Assembly: GCA_963665115.1 (NCBI GenBank)
Contig: OY762007.1
Span: forward strand, 4,096,001-4,160,000
DNA from: an uncultured Rivularia sp.
Lineage (GTDB): Bacteria; Cyanobacteriota; Cyanobacteriia; Cyanobacteriales; Nostocaceae
Direction: 5' to 3'
Length of the DNA: 64,000 bases
The notes beneath the pieces are model-generated. The model was not told where the DNA came from and made no database searches. It worked only from the letters and a program-made list of their open reading frames with translations. This document shows positions 1 through 64,000 of the stretch, one piece after another. The translations under genes and the position numbers were made by a program. Every line of letters starts with the position of its first letter. Position 1 is the stretch's first letter.

Positions 1-477
1 AAGGTTAAAGGTAATAAGTAGTAGGTAAAATATTATATTTTTTCGTAGTTTAATGGCAAGAAAATCAAACTTTCATATTACGTTGATAAATAGCTGATAA
101 CTGATTGAGGGGGAGCATCCCAATTTTAATTTTGCATAATTAAGATTTTGATTGTCATTGCGAACGAAGTGAAGCAATCTCAAAATGTTGCGATTGCGTC
201 GTTCCACTTTGTTCCACTCGCAATGACAAATAGTATTTTTACACATTTGGGATGCTCCCGATTGAGGTATAGCCGTACACCAAAAATCAATCAGAATTTA
301 ACTGTTATTTATTTTTTAACCTTTGACCTTTAACCTTTAACCTTTGACCTTTAGCCTTATAAATAGTATAAAACTGCGAACAGCAAGGGCATTTGTAGGT
401 AAGTCAACACACATTATATAAAAATATATATTACCTTTATTTAGTGCCTGGGTAGAAATGTAGGGAAATTTTAAGGG

Positions 478-2088
478 ATGGATGGATTATCTTTTTCTTG
501 GGGAAGAAGGATTGTAGCTGTTTGCGTGCGTATATTACTTGCTCTTAGTATTGCTTTTGCAGTAATGCTATTAGTCTACCGATTTGAAAACTGGGAGGCT
601 GTTAATTGTGATAATCCACGATCGGTTTGTTCTCAAGTATTTTCGGTAGTTCAAGTAAAATACGTCCAAGGTTTTAGTATATTATCCGCAGCGTTTTTGT
701 ATGTTTTAGAAAGCCCGGAGCGGATCAGAACCAGAATATACGAAGCTTGGCAAGTAATTGACAATGCCGCAGCAGCTAAGGTTTCAACTAGCTATGCAAG
801 AATTCGAGCTTTAGAATTTTTAAAAGATTATGGGATTTCTTTAGAAAGATTGAATTTAGAAAAAACAGATTTACAACAAATAAATCTGAGTCAAGTTAAT
901 TTGAAAAGTGCTAACCTCTCTTGCGCTGACCTTAGAGAAGCTAAATTTAGAGGAGCTAATCTCAGTTATGCTGACCTTAGCGATGCTGATATAAGTAATG
1001 CAAATTTTAAAGGTGCTAAATTCAACAATGCAAACCTTGAAGGTGCAAATTTGAATAATGCGGACCTTAGAAGTGTAAGCTTCAGTTTTGCCAACCTTAG
1101 AAGTACTAGTCTCAGGGGCGCTCTTTTAGAAAATGCGATTTTCAAAGATGCCGACCTTAAAGGTAGTTTATATAACGAAAACACTAAGTTTCCGGAAGAT
1201 TTCAACCCTGACAATTATCAAATGTATCGCATTTCTGCTGATGCCAAGCTTAGAGATGCCAATCTTAGAGATACCAACCTTAGCAATGCAAATCTAAGAG
1301 GTGCTGATTTAACTAATTCCGACTTGAGAAAAGCAGACCTTAGAGGCGTAGATTTAAAAGATGCCAAACTTTCAGGTGCCAATATTAGAGGTGCAGACCT
1401 TAGAGATGCTAAACTCACTGGTGCGATACTAAAAGGTTGTTTATACAACGAAAAAACGAAGTTTTCCAAAAACTTTACACCTGGGAATCATCAGATGTAC
1501 CTGATTTCTCCCAATGCTAATCTCCAAGATGCTGACTTAGCGAATGCTCATCTTAGCGGTGCCCACTTAACGATCGCCAATCTTAGAGATACTAACTTAG
1601 CTCGTGCAAACCTCCGAGGTTCAAATCTTAGCGATGCAGACCTTAGAGGTGCTAATCTTGTTAGTGCGAATCTCAGGGGGACAAATTTGATTCGCGCAGA
1701 CCTTAGAGGAGCATACATTAAAGGTTGTTTGTACGATGAGAAAACTAAGTTTCCTCAAAATTTCTCTATGACAGGTTTCAAAACTTTTTTAATTGCTCCT
1801 AATACCGATCTCAAGGATGCCAATCTTAGATACGCAAATCTTAGAGATGCAGACCTGAGTAATGCCGATTTAACCAACGCAAAACTTAATAGTGCCGACT
1901 TAAGAAACGCAAACCTCAGCAATGCGAACCTTGGTGGTGTGAATATCAAAAATGCGAATCTTAATGGCACTAATTTGACTAATGCCCAAAATTTAACCAA
2001 AGAACAGGTTAAGTTAGCCGCTAATTGGGATAAGGCAATATACGATGAAGAATTTCTGGTGATATTGGGTTTACCTGTGGAAGAGTGA
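478..2088 (+). CDS. Pentapeptide repeat protein with N-terminal membrane anchor
   Basis: Long A(D/N)Lxx runs, broken three times by a G(C/S)LY(N/D)ExTKF spacer; hydrophobic N-terminus. Confidence 0.9.
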   Translation: MDGLSFSWGRRIVAVCVRILLALSIAFAVMLLVYRFENWEAVNCDNPRSVCSQVFSVVQVKYVQGFSILSAAFLYVLESPERIRTRIYEAWQVIDNAAAAKVSTSYARIRALEFLKDYGISLERLNLEKTDLQQINLSQVNLKSANLSCADLREAKFRGANLSYADLSDADISNANFKGAKFNNANLEGANLNNADLRSVSFSFANLRSTSLRGALLENAIFKDADLKGSLYNENTKFPEDFNPDNYQMYRISADAKLRDANLRDTNLSNANLRGADLTNSDLRKADLRGVDLKDAKLSGANIRGADLRDAKLTGAILKGCLYNEKTKFSKNFTPGNHQMYLISPNANLQDADLANAHLSGAHLTIANLRDTNLARANLRGSNLSDADLRGANLVSANLRGTNLIRADLRGAYIKGCLYDEKTKFPQNFSMTGFKTFLIAPNTDLKDANLRYANLRDADLSNADLTNAKLNSADLRNANLSNANLGGVNIKNANLNGTNLTNAQNLTKEQVKLAANWDKAIYDEEFLVILGLPVEE

Positions 2089-2189
2089 GCAGCGAGTAAT
2101 AACTATTTAATTTTTGGTTTTTGTTTCTTATGTCTAATTCATCATTTATAATTACTTATTCCCTATAATTGCCATTGGTATCTTAAATA

Positions 2190-2744
2190 TTGGCTATGAA
2201 TTGGAATAAACTTTTGCAGCCCGACTTGATTTTGGAAGGTTCTATCTTAAACCTGACACTAGAAATTATTCAGCAGTACGAACTCAAAGGATTAGTGTTA
2301 GACGTAGATGAAACTTTGGTTCCCATAACTGTAGCTTTTGCTTCTAACGAGCTACAAGAATGGATAAATCAAATTCGTCCTTTGGTAAAAATTTGGCTGG
2401 TAAGTAACAACGTCAGCGAAAACCGCATCGGTTCTATTGCTCGTTCTCTTGACTTACCTTACTATATCAGTGCCGCTAAACCCTCGCGACGCAAGATTAG
2501 ACAAGCACTTGAACAAATGGACTTACCCGCACATCAAGTTGCAATGGTTGGCGATCGCCTTTTTACTGATGTAGTTGTGGGGAATCGCTTGGATATGTTT
2601 TCCATCTTGGTTGAACCAATTATTCATCCCGATACTGCTATGCGTTTTCACCCTATACGTAATGTTGAAGTTTTGATATCCGAAATTTTGGGAGCCTCTA
2701 TTACTCCTAAAAAGCGGAGAGTTACAAATGTTGACAAAAGTTGA
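2190..2744 (+). CDS. yqeG: YqeG-family HAD IIIA phosphatase
   Basis: LVLDVDETL, SNN, AAKP and VGDRLFTDV motifs; upstream of proB. Confidence 0.88.
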   Translation: MAMNWNKLLQPDLILEGSILNLTLEIIQQYELKGLVLDVDETLVPITVAFASNELQEWINQIRPLVKIWLVSNNVSENRIGSIARSLDLPYYISAAKPSRRKIRQALEQMDLPAHQVAMVGDRLFTDVVVGNRLDMFSILVEPIIHPDTAMRFHPIRNVEVLISEILGASITPKKRRVTNVDKS

Positions 2745-3000
2745 GAATACAAAACCTAAAGAAATCATAAAAAATCAAAAGTAACCTATCTACAGGTGTA
2801 ATTATATAGATAGATAAAACGGAGTCAGCTATATAAAGACTCTGCCCATAATAAGAATAAACATATTTGTAAAGCGTCAACCTTCACTTTTTAGAGGGAT
2901 TGGCGCTTTATATTTTTGGTTATTTGTTGCAAAGGCAATTGCAAAGGCTTATCTTCTTTTTTAAGACGAAAGACATTGCTTGACAAATAACAAATAAAAA

Positions 3001-4112
3001 ATGAATCAAATAATTGTTGTTAAAATTGGCACTTCTAGCTTAACTCGTCCCGAAACCGGACAATTAGCACTTTCTACAATTGCGAGTTTGGCTGAAACTC
3101 TTTGCAATTTGAGACGAAATAATCATAAAGTCATTTTGGTTTCTTCTGGTGCTGTGGGTGTAGGTTGTGCGCGACTGGGTTTAAGCGAACGTCCCCTAAA
3201 GCAATTAGTGTTAAACAAGCGGTTGCAGCAGTTGGGCAAGGACGATTAATGCGGGTTTATGACGATTTATTTACCAGCTTGCAACAACCTATCGCTCAAG
3301 TTTTACTTACTCGTACCGATCTAGTACAGCGCAGTCGCTATCTTAATGTCTACAATACTTTTCAGGAATTATTGAAGTTAGACGTTATCCCAGTAGTCAA
3401 TGAAAACGATACTGTTGCGGTAGAAGAACTAAAATTCGGCGATAACGATACTCTTTCAGCTTTAGTTGCTAGTTTAGTACGCGCAGATTGGCTGTTTTTG
3501 CTCACGGATGTAGATAGACTTTATTCTGCCGATCCTCGCTCTGTACCTGATGCAAAACCGATAACTTTAGTAAGCAGCATTGAAGAATTAACTAAATTAC
3601 AGGTAGAAACAGGAACTTCGGGTTCTCAATGGGGTACGGGTGGAATGGCAACAAAGATTTCTGCCGCCAGAATTGCCACTGCTGCTGGGGTTAGAACAGT
3701 AATTACCGAAGGTAAACAGCCCTCCAATATTCAAAAAATCATCCAGGGAAAGTCGATAGGTACGCAGTTTGAACCACAACCAGAACCAACTTCAGCCCGC
3801 AAAAGGTGGATAGCATACGGCTTAGTTCCAGAAGGTAAATTATATTTGGATGCAGGTGCGGAGGTTGCAATTTCTGGTGGAGGAAAATCTTTGTTAGCTG
3901 CCGGAATTACAGCAGTAGAAGGAGAATTCAAGCAAAATGAAGCCGTACAGTTGTGCGATCGCGATGGTAAAGAAATCGCACGAGGGTTAGTTAATTACAG
4001 TAGCAGCGAACTGGAAAAAATACGCGGAAAACGTTCGAGTGAAATTCCCATAATTTTGGGTTATCAAGGTGTGGAAACGGTTGTACATCGAGATAATTTA
4101 GTGTTGATTTGA
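3001..4112 (+). CDS. proB: Glutamate 5-kinase (apparent frameshift at C-run 3193-3196, probably a sequencing error)
   Basis: [37 protein letters not shown] and a PUA domain, spread over ORFs 3001-3249 and 3165-4112. Confidence 0.92.
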
Positions 4113-4434
4113 AAAAAGGAAATAGGGAATAGGTAACGGGGAGCAAAAGGAAAAGAATATTTTCTAATTAAAATTACCAAAACTGAAGCGAACAAAGTTT
4201 TTATTTTAGTTAAGAAATTTCTATAAGTTTAAAATATTTTATTGTTAATCAAGCAACAAAATTCATAAACCATTCAGTGCAATTTAACAAGAGCATTATT
4301 GAATATATTTAGGAAAAATATCCGATTTATTCCTATTTTTTATTTATCTATCTACTCTCACAACACACTTAGGGTAGATGTGAGTATAACTAATGAACAA
4401 TTAAATTATATTGTGTTGCTTCTTCATAGCTATA

Positions 4435-5145
4435 ATGCTAACTCAACAAAGTTTAAAAGATGTCTTTTATTGCCCAGAAGAATCTGAGTTCTACTCTCAA
4501 TGCATCAAAGAGATAATACTCAAACAATGCAATAACGCTGAAATTGTTGTCGAATTTGGTTCTGGTGATGGTACTCCAGTCATTAATTCTTTACTTGAAA
4601 CAAAATTCAAAGGTAAAATTTATGGATTTGAATTAAACGAATCAGCTTACGAAGTCGCTAAATCTAACGTTCGTAAGCACGAATTAGACAGTAAATACAT
4701 AGTCAAGAATCAAAGCTTTTTTAGTTCGTTGAATAAGAATGCTGAGTACCTGATATCAAACCCACCATATCTTCCTGCAATAGACAATAAAATTTATCAG
4801 CCATTATTGCATGGTGGTATCGATGGTTCAGATATTGCCAGAAAGCTTTTATCTTTAAATTATGAAAATGTATTGCTGATGGTGTCTAGCTATTCTAATC
4901 CGCAAAGCTTAATTGAATATGCTATATCCCAGGGTTATTCTACTGGGAACTTTATGATTTCGCCTTTAAAGTTTGGTTATTACAGTTCAGAACCAAAAGT
5001 TAAAAACACTATTTTAGAAATGCAAAAAAAAGGTCTGGCTTTTTACTCAGATAACATCTATCTTTTGGCCGGAGTTTTATTTACTCGGAATCAGATGACA
5101 GTCGATTTATCTTCCGAACTAATTCAAGTAATGACTTCTTTGTGA
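4435..5145 (+). CDS. Class I SAM-dependent methyltransferase (HemK/PrmC-like NPPY motif)
   Basis: VEFGSGDG motif I; ISNPPYLP motif IV; start taken at ATG 4435. Confidence 0.8.
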   Translation: MLTQQSLKDVFYCPEESEFYSQCIKEIILKQCNNAEIVVEFGSGDGTPVINSLLETKFKGKIYGFELNESAYEVAKSNVRKHELDSKYIVKNQSFFSSLNKNAEYLISNPPYLPAIDNKIYQPLLHGGIDGSDIARKLLSLNYENVLLMVSSYSNPQSLIEYAISQGYSTGNFMISPLKFGYYSSEPKVKNTILEMQKKGLAFYSDNIYLLAGVLFTRNQMTVDLSSELIQVMTSL

Positions 5146-5357
5146 AAAGGAATGGGGATTGGGGATTGGTAATTGGTAATTGGTAATTGGTAATTGGTAA
5201 TTGGGCATAGGGCATAACTTGTAGTGGGAGCGAGACGCTCCCTTTCCCCCAATCTCCCCTTGTCCCCTTGTCCCCTTGTCTCCCAATCTCCCCATGCCCC
5301 ATGACGGCAGTTCCTACAACGGAGGGAACCTCCGCAACGGACTGCCTCCCCAATTCC

Positions 5358-6446
5358 CTAATCCCTTTCACGCATATCGGCTTCTTTGACTAATTGAGTC
5401 ACGGCTTTACCAGCGCGAGAACTTAAGAACTTTTGTTGTTCGTAGCCAAGCAACATTTCCCAAGCATCTGAAGGATATTGATCGACGAGAGGTAATGCGA
5501 CATCATCTAACATCCATTTTCCATGTAGTTCGTCTACTTTGATATGGATATCCCAATAACTCATCTCTTCTGTTGATAATCCGAGACGCTTTCCGGCTGC
5601 TTGATAGGGACGAAATCCTGACGGTACGGAAAGTTCTCCGTACAAAAGCCCGCCGATATAGCGCAGAAAATAGCGCTTTCGTTCGCTAAGTACGAAGCTA
5701 TGATTGATTATTGCTAATAATTCCCAAGGAACCAAATCAAAGTATGCTTCCGGTTGGGTATCCATTCCTAGTTTTTCCAGCATTGTTGTAAAGTGTGAAG
5801 AATGCTTGCGACTAAAACGGCCGCCACCGTATTCTTCTACTAACAACCGCGTTAGTACCGAATGAATTTCATTTCCTACACCACCTAAAGTCCGAGAAAG
5901 TTGACTCGCTTCTACTAATCCATCGAGAGAACCAATTGCTACCAAACAACGGTAGCCAGCCATCGTTAATCGATCGCTGTAATATAAATTATCTTCAGAT
6001 AAAGGTGGTTCGATATCGGCTGCAACTCTTTGGCTTAATGCTTTTTTGACATCTATTCCTTTAAAGGATTTTGTTTGCAGTTGAGCTATTTCCCATTTCT
6101 GCCAAACTGATTCAATTCGATTCCGCAGCTTTTGTAGATAAAAAGAATCTTCGTTTACGTAGTTTTTTAAATCATCGTACCAAAACAGCTTTAACCTATT
6201 GACACGATAAAGTATCCTTTGCAAAAATAAATGTGCGGCATTATCTCCCGATGTTGTTTGATAAGCTGCTTCTAAAGCAAAATCGATGGTTTTTTTGACG
6301 TTATTTATTGTCGAATGCAGTTCCTCTAAACGATTATCTAAATCTTCCGTTAACAGTAGTTCGATGAATTGTTTTTCGGTTTGATCGTAGTTAATCGCGA
6401 CTTTCGTTTTGATGTCAGTAATTGGAAGTGCAGTACTGCTATGCAT
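5358..6446 (-). CDS. Iron-containing redox enzyme (heme-oxygenase-like diiron oxidase, HDO)
   Basis: LLVEEYGGG...KHSSHF, YGEL and YWDIHIKVDELHG ligand pattern. Confidence 0.8.
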   Translation of the reverse strand: MHSSTALPITDIKTKVAINYDQTEKQFIELLLTEDLDNRLEELHSTINNVKKTIDFALEAAYQTTSGDNAAHLFLQRILYRVNRLKLFWYDDLKNYVNEDSFYLQKLRNRIESVWQKWEIAQLQTKSFKGIDVKKALSQRVAADIEPPLSEDNLYYSDRLTMAGYRCLVAIGSLDGLVEASQLSRTLGGVGNEIHSVLTRLLVEEYGGGRFSRKHSSHFTTMLEKLGMDTQPEAYFDLVPWELLAIINHSFVLSERKRYFLRYIGGLLYGELSVPSGFRPYQAAGKRLGLSTEEMSYWDIHIKVDELHGKWMLDDVALPLVDQYPSDAWEMLLGYEQQKFLSSRAGKAVTQLVKEADMRERD

Positions 6447-6495
6447 TTTAAATGATTCTCCTTTGCTGCAATATTCCGTATTATTAGTTAAAGAA

Positions 6496-7266
6496 TTAGG
6501 AATAAGGGCTTACTCTGGGGTGAAGCGAACTAATTAATGTCCAAGCTGCCATGTATGTTCCAGCATAGAGATTTGCATAGTCAGCATTGCTATCTTTTAC
6601 AAACCAGTCAGGTGTAGTTTGCTGCTGTCTAACTCTTTCATCTAAGCCAGTAAGTAATGAAATATTTCCATACACCATGTTTCCGCCAGCCTTTTCTACC
6701 ATTGAATTGACAGAATTTTGTAATAATTCAGCGCGAGCAAACAAAGTGTGATTCGGATGATTGCCGTAAGCGAAAGGCACAATAATAACCAAATAGCCTC
6801 GATCGCTGACTAAGTTTTGCAAACAGAATTTAATGATTTCTTGGTCGTCTTTTTTTTCTAAAGTATTCTTATCGGTGCTGTGAAATAACAAGCCCGCCAT
6901 CACAATTGCATCAAATTTTTGGTTGTTTTCAACCATTTGAGGCATGATAACCGATAAATCCCCGGTTTCAAACTTATTTTGAGAAAAAAGCTTTTTACAA
7001 CGTTCGATTGCTAAATCGCTATGGTCGATACCTAAATAATCGCAGCGCTCTGGCAGATATTTACATAAAGCTGCATTTCCGCATCCCAAATCTAATAAAG
7101 AGAATGATTCTTGGGGAAATGCGTCATTCAAAAAACAAACTGTGGGTTTATATCTTGGTGTATTTTCCGGTGACTCTAGATATGAATAATAGTCATCTTG
7201 AAAACGTTCTTCTTCAGTTGTATTTCTATCTGGTGGTGCTTGTTGCATGAGGATTGTTCTTGACAA
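6496..7266 (-). CDS. Class I SAM-dependent methyltransferase
   Basis: LLDLGCGNA, YLGIDHS, FDAIV motifs; 49 bp upstream of the HDO gene on the same strand. Confidence 0.82.
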   Translation of the reverse strand: MSRTILMQQAPPDRNTTEEERFQDDYYSYLESPENTPRYKPTVCFLNDAFPQESFSLLDLGCGNAALCKYLPERCDYLGIDHSDLAIERCKKLFSQNKFETGDLSVIMPQMVENNQKFDAIVMAGLLFHSTDKNTLEKKDDQEIIKFCLQNLVSDRGYLVIIVPFAYGNHPNHTLFARAELLQNSVNSMVEKAGGNMVYGNISLLTGLDERVRQQQTTPDWFVKDSNADYANLYAGTYMAAWTLISSLHPRVSPYS

Positions 7267-7426
7267 ACAAAGTTATTATTAAACATTCCTCGAAAAATTT
7301 TATCACCCCAGAGACATTATTAATATTTTGGTAAATTTAATCGAAAATAATCGCGATGATACTTCCCAAGATGCATGACAAGTTGGGAAGTTAGGCGAAT
7401 CGGGTATAAATTAAGATTAAGGGAAC

Positions 7427-7531
7427 AGGGAGTAGGGAGTAGGGAGTAGGAAGTAGGAAGTAAGGAGTAGAAAGTAGGAAGTAGGAAGTAGGAAGTAAGG
7501 AGTAGAAAGTAGGAAGTAGGAAGTAGGAAGT
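7427..7531. repeat. Heptamer short tandem repeats (GTAGGGA/GTAGGAA, STRR type)
   Basis: Visible tandem heptamers; similar tracts at ~5150-5210, ~12590-12750, ~14208-14302 and ~29635-29690. Confidence 0.9.
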
Positions 7532-7936
7532 AAAGCTAAGGCTTTGCAGTCAATGTCAATTTAAATTCTGTAACATATCGTTTATTTTGGCTGACTTCTT
7601 TAGATTGCAAGTCCTATTTTTTTAAGATTAATAAATAAGTTTATAGCAGTACCTGGTACGCTGAAGTATCGAAGACAAACGGTTGTAAAGCTTACTATAC
7701 AACGGTTGCGATCTTTAATAACGCTATAACAATAACTAATATTGTCTTTTTCCTCTGTTCCCCGTTCCCCGTTCCCTATTCCCTCTTTAACGACTATTTG
7801 ATGCCGCATAGCAAGCCATAAAGATTAAGCAAAAAGCGCGATGATTTTAGATTGCGTGCATCATAGAGCGAATTACTACCATTACACGCAATCATTTTTC
7901 GGTTAATCGCCATTAAATTCTTATAATTCCCAATTA

Positions 7937-9005
7937 TTAAAGTGCTTCTGGTGGAGCAATATCAGAACCAATGGTTATTCCAGCATTGCTAGATTTAATT
8001 CCTGGTTTTGCACTGATTTCTTTGTGTTTGAATGATTTGGAGACTTGTGAAGCAGGAGTTACTTCATTGGTATCTACTGGTTTCTCAGCTTTGGTTTGCT
8101 GTACTAGAGATAATCCTCCAACGGCACCAGCTACAAGTGCTGTATAACCGACGTACAGATGCATCGGGCTGATATCTAGTCCCAATTTTGGAGTCTTTTT
8201 ATCGGACTGAAACAATGAAGGAACTAGAGATTCTTGTGTTTCTGATGATGGTAGAGATCCAGCTAAAGCAGTACCGTTAAATCCTAAAGCATTACCCATG
8301 ACTCGAATAAAACCACGAACGTATACTTCTGCTGGTAAGGATTCCATGTCACCTCTTTCCACTGCTTCCATCTGACGTACTGGAATGTGAGTATACATTT
8401 GCAGATCGTTCATACAAAGCCCTCGGGCTTCTCTACCTTTTTTCAACTGTTGACCGATTTCGCGAAACTTTTCTAAGCGTTGTTCAACTCTTGCTTGCTT
8501 AGCAATTTCTGCTTTGGAAGGTTTTCCAGAATTGAGCCATTTCAAAGGATTACTATTTTTCGAGGTATCTTGAGGATTGGCTGCTGTTGTCCGTGTTATT
8601 GCAGTTTCTTGGGCTGATGCTTCTTGTTTAACAATATTGGTAGTTGCAGATGGTTGAACAGCTGTCAAACATTTAGATAATTCGCTACTTGGTGGCTCCG
8701 AAGTTATTTCTATTTCAATATCTTCTTCAATTTCTGGGGTGGTATTTGCGGCTGCCTGACTGTGCAAGGAAAGCTGACGAAAAGCGACACCAATCGCTTC
8801 TCTTCCGATTGCTTTAAACAAAAGCTTTGCTTGTTCCGATGAAGGGCCCGAGCAACTTCTGTACTGTCGCTATAGCACGACGGTAAACTTTGCTATTGTG
8901 TAATTCTGTTTCTATTTCACTTAAGAGCGATCGCAATTCATCTTGAGAAATTTCAATTGTGGGTTGTCCGGGAACGGATAGAGAATATATAGATGTCATG
9001 ACCAT
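7937..9005 (-). CDS. RodZ-like Cro/C1 HTH protein (apparent frameshift at 8844-8849)
   Basis: IGQQLKKGRE...LPAEVYVRGFIR HTH; ORFs 8814-9005 and 7937-8821 join if one base is removed at GGGCCC. Confidence 0.75.
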
Positions 9006-9994
9006 AATTACAGTGAGTAAATGAAGAGTACTTGAGCAAGAACGTAGTTTTACCTGTGTAATTTATTCTCACTTTTCTTGACATTTCCGGATTGTTGCGT
9101 ATAAACTCTATATCCTTTTGGGAAAAAAATGATAATGTCTAGAGCAGAAGCTTTTTGCTATCATCCGTAATTAGTAATCTAGATTTCATAAGTATTTTTT
9201 TGTTCCCAATCTCTGCACAATGACTGCAATTGCTACGATTGCAAGAGCCTTATCTCCATCTTATTGATAGAGTCCGCGTATATTTTGTTTCTATCCATGT
9301 ACTGAGCAAACATCGGAATTATTTATGACAAGTATTGATTATTAAATTATGCTAAGCAGTTAGATCAAATAGTAATTTCAATTGTTTATTCGATAAAATT
9401 GTTTTATATTAGATACAAGTATTACCTCAGAGGGATGACAATTTTTCTTAGAGAATAATCTAGTTTATATTGTTAGCCACAAATTCAACCAACACTTACA
9501 TTCGGGAATATTAAAAAATATGTAATTTTTTTTGCTAAGAGAATTAATTTTAAAAGCTAGCCCATAGAAGCTATGATTACATCCACTATTAGTATTAATA
9601 TATTTTTATAGTTGTTAAGAATTGCATTAGATTTTAGTTGTCAAACTATCTATAATCTCTTAACTAACTGCAACAAATGTAAATAATTTTGGTTTATTCT
9701 TGGTTGAAGATGAAAAATTATTACATAAAGGCGATCGCGATATTAGTGTATTTTAGTCATAAAGTTTGGCTCTGTGTTTTAACTAATAAGACATAAAAGC
9801 TAAACGAGCGAAACTTGATATATGAGATTGGGGTGCGGCAATCGTGGCGTGCTTTTTAATAAGTAGCGTTGCGATCGAAATGTATTATTGAAAAATAATT
9901 TTTGATAATTTTAGGTGAAAAGTTGTATTCCGTACATCTTTTTCAGTAATTTCTCTGTTGAATATAAGACATTAAAGACTACTGGGAGACGACA

Positions 9995-10774
9995 GTGAAT
10001 CTGTTAAACGAAGAACAAGGGGAGAAACTTAAGGAGATAACCAAAAAATTAAAGCAAATAAGAGAACAAAAAGGGATAGATATAGAGCAAATAGCAGCCA
10101 AAATACTTGTCCGACCTGTTTTTTTAAATGCTTTAGAGGAAGGAAGATTTGAGGAATTACCCGAAGCAGTCTACATACAAGGATTCGTCCGTCGCTATGG
10201 AGACGCTATAGGAATTGACGGTACAGCTATAGGTCAAGAATTTGGGGCTATTGCTTGTCCTCCGCCGATACCCAGGGACAATAATGATGTAAGCAGTAAA
10301 GGAAATTTATACGTACCTTTAGCAGTACCTTACGTTTTATTAATAATTGCTGCTTCTTTGGGGTTATTTTACGTATTAGGTCCCAAACCAGCAGAACAAA
10401 CTGTTAGTCAAAATCAATATTCATCCAACGTTTCGGAACAAAAAAACCAGCCAAAACCCAAAGCTTCAACTTCACCAGTAACATCAAAGCCAAAACCAGC
10501 ACCAACACCAACACCAAAACCCATTGAAGGTGTAGAAGTTAGTTTAGACTTAAAAGATGAATCCTGGGTAAGAGTAATAACCGACGGTAAAAAAGTATTT
10601 GAAGGAACATTGCTCAAAGGAGACAAAAAAAACTTTAATGCTAAAGAAACATTAGAAATACGTTCTGGGAATCCAGGTGCAGTACTTGTTTCCGTGAATC
10701 AAAACAAACCCGTTCCGTTAGGTCCTCCTAATATGCCGAAGACAGTTACTTACACACCCGACTTTGGGGAGTGA
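9995..10774 (+). CDS. rodZ: RodZ-family protein (HTH, TM helix, DUF4115)
   Basis: LEEGRFEELPEAVYIQGFVRRY HTH, one TM helix, Pro-rich linker, SWVRVITDGKKVFEG C-terminal domain. Confidence 0.8.
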   Translation: MNLLNEEQGEKLKEITKKLKQIREQKGIDIEQIAAKILVRPVFLNALEEGRFEELPEAVYIQGFVRRYGDAIGIDGTAIGQEFGAIACPPPIPRDNNDVSSKGNLYVPLAVPYVLLIIAASLGLFYVLGPKPAEQTVSQNQYSSNVSEQKNQPKPKASTSPVTSKPKPAPTPTPKPIEGVEVSLDLKDESWVRVITDGKKVFEGTLLKGDKKNFNAKETLEIRSGNPGAVLVSVNQNKPVPLGPPNMPKTVTYTPDFGE

Positions 10775-11062
10775 GGAGATGGGTTCACAAGTAATAATTA
10801 GTAAGTAAAAAGTAATAAGTAACACCTCTCCCACTCATGGTAGAGGATTCAAGTAATGAATGCAGGTTTTTATCGTCTTTAAAAGACGAGGCTTTATACC
10901 ATACTTCGGGCAATATTTATTACTTTTTACTTCTAACTTCTAACTTCTAACTTAAGCCCGAAGGGATGGGGTAAACAAAGCAGGGGAGGCAGGAGACGCA
11001 GAGGAGGAATTAATTTTTTTATTTTCTTCCTCCGCTCCCTCCGCCCTTCTAACTGCTGAGTG

Positions 11063-12526
11063 TTAACTGATTAAAGCTGGTGTACGTAAATGCCAATCTG
11101 TAGCTTGTTCGTATGCATAAGCTACTTGAAATAGCTGATCTTCTCGCAGTAGTTTACCGATTAATTGCAGTCCGATTGGGATTCCTTCGTCGTTGAAACC
11201 GCAGGGAATGCTTATACCTGGTAAACCGGCTAAGTTTACGGGAATCGTCATCAAGTCAGTTAAATACATATTGAGAGGATCTGAAGTTTTTTCCCCTGTT
11301 TTAAATGCTGCTATTGGTGCGGTGGGACAAACTAATACATCAACTTGTTTAAAGGCGTTGTCAAAGTCTTGCTTAATTAATGTACGAACTTTTTGAGCTT
11401 TTAAATAATAAGCGTCATAATAACCCGCACTCAAGGTATAAGTACCAATCATAATGCGGCGCTTTACTTCTGCACCAAAACCTGTGGAGCGGGTGCGAGT
11501 ATACATCGATAAAAGATCGTCGGCTTCTTCTGCTCGATAACCATATTTAACTCCATCGTAACGAGCCAGGTTTGCTGATGCTTCAGATGGAGCAATTATG
11601 TAATAACTAGGTAAACCGTAACGGAATCTGGGACAGGAAATAACGTGAATTTCTGCACCTAATTCTTGTAAGGTATCAATGGCTTTAGTAACTGCTTTTT
11701 CAACTTGCGAGTCTAAACCTTCACCAAATGTCTCCTTAATAATACCGATTCGTAGTTTGCCTCTAGGCTTTAAATTGTTTTTTAAACTTTGGGTATATTT
11801 AGGTATAGAAACTTTTAAACTGGTAGAATCTTTGGGGTCATATCCCGCAATTTCACTTAGAAGTATCGCTGCATCTTCTACAGTGCGAGAAAATGGACCA
11901 ATTTGGTCTAAGGAGGAAGCAAAGGCTACCAAACCATAACGAGAAACCAGTCCGTAAGTTGGTTTCATTCCTACTACACCGCAGAAAGATGCGGGTAGAC
12001 GAATTGAACCTCCGGTATCGGAACCAAGAGAAACAGTGCATTCTTGAGCCGCTACAGCCGCTGCTGAGCCACCGGAGGAACCGCCGGGAACCCTAGATAA
12101 GTCCCAGGGATTAGCTGTCGTTTTGTAGGCAGAAGTTTCGCAAGAACTACCCATAGCAAACTCATCTAAGTTGGTTTTACCCACCATGACAGCGCCAGCC
12201 GAAGCGAGTTTTTGCGTAACGGTTGATTCGTAGGGCGGTATAAAATTTTCAAGAAACTTTGAAGCACAGGTAGTAGGAATTCCTTTGGTACACATATTGT
12301 CTTTGATACCAATGGGAATTCCTGCGAGCAAACCAATTTGTTCCCCTGCGGCGATTTTGGCATCCACAAGTCGCGCTTGCTCCAAGGCTTTCTCTTGGGT
12401 TACGTGTAAGAAACTATTAACTTTCGGCTCCAATTTTTCAATCCGATTCAAAGCTTCCTGGGCGATTTCAACCGCAGAGCGTTCTTTATTAACTAACTGA
12501 TTGTGCAATTCGCGTATGGATGCCAT
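11063..12526 (-). CDS. gatA: Asp/Glu-tRNA amidotransferase subunit A
   Basis: [46 protein letters not shown]. Confidence 0.97.
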
Positions 12527-12837
12527 GCATCACTGCTCCCTATTTACTAACTCACTCAAATGTTTGATTTTAGTACATCTTGAATAAATTTGGTAATTGG
12601 TAATTGGGAATTGGGGCATTGGGCATGGGGCATGGGGAGTGAGGAGTTAGGAGTCAGTTGTTTTTCACCTTGTCTCTCTTCCCAATTACCTATTACCTAT
12701 TACCAATGCCCCATCCCCAATCCCTATGCCCAATTACCAATTACCAAATTCTTTATCAATTTATGTAAAAAGTATTTGCAGTAAATCAAAATATATGGAT
12801 TAAACTAACGAATGCTGACAAGAGTGGGGTGGAAATT

Positions 12838-14208
12838 ATGGTTAAAGTCGTATCTCGAAAAGCTCTCAAAACTCAAAATGTATATGATATTGGGCTGGAA
12901 AGCGACCATAATTTTTTAATTAAAGATGGTTTGATTGCTTCTAACTGCTTTAATAAATCTCACTCTACAGCCTACGGGTATGTAACATATCAAACTGCTT
13001 ATTTAAAAGCCAATTATCCCTTGGAGTATATGGCGGCGCTGCTGACAGCTAATAGCGGCGATAAAGATAAGGTGCAAAAATATATTGCAACCTGTATGAA
13101 TATGGGTATTCAAATAGAATCACCCGATATCAATTCTTCCGAAGTTGATTTCACTCCTGCAAACGAGAAAATTTTATTTGGTTTGTCAGCAATACGCAAT
13201 GTGGGAGAAAACGCGAGAAACTGTATTTTAGAAGCAAGAGTTGAAGAAAATTTTAAATCGCTGGCTGACTTTTGCGATCGCGTTGATTTGGGTACGGTAA
13301 ATCGTCGAGCTTTGCAGTCGTTGATATATTGTGGAGCTTTCGACAAAATTAACGATAATCGCAATCAGTTAACTCAAGATTTAGAGTTTGTATACGATTG
13401 GGCACAATCCCGTGCTAGGGATAGAGCCAGCGGGCAAGGAAATCTATTTGACTTATTGGGTGGTGCTTGGAGCGGTGATGCAAATGCAAATAATATGTCT
13501 GGAGCAGTATTAAGCCCTCCGAAAGCCAAAGAAGTTGAAGATTTTCCTCCTCATGAAAAGCTGCGAATGGAGAAAGAACTTTTAGGTTTTTATGTATCGG
13601 ATCATCCGCTCAAATCGATAGGTAAATCTATGCGAATTCTTTCGCCAGTCAACATGACGCAGTTGAAGTTTCAGCGAGAAGAAGCAAAGGTTTGCGTGGT
13701 TGTCATGCTTAATAATGTGAAAAAGGTGATAACCAAAAAAGGCGATCCGATGGCAATATTACAGATAGAAGATTTAACTACAACCGGGGAAGCTGTAGTT
13801 TTTCCTAAAACTTACGACAGAATTAACGAAATTTTGCAAGTAGATGCCAAATTAATTATTTGGGGAAAAGTGGATAAGAAAGACGATCAAGCTCAATTAT
13901 TAGTTGACGATGCGGAGCCAGTAGAAAACATCGAATTAATCGTCATCGAAATGACTCCTCAACAAGCAACAACTATCGAAGAACATCATCGTCTAAGAAC
14001 AATTTTAAAAGATTTAAAAGAGCAATCGGGTGAAAAAGAGAAAGGGAAAATACCCGTTATTGGAATTATTAAGACTGAAAACTCGCGTCAATTAGTTCGT
14101 TTTGGCAGACAATACTGGGTGCAAGATTCCAGAAGCGCGATTATGGCTTTGCATAATGGTAGATTCAATGCTCGCATTCAACCGCTTACAGTTACCAGTG
14201 AGCAGTGA
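12838..14208 (+). CDS. dnaE: DNA polymerase III alpha C-terminal half with split intein IntC (trans-splicing DnaE-c)
   Basis: 36-aa IntC (12838-12945) MVKVVSRK...VYDIG...HNF...IASN followed by the extein CFNKSHSTAY; OB fold further on. Confidence 0.96.
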   Translation: MVKVVSRKALKTQNVYDIGLESDHNFLIKDGLIASNCFNKSHSTAYGYVTYQTAYLKANYPLEYMAALLTANSGDKDKVQKYIATCMNMGIQIESPDINSSEVDFTPANEKILFGLSAIRNVGENARNCILEARVEENFKSLADFCDRVDLGTVNRRALQSLIYCGAFDKINDNRNQLTQDLEFVYDWAQSRARDRASGQGNLFDLLGGAWSGDANANNMSGAVLSPPKAKEVEDFPPHEKLRMEKELLGFYVSDHPLKSIGKSMRILSPVNMTQLKFQREEAKVCVVVMLNNVKKVITKKGDPMAILQIEDLTTTGEAVVFPKTYDRINEILQVDAKLIIWGKVDKKDDQAQLLVDDAEPVENIELIVIEMTPQQATTIEEHHRLRTILKDLKEQSGEKEKGKIPVIGIIKTENSRQLVRFGRQYWVQDSRSAIMALHNGRFNARIQPLTVTSEQ

Positions 14209-14756
14209 GTAGGGAGTAGGGAGTAGGGAGTAGGGAGTAGGGAGTAGGGAGTAGGGAGTAAGGAGTAGGGAGTAGAGAGTAGAGAGTAGAAAGTAGGAAG
14301 TAAGCTGCTACGCATTTAATTTGTATAGTACTAGCGAGCAAGATGCTTGTCCCTGGCGGACACGCTGCGTTAGCGGAGCGAGACGATAGTCTTAGGCAGC
14401 ACTACAACCTTTTCAAATTTTCGCATTATTCAATTTAGCTGCACATCAGCTTAGAAAGTAAATCACTTTTTCTTATTTTCATAAATGTCGCTACTAATTA
14501 CGTCTATTTTTACTCGCTACTTGTTATTCATTACTCACTACTCACTACTCACTACTCACTACTTTAATAATGTCCCCTGCCTCCCCTGCTCTCTTTACCC
14601 ACTCTTCCCTATCTAAGTATTAATGTATTAAGACAGACTTCGTAGTTTAACTGTTTTACTTCGCACTCTTCAAATCGTCAACAGTATATTAGCCTATCGC
14701 TGCAAAGGATTCATGGCTTTTTGGTTGCTTTTGCTGATGATATCTTGCTTTAAAAG

Positions 14757-15362
14757 GTGGTATCTTTTGATGCCATGTTCTTTATAGCGGCAAGCAGGGT
14801 GAGGAGTAAAAATTTAATGACGCTTGAGGGTTTAGATCAGTTTGTTTCATACTGCAAAAGGATTCAACCCCAAAGTCCAGAAGACATAAAAAGGTTTTTC
14901 GAGGGTGTGATAGGATTTCCTTATGATAAGGAACTTCTGTTACAAGCTTATTTGTATTTAAATATTAAAAGATTATTTCCAAGTTGTTCCGAGTTATTGT
15001 TGTTTGAAAAGTCTCCAATTGCTGATTATACGGATTTAGGTAAGTGCGATTTTGTCTATTTAACTTCGGATAGAAAGCTGTTTTTAATTGAGACTAAATT
15101 TATTGATACAACAGCATCGGGAGCAACGGAAAGAAAAAGAAGAAATAAGCATCGAAATAAAGTTTTTGAGCAGGTGATAACTTTAAAAAATCGGTTTGGT
15201 CAATATTGGAATATTCAAGTGGAAGAATTGGAGTGCGGTGTTTTTACAACCGATCCCGAAATTGACTGGCGTGGAAATAACATAAATGTGACTACCAAAT
15301 CAGTTTCGATAAGGGATTTAGAAGAATGGAGAATGACAAAACAAACCTTTAACCACACCTAA
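14757..15362 (+). CDS. Hypothetical protein, possible PD-(D/E)xK nuclease fold
   Basis: LGKCDFVY...LFLIETKF resembles a D...ExK motif; start uncertain (14817 possible). Confidence 0.55.
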   Translation: MVSFDAMFFIAASRVRSKNLMTLEGLDQFVSYCKRIQPQSPEDIKRFFEGVIGFPYDKELLLQAYLYLNIKRLFPSCSELLLFEKSPIADYTDLGKCDFVYLTSDRKLFLIETKFIDTTASGATERKRRNKHRNKVFEQVITLKNRFGQYWNIQVEELECGVFTTDPEIDWRGNNINVTTKSVSIRDLEEWRMTKQTFNHT

Positions 15363-15666
15363 GAATTATTACAAATTAATAATTTACCGTGTTTGGTACA
15401 AGAGTTCTATTTGCTATACTTATTTTCTGGTTTGGATAAAATCAATTGGTTTGCGCTAAACAAAATCTGAGAGAATTACGCAGTTTATACAAAAAATTAT
15501 TATAAAAATAGAAGTAAAATTTACGCAAATTGGTTATTGAAGCTATCCTGTTTTAGTATAGTGTGGCAATTATTAGATAATTGCTTTGGGGTGAATTATC
15601 CGCTCATTTGCGGAGAGTCAAACCCTTTTTAACGCCTTATTCACACATTCGGAGGTTAAAAGTAAC

Positions 15667-16066
15667 GTGTTAAAGACACTTGTGGTAATTGCCATTGGTT
15701 TTTTACCGTCTCTGTTTTCCCTGTGGTTAATGCGTAGAAACCAGGCTAAAACCCGTGCGCTTCTACGACGAGCTGCGGTTACAAGTTATCCCAGACAGTC
15801 GAGAAGCCAAAATTATAACCATAGAATAAATTATCCGGCTCAACTTGGTTCCGGCGAAGGCGAAAACCGCACCCAAGGCGAAAACCGCGCCGAAGGCGAA
15901 CGCTACTATTTGGAAGGAGTGGGTTATCTTGTCGGTGACATTACCTGTGAATACAACGCTCGTTCGGGTTATATAAGATGTGCTGTTAATCCGAGTGGCC
16001 CCCTGCGATGGTTGCCGTTTTTATGAAGAAAGAAAGGAAACGGCTCGAACAAAATACCATGCTTGA
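15667..16066 (+). CDS. DUF6464-like small membrane protein (extra C at 15999-16003)
   Basis: N-terminal TM and GDITCEYNARSGYIRCAVNPSGP; removing one C gives GPCDGCRFYE... with stop at 16066. Confidence 0.7.
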
Positions 16067-16192
16067 AAGTAACTTAAATAAAGCTTAGACGCTCCGGGAT
16101 GCCATATTCCCCGTTCCCTCTTCCCTGTTCCCTCTTCCCTATGTACAATTGTTTGGGATCTAAATTCCCATCTAATTGTTTTAATTGCCTTC

Positions 16193-17545
16193 TTGAGAAT
16201 TGCATTAATGTCTGCAACTTGGACGCAGGAACAAATTTTGGCACTAGCCCCAGATGCAAGTTCAGCCAAAAATGGTAAAGCTTTAGCTACTTCCCGTAAG
16301 TGGTCATCATTAGGTTACAACGAAAAAGCTACTTGGGGTGAATGTCAAGGAAGTGGTAAAAAACCTTATTTAACAGAAATAGATTTGACTGAACCTGCTT
16401 TTAAATGCAGTTGTCCCAGTCGAAAATTCCCGTGTAAGCACGGTATTGGACTGTTTCTTTTATTTATCAACGAAAAACAATTATTTGCTCAAAATTCTCC
16501 CCCGGAATGGGTAAATCAGTGGCTTGAAGCTCGCAGCCAAAGACAAGTTAAGAAGGAAGAAAAAGTAAAAACAGAAGAAAAAGCCAAGAAAGAAATAGAT
16601 CCCGAAGCCCAAGCAAAACGTGCAGCCAAGCGTTTAGATAAAGTTACTGCCGGAATGCAGGATTTAGAAGTATGGCTGCGGGATTTGGTAAGTAATGGTT
16701 TGGCAGCAGCGCAGGAAAAACCCTACAGTTTTTGGGATGATGCTTTCTCGCGGTTAGTAGACGCACAAGCGCCAGGTGTGGCTCGTTTGGTAAAGGAAAT
16801 GGCAAGTATTTCTCATTCGGGTACGGGATGGCAAGAAAGATTATTATCGCAATTAGGGCGGGTATATCTTTTAACTGAAGCTTTCAAGCGCTTAGATACT
16901 TTACCTAAACAAGTGCAAACAGATATTCGTACTCAAATCGGTTTTTCTCAAAATCAACAAGAATTATCAACGCAACAAGGAATAGATGATTCTTGGTTAA
17001 TTTTAGGGCAAAGTTTGGCAGAAGAAGACCGTTTGAAAATACAGCGTACTTGGCTTTGGGGTAAACAAACGCAACAAAAAGCATTAATTCTTAACTTCGC
17101 TCACGGTAGTCAGCCGTTAGATACCAGTCTTGTACCCGGAAGCTGTATAAATGCAGAATTAGTGTTTTTCGAGAGCGCTTATCCTTTACGAGCAATAGTT
17201 AAAAATCGTCAAGATGCAGTCACTCAAATAGATACAATGCCGGGATATAGTAATATCTCAAGTATGGTTATTGAATATTCTCAAGCCTTAGCTAAAAATC
17301 CTTGGATAGAACAATTTCCTGCCCCAATCCGTGGAGTAATTCCAATTAAACAAAACGATAGCTGGTTTGTACGTGATGAAGATAAACGTTTACTGACTTT
17401 GAAATCAAGATTTAAAAATAATTGGCAGTTATTAGCACTCAGCGGTGGATATCCTATAGATATTTTTGGTGAGTGGGATGGAGAATACTTTTTACCCTTG
17501 AGTGTATGGGTGGAAAATCGGTTTATAAATTTTAGCAGCGGATGA
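16193..17545 (+). CDS. SWIM zinc-finger protein (YehQ-like)
   Basis: WGECQGSGKKPY...CSCPSRKFPCKH; real start probably ATG 16208. Confidence 0.85.
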   Translation: MRIALMSATWTQEQILALAPDASSAKNGKALATSRKWSSLGYNEKATWGECQGSGKKPYLTEIDLTEPAFKCSCPSRKFPCKHGIGLFLLFINEKQLFAQNSPPEWVNQWLEARSQRQVKKEEKVKTEEKAKKEIDPEAQAKRAAKRLDKVTAGMQDLEVWLRDLVSNGLAAAQEKPYSFWDDAFSRLVDAQAPGVARLVKEMASISHSGTGWQERLLSQLGRVYLLTEAFKRLDTLPKQVQTDIRTQIGFSQNQQELSTQQGIDDSWLILGQSLAEEDRLKIQRTWLWGKQTQQKALILNFAHGSQPLDTSLVPGSCINAELVFFESAYPLRAIVKNRQDAVTQIDTMPGYSNISSMVIEYSQALAKNPWIEQFPAPIRGVIPIKQNDSWFVRDEDKRLLTLKSRFKNNWQLLALSGGYPIDIFGEWDGEYFLPLSVWVENRFINFSSG

Positions 17546-17719
17546 TTTTGACAGCGGATGATTTTGGCAGCGGATGATTTTGGCAGCGGATGATTTTGGC
17601 AGCGGATGATTTTGGCAGCGGATGATTTTGGCAGCGGATGATTTTGGCAACGGATGATTTTGGCAGCGGATGATTTTGACAGCGGATGATTTTGGCAACG
17701 GATGATTTTGGCAGCGGAT
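17536..17719 (+). repeat. Tandem 16-bp repeat CAGCGGATGATTTTGG, about 11.5 copies
   Basis: Head-to-tail copies with few substitutions and no spacers; overlaps the SWIM gene stop codon. Confidence 0.95.
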
Positions 17720-17828
17720 TAGAAAATATAATTTACCTCATCTACCCACTCTTCCCCCTCTTCCCCCTCTTCCCCCTCTACCCCCTCTTCCCCCTCTCTT
17801 GACAATTCCCAATTCCCTATTTTAATAA

Positions 17829-19361
17829 ATGAACATTTGGCAAGATTTAGTAAAAACTGCGGTTGTCGGTACTCAAAGACAACAATTGAAAAACTTTTCA
17901 CAAGAGAATCAATTGGGTGAAGTTTTAAGTCGTCTTGATAGTAATGATAAAGAAGGAAGTTTGCTGAGTGCTGCTGGGGCAATTTATCTTTATCAAAAAG
18001 CTGGTAAATTAGCTGCAATTGATAATAAAAAAACATTGGAAACCTGCGATTTAGATGATTTACCATATTGCAGTCAACTATCGGAACAACATTTGGGAAT
18101 GATATTGAGCGGAGGAGACAGCAGAGCTTTACCTGAGTGGTTGAAATTATTAGCTGAAGCAAAAAAAGTTATTTCGCCAAAGTATTTACCTGAATTGTTG
18201 GCGTTAGGAAAAAGGAACAATCATTTACGAAAAGATATCTTACCTGTTTTAGGTAAGCGAGGATTTTGGTTAGCAGCCCAAAACCCAGAGTGGAATTATG
18301 CTGTTGGTGAAGATGCCGATCAAATTTGGAAAAATGGTAGTTTAGAAGCTCGAATAAAGTTGTTAAAAGAATTGCGTCAATCTGAACCAGAAAAAGGGCT
18401 ATCGCAATTACAAAATATTTGGAGTAAGGAAAGAGCGCAGGAAAGAGCAAGTTTATTAGAAGTCTTGGAAGTTGCTTTGAGCGTTGATGATGAGCCGTTT
18501 TTAGAAGATGCGCTTGAAGATAGAAGCAAGCTAGTGCGAGATGTAGCTGCTAGATTGCTCGCACAAATTCCAGAATCTAAGCTTGTGCAAAGAATGATAG
18601 AAAGAGTTCGCCCTTTATTAAGTTTGAATAATAAAGGTATAGAGGTTGTATTACCTCAAAAATGTACCTTAGAAATGACTCAAGACGGTATTGATGAATC
18701 AAAATATATACCTTCTTTAGGAGAGAAAGCGAGTTTACTATTACAAATGCTCAGTTGCGTACCGCCGAGTATATGGAGTGATGATTGGAAAAAAACTCCT
18801 GATGAATTATTAAAAATAATCGAAAATAGTAAATGGAAAAAATTACTTTTAGAAGCTTGGGCAACGGCTACAGTTAAAAGTAAAGATATAGTTTGGGCTG
18901 AAGCTTTACTTAAATCATCTGTAAGTTTATATAAAAATTTAAATCATATTGATAATTCGATTGTAAATTTTATCAGGATTTTACCTTGTTCTCAGGTTGA
19001 AACTTTAACTTTAGAGGCTCTGCAACAATCTTCAAATACGCCACCTTTTAACTCTACCAGCCCAGCTTTTCCATTATTAATTCATACTCCACATATCTGG
19101 AATGAAGAAATTAGTCGGGCAGTAATATCAAGTATAAAAGGCTGTATCGAAAACAATAATCAAGTTAATGATTGGCAAGTTGGCTCGGCTTTAGGACGTT
19201 TTTCTCTAAAAATTGCACCTTCCATATATCATGAAGCAGCCGAGATTTTAAAATTTGAAGAATCTGAAAATACCCATAAACCTATAATTGATGCTATTGA
19301 TAAATTTTTAACTAAATTACAATTTCGGTATGAAATGAAAGAAGCATTATTCATCATGTAG
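17829..19361 (+). CDS. DUF5691-like helical protein
   Basis: W.DLVKTAVVGT, LGKRGFWLAAQNPEW, DEPFLEDALEDRSKLVR; lies between the SWIM and AAA genes. Confidence 0.75.
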   Translation: MNIWQDLVKTAVVGTQRQQLKNFSQENQLGEVLSRLDSNDKEGSLLSAAGAIYLYQKAGKLAAIDNKKTLETCDLDDLPYCSQLSEQHLGMILSGGDSRALPEWLKLLAEAKKVISPKYLPELLALGKRNNHLRKDILPVLGKRGFWLAAQNPEWNYAVGEDADQIWKNGSLEARIKLLKELRQSEPEKGLSQLQNIWSKERAQERASLLEVLEVALSVDDEPFLEDALEDRSKLVRDVAARLLAQIPESKLVQRMIERVRPLLSLNNKGIEVVLPQKCTLEMTQDGIDESKYIPSLGEKASLLLQMLSCVPPSIWSDDWKKTPDELLKIIENSKWKKLLLEAWATATVKSKDIVWAEALLKSSVSLYKNLNHIDNSIVNFIRILPCSQVETLTLEALQQSSNTPPFNSTSPAFPLLIHTPHIWNEEISRAVISSIKGCIENNNQVNDWQVGSALGRFSLKIAPSIYHEAAEILKFEESENTHKPIIDAIDKFLTKLQFRYEMKEALFIM

Positions 19362-19437
19362 AGACGTAAAATTTTACGTCTCCAAAATTTAGGTTATAAG
19401 ACAGATTAATTAAATATTTAAATCATAGGGAGGAAAT

Positions 19438-20583
19438 ATGGTTGGAAAAAATAAAACCGCAGAGGCGCAGAGTACGCAGATGAAGAAAAAAGAGGTAAAT
19501 AAAAACACAAACTTACTCAGGGAACACGCGGAATATCAGTTTGCTGAAGAATTGGAAGAATTAGCAAAGGTGGATAAGCGTCAACGCCCGCCAAATTGGA
19601 ATTTGTCGCCTTGGGCTGTAATGACTTATTTAATGGGTGGCAAGTTGGATAGCGGGTTTGAGGTGTCGCCTAAGTATATCGGTGAGAGGAGAGTTATTGA
19701 GATTGCGATCGCCACTTTGACAACTGACAGGGGTTTATTGTTGATAGGGGTTCCAGGTACTGCAAAATCATGGGTTTCCGAACATTTAGCCGCAGCGATT
19801 TCAGGAGATTCCAAGTTATTAATACAAGGTACTGCGGGAACCAGTGAAGAAGCGATTCGTTACGGTTGGAATTATGCCAAATTGCTAGCTGATGGCCCTT
19901 CTATGGGAGCATTAGTAGCAAGTCCGTTGATGCGAGCGATGGAAGATGGAAAAGTGGCAAGGGTAGAAGAATTAACCCGAATTCCGGCAGACGTTCAAGA
20001 TACATTAATTACCATCCTATCCGAGAAAACACTGCCGATTCCCGAATTAGGAGAAGAAGTGCAGGCAAATAAAGGTTTTAGCGTCATCGCAACGGCTAAC
20101 GATAGAGATAAAGGAGTTAACGATTTATCCAGCGCCTTGAAAAGACGTTTTAACACAGTAGTTTTACCATTACCAAAGACAGTAGAAGAAGAAATAGATA
20201 TTGTGCAAAGGCGCGTAGAAAGTTTAGGAAAAGCATTAGAATTACCAGCAGAGCCGCCAGCTTTAGAAGAGATAAGACGTATTGTTACGGTATTTCGGGA
20301 ATTAAGAAGTGGAGTAACAGAAGATGGAAAAACAAAGATTAAATCTCCGACAAGTACCTTGAGTACAGCAGAAGCAATTTCCGTGGTAAATAGTGGAATG
20401 GCATTAGCAGCGCATTTCGGCGACGGTAGTTTGAGCGCATCAGATGTCGCTTCCGGAATAATTGGAGCGGTGATTAAAGATCCAGTGCAGGATAAAGTTG
20501 TGTGGAGAGAGTATTTAGAAACTGTGGTTAAAGAAAGAGATGATTGGAAAGATTTGTATCGGGCTTGTAGGGAAGTTAGTTAA
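19438..20583 (+). CDS. MoxR-like AAA+ ATPase (YehL family)
   Basis: GVPGTAKS Walker A, RVEELTR, ATANDRDKGVNDLSSALKRRF. Confidence 0.9.
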   Translation: MVGKNKTAEAQSTQMKKKEVNKNTNLLREHAEYQFAEELEELAKVDKRQRPPNWNLSPWAVMTYLMGGKLDSGFEVSPKYIGERRVIEIAIATLTTDRGLLLIGVPGTAKSWVSEHLAAAISGDSKLLIQGTAGTSEEAIRYGWNYAKLLADGPSMGALVASPLMRAMEDGKVARVEELTRIPADVQDTLITILSEKTLPIPELGEEVQANKGFSVIATANDRDKGVNDLSSALKRRFNTVVLPLPKTVEEEIDIVQRRVESLGKALELPAEPPALEEIRRIVTVFRELRSGVTEDGKTKIKSPTSTLSTAEAISVVNSGMALAAHFGDGSLSASDVASGIIGAVIKDPVQDKVVWREYLETVVKERDDWKDLYRACREVS

Positions 20584-20599
20584 TAGTTAGGAGTTAGTT

Positions 20600-20823
20600 G
20601 TAGGGTGTGTTACGGCTTGATAAATTTTGATTATTGGTTATTAATTAAATTATGCCGTAACGCACCATCTGAGATTAAGGTTTTTTGTATAAATGAAAAA
20701 GGACGGGCAGGGATGCCCATCCCACAAGAGAATAGTAGGTTAGGAATAAAATTTGTAGGGTGTGTTACGGCTTAGGAAAGTTCGATTATTGGTTATTAAT
20801 TGAATCATGCCGTAACGCACCAT
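20600..20823. repeat. Two copies of a REP-like palindromic element (GTAGGGTGTGTTACGGC...GCCGTAACGCACC)
   Basis: Copies at ~20600-20667 and ~20755-20823, each with internal inverted arms. Confidence 0.8.
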
Positions 20824-20953
20824 CAGAGATTAATATTTTTTGCGATAATTGCCTGGTAAAGTGCAACATCTCACCTTGAAATAAATTTCAAGGCTAATAT
20901 ACAAAGTACGTTAAAACGCACTAAAATATGTTTCCAGTCTGATTTGTCAGACT

Positions 20954-21973
20954 TTGAATATGAGCCTGGGAATTTATTCCAAGGTGGGTGTGAATAATAT
21001 TAAGAATGCTGCAAGATATGATGTTAGAAGAAATATGAATTCCGAAACAGAAAAACTTCTTGGTATTCTAGAATTTTACAATCACGGCAGAATGTTTGTC
21101 TGGGATAAGAGCATTAAAGGTAATTTCAATATTTGGAAGCTTTTGATTTCTGAAGGATTTGCAAAACTATCCGAACCAGATAAAGCTATAAAGCATTGGC
21201 TACAAACTGAATTTTGGGGTACTATAACTAATCAAAAATATAACGACATTCAATATGCGCCGTTGCGTCGAGAGCGTGAAAATGATGATTGGAATAATTA
21301 TATAAGACAAGATAAAATAAATTATTATCAAGCTTTATCTTATTTCCTCAAAAAAAGCTTACAAAACCTACAAGCATATGTAATTATTGGTTTTTCTAAT
21401 TGGGATGCCTGCGGAATAAGAGAAAGATTCGAGCATTATATTATTTTAGGTCAAACAGAAAGTAAAGACTGGATTTGTCTAGCTCCCAAAATGGTTGATC
21501 AAGTTTGGGATTTTTGTCGTAGCGATAAAGATCCACATATCTCTTCAGTAACAGCTTATCGTTCAAAAAATGCCGATACACGAGATATTGTAGAGAAAAT
21601 TAACAAAATTATTCGCAAAATAAAGCCTAGAGAAATTTACGGGCATTATTTTGGCGATTATTACTACAGTTATTATCATCAGCTTTTTTGTACATCATCC
21701 TCAACAAAGTATAAATCAATTGAGCTTGCACTTAGAGCAAGTAGTATGCTTGATATGAATGGTCAATTTACTCTTTATGAATGCTTTTCCGACGATAGCA
21801 ATTCGTATAAAGATGGACAAAGAATCGGTAGATTTATGAATAGGTATCTTACAAATCGTAAGTGTTTTACAGTAAGTTTCTGGGATGTTGGTTGCGGCTA
21901 TGATATTGGCTGTACTTCTACAGGTGATTGGATTGGTTTTAAGTACGAAAATATTTTTTTTTACAATCCTTAA
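20954..21973 (+). CDS. Hypothetical protein, possibly two nuclease A inhibitor (NuiA)-like halves
   Basis: YIILGQTESKDWI and YDIGCTSTGDWIG repeated motifs; start may be 21034. Confidence 0.45.
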   Translation: MNMSLGIYSKVGVNNIKNAARYDVRRNMNSETEKLLGILEFYNHGRMFVWDKSIKGNFNIWKLLISEGFAKLSEPDKAIKHWLQTEFWGTITNQKYNDIQYAPLRRERENDDWNNYIRQDKINYYQALSYFLKKSLQNLQAYVIIGFSNWDACGIRERFEHYIILGQTESKDWICLAPKMVDQVWDFCRSDKDPHISSVTAYRSKNADTRDIVEKINKIIRKIKPREIYGHYFGDYYYSYYHQLFCTSSSTKYKSIELALRASSMLDMNGQFTLYECFSDDSNSYKDGQRIGRFMNRYLTNRKCFTVSFWDVGCGYDIGCTSTGDWIGFKYENIFFYNP

Positions 21974-21993
21974 AAATAATCAAAGTTTATTAA

Positions 21994-22203
21994 ATGAGCA
22001 AACAGAATTTTCAAACAATGAGCCAGAAAGAGTTACATAATTATGTGCTTGCTAATCGCGAGGATAAAGAAGCTTTTCACGCTTATGTGGATAAGCTAAA
22101 TGCAGAAGGTAATTGGGTTGAAATGCCCCCGTTACAATCTATGGAAGATTTAGAAAATAATCCTGAGTTAATCAAGCATTTTCGTAACAAATCTGAGCAA
22201 TAA
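21994..22203 (+). CDS. Small DUF6887-like protein
   Basis: MSxxNFQTMSQKELHNYVLANREDKEAFHAYVD pattern of a common cyanobacterial small protein. Confidence 0.65.
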   Translation: MSKQNFQTMSQKELHNYVLANREDKEAFHAYVDKLNAEGNWVEMPPLQSMEDLENNPELIKHFRNKSEQ

Positions 22204-22273
22204 AAAAAAACCAACACCTCTAAAAGAAATGCTGGGTTATTTTCATAAACCTAATTAATAAAAAAATTCCAAA

Positions 22274-22819
22274 CTACTGTCTACTTGTTGCAATTAACCG
22301 CTGTCTAACTAAAAACTCAAGCTGATACAAGTAAGCTACAACAATAATTTGTAAAATTGTAAAGCGAGCAGAAGGTAGAGAAAAATCGTATGTGGATAAG
22401 TTTTGAACCCAAATAGATAATAAACTGAACAAGTTACAAGAATATGACCTAAAGATTCCTAAGAAAAACAACACGAAAACTGAAGATAATACATAACTTG
22501 TCCAACCAAAAACTGCTTCCCACCAGCTAAAAATACTGGGAAACCATCCTGCGTGTAATTCATCTTCGGGAAATCTACTGTCTGGGAAAAACACATCTAG
22601 AAAGGTATGTAACCAATGGTGCAAAAATGCGATTGATACTATCGGAAATGCAAATAATGAAAACAAGAATGCTCCTATTAACCAAGGTGCTGAATCCATC
22701 AACATTCTGATAATATCTAAGGCATAATCCATTAAGTAGCCTATGCCAATCATGAGTAAAATTAGAGCTACGCCATTAAACCAGGAACGAACATTTGGAA
22801 GCCAATATGGGAAACGCAT
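22274..22819 (-). CDS. Hypothetical membrane protein
   Basis: Four hydrophobic segments; PSIFSWWEAVFGW motif. Confidence 0.7.
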   Translation of the reverse strand: MRFPYWLPNVRSWFNGVALILLMIGIGYLMDYALDIIRMLMDSAPWLIGAFLFSLFAFPIVSIAFLHHWLHTFLDVFFPDSRFPEDELHAGWFPSIFSWWEAVFGWTSYVLSSVFVLFFLGIFRSYSCNLFSLLSIWVQNLSTYDFSLPSARFTILQIIVVAYLYQLEFLVRQRLIATSRQ

Positions 22820-22964
22820 ATATTTTGGTGGTATTTAGATAAGTTTTGCATTGATAATTGTCAGGTGATTTACATATGGTAATACATTGAATTATGTATG
22901 ACACCCTTTTAGCTTGATGGTTTATAAATCTTTGATTTTTAATGAGTGATTTTATACTTGACAA

Positions 22965-23750
22965 ATGAAATATCAATTTCTTAATCTACCCGATTGGAAT
23001 CAAATTTCACCAGCACAACGCAAGGAATTAGCGCAGGAATTATCAGAATCTCTACCCGATTTTGAGTTTACAGAAATTAAATTATGCGAATTAGGAGAAA
23101 AAAAGAATTTTGTAGCGTTTTTTGATTGGAAGAATATTGAATTTGCATTAATTCCAGGTGGTGAAGTTACTCTTGGTTATGACAGAGATAATCCTTTTAT
23201 ACCCAATAAAGCACAGCTTGAAAATTGGAAATATACCCGTGAAGAATATGGTTTGGAATTAAATGAATTTATTAATATTTGCTTTACTCCTTTAAGAAAA
23301 GTAACTATCAAACCTTTTTTAATCCAAGTAACAGCAACTGAGTTTAAACAAGATTGTGAACGTAGCGAATTACTGCAACAAATTGCTCAAGATGGATTTC
23401 GTTTTCCAACTTCCGATGAATGGGAATATGCTTGTAGTGCTGCTTCTCGTACTATCTTCCGATGGGGAAATGATTGTCCTTTAGATTGCTATCCGATTGA
23501 TAAATCTGAGTGGGATATTCATCGTCAAAGAAATGCTTTTGGTTTATATATTGCTAGCAATCCTTATAATTATGAATTTTGCGCCGAATCTAATATTATC
23601 AGAGGTGGTGATGGTGGTTGTGCTATTTGTGGAGGTTCTGGATTTTTTGCAGCATGGTTGACTCTTGCTTCAGCTTATATTGCTCCGGAAGATGAGTCAT
23701 ATGAATATTTTTGCAATCATCTTCGTAGAGCTTATTCGCTTCTGGAATAA
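22965..23750 (+). CDS. SUMF1/FGE-sulfatase-like domain protein
   Basis: ALIPGGEVTLG, FRFPTSDEWEYAC, FRWGND, NAFGLY, IRGG. Confidence 0.75.
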   Translation: MKYQFLNLPDWNQISPAQRKELAQELSESLPDFEFTEIKLCELGEKKNFVAFFDWKNIEFALIPGGEVTLGYDRDNPFIPNKAQLENWKYTREEYGLELNEFINICFTPLRKVTIKPFLIQVTATEFKQDCERSELLQQIAQDGFRFPTSDEWEYACSAASRTIFRWGNDCPLDCYPIDKSEWDIHRQRNAFGLYIASNPYNYEFCAESNIIRGGDGGCAICGGSGFFAAWLTLASAYIAPEDESYEYFCNHLRRAYSLLE

Positions 23751-23833
23751 ATTGGAAATAGTCTTCCGGTGCGTTAGGCTAAAGCCATAACACACTCTAA
23801 GAATACTAACTATCAAATAAATATTTGTAAACC

Positions 23834-24181
23834 ATGACCCAAACTACAACAAAAACTGTATATTCATTTGAAGAATATCTTACCTACGATGATGGTACGG
23901 ATAACCGTTACGAACTTATTGATGGAAAGCTTGAAACGAAAATAATCCCAAGTTTTAAACATATTTTAATTACTGATTTTATCGAACAAAATTTTAAAGC
24001 ACAAATCAAAAATCAAAAGCTACCTTGGATGTGTTTTCGAGAAGCAGGAATTAGAACTGGATATCGAAAATCGCGGTTATCTGATGTTTATGTTGTGACA
24101 TCGGAACAGGTAATGGAATTCTTGGATGAATCTGCGGTTTGTCAATCTCCACCTTTATTAGTGGACGAGAGAGAAAACTAA
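23834..24181 (+). pseudogene. Truncated Uma2-family endonuclease
   Basis: YSFEEYL, RYELIDGKL, SRLSDVYV, then stops at PPLLVD where the VEVVSP half should follow. Confidence 0.7.
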
Positions 24182-24312
24182 TAAAAGGTTGAAAATAAGA
24201 CCTAAATAAGTTTGATGTTTTGGGTTTATGATTATTTTACTTGTATAAAAAAACAGGAATCAAAGTCAGTAACATTACTACCGACATGATGATTAAGAAG
24301 ACAAAAATAAAA

Positions 24313-26559
24313 CTAGAATTTCGCTTTAACTTGTATACCATACATCGCGGGGTTGCCAAATTCTGCGGTTCCATCTGGTACGGGGAATATATATCCCGAA
24401 GTCAGGTAACGAGTATCAAACAAGTTATTTGCATATAGATAAATACCGTATTTTTCAGCTTCATAGCCAATGCGAGCATTTACGAGAGCGTATGGTTCTT
24501 GCTTGATTGTATTATCATCATCAAAGTAAGTAAGACCATAACCGCGCAATTCTGCACGTGCGTATAAACCTCCCTGAGTACGATATTGAGCCGCTAAATT
24601 ATAGGTGAATTGCGGTATTAAAGGAACTTGATTGTCGCTCAAATCTATACCAGTTTCAGTATTTATATAGTTTTCGTATTTACTGTTCGCATAACCAATT
24701 GATGCAATTAAATCAAGCCCTGGTGTTGGTTTTGCTTTCAGTTGAAATTGCACTCCAGTAGCTTTTAAACCAATATTGTTGATATCACCTAATATTCCAT
24801 TTTCGTCAAACTGTAATACTTGATAGTCATGTATATCTTTATGAAAGAAAGACAACCCAGCAATCAAATAACCATCCAGCCAAACTGATTGCAACCCTGC
24901 CACGTAACTCCAGGTTTTTTCTTCTGCAAATTGTAGGGTATCTTCAATATCGGCACCATAATTTAATCCACTCGGTCTATAACCTTTGGCAATATTAGCG
25001 TATCCTATTAAATTAGGACTGAATTGATATTTCAAACCGAAGCTGGGAATCAATTCACTATCGCTGACTTTTACATCTTTAATTGTCGGACGAATTGGAC
25101 TTAAACTACCGTCAGGATTTATTAAATCGTAACTACTATCTAAAGATGCATCGCTAGATTCGTAACGCAAACCGGCAGACAGGGTTAATGGATTGATGGG
25201 TTTATAATCTAACTGTCCAAATAGCGCATAGGTTTGGCGAAAATCGTCTCCGAAGCGTCGAACTTTTGGAAATCCCGGAAGGTTAATTTGAACATCATCA
25301 ACGATATAATCTTTGTGTTCGTAGTAAGCACCTAATAACCATTGAAATTTCTTAGCAGTTTCCGGAGATTGGAAACGTAATTCCTGCGTCCATAATTTCA
25401 ATTGAAAATCATCAATAGTCTGTGTCGCTCCCGTACTTCCGGGAAACAGAAATTCTTGCTGGCTAAAACGACGTGCTGTAATTGATGTTGCTCGAAAACC
25501 TTTACCCTGATAACCAACTTTCAAAGCCTGAGTATTTGTATTGTATCTATTATAGCCTTCTGTATCTAGATCAACCTCGAATGGTTCGGAAGAATTGAGT
25601 TTGTTGAAAGGGGGATTACCATCGTCTATAAAGGTGTTGTAGCTATTAAAAGATATTTGCCAATCGGGTGTAGGTGTCCATAAAAGTTGTCCTCGGGCTG
25701 CAAATTTTCCCTTTTCACCTATTTTTTCGTCTGTAGCAATGTTTTCAATAAATCCGTCTCTACCTTGGTAAACTCCAGCAATTCGCAAGGCTAGTTTATC
25801 TTTAACCAAAGCATCATTGAGAGAAAATTGCAGTTCGCGACTGTTATACTTACCATAACTTGTGCCAAGTATGACTTCTGGTTCCGAACTTGCTTGCCGA
25901 GGAATAGCGTTAACCACACCAGAAGAACTATTTTTACCAACTAGAGTACTTTGAGGGATTCCCAGTACTTCTATTCTGTCCAATTCAGTAGAAGAAAGAA
26001 CTAGGAAGTTATTGTAGTCAACTGGAATATCATCGATATAAAAGGCTACTCTGTCTTGAGGGAACAGAAATTTGGGGTCATTCAATCCCTGCATAATAAT
26101 ATAATTACTTAACTCATTCCCACGCTCATACTTTGGTGAATAGTTATACTTAGCGATTTTTTTGGCGATATCTTCTAAATAGTTGATTAGAATCTCTTTG
26201 ATTTCCCTATCTGAAATCACGCTTGAATTTAAGGGTAGATCCTGCAATGGAGGTAGTTTTTGTGCCGTAACAGTAGGTTCGATGTCTACTTCGGGGATGA
26301 AATCTAAGTTAAAGAAATTGCGATGGCTGTTTGCAAACAGTTCTGTTAGTGCTACTTCTAAATCAATTATCTGTGCTTGGACTTTGTTATCATCTAATTG
26401 AGAAGCATTGAAATCTAACTTCCTAGTTTTTTCAGACACCAAAGCTTCTTGTTTATCGAGATTAATCTTTTTGTTTGCGAGATTTTCTTGAGCAAAACCA
26501 GGTTGATTTAGTACGAAACAAAATACACCTAAAATAGCTGTGTAAAAAAGCTGTTTCAT
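24313..26559 (-). CDS. TonB-dependent receptor
   Basis: Signal peptide, plug RIEVLGIPQSTLVG, beta-barrel strands, YANNLFD, C-terminal Phe. Confidence 0.9.
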   Translation of the reverse strand: MKQLFYTAILGVFCFVLNQPGFAQENLANKKINLDKQEALVSEKTRKLDFNASQLDDNKVQAQIIDLEVALTELFANSHRNFFNLDFIPEVDIEPTVTAQKLPPLQDLPLNSSVISDREIKEILINYLEDIAKKIAKYNYSPKYERGNELSNYIIMQGLNDPKFLFPQDRVAFYIDDIPVDYNNFLVLSSTELDRIEVLGIPQSTLVGKNSSSGVVNAIPRQASSEPEVILGTSYGKYNSRELQFSLNDALVKDKLALRIAGVYQGRDGFIENIATDEKIGEKGKFAARGQLLWTPTPDWQISFNSYNTFIDDGNPPFNKLNSSEPFEVDLDTEGYNRYNTNTQALKVGYQGKGFRATSITARRFSQQEFLFPGSTGATQTIDDFQLKLWTQELRFQSPETAKKFQWLLGAYYEHKDYIVDDVQINLPGFPKVRRFGDDFRQTYALFGQLDYKPINPLTLSAGLRYESSDASLDSSYDLINPDGSLSPIRPTIKDVKVSDSELIPSFGLKYQFSPNLIGYANIAKGYRPSGLNYGADIEDTLQFAEEKTWSYVAGLQSVWLDGYLIAGLSFFHKDIHDYQVLQFDENGILGDINNIGLKATGVQFQLKAKPTPGLDLIASIGYANSKYENYINTETGIDLSDNQVPLIPQFTYNLAAQYRTQGGLYARAELRGYGLTYFDDDNTIKQEPYALVNARIGYEAEKYGIYLYANNLFDTRYLTSGYIFPVPDGTAEFGNPAMYGIQVKAKF

Positions 26560-26950
26560 ATTCTAATGACCCATTTTTATAACTAAAGAAACTATAGTCG
26601 CAGGTTGTGCATTTTTTAGTAGCTAATAATATTAATAGGACTTACGATATTGTTGTAATTATTTGTTGGTGCGCGACACTAAAATAGTCATTGCTACCTT
26701 TGAACGAGTAATGAAATTTTTGGATTAATCTGCTGTATGTCAATGTAGTATATGCCCCGCAATTTTTGAAAATTAACCGTCATTGCGAGTGATTGGGAAA
26801 GATCCGCTGTCGCTCGCAATGACATATTTTACAGCATGAGAAAACTTCTAAAATCACAGCAATTACAGTTGTGTTTAAACACTGATAGAGACGTTGCAGT
26901 GCAACGTCTCTACATTGGTTATTTATTTGTAAACAAATTTTAGATTAAAT

Positions 26951-27487
26951 TTAGCCTAAATGATTTTCTAGCATCTGAGCAATAACTTCAGGCTGAATCT
27001 TTCGATATTCTTTTTTACCTAATTTCAATACGCAGTTGGAAGAACTACAACATTTTAAACAGCCAGTATGCTCGATCGCAACTTTGTCATAAAGACCTTT
27101 CTCGCGCAAAATCTTTTCTAATTCTGGCAATACATTTTGACTGTTTCGTTTACGGCAACCCGATTTTTTACATACTAATATTTTGGGTTTACTTTTGGCT
27201 TCCATGTTGGCTTTAGGACAAGTTTCTATTGGTTTTATGCCATAGACTTTTAATTTAGTTTTTCCTGTACGTAAATTTAACTTGTTAACTCCAAAAACGT
27301 TTATTTGTTTTCCAGGGTTTAAAAATGAAGCCGCTGATTCTCGTAAAAGTTTCGGAATTTTGAGCTTAATTTCTCCATTCTCAGTTATCAATTTTAAATA
27401 TTTAGGCTTTTTAAGATTATCTCCATCAAAACCAATCAATTCACCTTTCAAGTTAAATTCGGATAAAGTCCGGTAATTATCAACCAT
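26951..27487 (-). CDS. Thioredoxin-like (2Fe-2S) ferredoxin domain protein
   Basis: ILVCKKSGC...TGCLKCC; at the end of the nifVZT run. Confidence 0.8.
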   Translation of the reverse strand: MVDNYRTLSEFNLKGELIGFDGDNLKKPKYLKLITENGEIKLKIPKLLRESAASFLNPGKQINVFGVNKLNLRTGKTKLKVYGIKPIETCPKANMEAKSKPKILVCKKSGCRKRNSQNVLPELEKILREKGLYDKVAIEHTGCLKCCSSSNCVLKLGKKEYRKIQPEVIAQMLENHLG

Positions 27488-27668
27488 TTCGATTTTAGAT
27501 TATGCATTATGTATTTTAATTAGTTAGGATTTACAGCATGAGAGTAGATTTTAGAATTAAATCAAAAATCTATAGAAAAAATCAGGAGTATAGGAATTAG
27601 GAGTTAATATTACAAACTCAGATTCCCTAATCTCCTTATCTTGCAAATTAGTTCTCAAAAAAAGCTTA

Positions 27669-27869
27669 TTAGAGTTTTTTTGCTTCAACAGTTTTAGGTA
27701 AATCTTGCATTTCTGGCATATCCGAGAATTCTAATTCCCAACCGTTTGCTAAAGTTAAAACTTTACCAGATTCGCCATCAGCTTGTTTGACAACTTCTTC
27801 TTCTAAGTCTTTTTTCGGAACATATACTACTAAAATTCCAGCACCGTTTTTACGTAGCATTACTTTCAT
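27669..27869 (-). CDS. nifT: Nitrogen fixation protein NifT/FixU
   Basis: MKVMLR...YVPKKDLEEEVV...LANGW. Confidence 0.95.
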   Translation of the reverse strand: MKVMLRKNGAGILVVYVPKKDLEEEVVKQADGESGKVLTLANGWELEFSDMPEMQDLPKTVEAKKL

Positions 27870-28143
27870 TTTGATCCCCTCTTTCTATAAGTTCTAATTC
27901 TTCTTTTCGACAACCGATGACAATATCTTTGTCCATGAAGCGGATTGCATAAACATAGGCTCTTTGTAAATAATCACCTATCTCTACGACATAACCAACT
28001 TCTCCGACATCGAGCAAAACTTCTCCTAATTTTTTACCAGGATAAGTACCGTCGTTTTTAATTAGACTGGTAATTCTGACTTTATCGCCAAGCTCGTAAA
28101 TCGGTGGTAAGTCAAGTTCTAATTCTTCTTCATCTGATGGCAT
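27850..28143 (-). CDS. nifZ: Nitrogen fixation protein NifZ
   Basis: KNDGTYPGK...GEVGYV...IGCRKEEL. Confidence 0.93.
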   Translation of the reverse strand: MPSDEEELELDLPPIYELGDKVRITSLIKNDGTYPGKKLGEVLLDVGEVGYVVEIGDYLQRAYVYAIRFMDKDIVIGCRKEELELIERGDQNESNAT

Positions 28144-29269
28144 GGGAATATCTACCGCTTTGTACTAAATCTAATACCTCTTGAGTAGTAAGGCTGCGTT
28201 TTTTCTGTACTGACTCTTGACGTACTGCATCTAAAACAGATTTGGTTTCCTCTGAGTTAAGCTTGATTCCATGCTCACCTAAAACTTGAGTTACCGCGTG
28301 TCTGCCAGAATGTTTACCTACTACTACACGTCTTTCCCAACCAACCTCTTCGGGGCTGAATGGCTCGTAAGTCATTGGGTTTTGCAATACGCTATGAGCA
28401 TGAATGCCAGATTCGTGTGCAAAAGTATTTTCACCGACGATTGCTTTCCAAGGTGGTACGTTACTACAAGATGCAGTTGCTACCAATCGGGATAAATCGA
28501 GCAATTTTCGAGTATCGATACCTACATCTAAGCCATAAATACGCTTCAAAGCCATGACGACTTCTTCTAAAGCTGCATTTCCAGCCCTTTCTCCCAAGCC
28601 ATTTACTGTTGTATTCGCTGTTAAACACCCTGCTTCAATACCTGCAAGAGCGTTAGCTGTCGCCAAACCAAAATCATTGTGAGTGTGAATTTCCGCAGGA
28701 ATCGACAGTGATTCTACCAGCTTTTTAACTCGATGATAGGTAGCGAAAGGATCGAGAATTCCTACTGTATCGCAGAAGCGGAACCTAGAAGCACCTAACT
28801 CCTGAGCAAATAAAGCTACATCCAAAAGGAAACTTTGATCCGCCCTTGAAGCATCTTCTCCACCGACTGAAACCCAAAGTCCATTATCTAAGGCGAAGTT
28901 AACGCTGTCTCTAAGCTGTTGTAGAGTAATGCGCCATTGCCCTTGAAACTTAGTGCTAATTTGAACCCCAGAAACCGGAATGCAAATATGTACGCGCTTT
29001 AATCCACAAGCGATAGAAGCCTGTATATCTGAGATTACAGCACGATTCCAAGCTAGAAGTTTTGCTCGCAAATTCAACTCACCAATTGCTCTAATAGCCC
29101 GCGTTTCTTCTTCACCCATCGCTGGAATACCGACTTCTATTTCATGTACTCCAACAGCATCAAGAAACTTTGCGATCGCAACTTTTTCTTGTAAGTTGAA
29201 AGCAACACCCGCAGCTTGTTCGCCATCGCGCAGTGTTGTGTCATTAATTAAGACAGCTGGTTGATTCAT
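28130..29269 (-). CDS. nifV: Homocitrate synthase
   Basis: DTTLRDGEQ, HTHNDFGLA, NGLGERAGNA, FAHESGIH, GKHSG; nif context. Confidence 0.95.
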   Translation of the reverse strand: MNQPAVLINDTTLRDGEQAAGVAFNLQEKVAIAKFLDAVGVHEIEVGIPAMGEEETRAIRAIGELNLRAKLLAWNRAVISDIQASIACGLKRVHICIPVSGVQISTKFQGQWRITLQQLRDSVNFALDNGLWVSVGGEDASRADQSFLLDVALFAQELGASRFRFCDTVGILDPFATYHRVKKLVESLSIPAEIHTHNDFGLATANALAGIEAGCLTANTTVNGLGERAGNAALEEVVMALKRIYGLDVGIDTRKLLDLSRLVATASCSNVPPWKAIVGENTFAHESGIHAHSVLQNPMTYEPFSPEEVGWERRVVVGKHSGRHAVTQVLGEHGIKLNSEETKSVLDAVRQESVQKKRSLTTQEVLDLVQSGRYSHAIR

Positions 29270-30249
29270 CTGTGAAAAATACCTCTATGGGATTTTTTTA
29301 ACTCCCCTGAATGATTGTGGTTTTAACTTAAAATAAATATTAGTAAACGGCAGTGGTAATCAAGGAATCATTTTGATAAATTATGAATTATGAAAAACCA
29401 CGATTGTAATTATTGCAATTTTTCAGCATTCCACATTCATCCTCGATCATTCTTACTCAATAAACTGAGTCTTTCTGTATGAGAAAGAACTAGAATTTGG
29501 TATAAACTAACAATTTTCTTCACCCGGAAGATTTTGATTTTTTTCCAGCAACATCGAGCTACAATAATTTGTAGTTAATGTGGTAAAAATTAATAGACTA
29601 ATTCCAGAAATTAAGGTAATAAACATAATGTTAGGTAATGGGTAATTGGGAATAGGGGATTGGGGAATGGGGAATAGGGGATTGGGGATTGGTAGAAAGA
29701 TGCTGCTACTAAAAATTAGTTAATTAATTAAAATACTTATGTTTTTGAATCAAGTTGCAGTTGAATGTAACTTTTTTTAAAAAAGAGTGAGTAAGTACTT
29801 AAAAGATAAATTATTTTCAATTCTTTTTTAGCTATTTCTGCTTTGGGGTAAATACACTATTAAATATCTTAACTTTGGGAATCTAACCAATCAAAAATTT
29901 TTTCTAGCTGCTCTATATCAACTAAACCATACTGCCAAAGCAGCATTGGTAGCGGCCCCTTTATCTAACCTGCTTTTTCGCACAGCCACAGCAATATCAC
30001 AATTAGTTAGTAAAAGTTCCTTTTTTAAGAAATTGATAAATTTGGTATCGCTGTGAGGTGTTAGGATCATAGAACAACAAACCTCTATAATTAATAAGAA
30101 ACACGGCTTAGTTTAACGGACTATTTTTATCGTAAATGGAAACCTTGTTACCTACCTTTTATATCTCAGGAAACCCTCATCGCTAAATTTGGTTTTCCTG
30201 GATTGTTTATATTTTCTGTCACAGTATAAACCAGGTAGGTAAAAAGTAA

Positions 30250-30498
30250 TTAAAAATGCCAACATCTTTCCAGCCAATTGATTAATGACTGACGTGATGC
30301 TGTTAATTGAATCACGGTAGAATGAAGCAGAATTGCCGCAATCCAATTATCTATTTGTACTTGCAATGAACCATCCTCTCTACAAGAACAAGGAATATCT
30401 AGCTCTTGTAAGCGATGGTAAATTTGCCAGCGTTGATCGTAGGGAATCTGGACTATTTGATGCAGAACATTAAAACCATGCGGCGGTAACATTATCAA
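30250..30498 (-). CDS. Asr1405/Asl0597-family small nif-associated protein
   Basis: [17 protein letters not shown]...LINWLERCW. Confidence 0.8.
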
Positions 30499-31274
30499 CC
30501 TTCCTTGGTTAAAAGTTCTTTTTCAGGTGCATCAACATTCAGGTTTTGGTTTAAATTTTGCAACCGTGACTCTAGTTGTTCTACCCGTTGCAGCAACGAG
30601 CAAATTACGGTAGCCTCTAAATCTGGAAGCTTTCCATGTTCCAAAGGTGAAAGACTAATATCCTGCCTTCTTGAAATTGGATGACCTGGTATTCCCACAA
30701 CCGTACAGTCTGAAGAAATATCTTGCAAGACAACCGAAGCCGCTCCTACACGAACGCGATCGCCAATTTGAATATTGCCTAAAACCAAAGCACCAGCACC
30801 GACGACAACGTTTTTACCGATAGTCGGATGGCGTTTTCCCAATTCTTTTCCAGTTCCACCGAGAGTAACACCTTGATAAATCAGCGTGTAGTCTCCGACG
30901 ATAGCAGTTTCACCTATGACTACTCCCATACCGTGATCGATAAATACACCTTTGCCAATTTGTGCGCCGGGATGAATTTCAATTCCAGAGAGGAATCGTC
31001 CGAGATGGGAAATCAAGCGGGGAATCAAACCAATTTTGCGATGGTATAACCAATGGGCTAGACGGTGCAAACATAAAGCATGAAATCCGGGATAGCAGAA
31101 TAAAACTTCTAACCAGTTGCGTGCTGCTGGATCTCGCTCAAAAATAATGCGAAAATCATGGCGTAGAAGCTTTATAAAATTTACTTCAGATTGATTTTCG
31201 CCTACAGAGGTGTTTGCACCAGCTGCGTTTTTAGCGAATTGATATTTGCCGAGCTTTTCATCCGATTGTGGCAT
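30495..31274 (-). CDS. cysE: Serine O-acetyltransferase (nifP/cysE)
   Basis: [38 protein letters not shown]. Confidence 0.95.
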
Positions 31275-31384
31275 CGGTAATGTCTAAATTATTTAAGCTA
31301 TGTGCTATTTTCTGCTTATATCAGATGACATTGTTAATGTTAGCTTTCGTAGTCTCGCTTGAATTTATTGAATTTTATTAATTT

Positions 31385-31595
31385 TGTACTCACTAGGCTC
31401 TAACCTTTGCGGTTGTAAGGCTTCAAGATTTATTAAGGGGTATAGGGACTGGTATTTATAGGTAATGGGTTCTAGTATTTATTAGAAGAAGGTACAATTA
31501 TTTTTGTACTCACAGTTAAAGTCTTGAGCAGCAATAGTTTTAAGTATTTTATAGAAAAAATATTTAATTAAAAAGCAACGATAAAAATGTACTCA
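31385..31595 (-). promoter_or_regulatory. Three TGAGTACA motifs upstream of nifP (putative CnfR/PatB sites)
   Basis: TGTACTCA on + at 31385, 31505 and 31588; matches the motif conserved upstream of cyanobacterial nifB/nifP. Confidence 0.65.
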
Positions 31596-31948
31596 AAAAT
31601 GAATTATCAAGCGAAATATTGCACGTTTTTGTATATGCAGTTACCGTCTTATTGTATTGCGAAGAATATAAGAGCAAACCACTTATTTATATTTTTTTTA
31701 TATTTTTTTGCCTTTAACAAAAGCGAACTCGTAGGTTGGGTTAAAGACACATTTTGCATCAGTTTCAGAAACCCGGTTTCTTCTTGATTGCACAACGCAA
31801 TATTCATGTTTTCATAAAAAGAAACCGGGTTTATAAAAGCTCGTTAAGAATAGTGCAAGATATCAGGTTAAAAGCACGCAAATGTATGGTGTAGTAAAAA
31901 ATTTATCCGTGTCTTTAACCCAACCTACTAAGTGGCTTTCTAACTATT

Positions 31949-32932
31949 TCAATTAATATTACGAATCGCAATTTTACCTTTGGCTCTCTCGCTTTCACTA
32001 TATATATGAGCGGCTGCTAATTCTTGTAAAGGATAGGTGCAGTCAATAACCACTCGCAGTTTACCCGCTTCAATCAATTCGTTGAGATAAAGCAAATCGG
32101 CAGTGTTGGGTTGAGCAAGAATGAATTTAGCTTTTTGACTTCCGAATAAACTTGTTAGGGCGTTCAACGCGATAGCGTTGCGGGCTATCGCCACAATATT
32201 TTGCAGATTCGGCAGGGTTGTAATGTAGATGCCATTGGGTTTAAGGACTTTCTTACAGTTATCAAAAGTCTGCTTACCAACTGCATCAAAAACAATATCG
32301 TACTGCACCTGATTTTTAGTAAAGTCATGAGTCGTATAGTCGATGAGAGAATCGGCTCCGAGTGACTTAATAAAGTCTAGGTTTTTACCGCTACAAACTC
32401 CGGTGACTTCTGTCGATAAAGCTTTGGCAATTTGAACTGCAAAAATACCTACTCCACCGGAAGCTCCATTAATAAGTACGCTTTGTGAAGGTTGAATGTT
32501 GGCTTTGTCTCGTAGCGACTGTAAAGCGGTAAGGGCTGCGACGGGTAAAGCTGCTGCTTCTTCAAAGCTGATATTTTTTGATTTAATCGCAGCGACTTTT
32601 TGAGGTACTGCTGCGATTTCGGCATAAGCGCCTCCAGGTACACCAAGTGAGCCATAAATTTCATCTCCCACTTGAAAACCAGTGACTTGAGAACCCACTT
32701 CTAGAACAACTCCAGCCAAATCAAATCCCAGAATCATCGGAAATTTATTCCCACTAATGATTTTGAGCATTCCTTTGCGAATCTTCCAATCAATCGGATT
32801 CACTGCCGCAGCATGAACTTTCACTAACAACTCGTCGGCTTTGATTGTTGGTGCTTCTACTTCTTCATATCGCAAGACATCAGCACTGCCGTATTCTCGG
32901 ATGACTACTGCTTTCATAATCCCACACTCCAC
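31949..32932 (-). CDS. NAD(P)-dependent MDR oxidoreductase (quinone reductase-like)
   Basis: [29 protein letters not shown]. Confidence 0.9.
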
Positions 32933-33300
32933 CCCAAGCTATATTTCCCTAAATTCAGTTTGACATTTTTTATTCCCAGACAGCGATTGCAATAACAAGC
33001 AGACTATGGGAATATAAGAGGAAATCCCAACTAATAGCAAATAATTCTCACTAAGCAGAAAATAATTATTTGCCTCTAGCCATTATTGAATCTACACTTC
33101 AGCCGTTTTTTATTTGTTTATGAAGTAAAAGTTAAGAAAAGAGTATTTGCGTTTTCTGTTCAAAAAAAAGTGATATGTTAGTTACAGAATTGAATAAGAA
33201 AAACAATGTGGGCTAGTTCTTCGCCGTAGCGGCATTCTAATTTTCAGTTTTCAGTTCTTTATATATATAGAAGCGTTTGAAATAGAAATTAAGCGGGTTT

Positions 33301-33506
33301 CGAGTACAGTAAAATGGGTTATGTCGAAAATGCCGAAAATGGCTGAGACTCTTTCCAAAACTTGTTTTGAGCCGAGTGCAGCAATACTAGTACCTCGTTA
33401 CATAAATACCAGCCCCCCAGTGAAATAATACTAGTACCCCTACCCGGAAAAAAACTTTTAAAACTTCATAAATCTTTTACAGCAAAGCTTTCAGGATTTG
33501 AGTGCA
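33301..33506 (+). promoter_or_regulatory. Three YGAGTRCA motifs, putative CnfR-dependent nifB promoter
   Basis: CGAGTACA 33301, CGAGTGCA 33373, TGAGTGCA 33499; mirror image of the nifP-side triplet. Confidence 0.55.
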
Positions 33507-33588
33507 AATTTAATAAAACTAATAAACCCAAGCAGACGGGATTTAAAAGTTCGCGAAAAAGCGCCTGATATAACTTAGACATCGCCAA

Positions 33589-36138
33589 ACACCAAACGAG
33601 TCAAATAAACCTTAGACACGGTTGGTGAGTGGAGGGATGAGATATTACTACCTTTACAAAAACCCTATATATCTCGTAAATTGTTTCATACGAACACTTT
33701 GGTTCAACCAATTGTTCATCCAAAACAATACGAAAATTAGTCAACTTTTAGTCAACTAATGCAAGACATACAGGGCAAGGTTTTTAGTGATTTTGATGTT
33801 CCCGCTACTTCTGATGGCAGTTATTGGGGTAGGAAGAAGATAGTAGACGCTACTAAAGAACATCACAATATGAAATTTGAGCAAGAGCTAATAAAAGTTA
33901 ATCAGAGACTCAAATCTAGTAAAGCGAAAGTATCTATTGAGGCAAGCAAAGGGGGAATACAGCTTAGAGCTACACTGCCCCTTAAACCAGATGACACTCA
34001 TAAGCAAGGCAAAGAAACAAAGCAATACAAGATATCTTTGGGTATCCCAGCAAATTTTGATGGTTTAAAGACTGCTGAAGAAGAAGCCTACGAATTAGGA
34101 AAACTAATAGCTCGTAAAACTTTCGTTTGGAGTGAAAAATATTTAGGGCAGCAAGCTAAAAGAAAAAACAGCATTACTTTTAAAGAGTTTTATGAACAGT
34201 TCGAGAAAATATATTTTCAAACTCGCAAAAGGACAATTAGAAGCGAACACAGTTTTCTGGATTATCAAAGAAAATTTAAAAGATATTTTTACTCTAATGA
34301 TGTTGTAACAGCAGAATCTCTGAATCTAAAAATCAAGCAAACGAACACCTTTAACACTAGACGTATTGCAATTATTATTGCTCATTTTATTTGCAAATCG
34401 CTTGAGATCAAAACTGATTTTTCTGACCTGAAAATTAAAAAAGAAGTAAAAAAGAGAGATATACCAGAAGATAAAACAATAGTTAATGCAATCAACTTGA
34501 TTGATTATTATTTAGAACAGATAAAACCGTGCAACAAAGACAAATCATCAAAAGTTTGCCAGCGCAATAAGCTTATTTTTGGATTATTAGCTGTTTATGG
34601 TTTGCGTCCTAGAGAGATATTTAATCAACCCGATCTAGATTGGTTAATGTCATCAGAAAATCAACATAATACTTTTAAAGTTCATGAATCCAATAAAACC
34701 GGATACAGAGAAGTTTTCCCTTTTGTACCTGAATGGCTCGAATTATTCGATCTGAAAAATCAAGAGAATCTCAATTTACTTAAAAAGTATATTTTAGAAG
34801 AGCAAAGCGCGATTGACTTACATTATAAAGTTAGCAAGCTAGGAGATTTTTTTAAATCATATAAACTTTTATTTACGCCATATGACTTGAGGCACGCTTG
34901 CGCCATAAGAGCGCACTTACAAGGAATTCCGATTAAGGCAGCCGCTGACAATCTAGGACACACAGTTGAGATACATACTAAAGTTTATCAGCAATGGTTC
35001 GGACTTGAAAACAGAAGAAAAGCTTTTGATAATGCTTTTGATGAGTCAAGCAAGCTTGAACAATGCGAAAAACAGCTTGCTGAAGCCAGAAAGAGAATAG
35101 CTGAATTAGAAACCGAAGTCACGCGATTAAGCCTGCAAAATAGTATGATTTATAGCTAAATAACCTAGCGAACTACTATGCCTCTCCTCTGAATGCTTCA
35201 AGCATCAACAAAAGATAGCAAGATATACAAACTATTGCAGATATTGTATATTATTTGACAATCATATCTGCATTGAACATTTTCAATATTGCAGACAGAG
35301 TAAAATAAAGGTGCATTTATGACTCGTAATCAAGCAACAAAGCAACAATAGTAAATAATGGTGCAAAATATTAGTTCTACTCTACCAGGCGATCGCCACA
35401 CAGGTTATGTAAGGGTAACAGCAATTTTATTCCTCTCGAATTAATTCTCTTTTCCCTCTTCCTCTGCGTACTAGTAGTTCATTTCATTAGTTTTGATGGG
35501 TACGTAGTTGCGCTTCAGCGCCTCATATTCCGGTATCCGGAGGCGCTGAAGCGCAACTACGAACAATTATTAACCCCTCATAACTTATGTGGCGGAGTAC
35601 TAGTAGTCCTTTGCATTAATTCTGAGGGGTACGTTTTCGACCTAACGTCGGGAGACGTAGCACTGCTACGTCTCTACAACCCATTAAAACAAATGAAAAG
35701 GACTACTAGTAAGGTTTTTTTATCCGCTCATAACCTCGCATAACTTATGTGATGGAATACTAGGCGATCGCCACTTCACTCGCTTATTAATTGATATACA
35801 AGAATAATCAAGGTTCGTAGTAAGGGTTTTAACCATTAATTAGAGGACTAAAGTCCTTACTACGAACCTCTATGAGAGTCAATAGTAAATATTTAGTCAA
35901 CTACTTTTGTAAATCAAATTAGCAATTTAGCTGAAATAGATGAGTTACAAAATAAGCTGATTTAGCCAACTTTCAGTCCATTTTATTAAGCCCAAAAGTG
36001 AAAGCGTTGCTATATAAGACTTTTGACTGCTTGGCTTAGTAATGAGATAGCACCATGCCCTGTAAATAGAAGTCGCGGTGGTCAGAGCTTAATAAAGGTA
36101 ATTCCAGTTATCTCAAGCGTTGATACACACCAGCCGAG
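33589..36138 (+). mobile_element. Putative excision element in the nifB 5' leader (~2,538 bp)
   Basis: Xis-type recombinase 159 bp inside the left end; imperfect direct repeats ACACCAAACGAG (33589-33600) and ACACCAGCCGAG (36127-36138). Confidence 0.6.
33759..35159 (+). CDS. XisA/XisC-type tyrosine site-specific recombinase
   Basis: LGIPANFDGLKTAEEEAYELGKLIARK, YGLRPRE, KTGYREV, PYDLRHACAIRAH, NLGH...Y. Confidence 0.93.
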   Translation: MQDIQGKVFSDFDVPATSDGSYWGRKKIVDATKEHHNMKFEQELIKVNQRLKSSKAKVSIEASKGGIQLRATLPLKPDDTHKQGKETKQYKISLGIPANFDGLKTAEEEAYELGKLIARKTFVWSEKYLGQQAKRKNSITFKEFYEQFEKIYFQTRKRTIRSEHSFLDYQRKFKRYFYSNDVVTAESLNLKIKQTNTFNTRRIAIIIAHFICKSLEIKTDFSDLKIKKEVKKRDIPEDKTIVNAINLIDYYLEQIKPCNKDKSSKVCQRNKLIFGLLAVYGLRPREIFNQPDLDWLMSSENQHNTFKVHESNKTGYREVFPFVPEWLELFDLKNQENLNLLKKYILEEQSAIDLHYKVSKLGDFFKSYKLLFTPYDLRHACAIRAHLQGIPIKAAADNLGHTVEIHTKVYQQWFGLENRRKAFDNAFDESSKLEQCEKQLAEARKRIAELETEVTRLSLQNSMIYS

Positions 36139-36296
36139 AAACCGGAATTTACCTCTCGATTAACTCACGCTCCATAAAGATGGCGAGTTTTTCGACTAAA
36201 GCGTAAACTGCCGCTACTTCGATTCCTGGGTAAAAGCAGAAGCGATGGCATCTCCCACTAGGCAATTTGTCCAGTGACCGACGAACGCGAAACTAA

Positions 36297-37757
36297 ATGA
36301 CATCACCGTCTACTCCAACAGGAATCTTCACCCCTTCCGAAAGCGAATCTACAGCTACACCAGCGAAAGCTAAAAAAGGTGGTTGTGGAACTGGCTGCGA
36401 CGATAATAGCAGCCCTAGCATCGAAATAGATGAGAGAACAAAAGAGCGGATTGCAAAGCACCCTTGTTATAGCGAAGAAGCTCATCATCATTATGCAAGA
36501 ATGCACGTTGCCGTTGCTCCTGCCTGCAACATTCAGTGCAACTACTGCAACCGAAAGTATGACTGTGCGAACGAAAGTCGTCCCGGAGTAGTTAGCGAAC
36601 TACTCTCACCAGAAGAAGCAGCACAAAAAGTTCTGGTAGTTGCAGGTAAGATTCCTCAAATGACAGTGTTAGGAATCGCTGGTCCTGGCGACCCCTTAGC
36701 AAACCCGGAAAAGACCTTCAGCACCTTTGAGAAGATTAATAAAGAAGCACCAGACATTAAATTGTGTCTATCAACCAACGGTTTGATGCTACCGGATTAT
36801 GTAGAACGGATTAAGGAATTAAACGTTGACCATGTAACAATTACAATCAACATGGTCGATCCTGAAATCGGAGCCAAAATCTACCCTTGGGTTCACTATA
36901 AGCGCAAGCGTTACAGAGGAATTGAAGGAGCAAGAATTCTGCATGAAAGACAGATGGAAGGCTTAGAACTTCTTCGCGAAGCAGATATTCTATGCAAAAT
37001 TAACTCTGTATTGATTCCAGGAGTTAACGACCATCATCTTCCCGAAGTAAACAAAGCTGTCCGCGAACGAGGCGCATTTATTCACAATATTATGCCCTTG
37101 ATTAGCGCCCCAGAACACGGTACTCACTTTGGATTGAACGGACAAAGAGGTCCTACTTCTAAAGAATTAAAAGAAGTACAAGACAAATGTTCTGGTAACA
37201 TGAAAATGATGCGTCATTGTCGCCAGTGTCGTGCAGACGCAGTAGGATTATTAGGAGAAGACCGCAGCCAAGAATTTAGCAAAGAAAAATTCATGGAAAT
37301 GACTCCAGAATATAATCTGGAGCAGCGTCAAGAAGTTCATCAAGGCATCGAGAAAAATATACAAGAACTCGAAGCAGCCAAAAAAGGACTTGAAACCTTC
37401 GATTTAGAACTTAGCGGCGAAAAAATGTTGCTAGCAGTAGCAACCAAAGGTGGTGGTATAGTTAACCAACACTTTGGACATGCCAAAGAGTTTCAAATAT
37501 ACGAAGTTGATGGTAGAAAAGTTGAATTCATCGGCCATCGCAAAGTTGACCATTTCTGTCAAGATGGATACGGTGAGGAAGCCACTTTAGAAAATATCAT
37601 AAAAACACTTGCTGATTGTCAAGCAGTATTGGTTTCCAAAATTGGGGATTGTCCCAAAGAAGAACTTCAAAAAGCAGGAATAAAAGCTGTTGAAGCTTAC
37701 GACGTAATTGATAAAGTTGCTCTAGAATTTTACAAAGAAGCAATTAATAATCAGTAA
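36297..37757 (+). CDS. nifB: FeMo-cofactor biosynthesis radical SAM protein NifB
   Basis: [28 protein letters not shown]-terminal NifX-like domain. Confidence 0.98.
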
Positions 37758-37891
37758 AAGTTAATAGTTTTAGATTTTGGATTTATATTCAATCCAAAAT
37801 CTAAAATCCAAAATCCAAAATCCAAAATTCAGAATCATTCATTACCCAGTGCCATTACCTCAATTCAAGAACATAAATAAAGGTAGAAAAA

Positions 37892-38227
37892 ATGGCTTAC
37901 AAAATTACTAACAAATGTATTTCCTGCGATTTGTGTAAAACGATATGTCCCGAGAACGCTATCAAAATAGTTGATCAACGTCCCTGGATTGACCCCGAAC
38001 TTTGTACAAATTGTGTTGATAGTATTTATTCAGTACCCCAATGTAAAGCAGGTTGTCCTACATTTGACGGCTGCGTGGAAATAACATCCGATTATTGGCA
38101 AAACTGGTTTGAAAATTACAAAAATGTAATATCACAAGTCACTAATAAAACAGATTATTGGCAAAACTGGTTCAATATTTATTCGCAAAAATACTCCGAA
38201 CAGTTAGTAGTAGACAGTGAGCAGTGA
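37892..38227 (+). CDS. fdxN: Ferredoxin FdxN (uninterrupted)
   Basis: CISCDLC...CP and CTNC...QC...CP; between nifB and nifS. Confidence 0.9.
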   Translation: MAYKITNKCISCDLCKTICPENAIKIVDQRPWIDPELCTNCVDSIYSVPQCKAGCPTFDGCVEITSDYWQNWFENYKNVISQVTNKTDYWQNWFNIYSQKYSEQLVVDSEQ

Positions 38228-38363
38228 GTGAGGTTAAAGGTTATTCACCTTGTCCCCTTATACCCTTGTCTCCCCATTTCCTTCTCTCCTACTGCCTGGT
38301 TATAAAAAAAACAGTAAAAGAGAAAACCGTTTATTCTGAAGTATTCTTAGAGATATTAAAATT

Positions 38364-39577
38364 ATGCAAAAAAAAGACTGTATTTATTTAGATAATAACG
38401 CTACTACTAAAGTAGATCCGCAAGTTGTAGAGGCAATGTTGCCCTACTTAACCGAAAATTACGGCAATCCTTCCAGTATGCATACCTTTGGAGGAGGAGT
38501 CGGTAAAGCAGTAAAGCAAGCTAGAGAAAATATTGCAGCTTTGCTTGGTGCAGAATCCTCTGAAATTGTCTTTAACAGTGGTGGAACTGAAGGAGATAAC
38601 GCTGCTATTCGGGCTGCACTCCAAGCACAGCCTGACAAAAAACATATTATTACCACCCAGGTAGAACATCCCGCAGTACTTAACCTTTGCAAACAACTGC
38701 AAAAGCAAGGCTACAGAGTTACTTATCTTTCGGTGAATCGTCAGGGGGACAGCTAGATTTACATGAATTGGAAGAAGCACTAACTCACGAAACCGCTTTG
38801 GTAAGCGTTATGTATGCTAATAACGAAACTGGCGTGATATTCCCGGTAGAAGAAGTTGGCAAACTAGCTAAAAAACATGGCGCACTGTTTCATGTTGATG
38901 GAGTCCAGGCTGTAGGGAAAATTCCCCTTAATATGAAAGACAGCACCATTGATATGCTGACGCTCTCAGGCCACAAAATGCATTCACCCAAAGGGATTGG
39001 CGCATTATACGTGCGAAAAGGAGTCAGATTCCGTCCTTTGATAATCGGTGGAGGGCAAGAACGCGGCAGACGTGCGGGAACCGAAAACGTGCCTGCAATC
39101 GTAGCTTTAGGTAAAGCTGCCGAACTCGAACTGCTACATTTAGAAGAAGCAGGAAAAAGACAAAAAAGTTTACGCGATCGCCTAGAACAAGCTATAATAG
39201 AATCAGTTGAAGAATGCGAAATCAATGGTGGCGCAACGCAGAGATTGCCTAACACTACAAATATTGGTTTCAAATATATCGAAGGCGAAGCAATTTTACT
39301 ACTACTCAATCAGCACGGAATCTGTGCATCCAGCGGTTCCGCTTGTAGTTCCGGTTCTTTAGAGCCTTCCCATATTTTACGGTCAATGGGAGTACCCTAT
39401 ACAACTTTGCACGGTTCCATTCGCTTTAGTCTTTCTCGTTACAATACTGAAGCTGATGTTGATGCAGTATTAGCAGTACTACCCGCCATCGTGCGCCGTC
39501 TACGCGAGCTATCACCCTTCAAAAACGATGATGCGGCTTGGCTAAAAGACCAAGAACAAGCTTTAGCTCAACACTAA
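38364..39577 (+). CDS. nifS: Cysteine desulfurase NifS (apparent frameshift at G-run 38744-38748)
   Basis: YLDNNATT, EHPAV, MYANNETG, SGHK, SSGSACSSG over two ORFs; removing 2 G restores NRQGQLDL. Confidence 0.93.
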
Positions 39578-39695
39578 AAGTTAGGAATTAGGAGTTAAGA
39601 GTGAGGAGTTAAAGAATTTATCCTACTCTTCCCAAAACTCCCACCTCCTCACGAAAAATTATTCATAATTCACTACTCATTACGAAAATAAAGCT

Positions 39696-40595
39696 ATGTG
39701 GGACTACACAGATAAAGTATTAGAATTCTTCTACAACCCAAAAAATCAGGGTACTTTAGAAGATAACGGCGAAAATGGAGTTAAAGTTGCTGTTGGGGAA
39801 GTAGGTAGTATCGCCTGCGGAGACGCACTAAGACTGCATATAAAAGTAGACGAAGATACAAACAAAATCCTTGACGCTCGATTTCAAACATTTGGTTGCA
39901 CAAGTGCGATCGCATCTTCCGAAGCTCTGGTAGAATTAGTAAAGGGCAAGACAATAGATGAAGCCCTCAATATTTCTAACAAAGAGATTGCCGAGTTTTT
40001 AGGCGGATTACCTCAAGAAAAAATGCACTGCTCGGTAATGGGGCAAGAAGCCTTAGAAGCAGCAATTTCTAACTATAAAGGTATTCCAATTGTCGCTCAC
40101 GACGAAGATGACGAAGGAGCTATTATCTGTACCTGCTTCGGTATCACCGAGCCTAAAATTCAACGAATTGTAAAAGAAAATAAGCTTACAACCGCAGAAG
40201 AAGTTACGAACTTTATTAAAGCTGGTGGCGGATGTGGAACTTGTTTGGCAACCATTGATGACATCATCATCGAAAACCAAAGAAGTTCTCACTTTACCGC
40301 TCAGGAAACATCCAGCAACGGTAATACAAACGGCAAGATTAGCGAAAAACCGCTAACACCAGTGCAAAAAATAGCACTTATACAAAAAGTATTAGATGAA
40401 GAAGTAAGACCCATTCTAATCGCCGATGGGGGAGACGTAGAACTTTACGATGTAGAAGGCGATAATGTCAGAGTTATGCTTCAAGGCGCTTGCGGTTCAT
40501 GTTCTAGCAGCTTGGCTACTCTCAAAAATGCCATCGAAGCTAAATTAAAAGAACGTATCAGCAATAGTATTACAGTCGAATCAGTTAGCAGTTAG
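39696..40595 (+). CDS. nifU: Fe-S scaffold NifU
   Basis: ACGDAL, FGCTSA, MHCSV, CTCF, GCGTC, GACGSC. Confidence 0.97.
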   Translation: MWDYTDKVLEFFYNPKNQGTLEDNGENGVKVAVGEVGSIACGDALRLHIKVDEDTNKILDARFQTFGCTSAIASSEALVELVKGKTIDEALNISNKEIAEFLGGLPQEKMHCSVMGQEALEAAISNYKGIPIVAHDEDDEGAIICTCFGITEPKIQRIVKENKLTTAEEVTNFIKAGGGCGTCLATIDDIIIENQRSSHFTAQETSSNGNTNGKISEKPLTPVQKIALIQKVLDEEVRPILIADGGDVELYDVEGDNVRVMLQGACGSCSSSLATLKNAIEAKLKERISNSITVESVSS

Positions 40596-40797
40596 TGGTT
40601 AGTAGAAATCTATGAATATCAACTAGCAACTAGCAACTATCAACTAACAACCATCAACTAATTATGAATCTACAGCAAATAGTTGTAGAGCGTGCGCCAC
40701 CCGCGACGTTCTATAAGCAAGTCACCCACCTCATAGGAGTGACAACTAGCAACCACTGCACCCACTCGATAAACCAATTAATTGCAGGAGAAAATAA

Positions 40798-43080
<2,283 letters not shown>

Positions 43081-43156
43081 TAAATCTACTTTTTATAATT
43101 TAAAACTTTCAAAAAAAAATATCTAATTTTAACTATAGGATTAATATTTAGGTATT

Positions 43157-43192
43157 AAAAGACCTGCTTTTATTCACAAAAGCGGGTTTTTT
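43157..43192. terminator. Probable bidirectional intrinsic terminator
   Basis: AAAA-G-ACCTGCTTTT-attcac-AAAAGCGGGT-TTTTT hairpin with A and T tails. Confidence 0.6.
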
Positions 43193-43265
43193 AGTTATTG
43201 TTAATCAATCAAAAATATTTATTTATGATTATTCCGAATTTACAATGTCCAATTCCCAAATTCCT

Positions 43266-44711
43266 TTACTTAGTAAATTTTGATAATAATGTTGTGAGTT
43301 GATTTATTTGTGCTTGCTGTTGCTCAATGATTGCTTTCAATTCATCAACTTGAGAATTATTTTGTTGTGTATTTTCTTTGATACAAGATAACTCTGGATT
43401 AATATCGCTAGCAACCATTGATGCATCGCGGTAATGTTTACGACTTACTTCTTCTGAATGCTCGCACCATGCGTTAACAATATGGGTTTCTCGACCTAAA
43501 TCATATATTTGATGAGAAACAAAAGTATGCCGAGTATTATTAACAGGTAAATATTTTGATACTTTTCCTTGCTCTACTAAATCTTTAACTAATCCTATAT
43601 AATGAACGCCTCTAGAGGTTTTCCCATACCATTTTTCGCTCAAAGTTACTTGATGTATAGGTTTACCATTACCTTTAACTGAAAACACGCAATCATTGTC
43701 TTCTCCTTTTTTTAATTTGCTTAATATTTTCCATAATTTACTATCTCTTTTCATGGGAAAGAATCTTATTGTTTCATTCTTAGTAGGCTTGAATATACGT
43801 GATTTACTATCAAAAGATTTTCTGATAATAATTCTTTCCTCATCAAACCTTATATCTTGCCACCATAAAGCTAAAGCCTCACCATTTCTACATCCAGTTA
43901 AAAATTTAAATGCGATTAATGGATAATATTTACAAAGTTTGGGATGAGTTTTAAAAGCTTCCATAATAATTTCAGCTTCTTCCCAACTAAAAGCTTTCTT
44001 TTTATCTAATAATTCATTATCTTCTGTATTTGATTTATCTTGATTTATTTCTTTTATTCTCTTTTTTGCAATTAAAGTCTCTTTTAATCCTAAAAAAGGA
44101 TTTTTACCGATATAAACATCTTTGGCTATAGCGTAACTGTATGCTCTTTCTAAAGCGCTCACAAGAGATTTTACATCATGAGCGTTACGATTTTTAATTA
44201 ACCAATTAAATATTTGATTTGGGTCATATCCTACTTCTTTGATAGCAGAATTTAAATAATTAAGAAATGCACCTTTATAACTATTGATAAAAGTTGTTTT
44301 AGCTAGTCTATGTTCGGAAAATTCACAATACATTTGCCAAATTTCCAAAATTGAAGGATTGGGTTTTACTGTACCTCCACTTTTATCTTCTGAAGCGATT
44401 CTAACTAATCTGATACGTGCCTTCAATCCGTACTCCTCTAAAACCTGTTGATACCTCTGTTCGTTAAATGCACCGCTGGTATCTACAAGCCATCCTAATT
44501 CCAATTCTTGCTGCAACCTCCGAGCAATTTTCATGGCTAATTCTTCATTATCAGAAATGGCTTCTAAATTAATAGACTTCTTAAATTGCTTTCCTGCAAA
44601 ATACTGTTTAGGAAAAACAACTCTAAATCTACCTTTTAAATTTTCAATAGTGACTTGTTTTATATTCTTTTTACTATTATCTGATTCAAGGTACATATTC
44701 TGTATACTCAA
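43266..44711 (-). CDS. Phage-integrase-type tyrosine recombinase
   Basis: FLTGCRNGEALAL, PTKNE, TRHTFVS, EHSEEVSRKHY; N-terminal arm-binding-like region. Confidence 0.9.
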   Translation of the reverse strand: MSIQNMYLESDNSKKNIKQVTIENLKGRFRVVFPKQYFAGKQFKKSINLEAISDNEELAMKIARRLQQELELGWLVDTSGAFNEQRYQQVLEEYGLKARIRLVRIASEDKSGGTVKPNPSILEIWQMYCEFSEHRLAKTTFINSYKGAFLNYLNSAIKEVGYDPNQIFNWLIKNRNAHDVKSLVSALERAYSYAIAKDVYIGKNPFLGLKETLIAKKRIKEINQDKSNTEDNELLDKKKAFSWEEAEIIMEAFKTHPKLCKYYPLIAFKFLTGCRNGEALALWWQDIRFDEERIIIRKSFDSKSRIFKPTKNETIRFFPMKRDSKLWKILSKLKKGEDNDCVFSVKGNGKPIHQVTLSEKWYGKTSRGVHYIGLVKDLVEQGKVSKYLPVNNTRHTFVSHQIYDLGRETHIVNAWCEHSEEVSRKHYRDASMVASDINPELSCIKENTQQNNSQVDELKAIIEQQQAQINQLTTLLSKFTK

Positions 44712-44758
44712 AACAATTTTAAGTATTGCAAAAGTTGAATTTAAACTAATTGCAATAA

Positions 44759-46595
<1,837 letters not shown>

Positions 46596-46862
46596 TTCTG
46601 GGTTGTTCATAATCTTTTTTAATGTTTCATCATCAAGGTGTTTGAAGCGTTTGAACAGCATCAATTGTTCTAGTAGTTCTTCGGCTAGGGTTTTCATCTG
46701 CTTATTTACTATATTTACAGTAAAAAATGAAGGAATAAATTGATAAAGACTAAGATAAAACTTAATTTTTTGTTGCGCTGTACTCTATAAACCAAACTAA
46801 GCATTTTCATGATTAAAGAGAAGCGCATCAGAGAATAAACACTGAAGGAGCAATGAAATTAC

Positions 46863-47275
46863 TTAAAACGTAGACTCTATAAGCTTCATAGCCCTTATAC
46901 CTTTTTGATAATACTTTTGCTTGTTGCGATTTAATCTGATTAATCTGATTACTAATTCTATGCAATCATCCTTGAAAATAACCCAATTTTGACCGTATAA
47001 ACCAACATAAAAACTGCTATGTCTTCGCTCCAAACGAGGATATTATTTGACACGACCTACATATTTTTGTACTCCTTTATGTTTAATTTTTTGACCTTGA
47101 ATAGTTGCGCTAGTGTAAGCAATTGCTATTAACAACACTAAACAAATAAAGCGTTTATCTTTAACATTTGTCTCTTCCAAATTATAGCCGCCTGTTTTAA
47201 ATTATCTAAATATTTCCTCTATATCAAATCGTTTTTTACAAGCCAAAATTGCGGATTATAAACTATCAAAATTTG
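46863..47275 (-). pseudogene. IS4-family transposase C-terminal remnant
   Basis: KKRFDIEEIFR*FKTGGYNLEET...LIAIAY...RRHSSFYVGLYG with internal stops. Confidence 0.75.
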
Positions 47276-47277
47276 AA

Positions 47278-47551
47278 CTGGGAGAACAAGGAATCGGTGG
47301 AAACCGCGAAATCAAAGGAGGTCAGATATTTGCTCCCTTTGCGATCGCCGACGGAACTCTTGAAGAAGTATTAGACGATAATCCCGACAACGACCCCCCA
47401 AGTCTACTTTGCTCATATTAGTGCAAATACTGATGGAGTAGACCACATTCGTAACTTAGGTGGTAACACCTGGGGTGTCGAAGAGATGCTCGGTGGTGGT
47501 GATATGGACTTCAACGATATTGTCTTTAAATTAGACGTAACTGTGAGATAA
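47278..47551 (+). pseudogene. Orphan DUF4114-type C-terminal fragment
   Basis: IFAPFAIADG...VYFAHISANTDGVDHIRNLGGNTWGVEEMLGGGDMDFNDIVF; homologous to the end of 48072-53840. Confidence 0.75.
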
Positions 47552-48071
47552 ATGCAGTCTTCGTCGATTTAACTTAAAAGGTTTGAGTCTCCTCTCCCGC
47601 TAAAGCTTAAAACTTTAGTGGGAGTTTCTTCATTACTTGGTATTTTAAAATACATTTAATCAATAAAGTTTTATTTTCATATTTCCTCAATATTTTTCTA
47701 TGAATAAAAATAAAAATTATATTTTTGTTAAAAATAAACAACCGAAACAACGAATTACAAATGATGCTCAAAATATTCGTCAACCAAAACATAGTGATTC
47801 TATTGAAAGTACTCTAGAAATTCTCAGACTATTAGAACGGAATGATAATCTCTCTAAATGTAAAACGGTGTCTTCTTGAATAGTTCGTTTTCCCTGAAAC
47901 AATGTAGAGACGTAGCAATGCTACGTCTCTTTTATTTGCTGCTATAAGTAAACCGCTATTGTCAACTTTAAAGAAACCCAGTTTCTTTTTATAAAAACAC
48001 GATTATCTCGTTTGGTCATTTGCAAGAAACCGGGTTTATTAGTGCTTGTTGATAATGGTGCAAGATTTGTG

Positions 48072-51000
48072 TTAACCGATAAAATCAACCTTAACAATCA
48101 AGTCGTTATAATCAAAGTCACCACCCTTGGGTAAATCCTCAAAACCAAAGGTATTGTCAGCAAGTAACTTAATATGGTCAACACCATCACTATTCGCTCC
48201 CAAGTATGGGAAGTAAATTGAAGGGTCGTTGCTGGTATCATCGTCGTTAAGTTGGTCAAGATTACCGTTAACAATAATCAACGGAGCAATAATCGAACCA
48301 GCTTCCATTTGAGCAACCCCGGTTTCAAGTCCTTGATTATCAGCACTGAATTCAACAACTTCACCTGTAACCGCATCTTTAACAATGTTATCTAAAGCAA
48401 CTTGCAGATAGTTATCGGTATTTGGTGCGAATCCGTCAACTTCACCCGCTACATTATCAACTTGATAGAAGTAAACTTCGTTGTCGAATGCAGCTTCTCG
48501 GAATACAGAAAACTCAGCAGTTACTTGTCCGGTAACACCAGTTAAATCAATTAATTCAAGGGAAGAATTCTGAAGATTTGTACCTATCGCTAAATCTTGG
48601 GAACTTGGTTGAATATCTACTACCAAATCATCATTCCAAGCAAGAGAAAATCCTGAATCACCATTCGATTCTACCTGTAAATTAGTGGTGTTAGAGAAAA
48701 TCACTTGTTCAGTAGAATTACTATCTTGAGCGAAATAAAATCTAATATTCTCACCGTTAGCAAATTCCAAAATGCGAGTATTAGTTTCAGCATCAAAACT
48801 GTTAGGAGAATTAGCTAGTGCAGAGAAAATAACTTGCGCTCTTTCAAGTGCTGCACTTGTGTAACCAGCTTCATCGGGAAGAATACCGTTGATGCTACCT
48901 TGCTCATCATCAACTACAAATACTCCCAGTTCGGTTACAGCATCGGAATCGTTACCACTCAAAGTTACTTGTAGTTTGGGATTACCAATTTCTTGAGAAA
49001 GATTAAAGATTGCTAATTCAGAATTAGTTTGGTTAATTTCTCCTGTAAAAATCTGTTCTAATTTCTGCTGCAATTGAGTTTGAGCATCTTCTGGTGTGAT
49101 AGTATTGGCACCAACTTCATACAATAATTCGGGAATTTGGTTGTAAGCAATTTGTTTGATGCTCGCGCTTCTTTCTAATAAAGATTCTTCATCCTCTGCT
49201 AAAGGTAATAATGCTCTATCGATAAATTGCAGCGTCAACCCAAAGCTATCAGCCAAGAAACTGGTATCTTTATTATCAATGAGCGACAGAATCGAATCAT
49301 CTAAATTACTGTTGAAAGCTTCTTGGAACGCTTTTTGTATTGCTTCATCATCTAAGTCAGCATCCAACTCACTTAAACTGAGTAATCCAGTTGCAGTTAC
49401 AGCGACGCTTAACTCGTCTACTTCTGCAAATTCTTTACCAGTAGCACCGCTCAAGAAATGGGTCACTCCATGCAGTAAAGCAGCTACTCGAATGTGGCTA
49501 AGGTAAGTAGTTGCAGCTAATTCTGTATCGGTACCTTGCCCCAAAGCTTCAACGGGGTTGAAGGTATGAATATCTACCGACTCATCAATACCCAACACTT
49601 GCTTGATTTGTGCTTCTGCGCTGTCATGCTCCATCCCGGTTTGCATCAACCGTTGTACCATTGTCGTCAACGGGGTAATCATTGTACTACCTGCTACTGC
49701 CCATAAGTCGGAATGCAATGGCACATCACCAATGGTATCGGTTCCTCCAGTTGCTACCAGTCGTCCTTCTTCGTAATCTAATTCACCGTTATTATTGGTG
49801 TCGAATATGTTTAATGGGATCGTTAGGTCATACTCGCCATCGGCATTGGTAACGGTAAAGGGTTCTTCTTCATCAATTTCATTGTTGAAATTAGCATCCC
49901 AGTAGACGGTAGAAGTTTCTACTGGTCCGTTGGATACCGTACCTGATTCGCTAGAATACTGGATTTCGTAAGCCCCGATATCGGTAGCATCACCACTTGA
50001 ACGCTCGTAGCCGTCACCGCGTTGGTCGGTTTCTAAATTGTCGTCGTTATTACCAGCATCAAGAGCAGGGCTATCATCTAGCAGAGCATGGGTGTAGGTG
50101 GAACCGCCGTTATCAGCTAAGGTTGTGTCGAGGATGTCTTCTAAAGCTGTTGGGTTTGTGCCGTCGCTGAAAGCGGTGATGTCGCTGTCTTCTAAAGTAA
50201 CATTCACCAATGCCTGTGCTTCAGTTTGGCTATCGTCGCCGAATAAATTATTTCCATCCGAAGAAGTTGTACCACCGAAAGTTGAAGAGTAGACTTCGTT
50301 GCCATCTTCGTCTGCTGTATTGCCAGAAATTAAACTACTGGTGATATTTAATTGTCCCGAATCTCTGGATAAACCACCACCATCATCCCCAGCGATATTA
50401 TTTATAACAGTACTGTTACTCAAGTTAAGAGTACCGCCGATTAAAGCAATGCCACCACCATAACTTTCAGTTGCTTCGTTACCAGAAATTGTACTGTTAC
50501 TGATGGTGATTGTATCACTACTTAAAATTTTAATACCACCTGCGTGATAGATAGCCGTGTTATTAGAAATAGTACTGTTATTTAGGTATAAATTAGCTCG
50601 AAAATCGTTATGAATACCGCCACCATACTCGGCTGTATTACCAGAGATGGTGCTATCGGTGATAGTAAGAGTTTCTAAATTATAAATACCACCACCGCTA
50701 ACTGCGTCCACAGCCGAATCGTAACCAGTATAAACAAATGAGCCTGTATTTCCTCCTGTAATTGTTAAACCAGTGATTTCAACTGTCTCTTGATTGAAAT
50801 AATCACCATCAGAAATGTAGAACACCCGGCTATTCTCTTGAGCATCGATGGTTAAGTCAACATTAGAGCCGTCGATTGTAACCGAGCGCTCAATCTCCAA
50901 CTGTTCCAATAGGTAGATAGTCTCGCCATCTAAAGATGCATCAAACTCAATATTTCCGCCATCTTCAACAAGAATCAGCGCTTCTCGAAGCGATAAATCA

Positions 51001-53840
51001 TTATCAGAGAAGTTACCGTCTAATTCGTCTTCTAAAAGCGTAACTGTAACATTTGCAGCGTTAGTGAAACTAGTATTGTCCGTGATGTTTTCAATATTCT
51101 CGAAAGAGAAATAATCAGCGCTGGTATTCCCACTCAACACCACTGTATCGCTATCCGAGCTAGAACCAATAAAGTTTTCTACATTGGTGATAATGTCAGT
51201 GCTACCCGAACCATCAGTTACCGTAATGCTGCTAGCATCGGTATTGATATAAATAGTAACTGCACTGTCACTATCGCTATAATCAACGGTATCGCTTCCG
51301 GTTCCACCATCAAAAGTATTATCGTTGCTGTCACTAACAAAAGTATCGTCGTAATCCGAGCCAATTACATTGTCAATATCAACTAAAGTATCGGTACCAC
51401 CATCTCCATCGCTAGCCGTACCCGCTTCTAAATCAACGCTAATACCACTACTTGCCGTGCTGTAGCTAACGGTGTCGGTGTCATCTTCAGTATCCCCATC
51501 ATCGGCAGTACCGCCATAAATTGTATCATCGCCTCCACGACCTTCGAGAGTATCGTTCCCTTCACCGCCTTCAAGGATATTATTATTATCGTCGCCCGTA
51601 ATACTATCATCGTAGCTAGAACCAGTTACGTTCTCAATACCAGAGATATAATCTTGGTCTCCATAGCCATCATTAGTAACTGCTTGTTGGGTAGAGGGTT
51701 CGTAGGTGGAGCTATCATCATAATCGTCCGCAGACTGATTAATTAAATCTACAGTCACACCATCTTCTGCATTAATATAGCTAACAGTGTCGCTGCCACC
51801 CTCACCAAAAATTAAATCCTCACCAGCTACACCATGAAGAATATTGTCGTTATCATCACCAATAAGGGTATCACTGTAGGAACTTCCCGAAAGATTTTCA
51901 ATGCTGTAAAGTTTATCTAAACCTTGTTCTTTAGTTGAACTTTCGGGTAAACCATCATTGGCTGTAGCATACTCCTCACCGTCTGTATCTACAGATACAT
52001 TAGAAAGGTCTACATAAACACCTTGGGTAGCACCGATGAAAAATGCAGTGTCGCTACCATCACCACCGTAGAGTTCGTCATCACCTTCACCACCATCAAG
52101 CCAGTCATCGCCACCATAACCGAAGATTTCATCTTCATCGTCCGTATCAGCATTGTCTTTAGTATAGCCATAAAGAACATCGCTATACTCTTCGGTTCCA
52201 TAAATTTTATCTGTATTCTCCGTGCCATAAACGGTTTGAGGACCAAAGGCTCCAACAATGAAAAACCCACTTTCATAGTCGGTGATACCTAAATCTGAGA
52301 AACTAAAATTATCCAATTCATCCTCAGAATAAGTCTCACCTCCCTGACGGATCTGATATTCACCACCTACCTTTTCTACATAAATGGCATTATTAGTATA
52401 CTGAGTTGACAAATAATCTTTAGCATTTGCATCGTCATTAAAAAAATCTCCACCTAAATGAACCAGGAACTCATCATCATTATTTTTGAATGTTATTCCG
52501 GGTAGTCCATCATAGATATCACCAGCCGTATCAAATGCAACAGTATCATCGTCGTCATGATAAACAACTAAGAAATCTTCTGTAGGGTCGAAATCGTAAA
52601 TAACTGTACTTGTTTGAGTGCTTTCTACAGGTTCTGCGGCGCTCGTTTCTGCTCCATCTACAATGTAATCTAAAATATCTTTGGCAATGGGAACGACTTC
52701 TTTAATTAAATTTAGAGTAAAACCAATTTCGCTAGGGGCAAGTTCTTTGAGTGTAGTGAAAACTGTGTCGCTTAAATCTGTTAAAATGTTATCATAAGCA
52801 TAATCAAGAAAATCACTTCCAGTTCCAGAACCACTTCCACTGCCTGAATTTGGGTTAGCATTAATAATAAAGGTGTCTATCCCTTCCCCACCAAATATAT
52901 GGTTTTCGTCCTCATCGTAGACGCTTTCATAGATTACGTCGTTTCCATCACCACCAGAGATAACTGTATCTCCTTGACCTCCGTAAACTACGTCGTCACC
53001 TTCGTTAGCAAATAGAAAGTCTGCACCATCAGATTCAAATTCGATAGTAATCGAATCTTTATTGCTGCTATCTTCTACAACAATAGTGTAGTCACCGTCT
53101 GCAGTAGATGGTGAAGTTGTATTAGAACCAGAAATAACGTCGTCTCCAGGACCTGCCCAGATACCATCATTATATACACTTCCAATAATTTTATCGTTAC
53201 CTGAAATTTCGTATTCAGCAAAACCCAGAGCTAAGTCTTCTAGATACTCAATATAAAATGAAGTAGTGTCTGTTGTCCCATAACCATAGAAAGCATTAAA
53301 GGATGTTGTAGGCTCTATCTGACTTACGCGATTGTAATCAGAGTTAGCAACCACATATTTACCTTCACCAACATCGTCTGCTAAATAGTCTAATATGTTG
53401 TCAAATGAAGAATAGTTATCTAACGAACCACCGTAATCTTCTTCAAGAGCTTCCTCCTCTTCCTCATCAAAATTATGGTCAAGACCAGCACTGAAGTCAA
53501 GCTCCATATCCAGAACTTGATCTGAATCAAATATTGTTTGATAGTCATACAAATCAAACACGGAAATATAATCGTTTGAATTATACTCAGATTTAACGTA
53601 ACTGCCACTACCATTACCAGCAGCGAAATAATCAGTAGTTCTATCCTCAGACTCTAAATATTGACTTAAATAATTCTCAACATAAGGTAGAAATGAATGA
53701 GTAAATTGTACTTCTTCTTCATTCTCCCCAAGTATCAATCCGTTCCAGATATATTCAAAAGCATCGTCGAATGAGACAACCTCAAAAGCTTCAGTATATT
53801 CTGAGTCTCCATTGCTATACAATTTCAAGCTTTGTGTCAT
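48072..53840 (-). CDS. Giant acidic secreted protein: RTX repeats, SLREA/beta-helix region, DUF4114 C-terminus
   Basis: GGxGxD repeats, IEN(L/V)xGSxYxD repeats, LSLREAL, TISGNTA...GGGI, LADNGG.T.THAL, FGFEDLPKGGDFDYND. Confidence 0.85.
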   Translation of the reverse strand: MTQSLKLYSNGDSEYTEAFEVVSFDDAFEYIWNGLILGENEEEVQFTHSFLPYVENYLSQYLESEDRTTDYFAAGNGSGSYVKSEYNSNDYISVFDLYDYQTIFDSDQVLDMELDFSAGLDHNFDEEEEEALEEDYGGSLDNYSSFDNILDYLADDVGEGKYVVANSDYNRVSQIEPTTSFNAFYGYGTTDTTSFYIEYLEDLALGFAEYEISGNDKIIGSVYNDGIWAGPGDDVISGSNTTSPSTADGDYTIVVEDSSNKDSITIEFESDGADFLFANEGDDVVYGGQGDTVISGGDGNDVIYESVYDEDENHIFGGEGIDTFIINANPNSGSGSGSGTGSDFLDYAYDNILTDLSDTVFTTLKELAPSEIGFTLNLIKEVVPIAKDILDYIVDGAETSAAEPVESTQTSTVIYDFDPTEDFLVVYHDDDDTVAFDTAGDIYDGLPGITFKNNDDEFLVHLGGDFFNDDANAKDYLSTQYTNNAIYVEKVGGEYQIRQGGETYSEDELDNFSFSDLGITDYESGFFIVGAFGPQTVYGTENTDKIYGTEEYSDVLYGYTKDNADTDDEDEIFGYGGDDWLDGGEGDDELYGGDGSDTAFFIGATQGVYVDLSNVSVDTDGEEYATANDGLPESSTKEQGLDKLYSIENLSGSSYSDTLIGDDNDNILHGVAGEDLIFGEGGSDTVSYINAEDGVTVDLINQSADDYDDSSTYEPSTQQAVTNDGYGDQDYISGIENVTGSSYDDSITGDDNNNILEGGEGNDTLEGRGGDDTIYGGTADDGDTEDDTDTVSYSTASSGISVDLEAGTASDGDGGTDTLVDIDNVIGSDYDDTFVSDSNDNTFDGGTGSDTVDYSDSDSAVTIYINTDASSITVTDGSGSTDIITNVENFIGSSSDSDTVVLSGNTSADYFSFENIENITDNTSFTNAANVTVTLLEDELDGNFSDNDLSLREALILVEDGGNIEFDASLDGETIYLLEQLEIERSVTIDGSNVDLTIDAQENSRVFYISDGDYFNQETVEITGLTITGGNTGSFVYTGYDSAVDAVSGGGIYNLETLTITDSTISGNTAEYGGGIHNDFRANLYLNNSTISNNTAIYHAGGIKILSSDTITISNSTISGNEATESYGGGIALIGGTLNLSNSTVINNIAGDDGGGLSRDSGQLNITSSLISGNTADEDGNEVYSSTFGGTTSSDGNNLFGDDSQTEAQALVNVTLEDSDITAFSDGTNPTALEDILDTTLADNGGSTYTHALLDDSPALDAGNNDDNLETDQRGDGYERSSGDATDIGAYEIQYSSESGTVSNGPVETSTVYWDANFNNEIDEEEPFTVTNADGEYDLTIPLNIFDTNNNGELDYEEGRLVATGGTDTIGDVPLHSDLWAVAGSTMITPLTTMVQRLMQTGMEHDSAEAQIKQVLGIDESVDIHTFNPVEALGQGTDTELAATTYLSHIRVAALLHGVTHFLSGATGKEFAEVDELSVAVTATGLLSLSELDADLDDEAIQKAFQEAFNSNLDDSILSLIDNKDTSFLADSFGLTLQFIDRALLPLAEDEESLLERSASIKQIAYNQIPELLYEVGANTITPEDAQTQLQQKLEQIFTGEINQTNSELAIFNLSQEIGNPKLQVTLSGNDSDAVTELGVFVVDDEQGSINGILPDEAGYTSAALERAQVIFSALANSPNSFDAETNTRILEFANGENIRFYFAQDSNSTEQVIFSNTTNLQVESNGDSGFSLAWNDDLVVDIQPSSQDLAIGTNLQNSSLELIDLTGVTGQVTAEFSVFREAAFDNEVYFYQVDNVAGEVDGFAPNTDNYLQVALDNIVKDAVTGEVVEFSADNQGLETGVAQMEAGSIIAPLIIVNGNLDQLNDDDTSNDPSIYFPYLGANSDGVDHIKLLADNTFGFEDLPKGGDFDYNDLIVKVDFIG

Positions 53841-54605
53841 GATTATTAATTCCTTCGTGTAATTTTGTTAGCTTTTACGTCTCAACAATCCGAAAATAAT
53901 CAACGCCGATTATTTAACCCCTAAAGTCAAAGTTGAAAATCAAGTCGCTACAATCAAGGTCATTACCCTCCGGTAAATGCTCAAAACCAATTGTTGTAAA
54001 TCAAGATATCTACACCATGATTTTTGTTTCCTTATTTGTGTTCTAAGTAATATATTCATAGATACAAATAATGTAGCTCTAGGTAGATGCAATACTTAAC
54101 GAGTCTCAGCCTCTAGCTTAAATAAGCAAAAACTGATTATTTCAGTTATGAAGTGCAACCCCGTGAAAAGTCGAGTCCAATTTTGATTGTGAAATATTAA
54201 GAAATTATTTCAATAAATCAAACCAAAATTAGCTATCTACGATTAAGATTACACAGGAAATTCCTTTAAGTGGTATTGCATATTACCTTCAAAGCAGGGT
54301 AGAAAAAGTTGTCAATTTTTATCAACTTTTATCAACTTTTATCAACTTTCAGTTGAATAGTAATGGTTTTTCCTATCGGTTTTCTGTAGGAGAATAAAGC
54401 TAAAAAAGAGCATACAGGATAAATTAATTTGCATTTTTTATATAGTTGGTAATTAATATCCAATTAACTCAAATAATCATCACTTTTCGCTTAATTAATT
54501 GATAACTTATAGCAATATAGCGGTTTTCGATTATGTGAGGTACACTTTATAACTGTATTTATCAAAATTTAGCTATATTTACCATAAGCTATTGCTATAC
54601 CTGTT

Positions 54606-57600
54606 ATGCCCAATTATTTACTAATCAAGCACAAGCAAATATTCCTATGGTATAGGAATCAATTACAGGTACTTTTATCTCTGGAAAAATTAAAATCAAC
54701 ATTTCTTTACCTATCATTACTCTGGAACATTACTACCGCAATCTCCACGCTGACAATTTCCACAGTTTTGGCTCAAATCACTCCCGATACAACTTTAGAT
54801 AATTCTCCCTCTAAAGTAAATTCTCAAGGTTTGAATAATTTATTGATTGAAGGTGGAGTTAGAAACCAAAGCAATCTTTTTCACAGTTTCCAAGAATTTA
54901 ACATAAACAACGGACAGCAGGTTTTTTTTGCAAATCCCCAAGGAATAAACAATATAATCACTCGCGTTACAGGTAATAACCCTTCAAATATCAACGGTGT
55001 TTTAGGAGTTAACGGTTTAGCAAATTTATTTTTTATTAATCCCAACGGAATTATCTTTGGTAAAGGTTCTCGTCTTGATGTAAATGGTTCTTTTATCGGT
55101 GCGACTGCTGAGAGCGTAATCTTCTCAGATGATAGTATTTTTAGTGCTGTTGAACCGAATAATCCAGCGTTATTAAAAGTAAACGTTCCTTTGGGTTTGC
55201 AATACGGTAAAAATACCGCAGCAATTCAACTAAAAGAAGCTAATTTACAAGTAAAACCTGGTGAAAGTTTAAGTTTAATTGGTGGAAATGTTGATCTAGA
55301 AAATTCTACTCTCAAAGCACCGGGGGGAACGATTCAATTAGGTGGTTTGTTAGCTTCGGGAACTGTGAATTTAAATGATTTAAAATCCTTCAGCTTTCCA
55401 GAAAACGTAAAACTTGCTGATGTTTCTTTAACTAATAAATCCAATATTGAAGTTATAGCTAGTGGTGGTGGAGATATTTTTGTCAATGCGAATAATTTTT
55501 CTTTAAATAACAGTAGTTTTCGAGCCGGAATTAAAGATAGATTGGGAGATAGAGAAGCAGTTGCGGGTGATATTTCTATTAACGCTACAGGAGATATTAA
55601 TATTGACCAAGACAGTAATATTAGGAATATTTTAGAACTTAATTCTTTGGGTAGTGGAGGAAAAATTGATATCAAAACAAATAACTTTTTCCTTAAAGAT
55701 TCAAATATATTAACCAATACTGGTAGTATTGGTGATGCGGGAAATATCACGATTGAAGCAGCGAATAATTTAGAAGTTATTTCTAGTCCCCAAAACATAG
55801 CTTTAGGAATAAGAGGAAGAAAAGGTATATTTTCCAGAGTTGAAAGAAATGGCACTGGGAATGGTGGTAATATTACTGTCAAAGCTCCGGATATTACTCT
55901 TTCAGGTATTGGCGGTATTGAAAGCGGAAGCAGTGGTTTGGGAAATGCTGGGAAAATATTGATAGAAAGCGATCGCCTTAAAATCATTGAGAATGCAGTT
56001 GTATCAGCAAATACAGCGAATTTAGGGAATGCTGGAGAAATTTTAATTAAGTCATCTGAGTTTATTGAAGTCAGTAATAAAATTAGCGATTCTCGATTTG
56101 CAAATTTAACCGGACCACCGGGAGGAATTGTTGTAGATGTACGTCCACGAGGTACTGGAAATGGTGGCAAAATTAGTTTAGAAACCACAAGATTAACTAT
56201 AAAAGATGGAGCATTGGTTGTAGCGGGTAGTAGAGGAGGAGGAAATGCTGGTGATATAAATATTCGTGCTACAGAATTAATTGAAGTTACTGGTAGAAGT
56301 CAAAACGATAGAAATATGTATACCAGTCAAATAGGTACAGCATTACAGGAAAATTCCACGGGTAAACAAGGGGGTAATCTTTTTTTAGAAACCAAGAATT
56401 TGATTGTTAGTAATGGAGCAGAAATTGATGTTAGTACAAATAATTCTGGACAAGCTGGAGATTTAACTGTTATAGCATCTGAATCGGTTTTTTTAGGGGG
56501 ATTATATGAAGGTATTCCCAGCCGTTTGCAATCTCAAGTCGATAAAAATGGTAGCGGAACGGGAGGAGATATTTTAGTTCAAACTGGAATAATAAATTTA
56601 AAAAATGGCGCTCAAATTTCTGCTGCTAATTTAGGAAAGGGAAATAGTGGTAACGTTAATATCTTTGCTGATGAAATAAATATAGCCGGTTCTACATTAG
56701 CTCTTGAAAAATTGCCTTTTAGAACTTCCGAATTTGTCACAGATGACACGGGGAATTTATTTCCGAGCGGAATTTTTAGCAGTTCATTACAAGTAGGAGA
56801 TGCAGGTAATTTAGAAATAGAAACGGGTAAATTAACTCTTGAAGATAAGGCTCAAATTTCAGTCAGCAGTCAACAACTTGGTGCAGCAGGAAATTTGGAA
56901 ATTCAAGCAAATCAAATTTATCTCGATAATGCAATAATCAGCGCTGACACTGTAGCGGGAGATAAAGGAAGTATTTATTTGAATGGTGCAGATATTCGAT
57001 TGCGTCAAGGTAGTCGGTTAACAACAAATGCGACTCAAACTGCTACCGGAGGTAACATTGATATTGATAGCTTAACTTTAGTTGGTTTAGAAAATAGCGA
57101 TATTACAGCTAATGCAGAAGATAATTTTGGTGGTAGAGTAATTATCAATGCTGAAGCACTTTTTGGGATTGCGTTTAGAGATTTTATCACTCCACAAAGC
57201 GATATTACTGCAACTTCTGCGTTGGGAGCAGAATTTAATGGTGTCGTCGAAATTAACACCCCAGATATTGACCCCTACTTCTGCGTTGGAAGAGTTACCA
57301 GAAACATTTACCAACCCATCGCAAATTACAGCGGGATGTCCCGCTGATGGAGGAAATAAGTTTGCTGAAACAGGAAGAGGTGGTTTACCAAAAAGTCCTC
57401 AAGAAGTTTTACGTTCTCAGGTAGTTGTTGAAGATTGGAGAGTTTCGCTTGGGGAAGTTGTTGATAAAGCAGAAATTCAACAAGAAGAAAATAAATTTAC
57501 CCCAATTGTTGAAGCTCAAGGTTGGATTGTAAACGAAGACGGAGTTATCGAATTTGTGGCTAATTTACCTAAAGATAATGTCCCTGTTGGAAACAATTCA

Positions 57601-57615
57601 GTAAATTGTGGTTAA
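54606..57615 (+). CDS. Filamentous hemagglutinin-family (TpsA-like) protein (extra C at 57272-57275)
   Basis: AQITPD, NLFHSF, NLFFINPNGI, GxAGxI repeats; the C-terminal GRGGLP...IVEAQGW lies in ORF 57148-57615. Confidence 0.88.
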
Positions 57616-57779
57616 AGCTGTGAAAAATTAACGGTTAACAATTAACGAGAAAATTGTAGGTTGGGTTGAGCCACGTTAGCGAAGCGTGTCCGATAGGACA
57701 TAAACTAACACAAAATCTATTGTTACAAAATTCAAAAAATTGGGAAACATAAGAAAGTCAATTTCAGTAATATCCTGTA

Positions 57780-59918
57780 ATGAAAGCCGTTTTACAACAC
57801 AGCGAAGAAGATTGTGGTGCTGCTTGTTTGGCTACTGTTGCGAAACACTACGGTAGAACTTTCACTCTGAGCAGAATGCGAGAATTTGTTGGTACGGGTA
57901 GTCAAGGTACTACTCTTTTAGGGTTGAAGCGGGGAGCAGAAAATTTAGGATTTAATGCTCGTACACTCAGAGCTACTCCTAAGCTGATCGAATCGTTAGA
58001 TCAAATAACTTTGCCTGCAATTATTCACTGGAAGGGCTATCACTGGGTAGTATTATTCCAGCAAAAGGGAAACAAATATGTAATTGCAGATCCTGCTGTG
58101 GGTATACGCAACCTTAGCAAGCGGGAATTAACGCAAGGTTGGGTAAATGGCGTAATGTTGCTCTTAAACCCCGATGATAACCGTTTTTACCAACAAGAAT
58201 CAGATAAGATAGACGGTTTTGGTCGTTTTTTGAAACGGGTTTTACCTTATCGGTATATTTTAGCAGAAGCGATCGCCATTAATATTGTGGTGGGTTTGCT
58301 GGCTTTGGCAACTCCTTTTATGATGCAAATACTGACGGATGATGTATTGGTTAGGGGTGATATCCAGCTTTTAACTACTGTCAGTATTGCGGTGATGGGG
58401 ATGAATGTTTTTCGCTCTGCAATTGGTATTGTGCAATCCCATCTTGTAGGACAATATGCTCAACGGTTAGAATTAGGTTTGATTTTAGATTATGGCTATA
58501 AGCTGCTACGTTTACCTTTATCTTATTTTGAAGCTCGTCGTAGTGGAGAAGTTGTTAGCCGTATTAGTGATGTTAGGAAAATCAATCAACTGGTTTCTCA
58601 AGTTGTTTTAAGTTTACCCAGTCAATTTTTTATCGCTGTCATCTCTTTAGGGATAATGTTATTTTACAGTTGGCAGCTTGCTTTGGCTTCTATACTCGCT
58701 TTTATTATAGTTATAGCTGTTAACTTTTTATTTTTACCCGCATTGCGCCAAAAAACCCGCGCTACGATTATTTTAGGTACGGAAAATCAAGGTTTTTTGG
58801 TAGAAACATTTCGCGGTATTCAAATTCTCAAAACAACTCAGGGAACTCCCCAAGCTTGGGAGGAATATCAAGCTAATTACAGTCGTCTTGCTAATCTCAA
58901 CTGGAGTACTATGAAGTTGGGATTATATAGCAACACATTTACAACTTTGCTCAATAGTCTGACAAATGTTGGTTTACTTTGGCTGGGCAGTTATTTTGTA
59001 ATTAATCGCACCCTCAGCATCGGACAATTACTTGCTTTTAACGGTATGAGCGGTAATTTCTTAGGCTTTTTAGGTGTCGCGATGGGATTAATTGATGAAT
59101 TTATTACTGCTCAAGTAGTAATTAAACGGTTGACTGAAGTTTTAGATGCGAAAGAGGAAGATGAAAACGGGAATGAAAAACCTTGGGTAGAAATTTCAGA
59201 AAAAGCCAATATCGTCTGCGACAAACTTAATTTTCACCATCAAGGTAGAGTTAACCTGCTCAAGGATTTTTCTTTAACTATTCCCGGTGGAAAGGTGACA
59301 GCTTTGATTGGACAATCTGGCTGTGGTAAAAGTACTTTAGTTAAAATTATTGGCGGATTGTACGAATTGCAATCGGGAAATATCCGCTACGATATTTACA
59401 ATCAAGACGATATTTCCTTAGAATGTCGCCGACAGCAGATAGTATTAGTTCCCCAAGAGCCTCATTTTTGGAGTCGCTCAATTGTTGATAATTTCCGCTT
59501 TGCCTATCCTAGCGTTGATTTTGAACAAATTGTTAAAGCTTGTCAGATAGCTTATGCAGATGAATTTATCAGCGAATTACCAGATAAATACCATACTATT
59601 TTAGGGGAATTTGGTACAAACCTTTCTGGGGGACAAAGACAAAGATTAGCGATCGCCAGAGCAATTGTCACAAACCCACCGATTTTAATTTTAGATGAAT
59701 CTACTGGTGCTTTAGATCCAGTTTTGGAAAGTAAAGTATTAGAAAGCTTATTAGAATATCGTCAAGGAAAAACAACGATTATGATTAGTCATCGCCCTAG
59801 AGTCATTGGACGTGCGAACTTTATTGTACTGTTGGAAAAAGGAGAATTGCAGCTTACAGGTAATCCTCAAGAATTACTACAAAAACCAGGGAAACATTTA
59901 GATTTTCTAACACCTTGA
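57780..59918 (+). CDS. C39 peptidase-domain ABC transporter (type I secretion)
   Basis: QHSEEDCGAAC, HWVV, TM domain, GQSGCGKST, LSGGQRQR, ILDES. Confidence 0.95.
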   Translation: MKAVLQHSEEDCGAACLATVAKHYGRTFTLSRMREFVGTGSQGTTLLGLKRGAENLGFNARTLRATPKLIESLDQITLPAIIHWKGYHWVVLFQQKGNKYVIADPAVGIRNLSKRELTQGWVNGVMLLLNPDDNRFYQQESDKIDGFGRFLKRVLPYRYILAEAIAINIVVGLLALATPFMMQILTDDVLVRGDIQLLTTVSIAVMGMNVFRSAIGIVQSHLVGQYAQRLELGLILDYGYKLLRLPLSYFEARRSGEVVSRISDVRKINQLVSQVVLSLPSQFFIAVISLGIMLFYSWQLALASILAFIIVIAVNFLFLPALRQKTRATIILGTENQGFLVETFRGIQILKTTQGTPQAWEEYQANYSRLANLNWSTMKLGLYSNTFTTLLNSLTNVGLLWLGSYFVINRTLSIGQLLAFNGMSGNFLGFLGVAMGLIDEFITAQVVIKRLTEVLDAKEEDENGNEKPWVEISEKANIVCDKLNFHHQGRVNLLKDFSLTIPGGKVTALIGQSGCGKSTLVKIIGGLYELQSGNIRYDIYNQDDISLECRRQQIVLVPQEPHFWSRSIVDNFRFAYPSVDFEQIVKACQIAYADEFISELPDKYHTILGEFGTNLSGGQRQRLAIARAIVTNPPILILDESTGALDPVLESKVLESLLEYRQGKTTIMISHRPRVIGRANFIVLLEKGELQLTGNPQELLQKPGKHLDFLTP

Positions 59919-60194
59919 GAATATAGCGCTTTTCACCGTTGATGGAATACACATTAACCTCACCCCCATCCCCTCTCCTTGTCAAGGAGAGGGGTGGAAG
60001 GAAAGGGGTAAGGTTGCGACTTATGGACTCAATTGAAAACTGCTATATATGAGTATTCCTAAACAAAGGTGAGATGACTATTAATAGCATTCCTAAATCA
60101 TTTGTGAGATTTTAGAAACCCGGTTTTTTGGAAAAACCGGGTTTGTGGCACCTACCTTTTTTACGACTCATCTAGGATTGCTATATGAGTATTC

Positions 60195-62407
60195 CTAAAC
60201 AAAGGTAATATCGCTATCCAGATTAAAACCAGATCCATTTAGGGAAGCAACGGTATTTCCTTCATAGGATAAAGTACCGCCAACTGTGATTGTCTGTTTG
60301 AATGGGGCCCCCATCCGATATTTATAGTCTGAGAACTATAACTAAAGTCATCCAAACTAGCATCAGAAATTCCAAGAGCTTGAACATCTATACCGATTTT
60401 GTCTCCCTGGCTAGAATTAAAGTCAGTAATTATGTCATAACTACCAAAATCATCTAAGACGAACAAGTCACTACCATTATTACCACTGAGAGTATCTCTT
60501 CCGGCACCACCATACAAAGTATCGTTACCAGCTTTACCAAGTAGATTATCCTGTCCGGAACCACCATAGACAATATCGTGGTTAGCACCAGCATAGATAG
60601 TATCATTACCGTCACCACCTACCAAGATGTCGTTGCCATTATAGCCTTTGATGAAATCTGCACCATCGCTACCAAAAATATAATCGATACTATTTGAACC
60701 ATTTAGAGTATCGTTACTGTTCGTACCTGCTTGGAAGTTATCATTAAAACCGGCTAAAACCCCCGTGGTACCAGCAGCGGTAATTGCCATGCCTAAGTTA
60801 TAAGCATCTACTCTCTGGAAATCTAACCCTGTATTGGTAACGTTATCATTTTCGTCATCACCGTCATTAATAGTCACACCAGTAACTTGCATTAAATCGC
60901 GGAATTCTTCTACAGATAATCTGCGTCCTAATTCTTGTACTGCTAAGTCTTGGGCTAAAGTAGCGATACCAGCAATGAAAGGTGAAGCTTGAGAGGTACC
61001 TGCCGATGCCATATATCCACCAGTAGCATTAGCACCAGTAATTAATGCTCCAGGAGCAAAAATATCGAGTAAAGTTTCGTGTCTTTGGGAAAAACTAGCA
61101 ATCCTATCTACATCGCTGCTGTAATCAGTTGCACCACTGCCATAACCAATTGCACCTTCATTCTCTTCATATACTGCACCTACGGTAATAACATCCGAAT
61201 GTGCGCCAAAGACATTGACTCCCTGTTCGCTGCTATTGCCATAAAAATCGTTACCAGCAGCAGCAGCGACTATGACATCATTATTTGCTAAAGTCTGAAA
61301 TACATTGCTAAAACTACTAACTACTTCAGTATTGTAATTACCAGAACCAAGGGATAAGTTAACGCTGGCAATATTATAGGTATCGATGTTACTTGTCACC
61401 CATTGTAAGGCTTCATAAACATCAGTCATAGAAGCGCTAAGGCCACTATCATCAAACACTTTTAAGTGAATGATATCGGCACCAGAGGCAATGTTCCCAG
61501 CGATGCTAGAAACGTGAGAACCATGTCCGTTATAGTCTTGAGCATTATTGTCATTGTTGCCATAAAAATCATAAGAATAAGCAATGCGATCGGCAAAAAC
61601 GGAATGGTCTAAGTCAATTCCGGTATCAATGATAACCATTGAAAAACCAGAACCATCAACGTTAGCGCCAAAAGTGTTATTAAAATCATCCAATCCAACA
61701 GCATCATAGCCACTGTCAAATTGAGGTGTGAAAACATCTTCAGAACTTACATCAACTCTGATTACTTCTTGGGTTGTAGCAACAAATTCCTCATTTACAG
61801 ATTCTGAGTTGGAAGTATTGCTATTCTCACTTACACTATTGTCAGATTCGGTATTTTCAGCTTCAGTTTGATTTTGAACCTGGCTATTGTTGGTTTGACC
61901 GTTCTCAGATTCTTCTAAGTCTTGATTATCTTGGAAAAGATTTTCAGAATTATTCGAGTTTGATAAATCAAAATCTTTTTCTTTTTCTGGTTTATTTGGA
62001 TTGGATTTATTATTAACAGTTGTTTTCTTGACGATTTTAGGTAAATCTGCAAAAAAGTCTTCTCGTAAATTGTAATTATTTAGAAGAGATAAAACTTCTT
62101 TGAAGCTATTATAAATATTGGCGCTATTTACCTCATTTTCTACATCTACAGTTGTGCTGTTTGTATTTAGTATGTTATTAACTTCTGCTACATACTGGCT
62201 ATTATCAGATACAACTTGTTGCAGATTATTTATTTGCTCATCAGTCAAAGATAAATCACTTACACCATAGTTGGTAAGCATCCACCATTCGACAAACCCC
62301 GCTTTCCATTCACCATCTGTTAACTGTTCCCAATACTCATCTGAAAATACTTTTTCCAATTTTTCTTTATTCTTAACTGCTGAATTTTTATGGTTATTTA
62401 CAGACAT
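60195..62407 (-). CDS. S8 subtilase with C-terminal RTX repeats (probable frameshift error at 60304-60312)
   Basis: IDTGID, HGSHVS and GTSQASP triad; GxxGxD repeats; corrected frame ends ...FNLDSDITFV at 60195. Confidence 0.88.
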
Positions 62408-62940
62408 GATAATTCTCTCAAATTTATAAAATTGTTAAAATTTTGTTTGTCTTATTTGAATAGAGAGTTGAAGTTTTTCTCTATCTGTTAAACATCATAT
62501 TTATTATTTTTCTAATCGTAAATAGAAAATTGATGATATTTTGTTGTAGAAAATAAATGGTTTATGTAAAGTTGATAATAGTTGATAAAAGTAAATGCTT
62601 TTTCTAATTACTATTGACATTTAGCGAATATATTAAGTAATATTTTTTTATCTTAAGTATATTAATCGAGATGAATTCACTTTATTCAAAATGAAAAATA
62701 TATTGAAATACTGTTTGATTGCTGAAACTAATACTTTACCCGATACCCGTTTATGGTTGCGGCTGATAGCCTGCGGGCTTTTGCCATCCGAAGGGATGCT
62801 TTCTGCTCAATTATCTGGACTTGATGTTGAACAAAAAAATAGAGATGTCAAACTAAACATCTCCAAAAGAAAAGAAAATAGAACACAATAAGTTTTACCC
62901 ACCAAAAAATAATGACTTATATATAATTTTATAAAAATAT

Positions 62941-64000
62941 TTATAAATTAACTAATAACCTCGCTTTTCTCAGCATAAATGTTAAAACTGTTTCTTCCTT
63001 AGAAATAATATCTGCACTACCTTCCATACCTAATTGAATATTACATTGTTTCCCAGCTACATTTAAGATTAAATTATCGGGTTTAATTTGTACTTGATAA
63101 CTTGCTCCTTGAGGAACTATTCCCATTGGGGAAGCGGAGTTAGAAGCAATTGAATTAGATTGAGGATTGATTGCATCGGGGGAAATACTGCTAACCCTTC
63201 CTTTAAGAGTTCCATAATCGGGATAGGGACAAGCTGATACTCGCATATGTACTATTTGCCCAAGCTCAACTTTACTGATTTCCCCAGAGGGTATGCTGGC
63301 TTTAATTTCTAAAGGTGTGTCACTAGGAGCAATTTGAGCAATCATTTCTCCAGCACGAATCACCTGGGAGGTATTTCGCAAATTTAATTGGGCAATTATT
63401 CCAGAAGCGGAAGCTCGAATGTTAATATCTTCTAGTTCGGTTTCTATTTGTTGTAAATCTTTTTTATAAGTTTGTAATTGATTCTGTAACTGTGCTTGAT
63501 TTTGCATCAATTGTTCTTTTTGCTGCTTGAGTCTGGATGAAGTCGCTTCTCCCCTAGCTCTTTCTTGTGCAATTCTTTCTCGTGCGATCGCAATTTCTGC
63601 TGGAGTAGGATTAAGAGTAGTTTTTACCTTCTTTAATCTTGCATTCGCTACTTCTATCGCTCTTTGTTGCTTAGCAACGGTTTGTTTATGAGCTTCAACT
63701 ATGGCTTTTTGTGATTCTAGAGCTTGTTGTTGTTGCTCGACTGCGAGAATAGCTTCATCATATCTGTCTCGGGAAAGCGCACCCGATTCAACAATTGATT
63801 TATAGCGATCGCGCTTTTTCTTTGCTGTTTTTAAGGAAGCTGCGGTAGAGCGTAAATTAGCTTGAGCCGATTTTAATTCTGATTTACTTCTTCGTAAATC
63901 TTCTTGCATTAATCTAACATTAGCCGTCGCTTCTTCAACATCGGAGATAGCGCTAATTTGACGGTTTTGATGCTCCCTTTGAGTACGTTGCAATTCCGCT
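62941..64000 (-). CDS. HlyD-family membrane fusion protein (5' part beyond the window)
   Basis: Coiled coil, IRASASGII, CPYPDYGTLKG, LGMEGSADII. Confidence 0.92.
   Translation of the reverse strand, partial: AELQRTQREHQNRQISAISDVEEATANVRLMQEDLRRSKSELKSAQANLRSTAASLKTAKKKRDRYKSIVESGALSRDRYDEAILAVEQQQQALESQKAIVEAHKQTVAKQQRAIEVANARLKKVKTTLNPTPAEIAIARERIAQERARGEATSSRLKQQKEQLMQNQAQLQNQLQTYKKDLQQIETELEDINIRASASGIIAQLNLRNTSQVIRAGEMIAQIAPSDTPLEIKASIPSGEISKVELGQIVHMRVSACPYPDYGTLKGRVSSISPDAINPQSNSIASNSASPMGIVPQGASYQVQIKPDNLILNVAGKQCNIQLGMEGSADIISKEETVLTFMLRKARLLVNL

Follow-up and report, generated by a model that had tools for sequence, protein, structure and literature searches.

What is an intact recombinase gene doing between nifP and nifB, where it interrupts no coding gene? 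In the stretch of 64,000 nucleotides analysed here (the window), the initial annotation had proposed that this recombinase marks an Xis-type element in non-coding DNA, separating the nif promoter from nifB, and the empty alleles of relatives together with ten further element-bearing genomes bear that proposal out. We consider it probable, at roughly two chances in three, that a 2,405-bp XisA/XisC-type element in the nifB leader is excised precisely in heterocysts, which would restore control of the nif operon by its CnfR promoter. The genes of the interval are as follows:

30495-31274, minus strand: nifP, the left neighbour in the interval with the recombinase
31949-32932, minus strand: a zinc-dehydrogenase gene, also inside the nifP-nifB interval
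33759..35159, plus strand: XisA/XisC-type tyrosine recombinase, 466 aa, intact and co-directional with nifB (PF00589, E 2.7e-5, below the cut-off)
36297..37757, plus strand: nifB, uninterrupted, the sole full-length match in its own genome

Ends of the element and its insertion site

The ends of the 2,405-bp insertion upstream of nifB were placed by the empty alleles of relatives. Aligned with the flanks of the element, the very close relative G179 agrees at 341 of 348 bases on one side and 244 of 257 on the other, and three loci from the same genus stop aligning at 33640-33644 and restart at 36042-36045. The 8-mer ATGAGATA is present in two copies in the window and in one copy in G179 and other empty alleles; the direct repeat measures 8 bp in nine of eleven elements and 7 bp in two. 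The insertion lies 255 bp upstream of the nifB ATG and 56 nt downstream of the predicted start site at 33581. It leaves the nifB coding sequence whole and splits a conserved 30-bp leader block; among 362 other Nostocaceae genomes, 319 have this block without gaps.

33625..33636, plus strand: left half of the conserved 30-bp leader block, from sequence comparison
33637..33644, plus strand: left direct repeat ATGAGATA, the recombination core, a perfect 8-mer at the alignment breakpoints
33645..36049, plus strand: the element, 2,405 bp counting one repeat copy, missing from G179
33645..33650, plus strand: inner arm TTACTA on the left, inverted relative to its partner on the right and a predicted recombinase half-site, exact in 8/11 elements
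35450..35880, no strand assigned: palindromic genome-wide repeats, non-conserved cargo (BLAST, fold score)
35880..36041, plus strand: right end common to several elements, 69-91% identity over ~170 bp in 5/8 other complete elements
36037..36042, plus strand: right inner arm TAGTAA, exact in 7/11 elements
36042..36049, plus strand: right direct repeat ATGAGATA, a perfect 8-mer 2,405 bp from the left copy
36050..36296, plus strand: host sequence forming the 3' part of the nifB leader, collinear with empty alleles

Positions 35450..35880 each have 30-270 BLAST matches within their own genome and a fold z of -10.4, and these repeats are lacking in most other elements. We found no conserved terminator 3' of the recombinase, with none in the window and a candidate in one of nine complete elements. 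Most elements carry an AT-rich conserved motif ~35 bp inside the right end.

The initial annotation had set the ends elsewhere, at imperfect ACACCA-NN-CGAG repeats at 33589 and 36127, with excision of 2,538 bp between them. Both strings exist, but uninterrupted alleles also contain them, with a separation of 137 bp in that of G141, which makes them host leader rather than ends of an element; the second lies in the 3' part of the leader. Excision there would remove 133 bp of conserved leader, and the resulting splice would delete the conserved block and matches none of 106 empty alleles, so we discount this version almost entirely. With the true ends, the last CnfR-type motif comes to lie 393 bp from the ATG after excision, not 260 bp.

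Recombinase clade and alleles across the genus

The recombinase carries R283, K313, Y375, R378, H401 and Y410, of which R283, Y375, R378 and Y410 are invariant across 54 aligned homologues. This R-Y-R-Y tetrad, with His replaced by Tyr, is characteristic of XisA/XisC/XisG (PMC3610870); a PDB sequence search returned no match to the protein. The distance from the left repeat to its ATG is 122 bp in the window and 122-123 bp across all eleven elements. Leader recombinases form a single clade with support of 100/100, and the sister clades checked occupy hupS, nifH and nifK coding sequence; the five sister-clade loci examined lie within hupS or nifK, or just upstream of a nifH fragment. The recombinase is under purifying selection, with dN/dS of 0.068-0.151 in all 28 pairs of eight full-length copies at dS of up to 1.7; one of nine complete copies, in G180, is frameshifted as assembled. 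Recombinase dS is uncorrelated with rpoB dS (Spearman 0.06 over 28 non-independent pairs), so the selection may be a sign of mobility and not of host need. The tree topology of the recombinase does not reject vertical descent.

The element occupies the identical base in 11 of 27 genomes of the genus, the window's and ten relatives, at sizes of 1,781-4,529 bp, and its left junction occurs in none of the 362 other Nostocaceae genomes. A second match, in G172, was dismissed as chance. Fourteen of 25 scored genomes in the genus are empty, and 14 of 15 genus empty alleles bear 1-4-bp indels of seven kinds in or beside the core. Such frequent indels, in a block that is ungapped in most other genomes, indicate that the core acts as a hot spot for recombination, and the scarred alleles show that its exact sequence is dispensable in the genus. 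G179, by contrast, has a precise empty site and no leader-type recombinase, and trees of both rpoB and nifB nest it among filled genomes. An artefact of heterocyst DNA is an unlikely source of this site because G179 retains nifH element 1.

The nifB promoter and predicted excision

All three YGAGTRCA motifs listed by the initial annotation were found, and they precede an extended -10 box:

33301..33308, plus strand: CnfR-type motif 1 CGAGTACA, -336 from the repeat (roughly -330 to -338 in the majority of empty alleles)
33373..33380, plus strand: CnfR-type motif 2 CGAGTGCA, a sequence match compared with empty alleles
33499..33506, plus strand: CnfR-type motif 3 TGAGTGCA, 67 bp upstream of the extended -10
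33566..33574, plus strand: extended -10 box (TGnTATAA type), predicted nifB promoter
33581, plus strand: predicted transcription start (+1), from the -10 spacing

This arrangement of three TGAGTACA-type motifs before an extended -10 matches the described CnfR-dependent nifB promoter (PMC8510180; bioRxiv 2025.04.01.646610), and an extended -10 has been published for nifB1 (PMC8510180). The spacing from motif 3 to the extended -10 is 67-68 bp in 68 of 72 scored loci, and all eleven filled genomes have TGnTATAA-N7-ATCGCCAA, as do 105 of the 106 empty alleles. Excision would bring the putative start to 311 nt from the ATG; the predicted distance is 322-328 nt in several Nostoc-like loci, and mapped distances are 282, 296 and 328 nt, in strains other than those compared. 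Neither a nifB start nor the motif was found in the supplements of PMC3610870, PMC5580265 and PMC8510180, and a text search of the literature for the motif led to unrelated papers. The CnfR boxes, -10 and start are thus predicted to lie left of the element and nifB to its right. The initial annotation held that the rearrangement assembles both promoter and 5' UTR; the 5' UTR is indeed split, but the promoter is predicted to be whole on the left and is not assembled by the rearrangement.

Two hairpins are predicted in the leader RNA, with the core in the second (z -2.6); only one of 15 consensus pairs covaries, and we claim no structure. Rfam gave no match at gathering score in the window, and sub-threshold miRNA noise in four empty alleles.

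The arrangement suggests a mechanism. Transcription from the CnfR promoter would reach the recombinase as the predicted first ORF (+179), and the enzyme would bind the short inverted arms flanking the 7-8-bp core, releasing a 2.4-kb circle and leaving one copy of ATGAGATA. The nifB leader would thereby be rejoined, and the nif operon would come back under the CnfR promoter. Excision is probably timed to the heterocyst, because the nifD, hupL and nifH elements offer the analogy and the recombinase is the predicted first ORF under the CnfR promoter.

An outward promoter within the element might instead drive nifB, bypassing the CnfR promoter upstream, and the AT-rich motif near the right end could be read this way. 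The window's element, however, contains no TGnTATAA box or YGAGTRYA motif, none is conserved in the other elements, and all eleven filled genomes retain the upstream promoter in full, making this highly improbable. A sigma-70 scan gave 6 sites against 8.8 expected.

The element could also be a passenger that is simply read through, with a single long message covering recombinase and nifB, excision rare or absent in development, and the recombinase conserved via movement between strains. No reading frame requires repair, and with no conserved terminator found and the smallest elements adding only ~1.8 kb, excision could be unnecessary; the independence of recombinase dS from rpoB dS fits too, and the scarred empty sites are consistent with escape from reinsertion. 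We nevertheless consider it unlikely, since an intact recombinase gene sitting between its own repeats would be under a heterocyst promoter that is strongly induced, sister clades occupy coding genes that need excision, the precise loss in G179 means that the reaction is possible, and cargo-bearing elements of up to 4.5 kb are retained.

Contigs from runs X1-X4 of one study, the best-matching of which may stem from the source of the window, drop rare variants and come from unspecified growth conditions; they are continuous over 33644 and 36042, and no junction contig appears among the 15 joints listed of 34. These contigs are evidence neither for nor against excision, because nifH elements 2 and 3 also lack a joint in them, conditions are unspecified and junction reads made up only 4.1% in a nitrogen-fixing culture of Calothrix. 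Metagenome contigs scanned for the predicted circle junction gave seven matches, all with unrelated flanks. Neither a joint nor a circle of the leader element turned up in any of the data examined. Depth over 37801-41165 is higher in X3 and X4. A related recombinase element in nifH (element 1) does show a precise excision joint in run X3, at a depth of 24.5 versus 70.5, which indicates that Xis-type machinery acts in this organism. That ratio far exceeds the Calothrix figure and may mean vegetative excision in the family; germline loss, moreover, is common in the genus. Both observations suit excision and reinsertion at a low rate in every cell type, unlinked to heterocyst development, but the other three runs lack the nifH element-1 joint, the element has persisted over dS > 1, and the characterised XisA/XisC elements are enriched in heterocysts. 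We find such unprogrammed excision very unlikely.

Most likely the element is a selfish insertion and is tolerated on account of its self-removal. We entertain more tentatively, as possible though not probable, a self-timed switch in which the promoter fires into the recombinase, the element deletes itself and only the rejoined leader permits the nifB-to-nifK message. In that case a programmed rearrangement would act as the gate for transcription of every nitrogenase gene instead of repairing a single reading frame, and scars at empty sites would represent repeated escape of hosts from reinsertion.

Relation to known excision elements

We found no earlier account of an excision element in the nifB leader in the literature searched. 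Hilton et al. (2016) catalogued 101 heterocyst elements by the coding gene each breaks, with 44 recombinase matches lacking a target; as their method covers coding genes only, the initial annotation rightly held that split-gene surveys would miss an element of this kind. Since at least one recombinase class targets the non-coding head of a nif operon, survey counts of these elements are too low, and leader elements may account for some orphan recombinases. If the element is excised in nitrogen-fixing cells, as is likely, programmed excision extends from coding genes to a regulatory leader. Excision here is not forced by any reading frame, which makes the question of selfish versus regulatory roles testable; a single genus holds filled, precisely empty and scarred alleles side by side, and the clade has a member in a culture-collection strain.

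Like the XisA (nifD), XisC (hupL) and XisG (nifH) elements, the leader element has an R-Y-R-Y tyrosine recombinase near one end, short direct repeats and a nif locus, and its recombinase is 44-45% identical to those of the hupL and nifD-3' (GGATTACTCCG-bounded) elements in its own genome. It also follows, in all eleven cases, the rule of Hilton 2016 that a recombinase co-directional with its target stands where the element begins. Those elements interrupt coding sequence, and their excision restores the frame, whereas the leader element lies in a predicted 5' UTR and its excision is predicted.

The closest comparison is with three small tyrosine elements in Rivularia sp. PCC 7116 (1.7-1.9 kb; Hilton et al. 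2016, Table B: #7 hupS 610, #8 nifB 170, #9 nifD 227). They share the recombinase subfamily, the minimal size, the placement of co-directional recombinases at the start and the offset of the recombinase ATG (114-120 bp, against 114 bp from the repeat end in the leader element), but differ in having another core, a separate clade and a coding rather than a non-coding target. Recombinases of the nifB-coding type are 58-60% identical to the leader recombinase, and three filled genomes carry both kinds of element. The leader element is absent from the nine PCC 7116 rows of that table; the PCC 7116 protein AFY58704.1 (P0004), 84% identical, belongs to the leader clade.

The Bacillus skin (sigK) and SPbeta (spsM) elements likewise undergo site-specific excision in a terminally differentiated cell, but they use serine recombinases, derive from prophages and have coding targets. 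Kumar et al. (2019) reportedly found that the unexcised fdxN element (XisF) of Anabaena PCC 7120 acts as a transcription block. The nifD element of A. variabilis, left unexcised in an xisA mutant, can sever downstream nif genes from the nifB promoter (PMC4284476). The leader element, if left unexcised, may likewise separate the nif genes that follow it from their promoter. Those elements, however, span 11-59 kb, interrupt coding genes and lie downstream of nifB, whereas the leader element, with no evident terminator, is 2.4 kb long and stands upstream of all nif genes of the operon.

Boundaries of the element and the conserved nifB leader

Alignment of the window to three loci of the same genus breaks at 33640-33644 and picks up again at 36042-36045, and we observe a perfect direct repeat at these breakpoints.

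Features of the nifB locus (window positions)
30495-31274, minus strand: nifP
31949-32932, minus strand: zinc-dehydrogenase gene
33637-33644 and 36042-36049: perfect 8-bp direct repeat ATGAGATA, copies 2,405 bp apart
33759-35159, plus strand: recombinase ORF, 466 aa
36297-37757: intact nifB, then fdxN, nifS, nifU and split nifH

The repeat is single copy, within a conserved block, in all 29 relatives' loci examined, and the recombinase is absent from the nifB-upstream regions of 20 of 20 relatives. The cleanest empty allele, that of the very close relative G179, is identical to the window flanks at 341/348 positions on the left and 244/257 on the right. The 30-bp leader block (33625-33644 plus 36042-36060; loci L051-L169) is nearly invariant across Nostocaceae; it belongs to no Rfam family, and covariation gives no support for a structure. 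The three YGAGTRCA motifs (33301, 33373 and 33499) and both ACACCA-NN-CGAG strings lie where the initial annotation placed them, but the strings, proposed there as the element ends, are host leader sequence, and in genome G141, whose allele is empty, their spacing is 137 bp; the probability of excision at them is negligible.

Upstream of the insertion site, TGnTATAA-N7-ATCGCCAA occurs in 105 of 106 empty alleles (among the matches listed) and in all 11 filled genomes, with 67-68 bp between the third CnfR-type motif and the TGnTATAA box in 68 of the 72 loci scored. Because this arrangement matches the extended -10 and three upstream CnfR sites reported for the nifB1 promoter (PMC8510180; bioRxiv 2025.04.01.646610), we predict the nifB transcription start at 33581. 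Predicted start and first ATG are 322-328 nt apart in several Nostoc-like loci, with two Nodularia records at 287 and 302 nt and a range of 205-391 nt over all loci; mapped distances are 328 nt in A. variabilis (PMC4284476), 282 nt in PCC 7120 (PMC3141674) and 296 nt in N. spumigena (PMC3610870). The right repeat lies 255 bp from the nifB ATG, less than any of these mapped leaders, and we therefore predict the entire promoter to be on the left side of the element. No second nifB-type promoter was found inside the element, and transcription of nifB from an internal promoter is highly improbable. The predicted split of the 5' UTR falls at +57 to +64. On this prediction, the leader would be 2,716 nt long with the element and 311 nt once it is excised, and the recombinase ATG would fall at +179 of the predicted nifB transcript. 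A mirror-image trio of TGAGTACA motifs plus a TGATATAA box, directed at nifP, is present at 31323-31595 on the minus strand; in many relatives the zinc-dehydrogenase gene likewise lies between nifP-facing and nifB-facing promoters.

A family of elements at one site

A right half-site scan of the genome collection matched at least 119 loci (about 150 expected), comprising, among the matches listed, 106 empty, 6 filled and 7 unrelated. Within the window's genus, the 27 genomes divide into 11 filled (including those six), 14 empty and 2 with no match. Nine elements, each on one contig, span 1,781-4,529 bp, and two others are broken across contig ends. All 11 place the recombinase ATG 122-123 bp inward of the left repeat, and repeat length is 8 bp in nine and 7 bp in two. 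Short inverted arms flank the 7-bp core at the inner ends (exact at 8/11 left and 7/11 right ends), the usual anatomy of tyrosine-recombinase sites. The exact left-junction pattern occurs in 12 of 389 family genomes (the 11 filled and one scarred empty, all of the same genus) and in none of the 362 outside it. The larger elements L182 (4,529 bp) and L240 (2,801 bp) carry cargo ORFs of 157 and 563 aa and a pentapeptide-repeat-like ORF.

The recombinase matches PF00589 weakly (E 2.7e-5, below the cut-off). Among its residues R283, K313, Y375, R378, H401 and Y410, the R, Y, R and Y form the same tetrad, with its His-to-Tyr change, as in XisA, XisC and XisG (PMC3610870). The 11 leader recombinases form one clade (100/100), separate from that of the nifB coding element; in sister clades, the loci read lie within hupS, within nifK or just upstream of a nifH fragment. 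The named proteins nearest to the leader recombinases come from Rivularia records. The window genome holds about ten paralogues, at nifD, nifK, nifE, hupL, nifH and coxA, and further Xis-type elements (G000:C1:4163633-4219347 and 4667098-4668492) occupy nifD, nifK (two), nifE, hupL and the cytochrome oxidase subunit I gene. Genome G162 (L302-L308) has 17 recombinase matches; L302, 65% identical, lies just upstream of a nifH fragment. Many genomes of the genus contain the known nifB coding element, at position ~170 (L239, L240, L081, L187, L242, L246), three of them together with the leader element; the window lacks it.

All 28 pairs of the eight full-length recombinase copies give dN/dS of 0.068-0.151, with dS up to 1.7; the G180 copy is frameshifted as assembled, and two are truncated by contig ends. 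Filled genomes fall into four host groups in the rpoB tree, which the element tree does not reject. At depth, dS of the recombinase is uncoupled from that of rpoB (rho 0.06), which makes a degree of lateral movement or variable rates likely.

G179 sits among filled genomes in the trees, carries an exact single core, keeps nifH element 1 and has no leader-type recombinase (best match 51%); here the element was either lost precisely in the recent past or has yet to invade the site. The other 14 of the genus's 15 empty alleles have indels of 1-4 bp within the core or next to it, so the exact core is dispensable in this genus. The indels are of seven kinds, and such variety at one octamer, among kin that are not independent, points to repeated imprecise loss or escape from reinsertion. 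Outside the genus, 319 of 362 genomes have the 30-bp block without gaps and with no more than three mismatches, versus 1 of 27 inside, the misses including incomplete genomes and divergent genera.

Probable excision of the leader element

Contigs of four sequencing runs from one study contain the element unbroken at both ends; X4 represents a slightly different strain. No leader-element excision joint appears in these contigs, which drop variants at the ~4.1% level, and junction reads amounted to 4.1% in nitrogen-fixing Calothrix (PMC11249958). Three elements split nifH in the window.

Elements splitting nifH (window positions)
41159-42995: element 1, repeat ACTTAGA, Xis-type recombinase; excised at about one quarter of depth in X3
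43058-44800: element 2, repeat TCCGCGAAGGAAAA, tyrosine recombinase with no similarity to the leader enzyme
45213-46595: element 3, serine recombinase

Run X3 contains a precise element 1 joint, 41158 to 42995, at depth 24.5 versus 70.5, which proves a related recombinase to be active in this organism. X3 contigs hold no joint for elements 2 and 3, whose removal is also required. The assembly has extra bases relative to the reads at 38744 and 42021 (both in all four runs) and at 45876, and apparent frameshifts in nifS and the element 1 recombinase are likely assembly errors. Contig depth over 37801-41165 is ~25% above nifB and upstream DNA in X3 and X4.

We favor, with a probability of roughly two in three, CnfR-driven, recombinase-mediated precise excision in heterocysts that restores the nifB leader. 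Late in heterocyst development CnfR would switch on the nifB promoter and with it the recombinase, which may also be expressed from its own upstream sequence, similar to that of its paralogues. Recombination of the two cores would free a 2.4-kb circle and restore the conserved leader. Unprogrammed excision we consider quite improbable. Transcription reading through the element with no programmed excision is unlikely, though less so: a terminator search of the window's element found none, one of nine complete leader elements has a candidate, and the strong hairpins in the window's copy are genome-wide repeats missing from most others. It is doubtful that the element serves the entire nif operon as a self-timed gate that must be opened.

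Relation to known excision elements

Elements were defined by truncated genes in Hilton et al. 2016 (PMC4874684), where nifB has two of them (coding positions 170 and 952) and 44 xis-like genes are given no target. None of the nine PCC 7116 rows in the part of their table covered is the leader element; protein P0004 (AFY58704.1) of that strain groups in the leader clade. Scoring by Uesaka et al. 2024 was limited to coding fragments. The literature searched, which covered open text and part of Hilton's table, contains no report of the leader element. It shares recombinase, repeat and layout features with XisA/XisC elements but does not interrupt a coding gene, their defining trait. It would function as XisA/XisC-type elements do, on a non-coding target.
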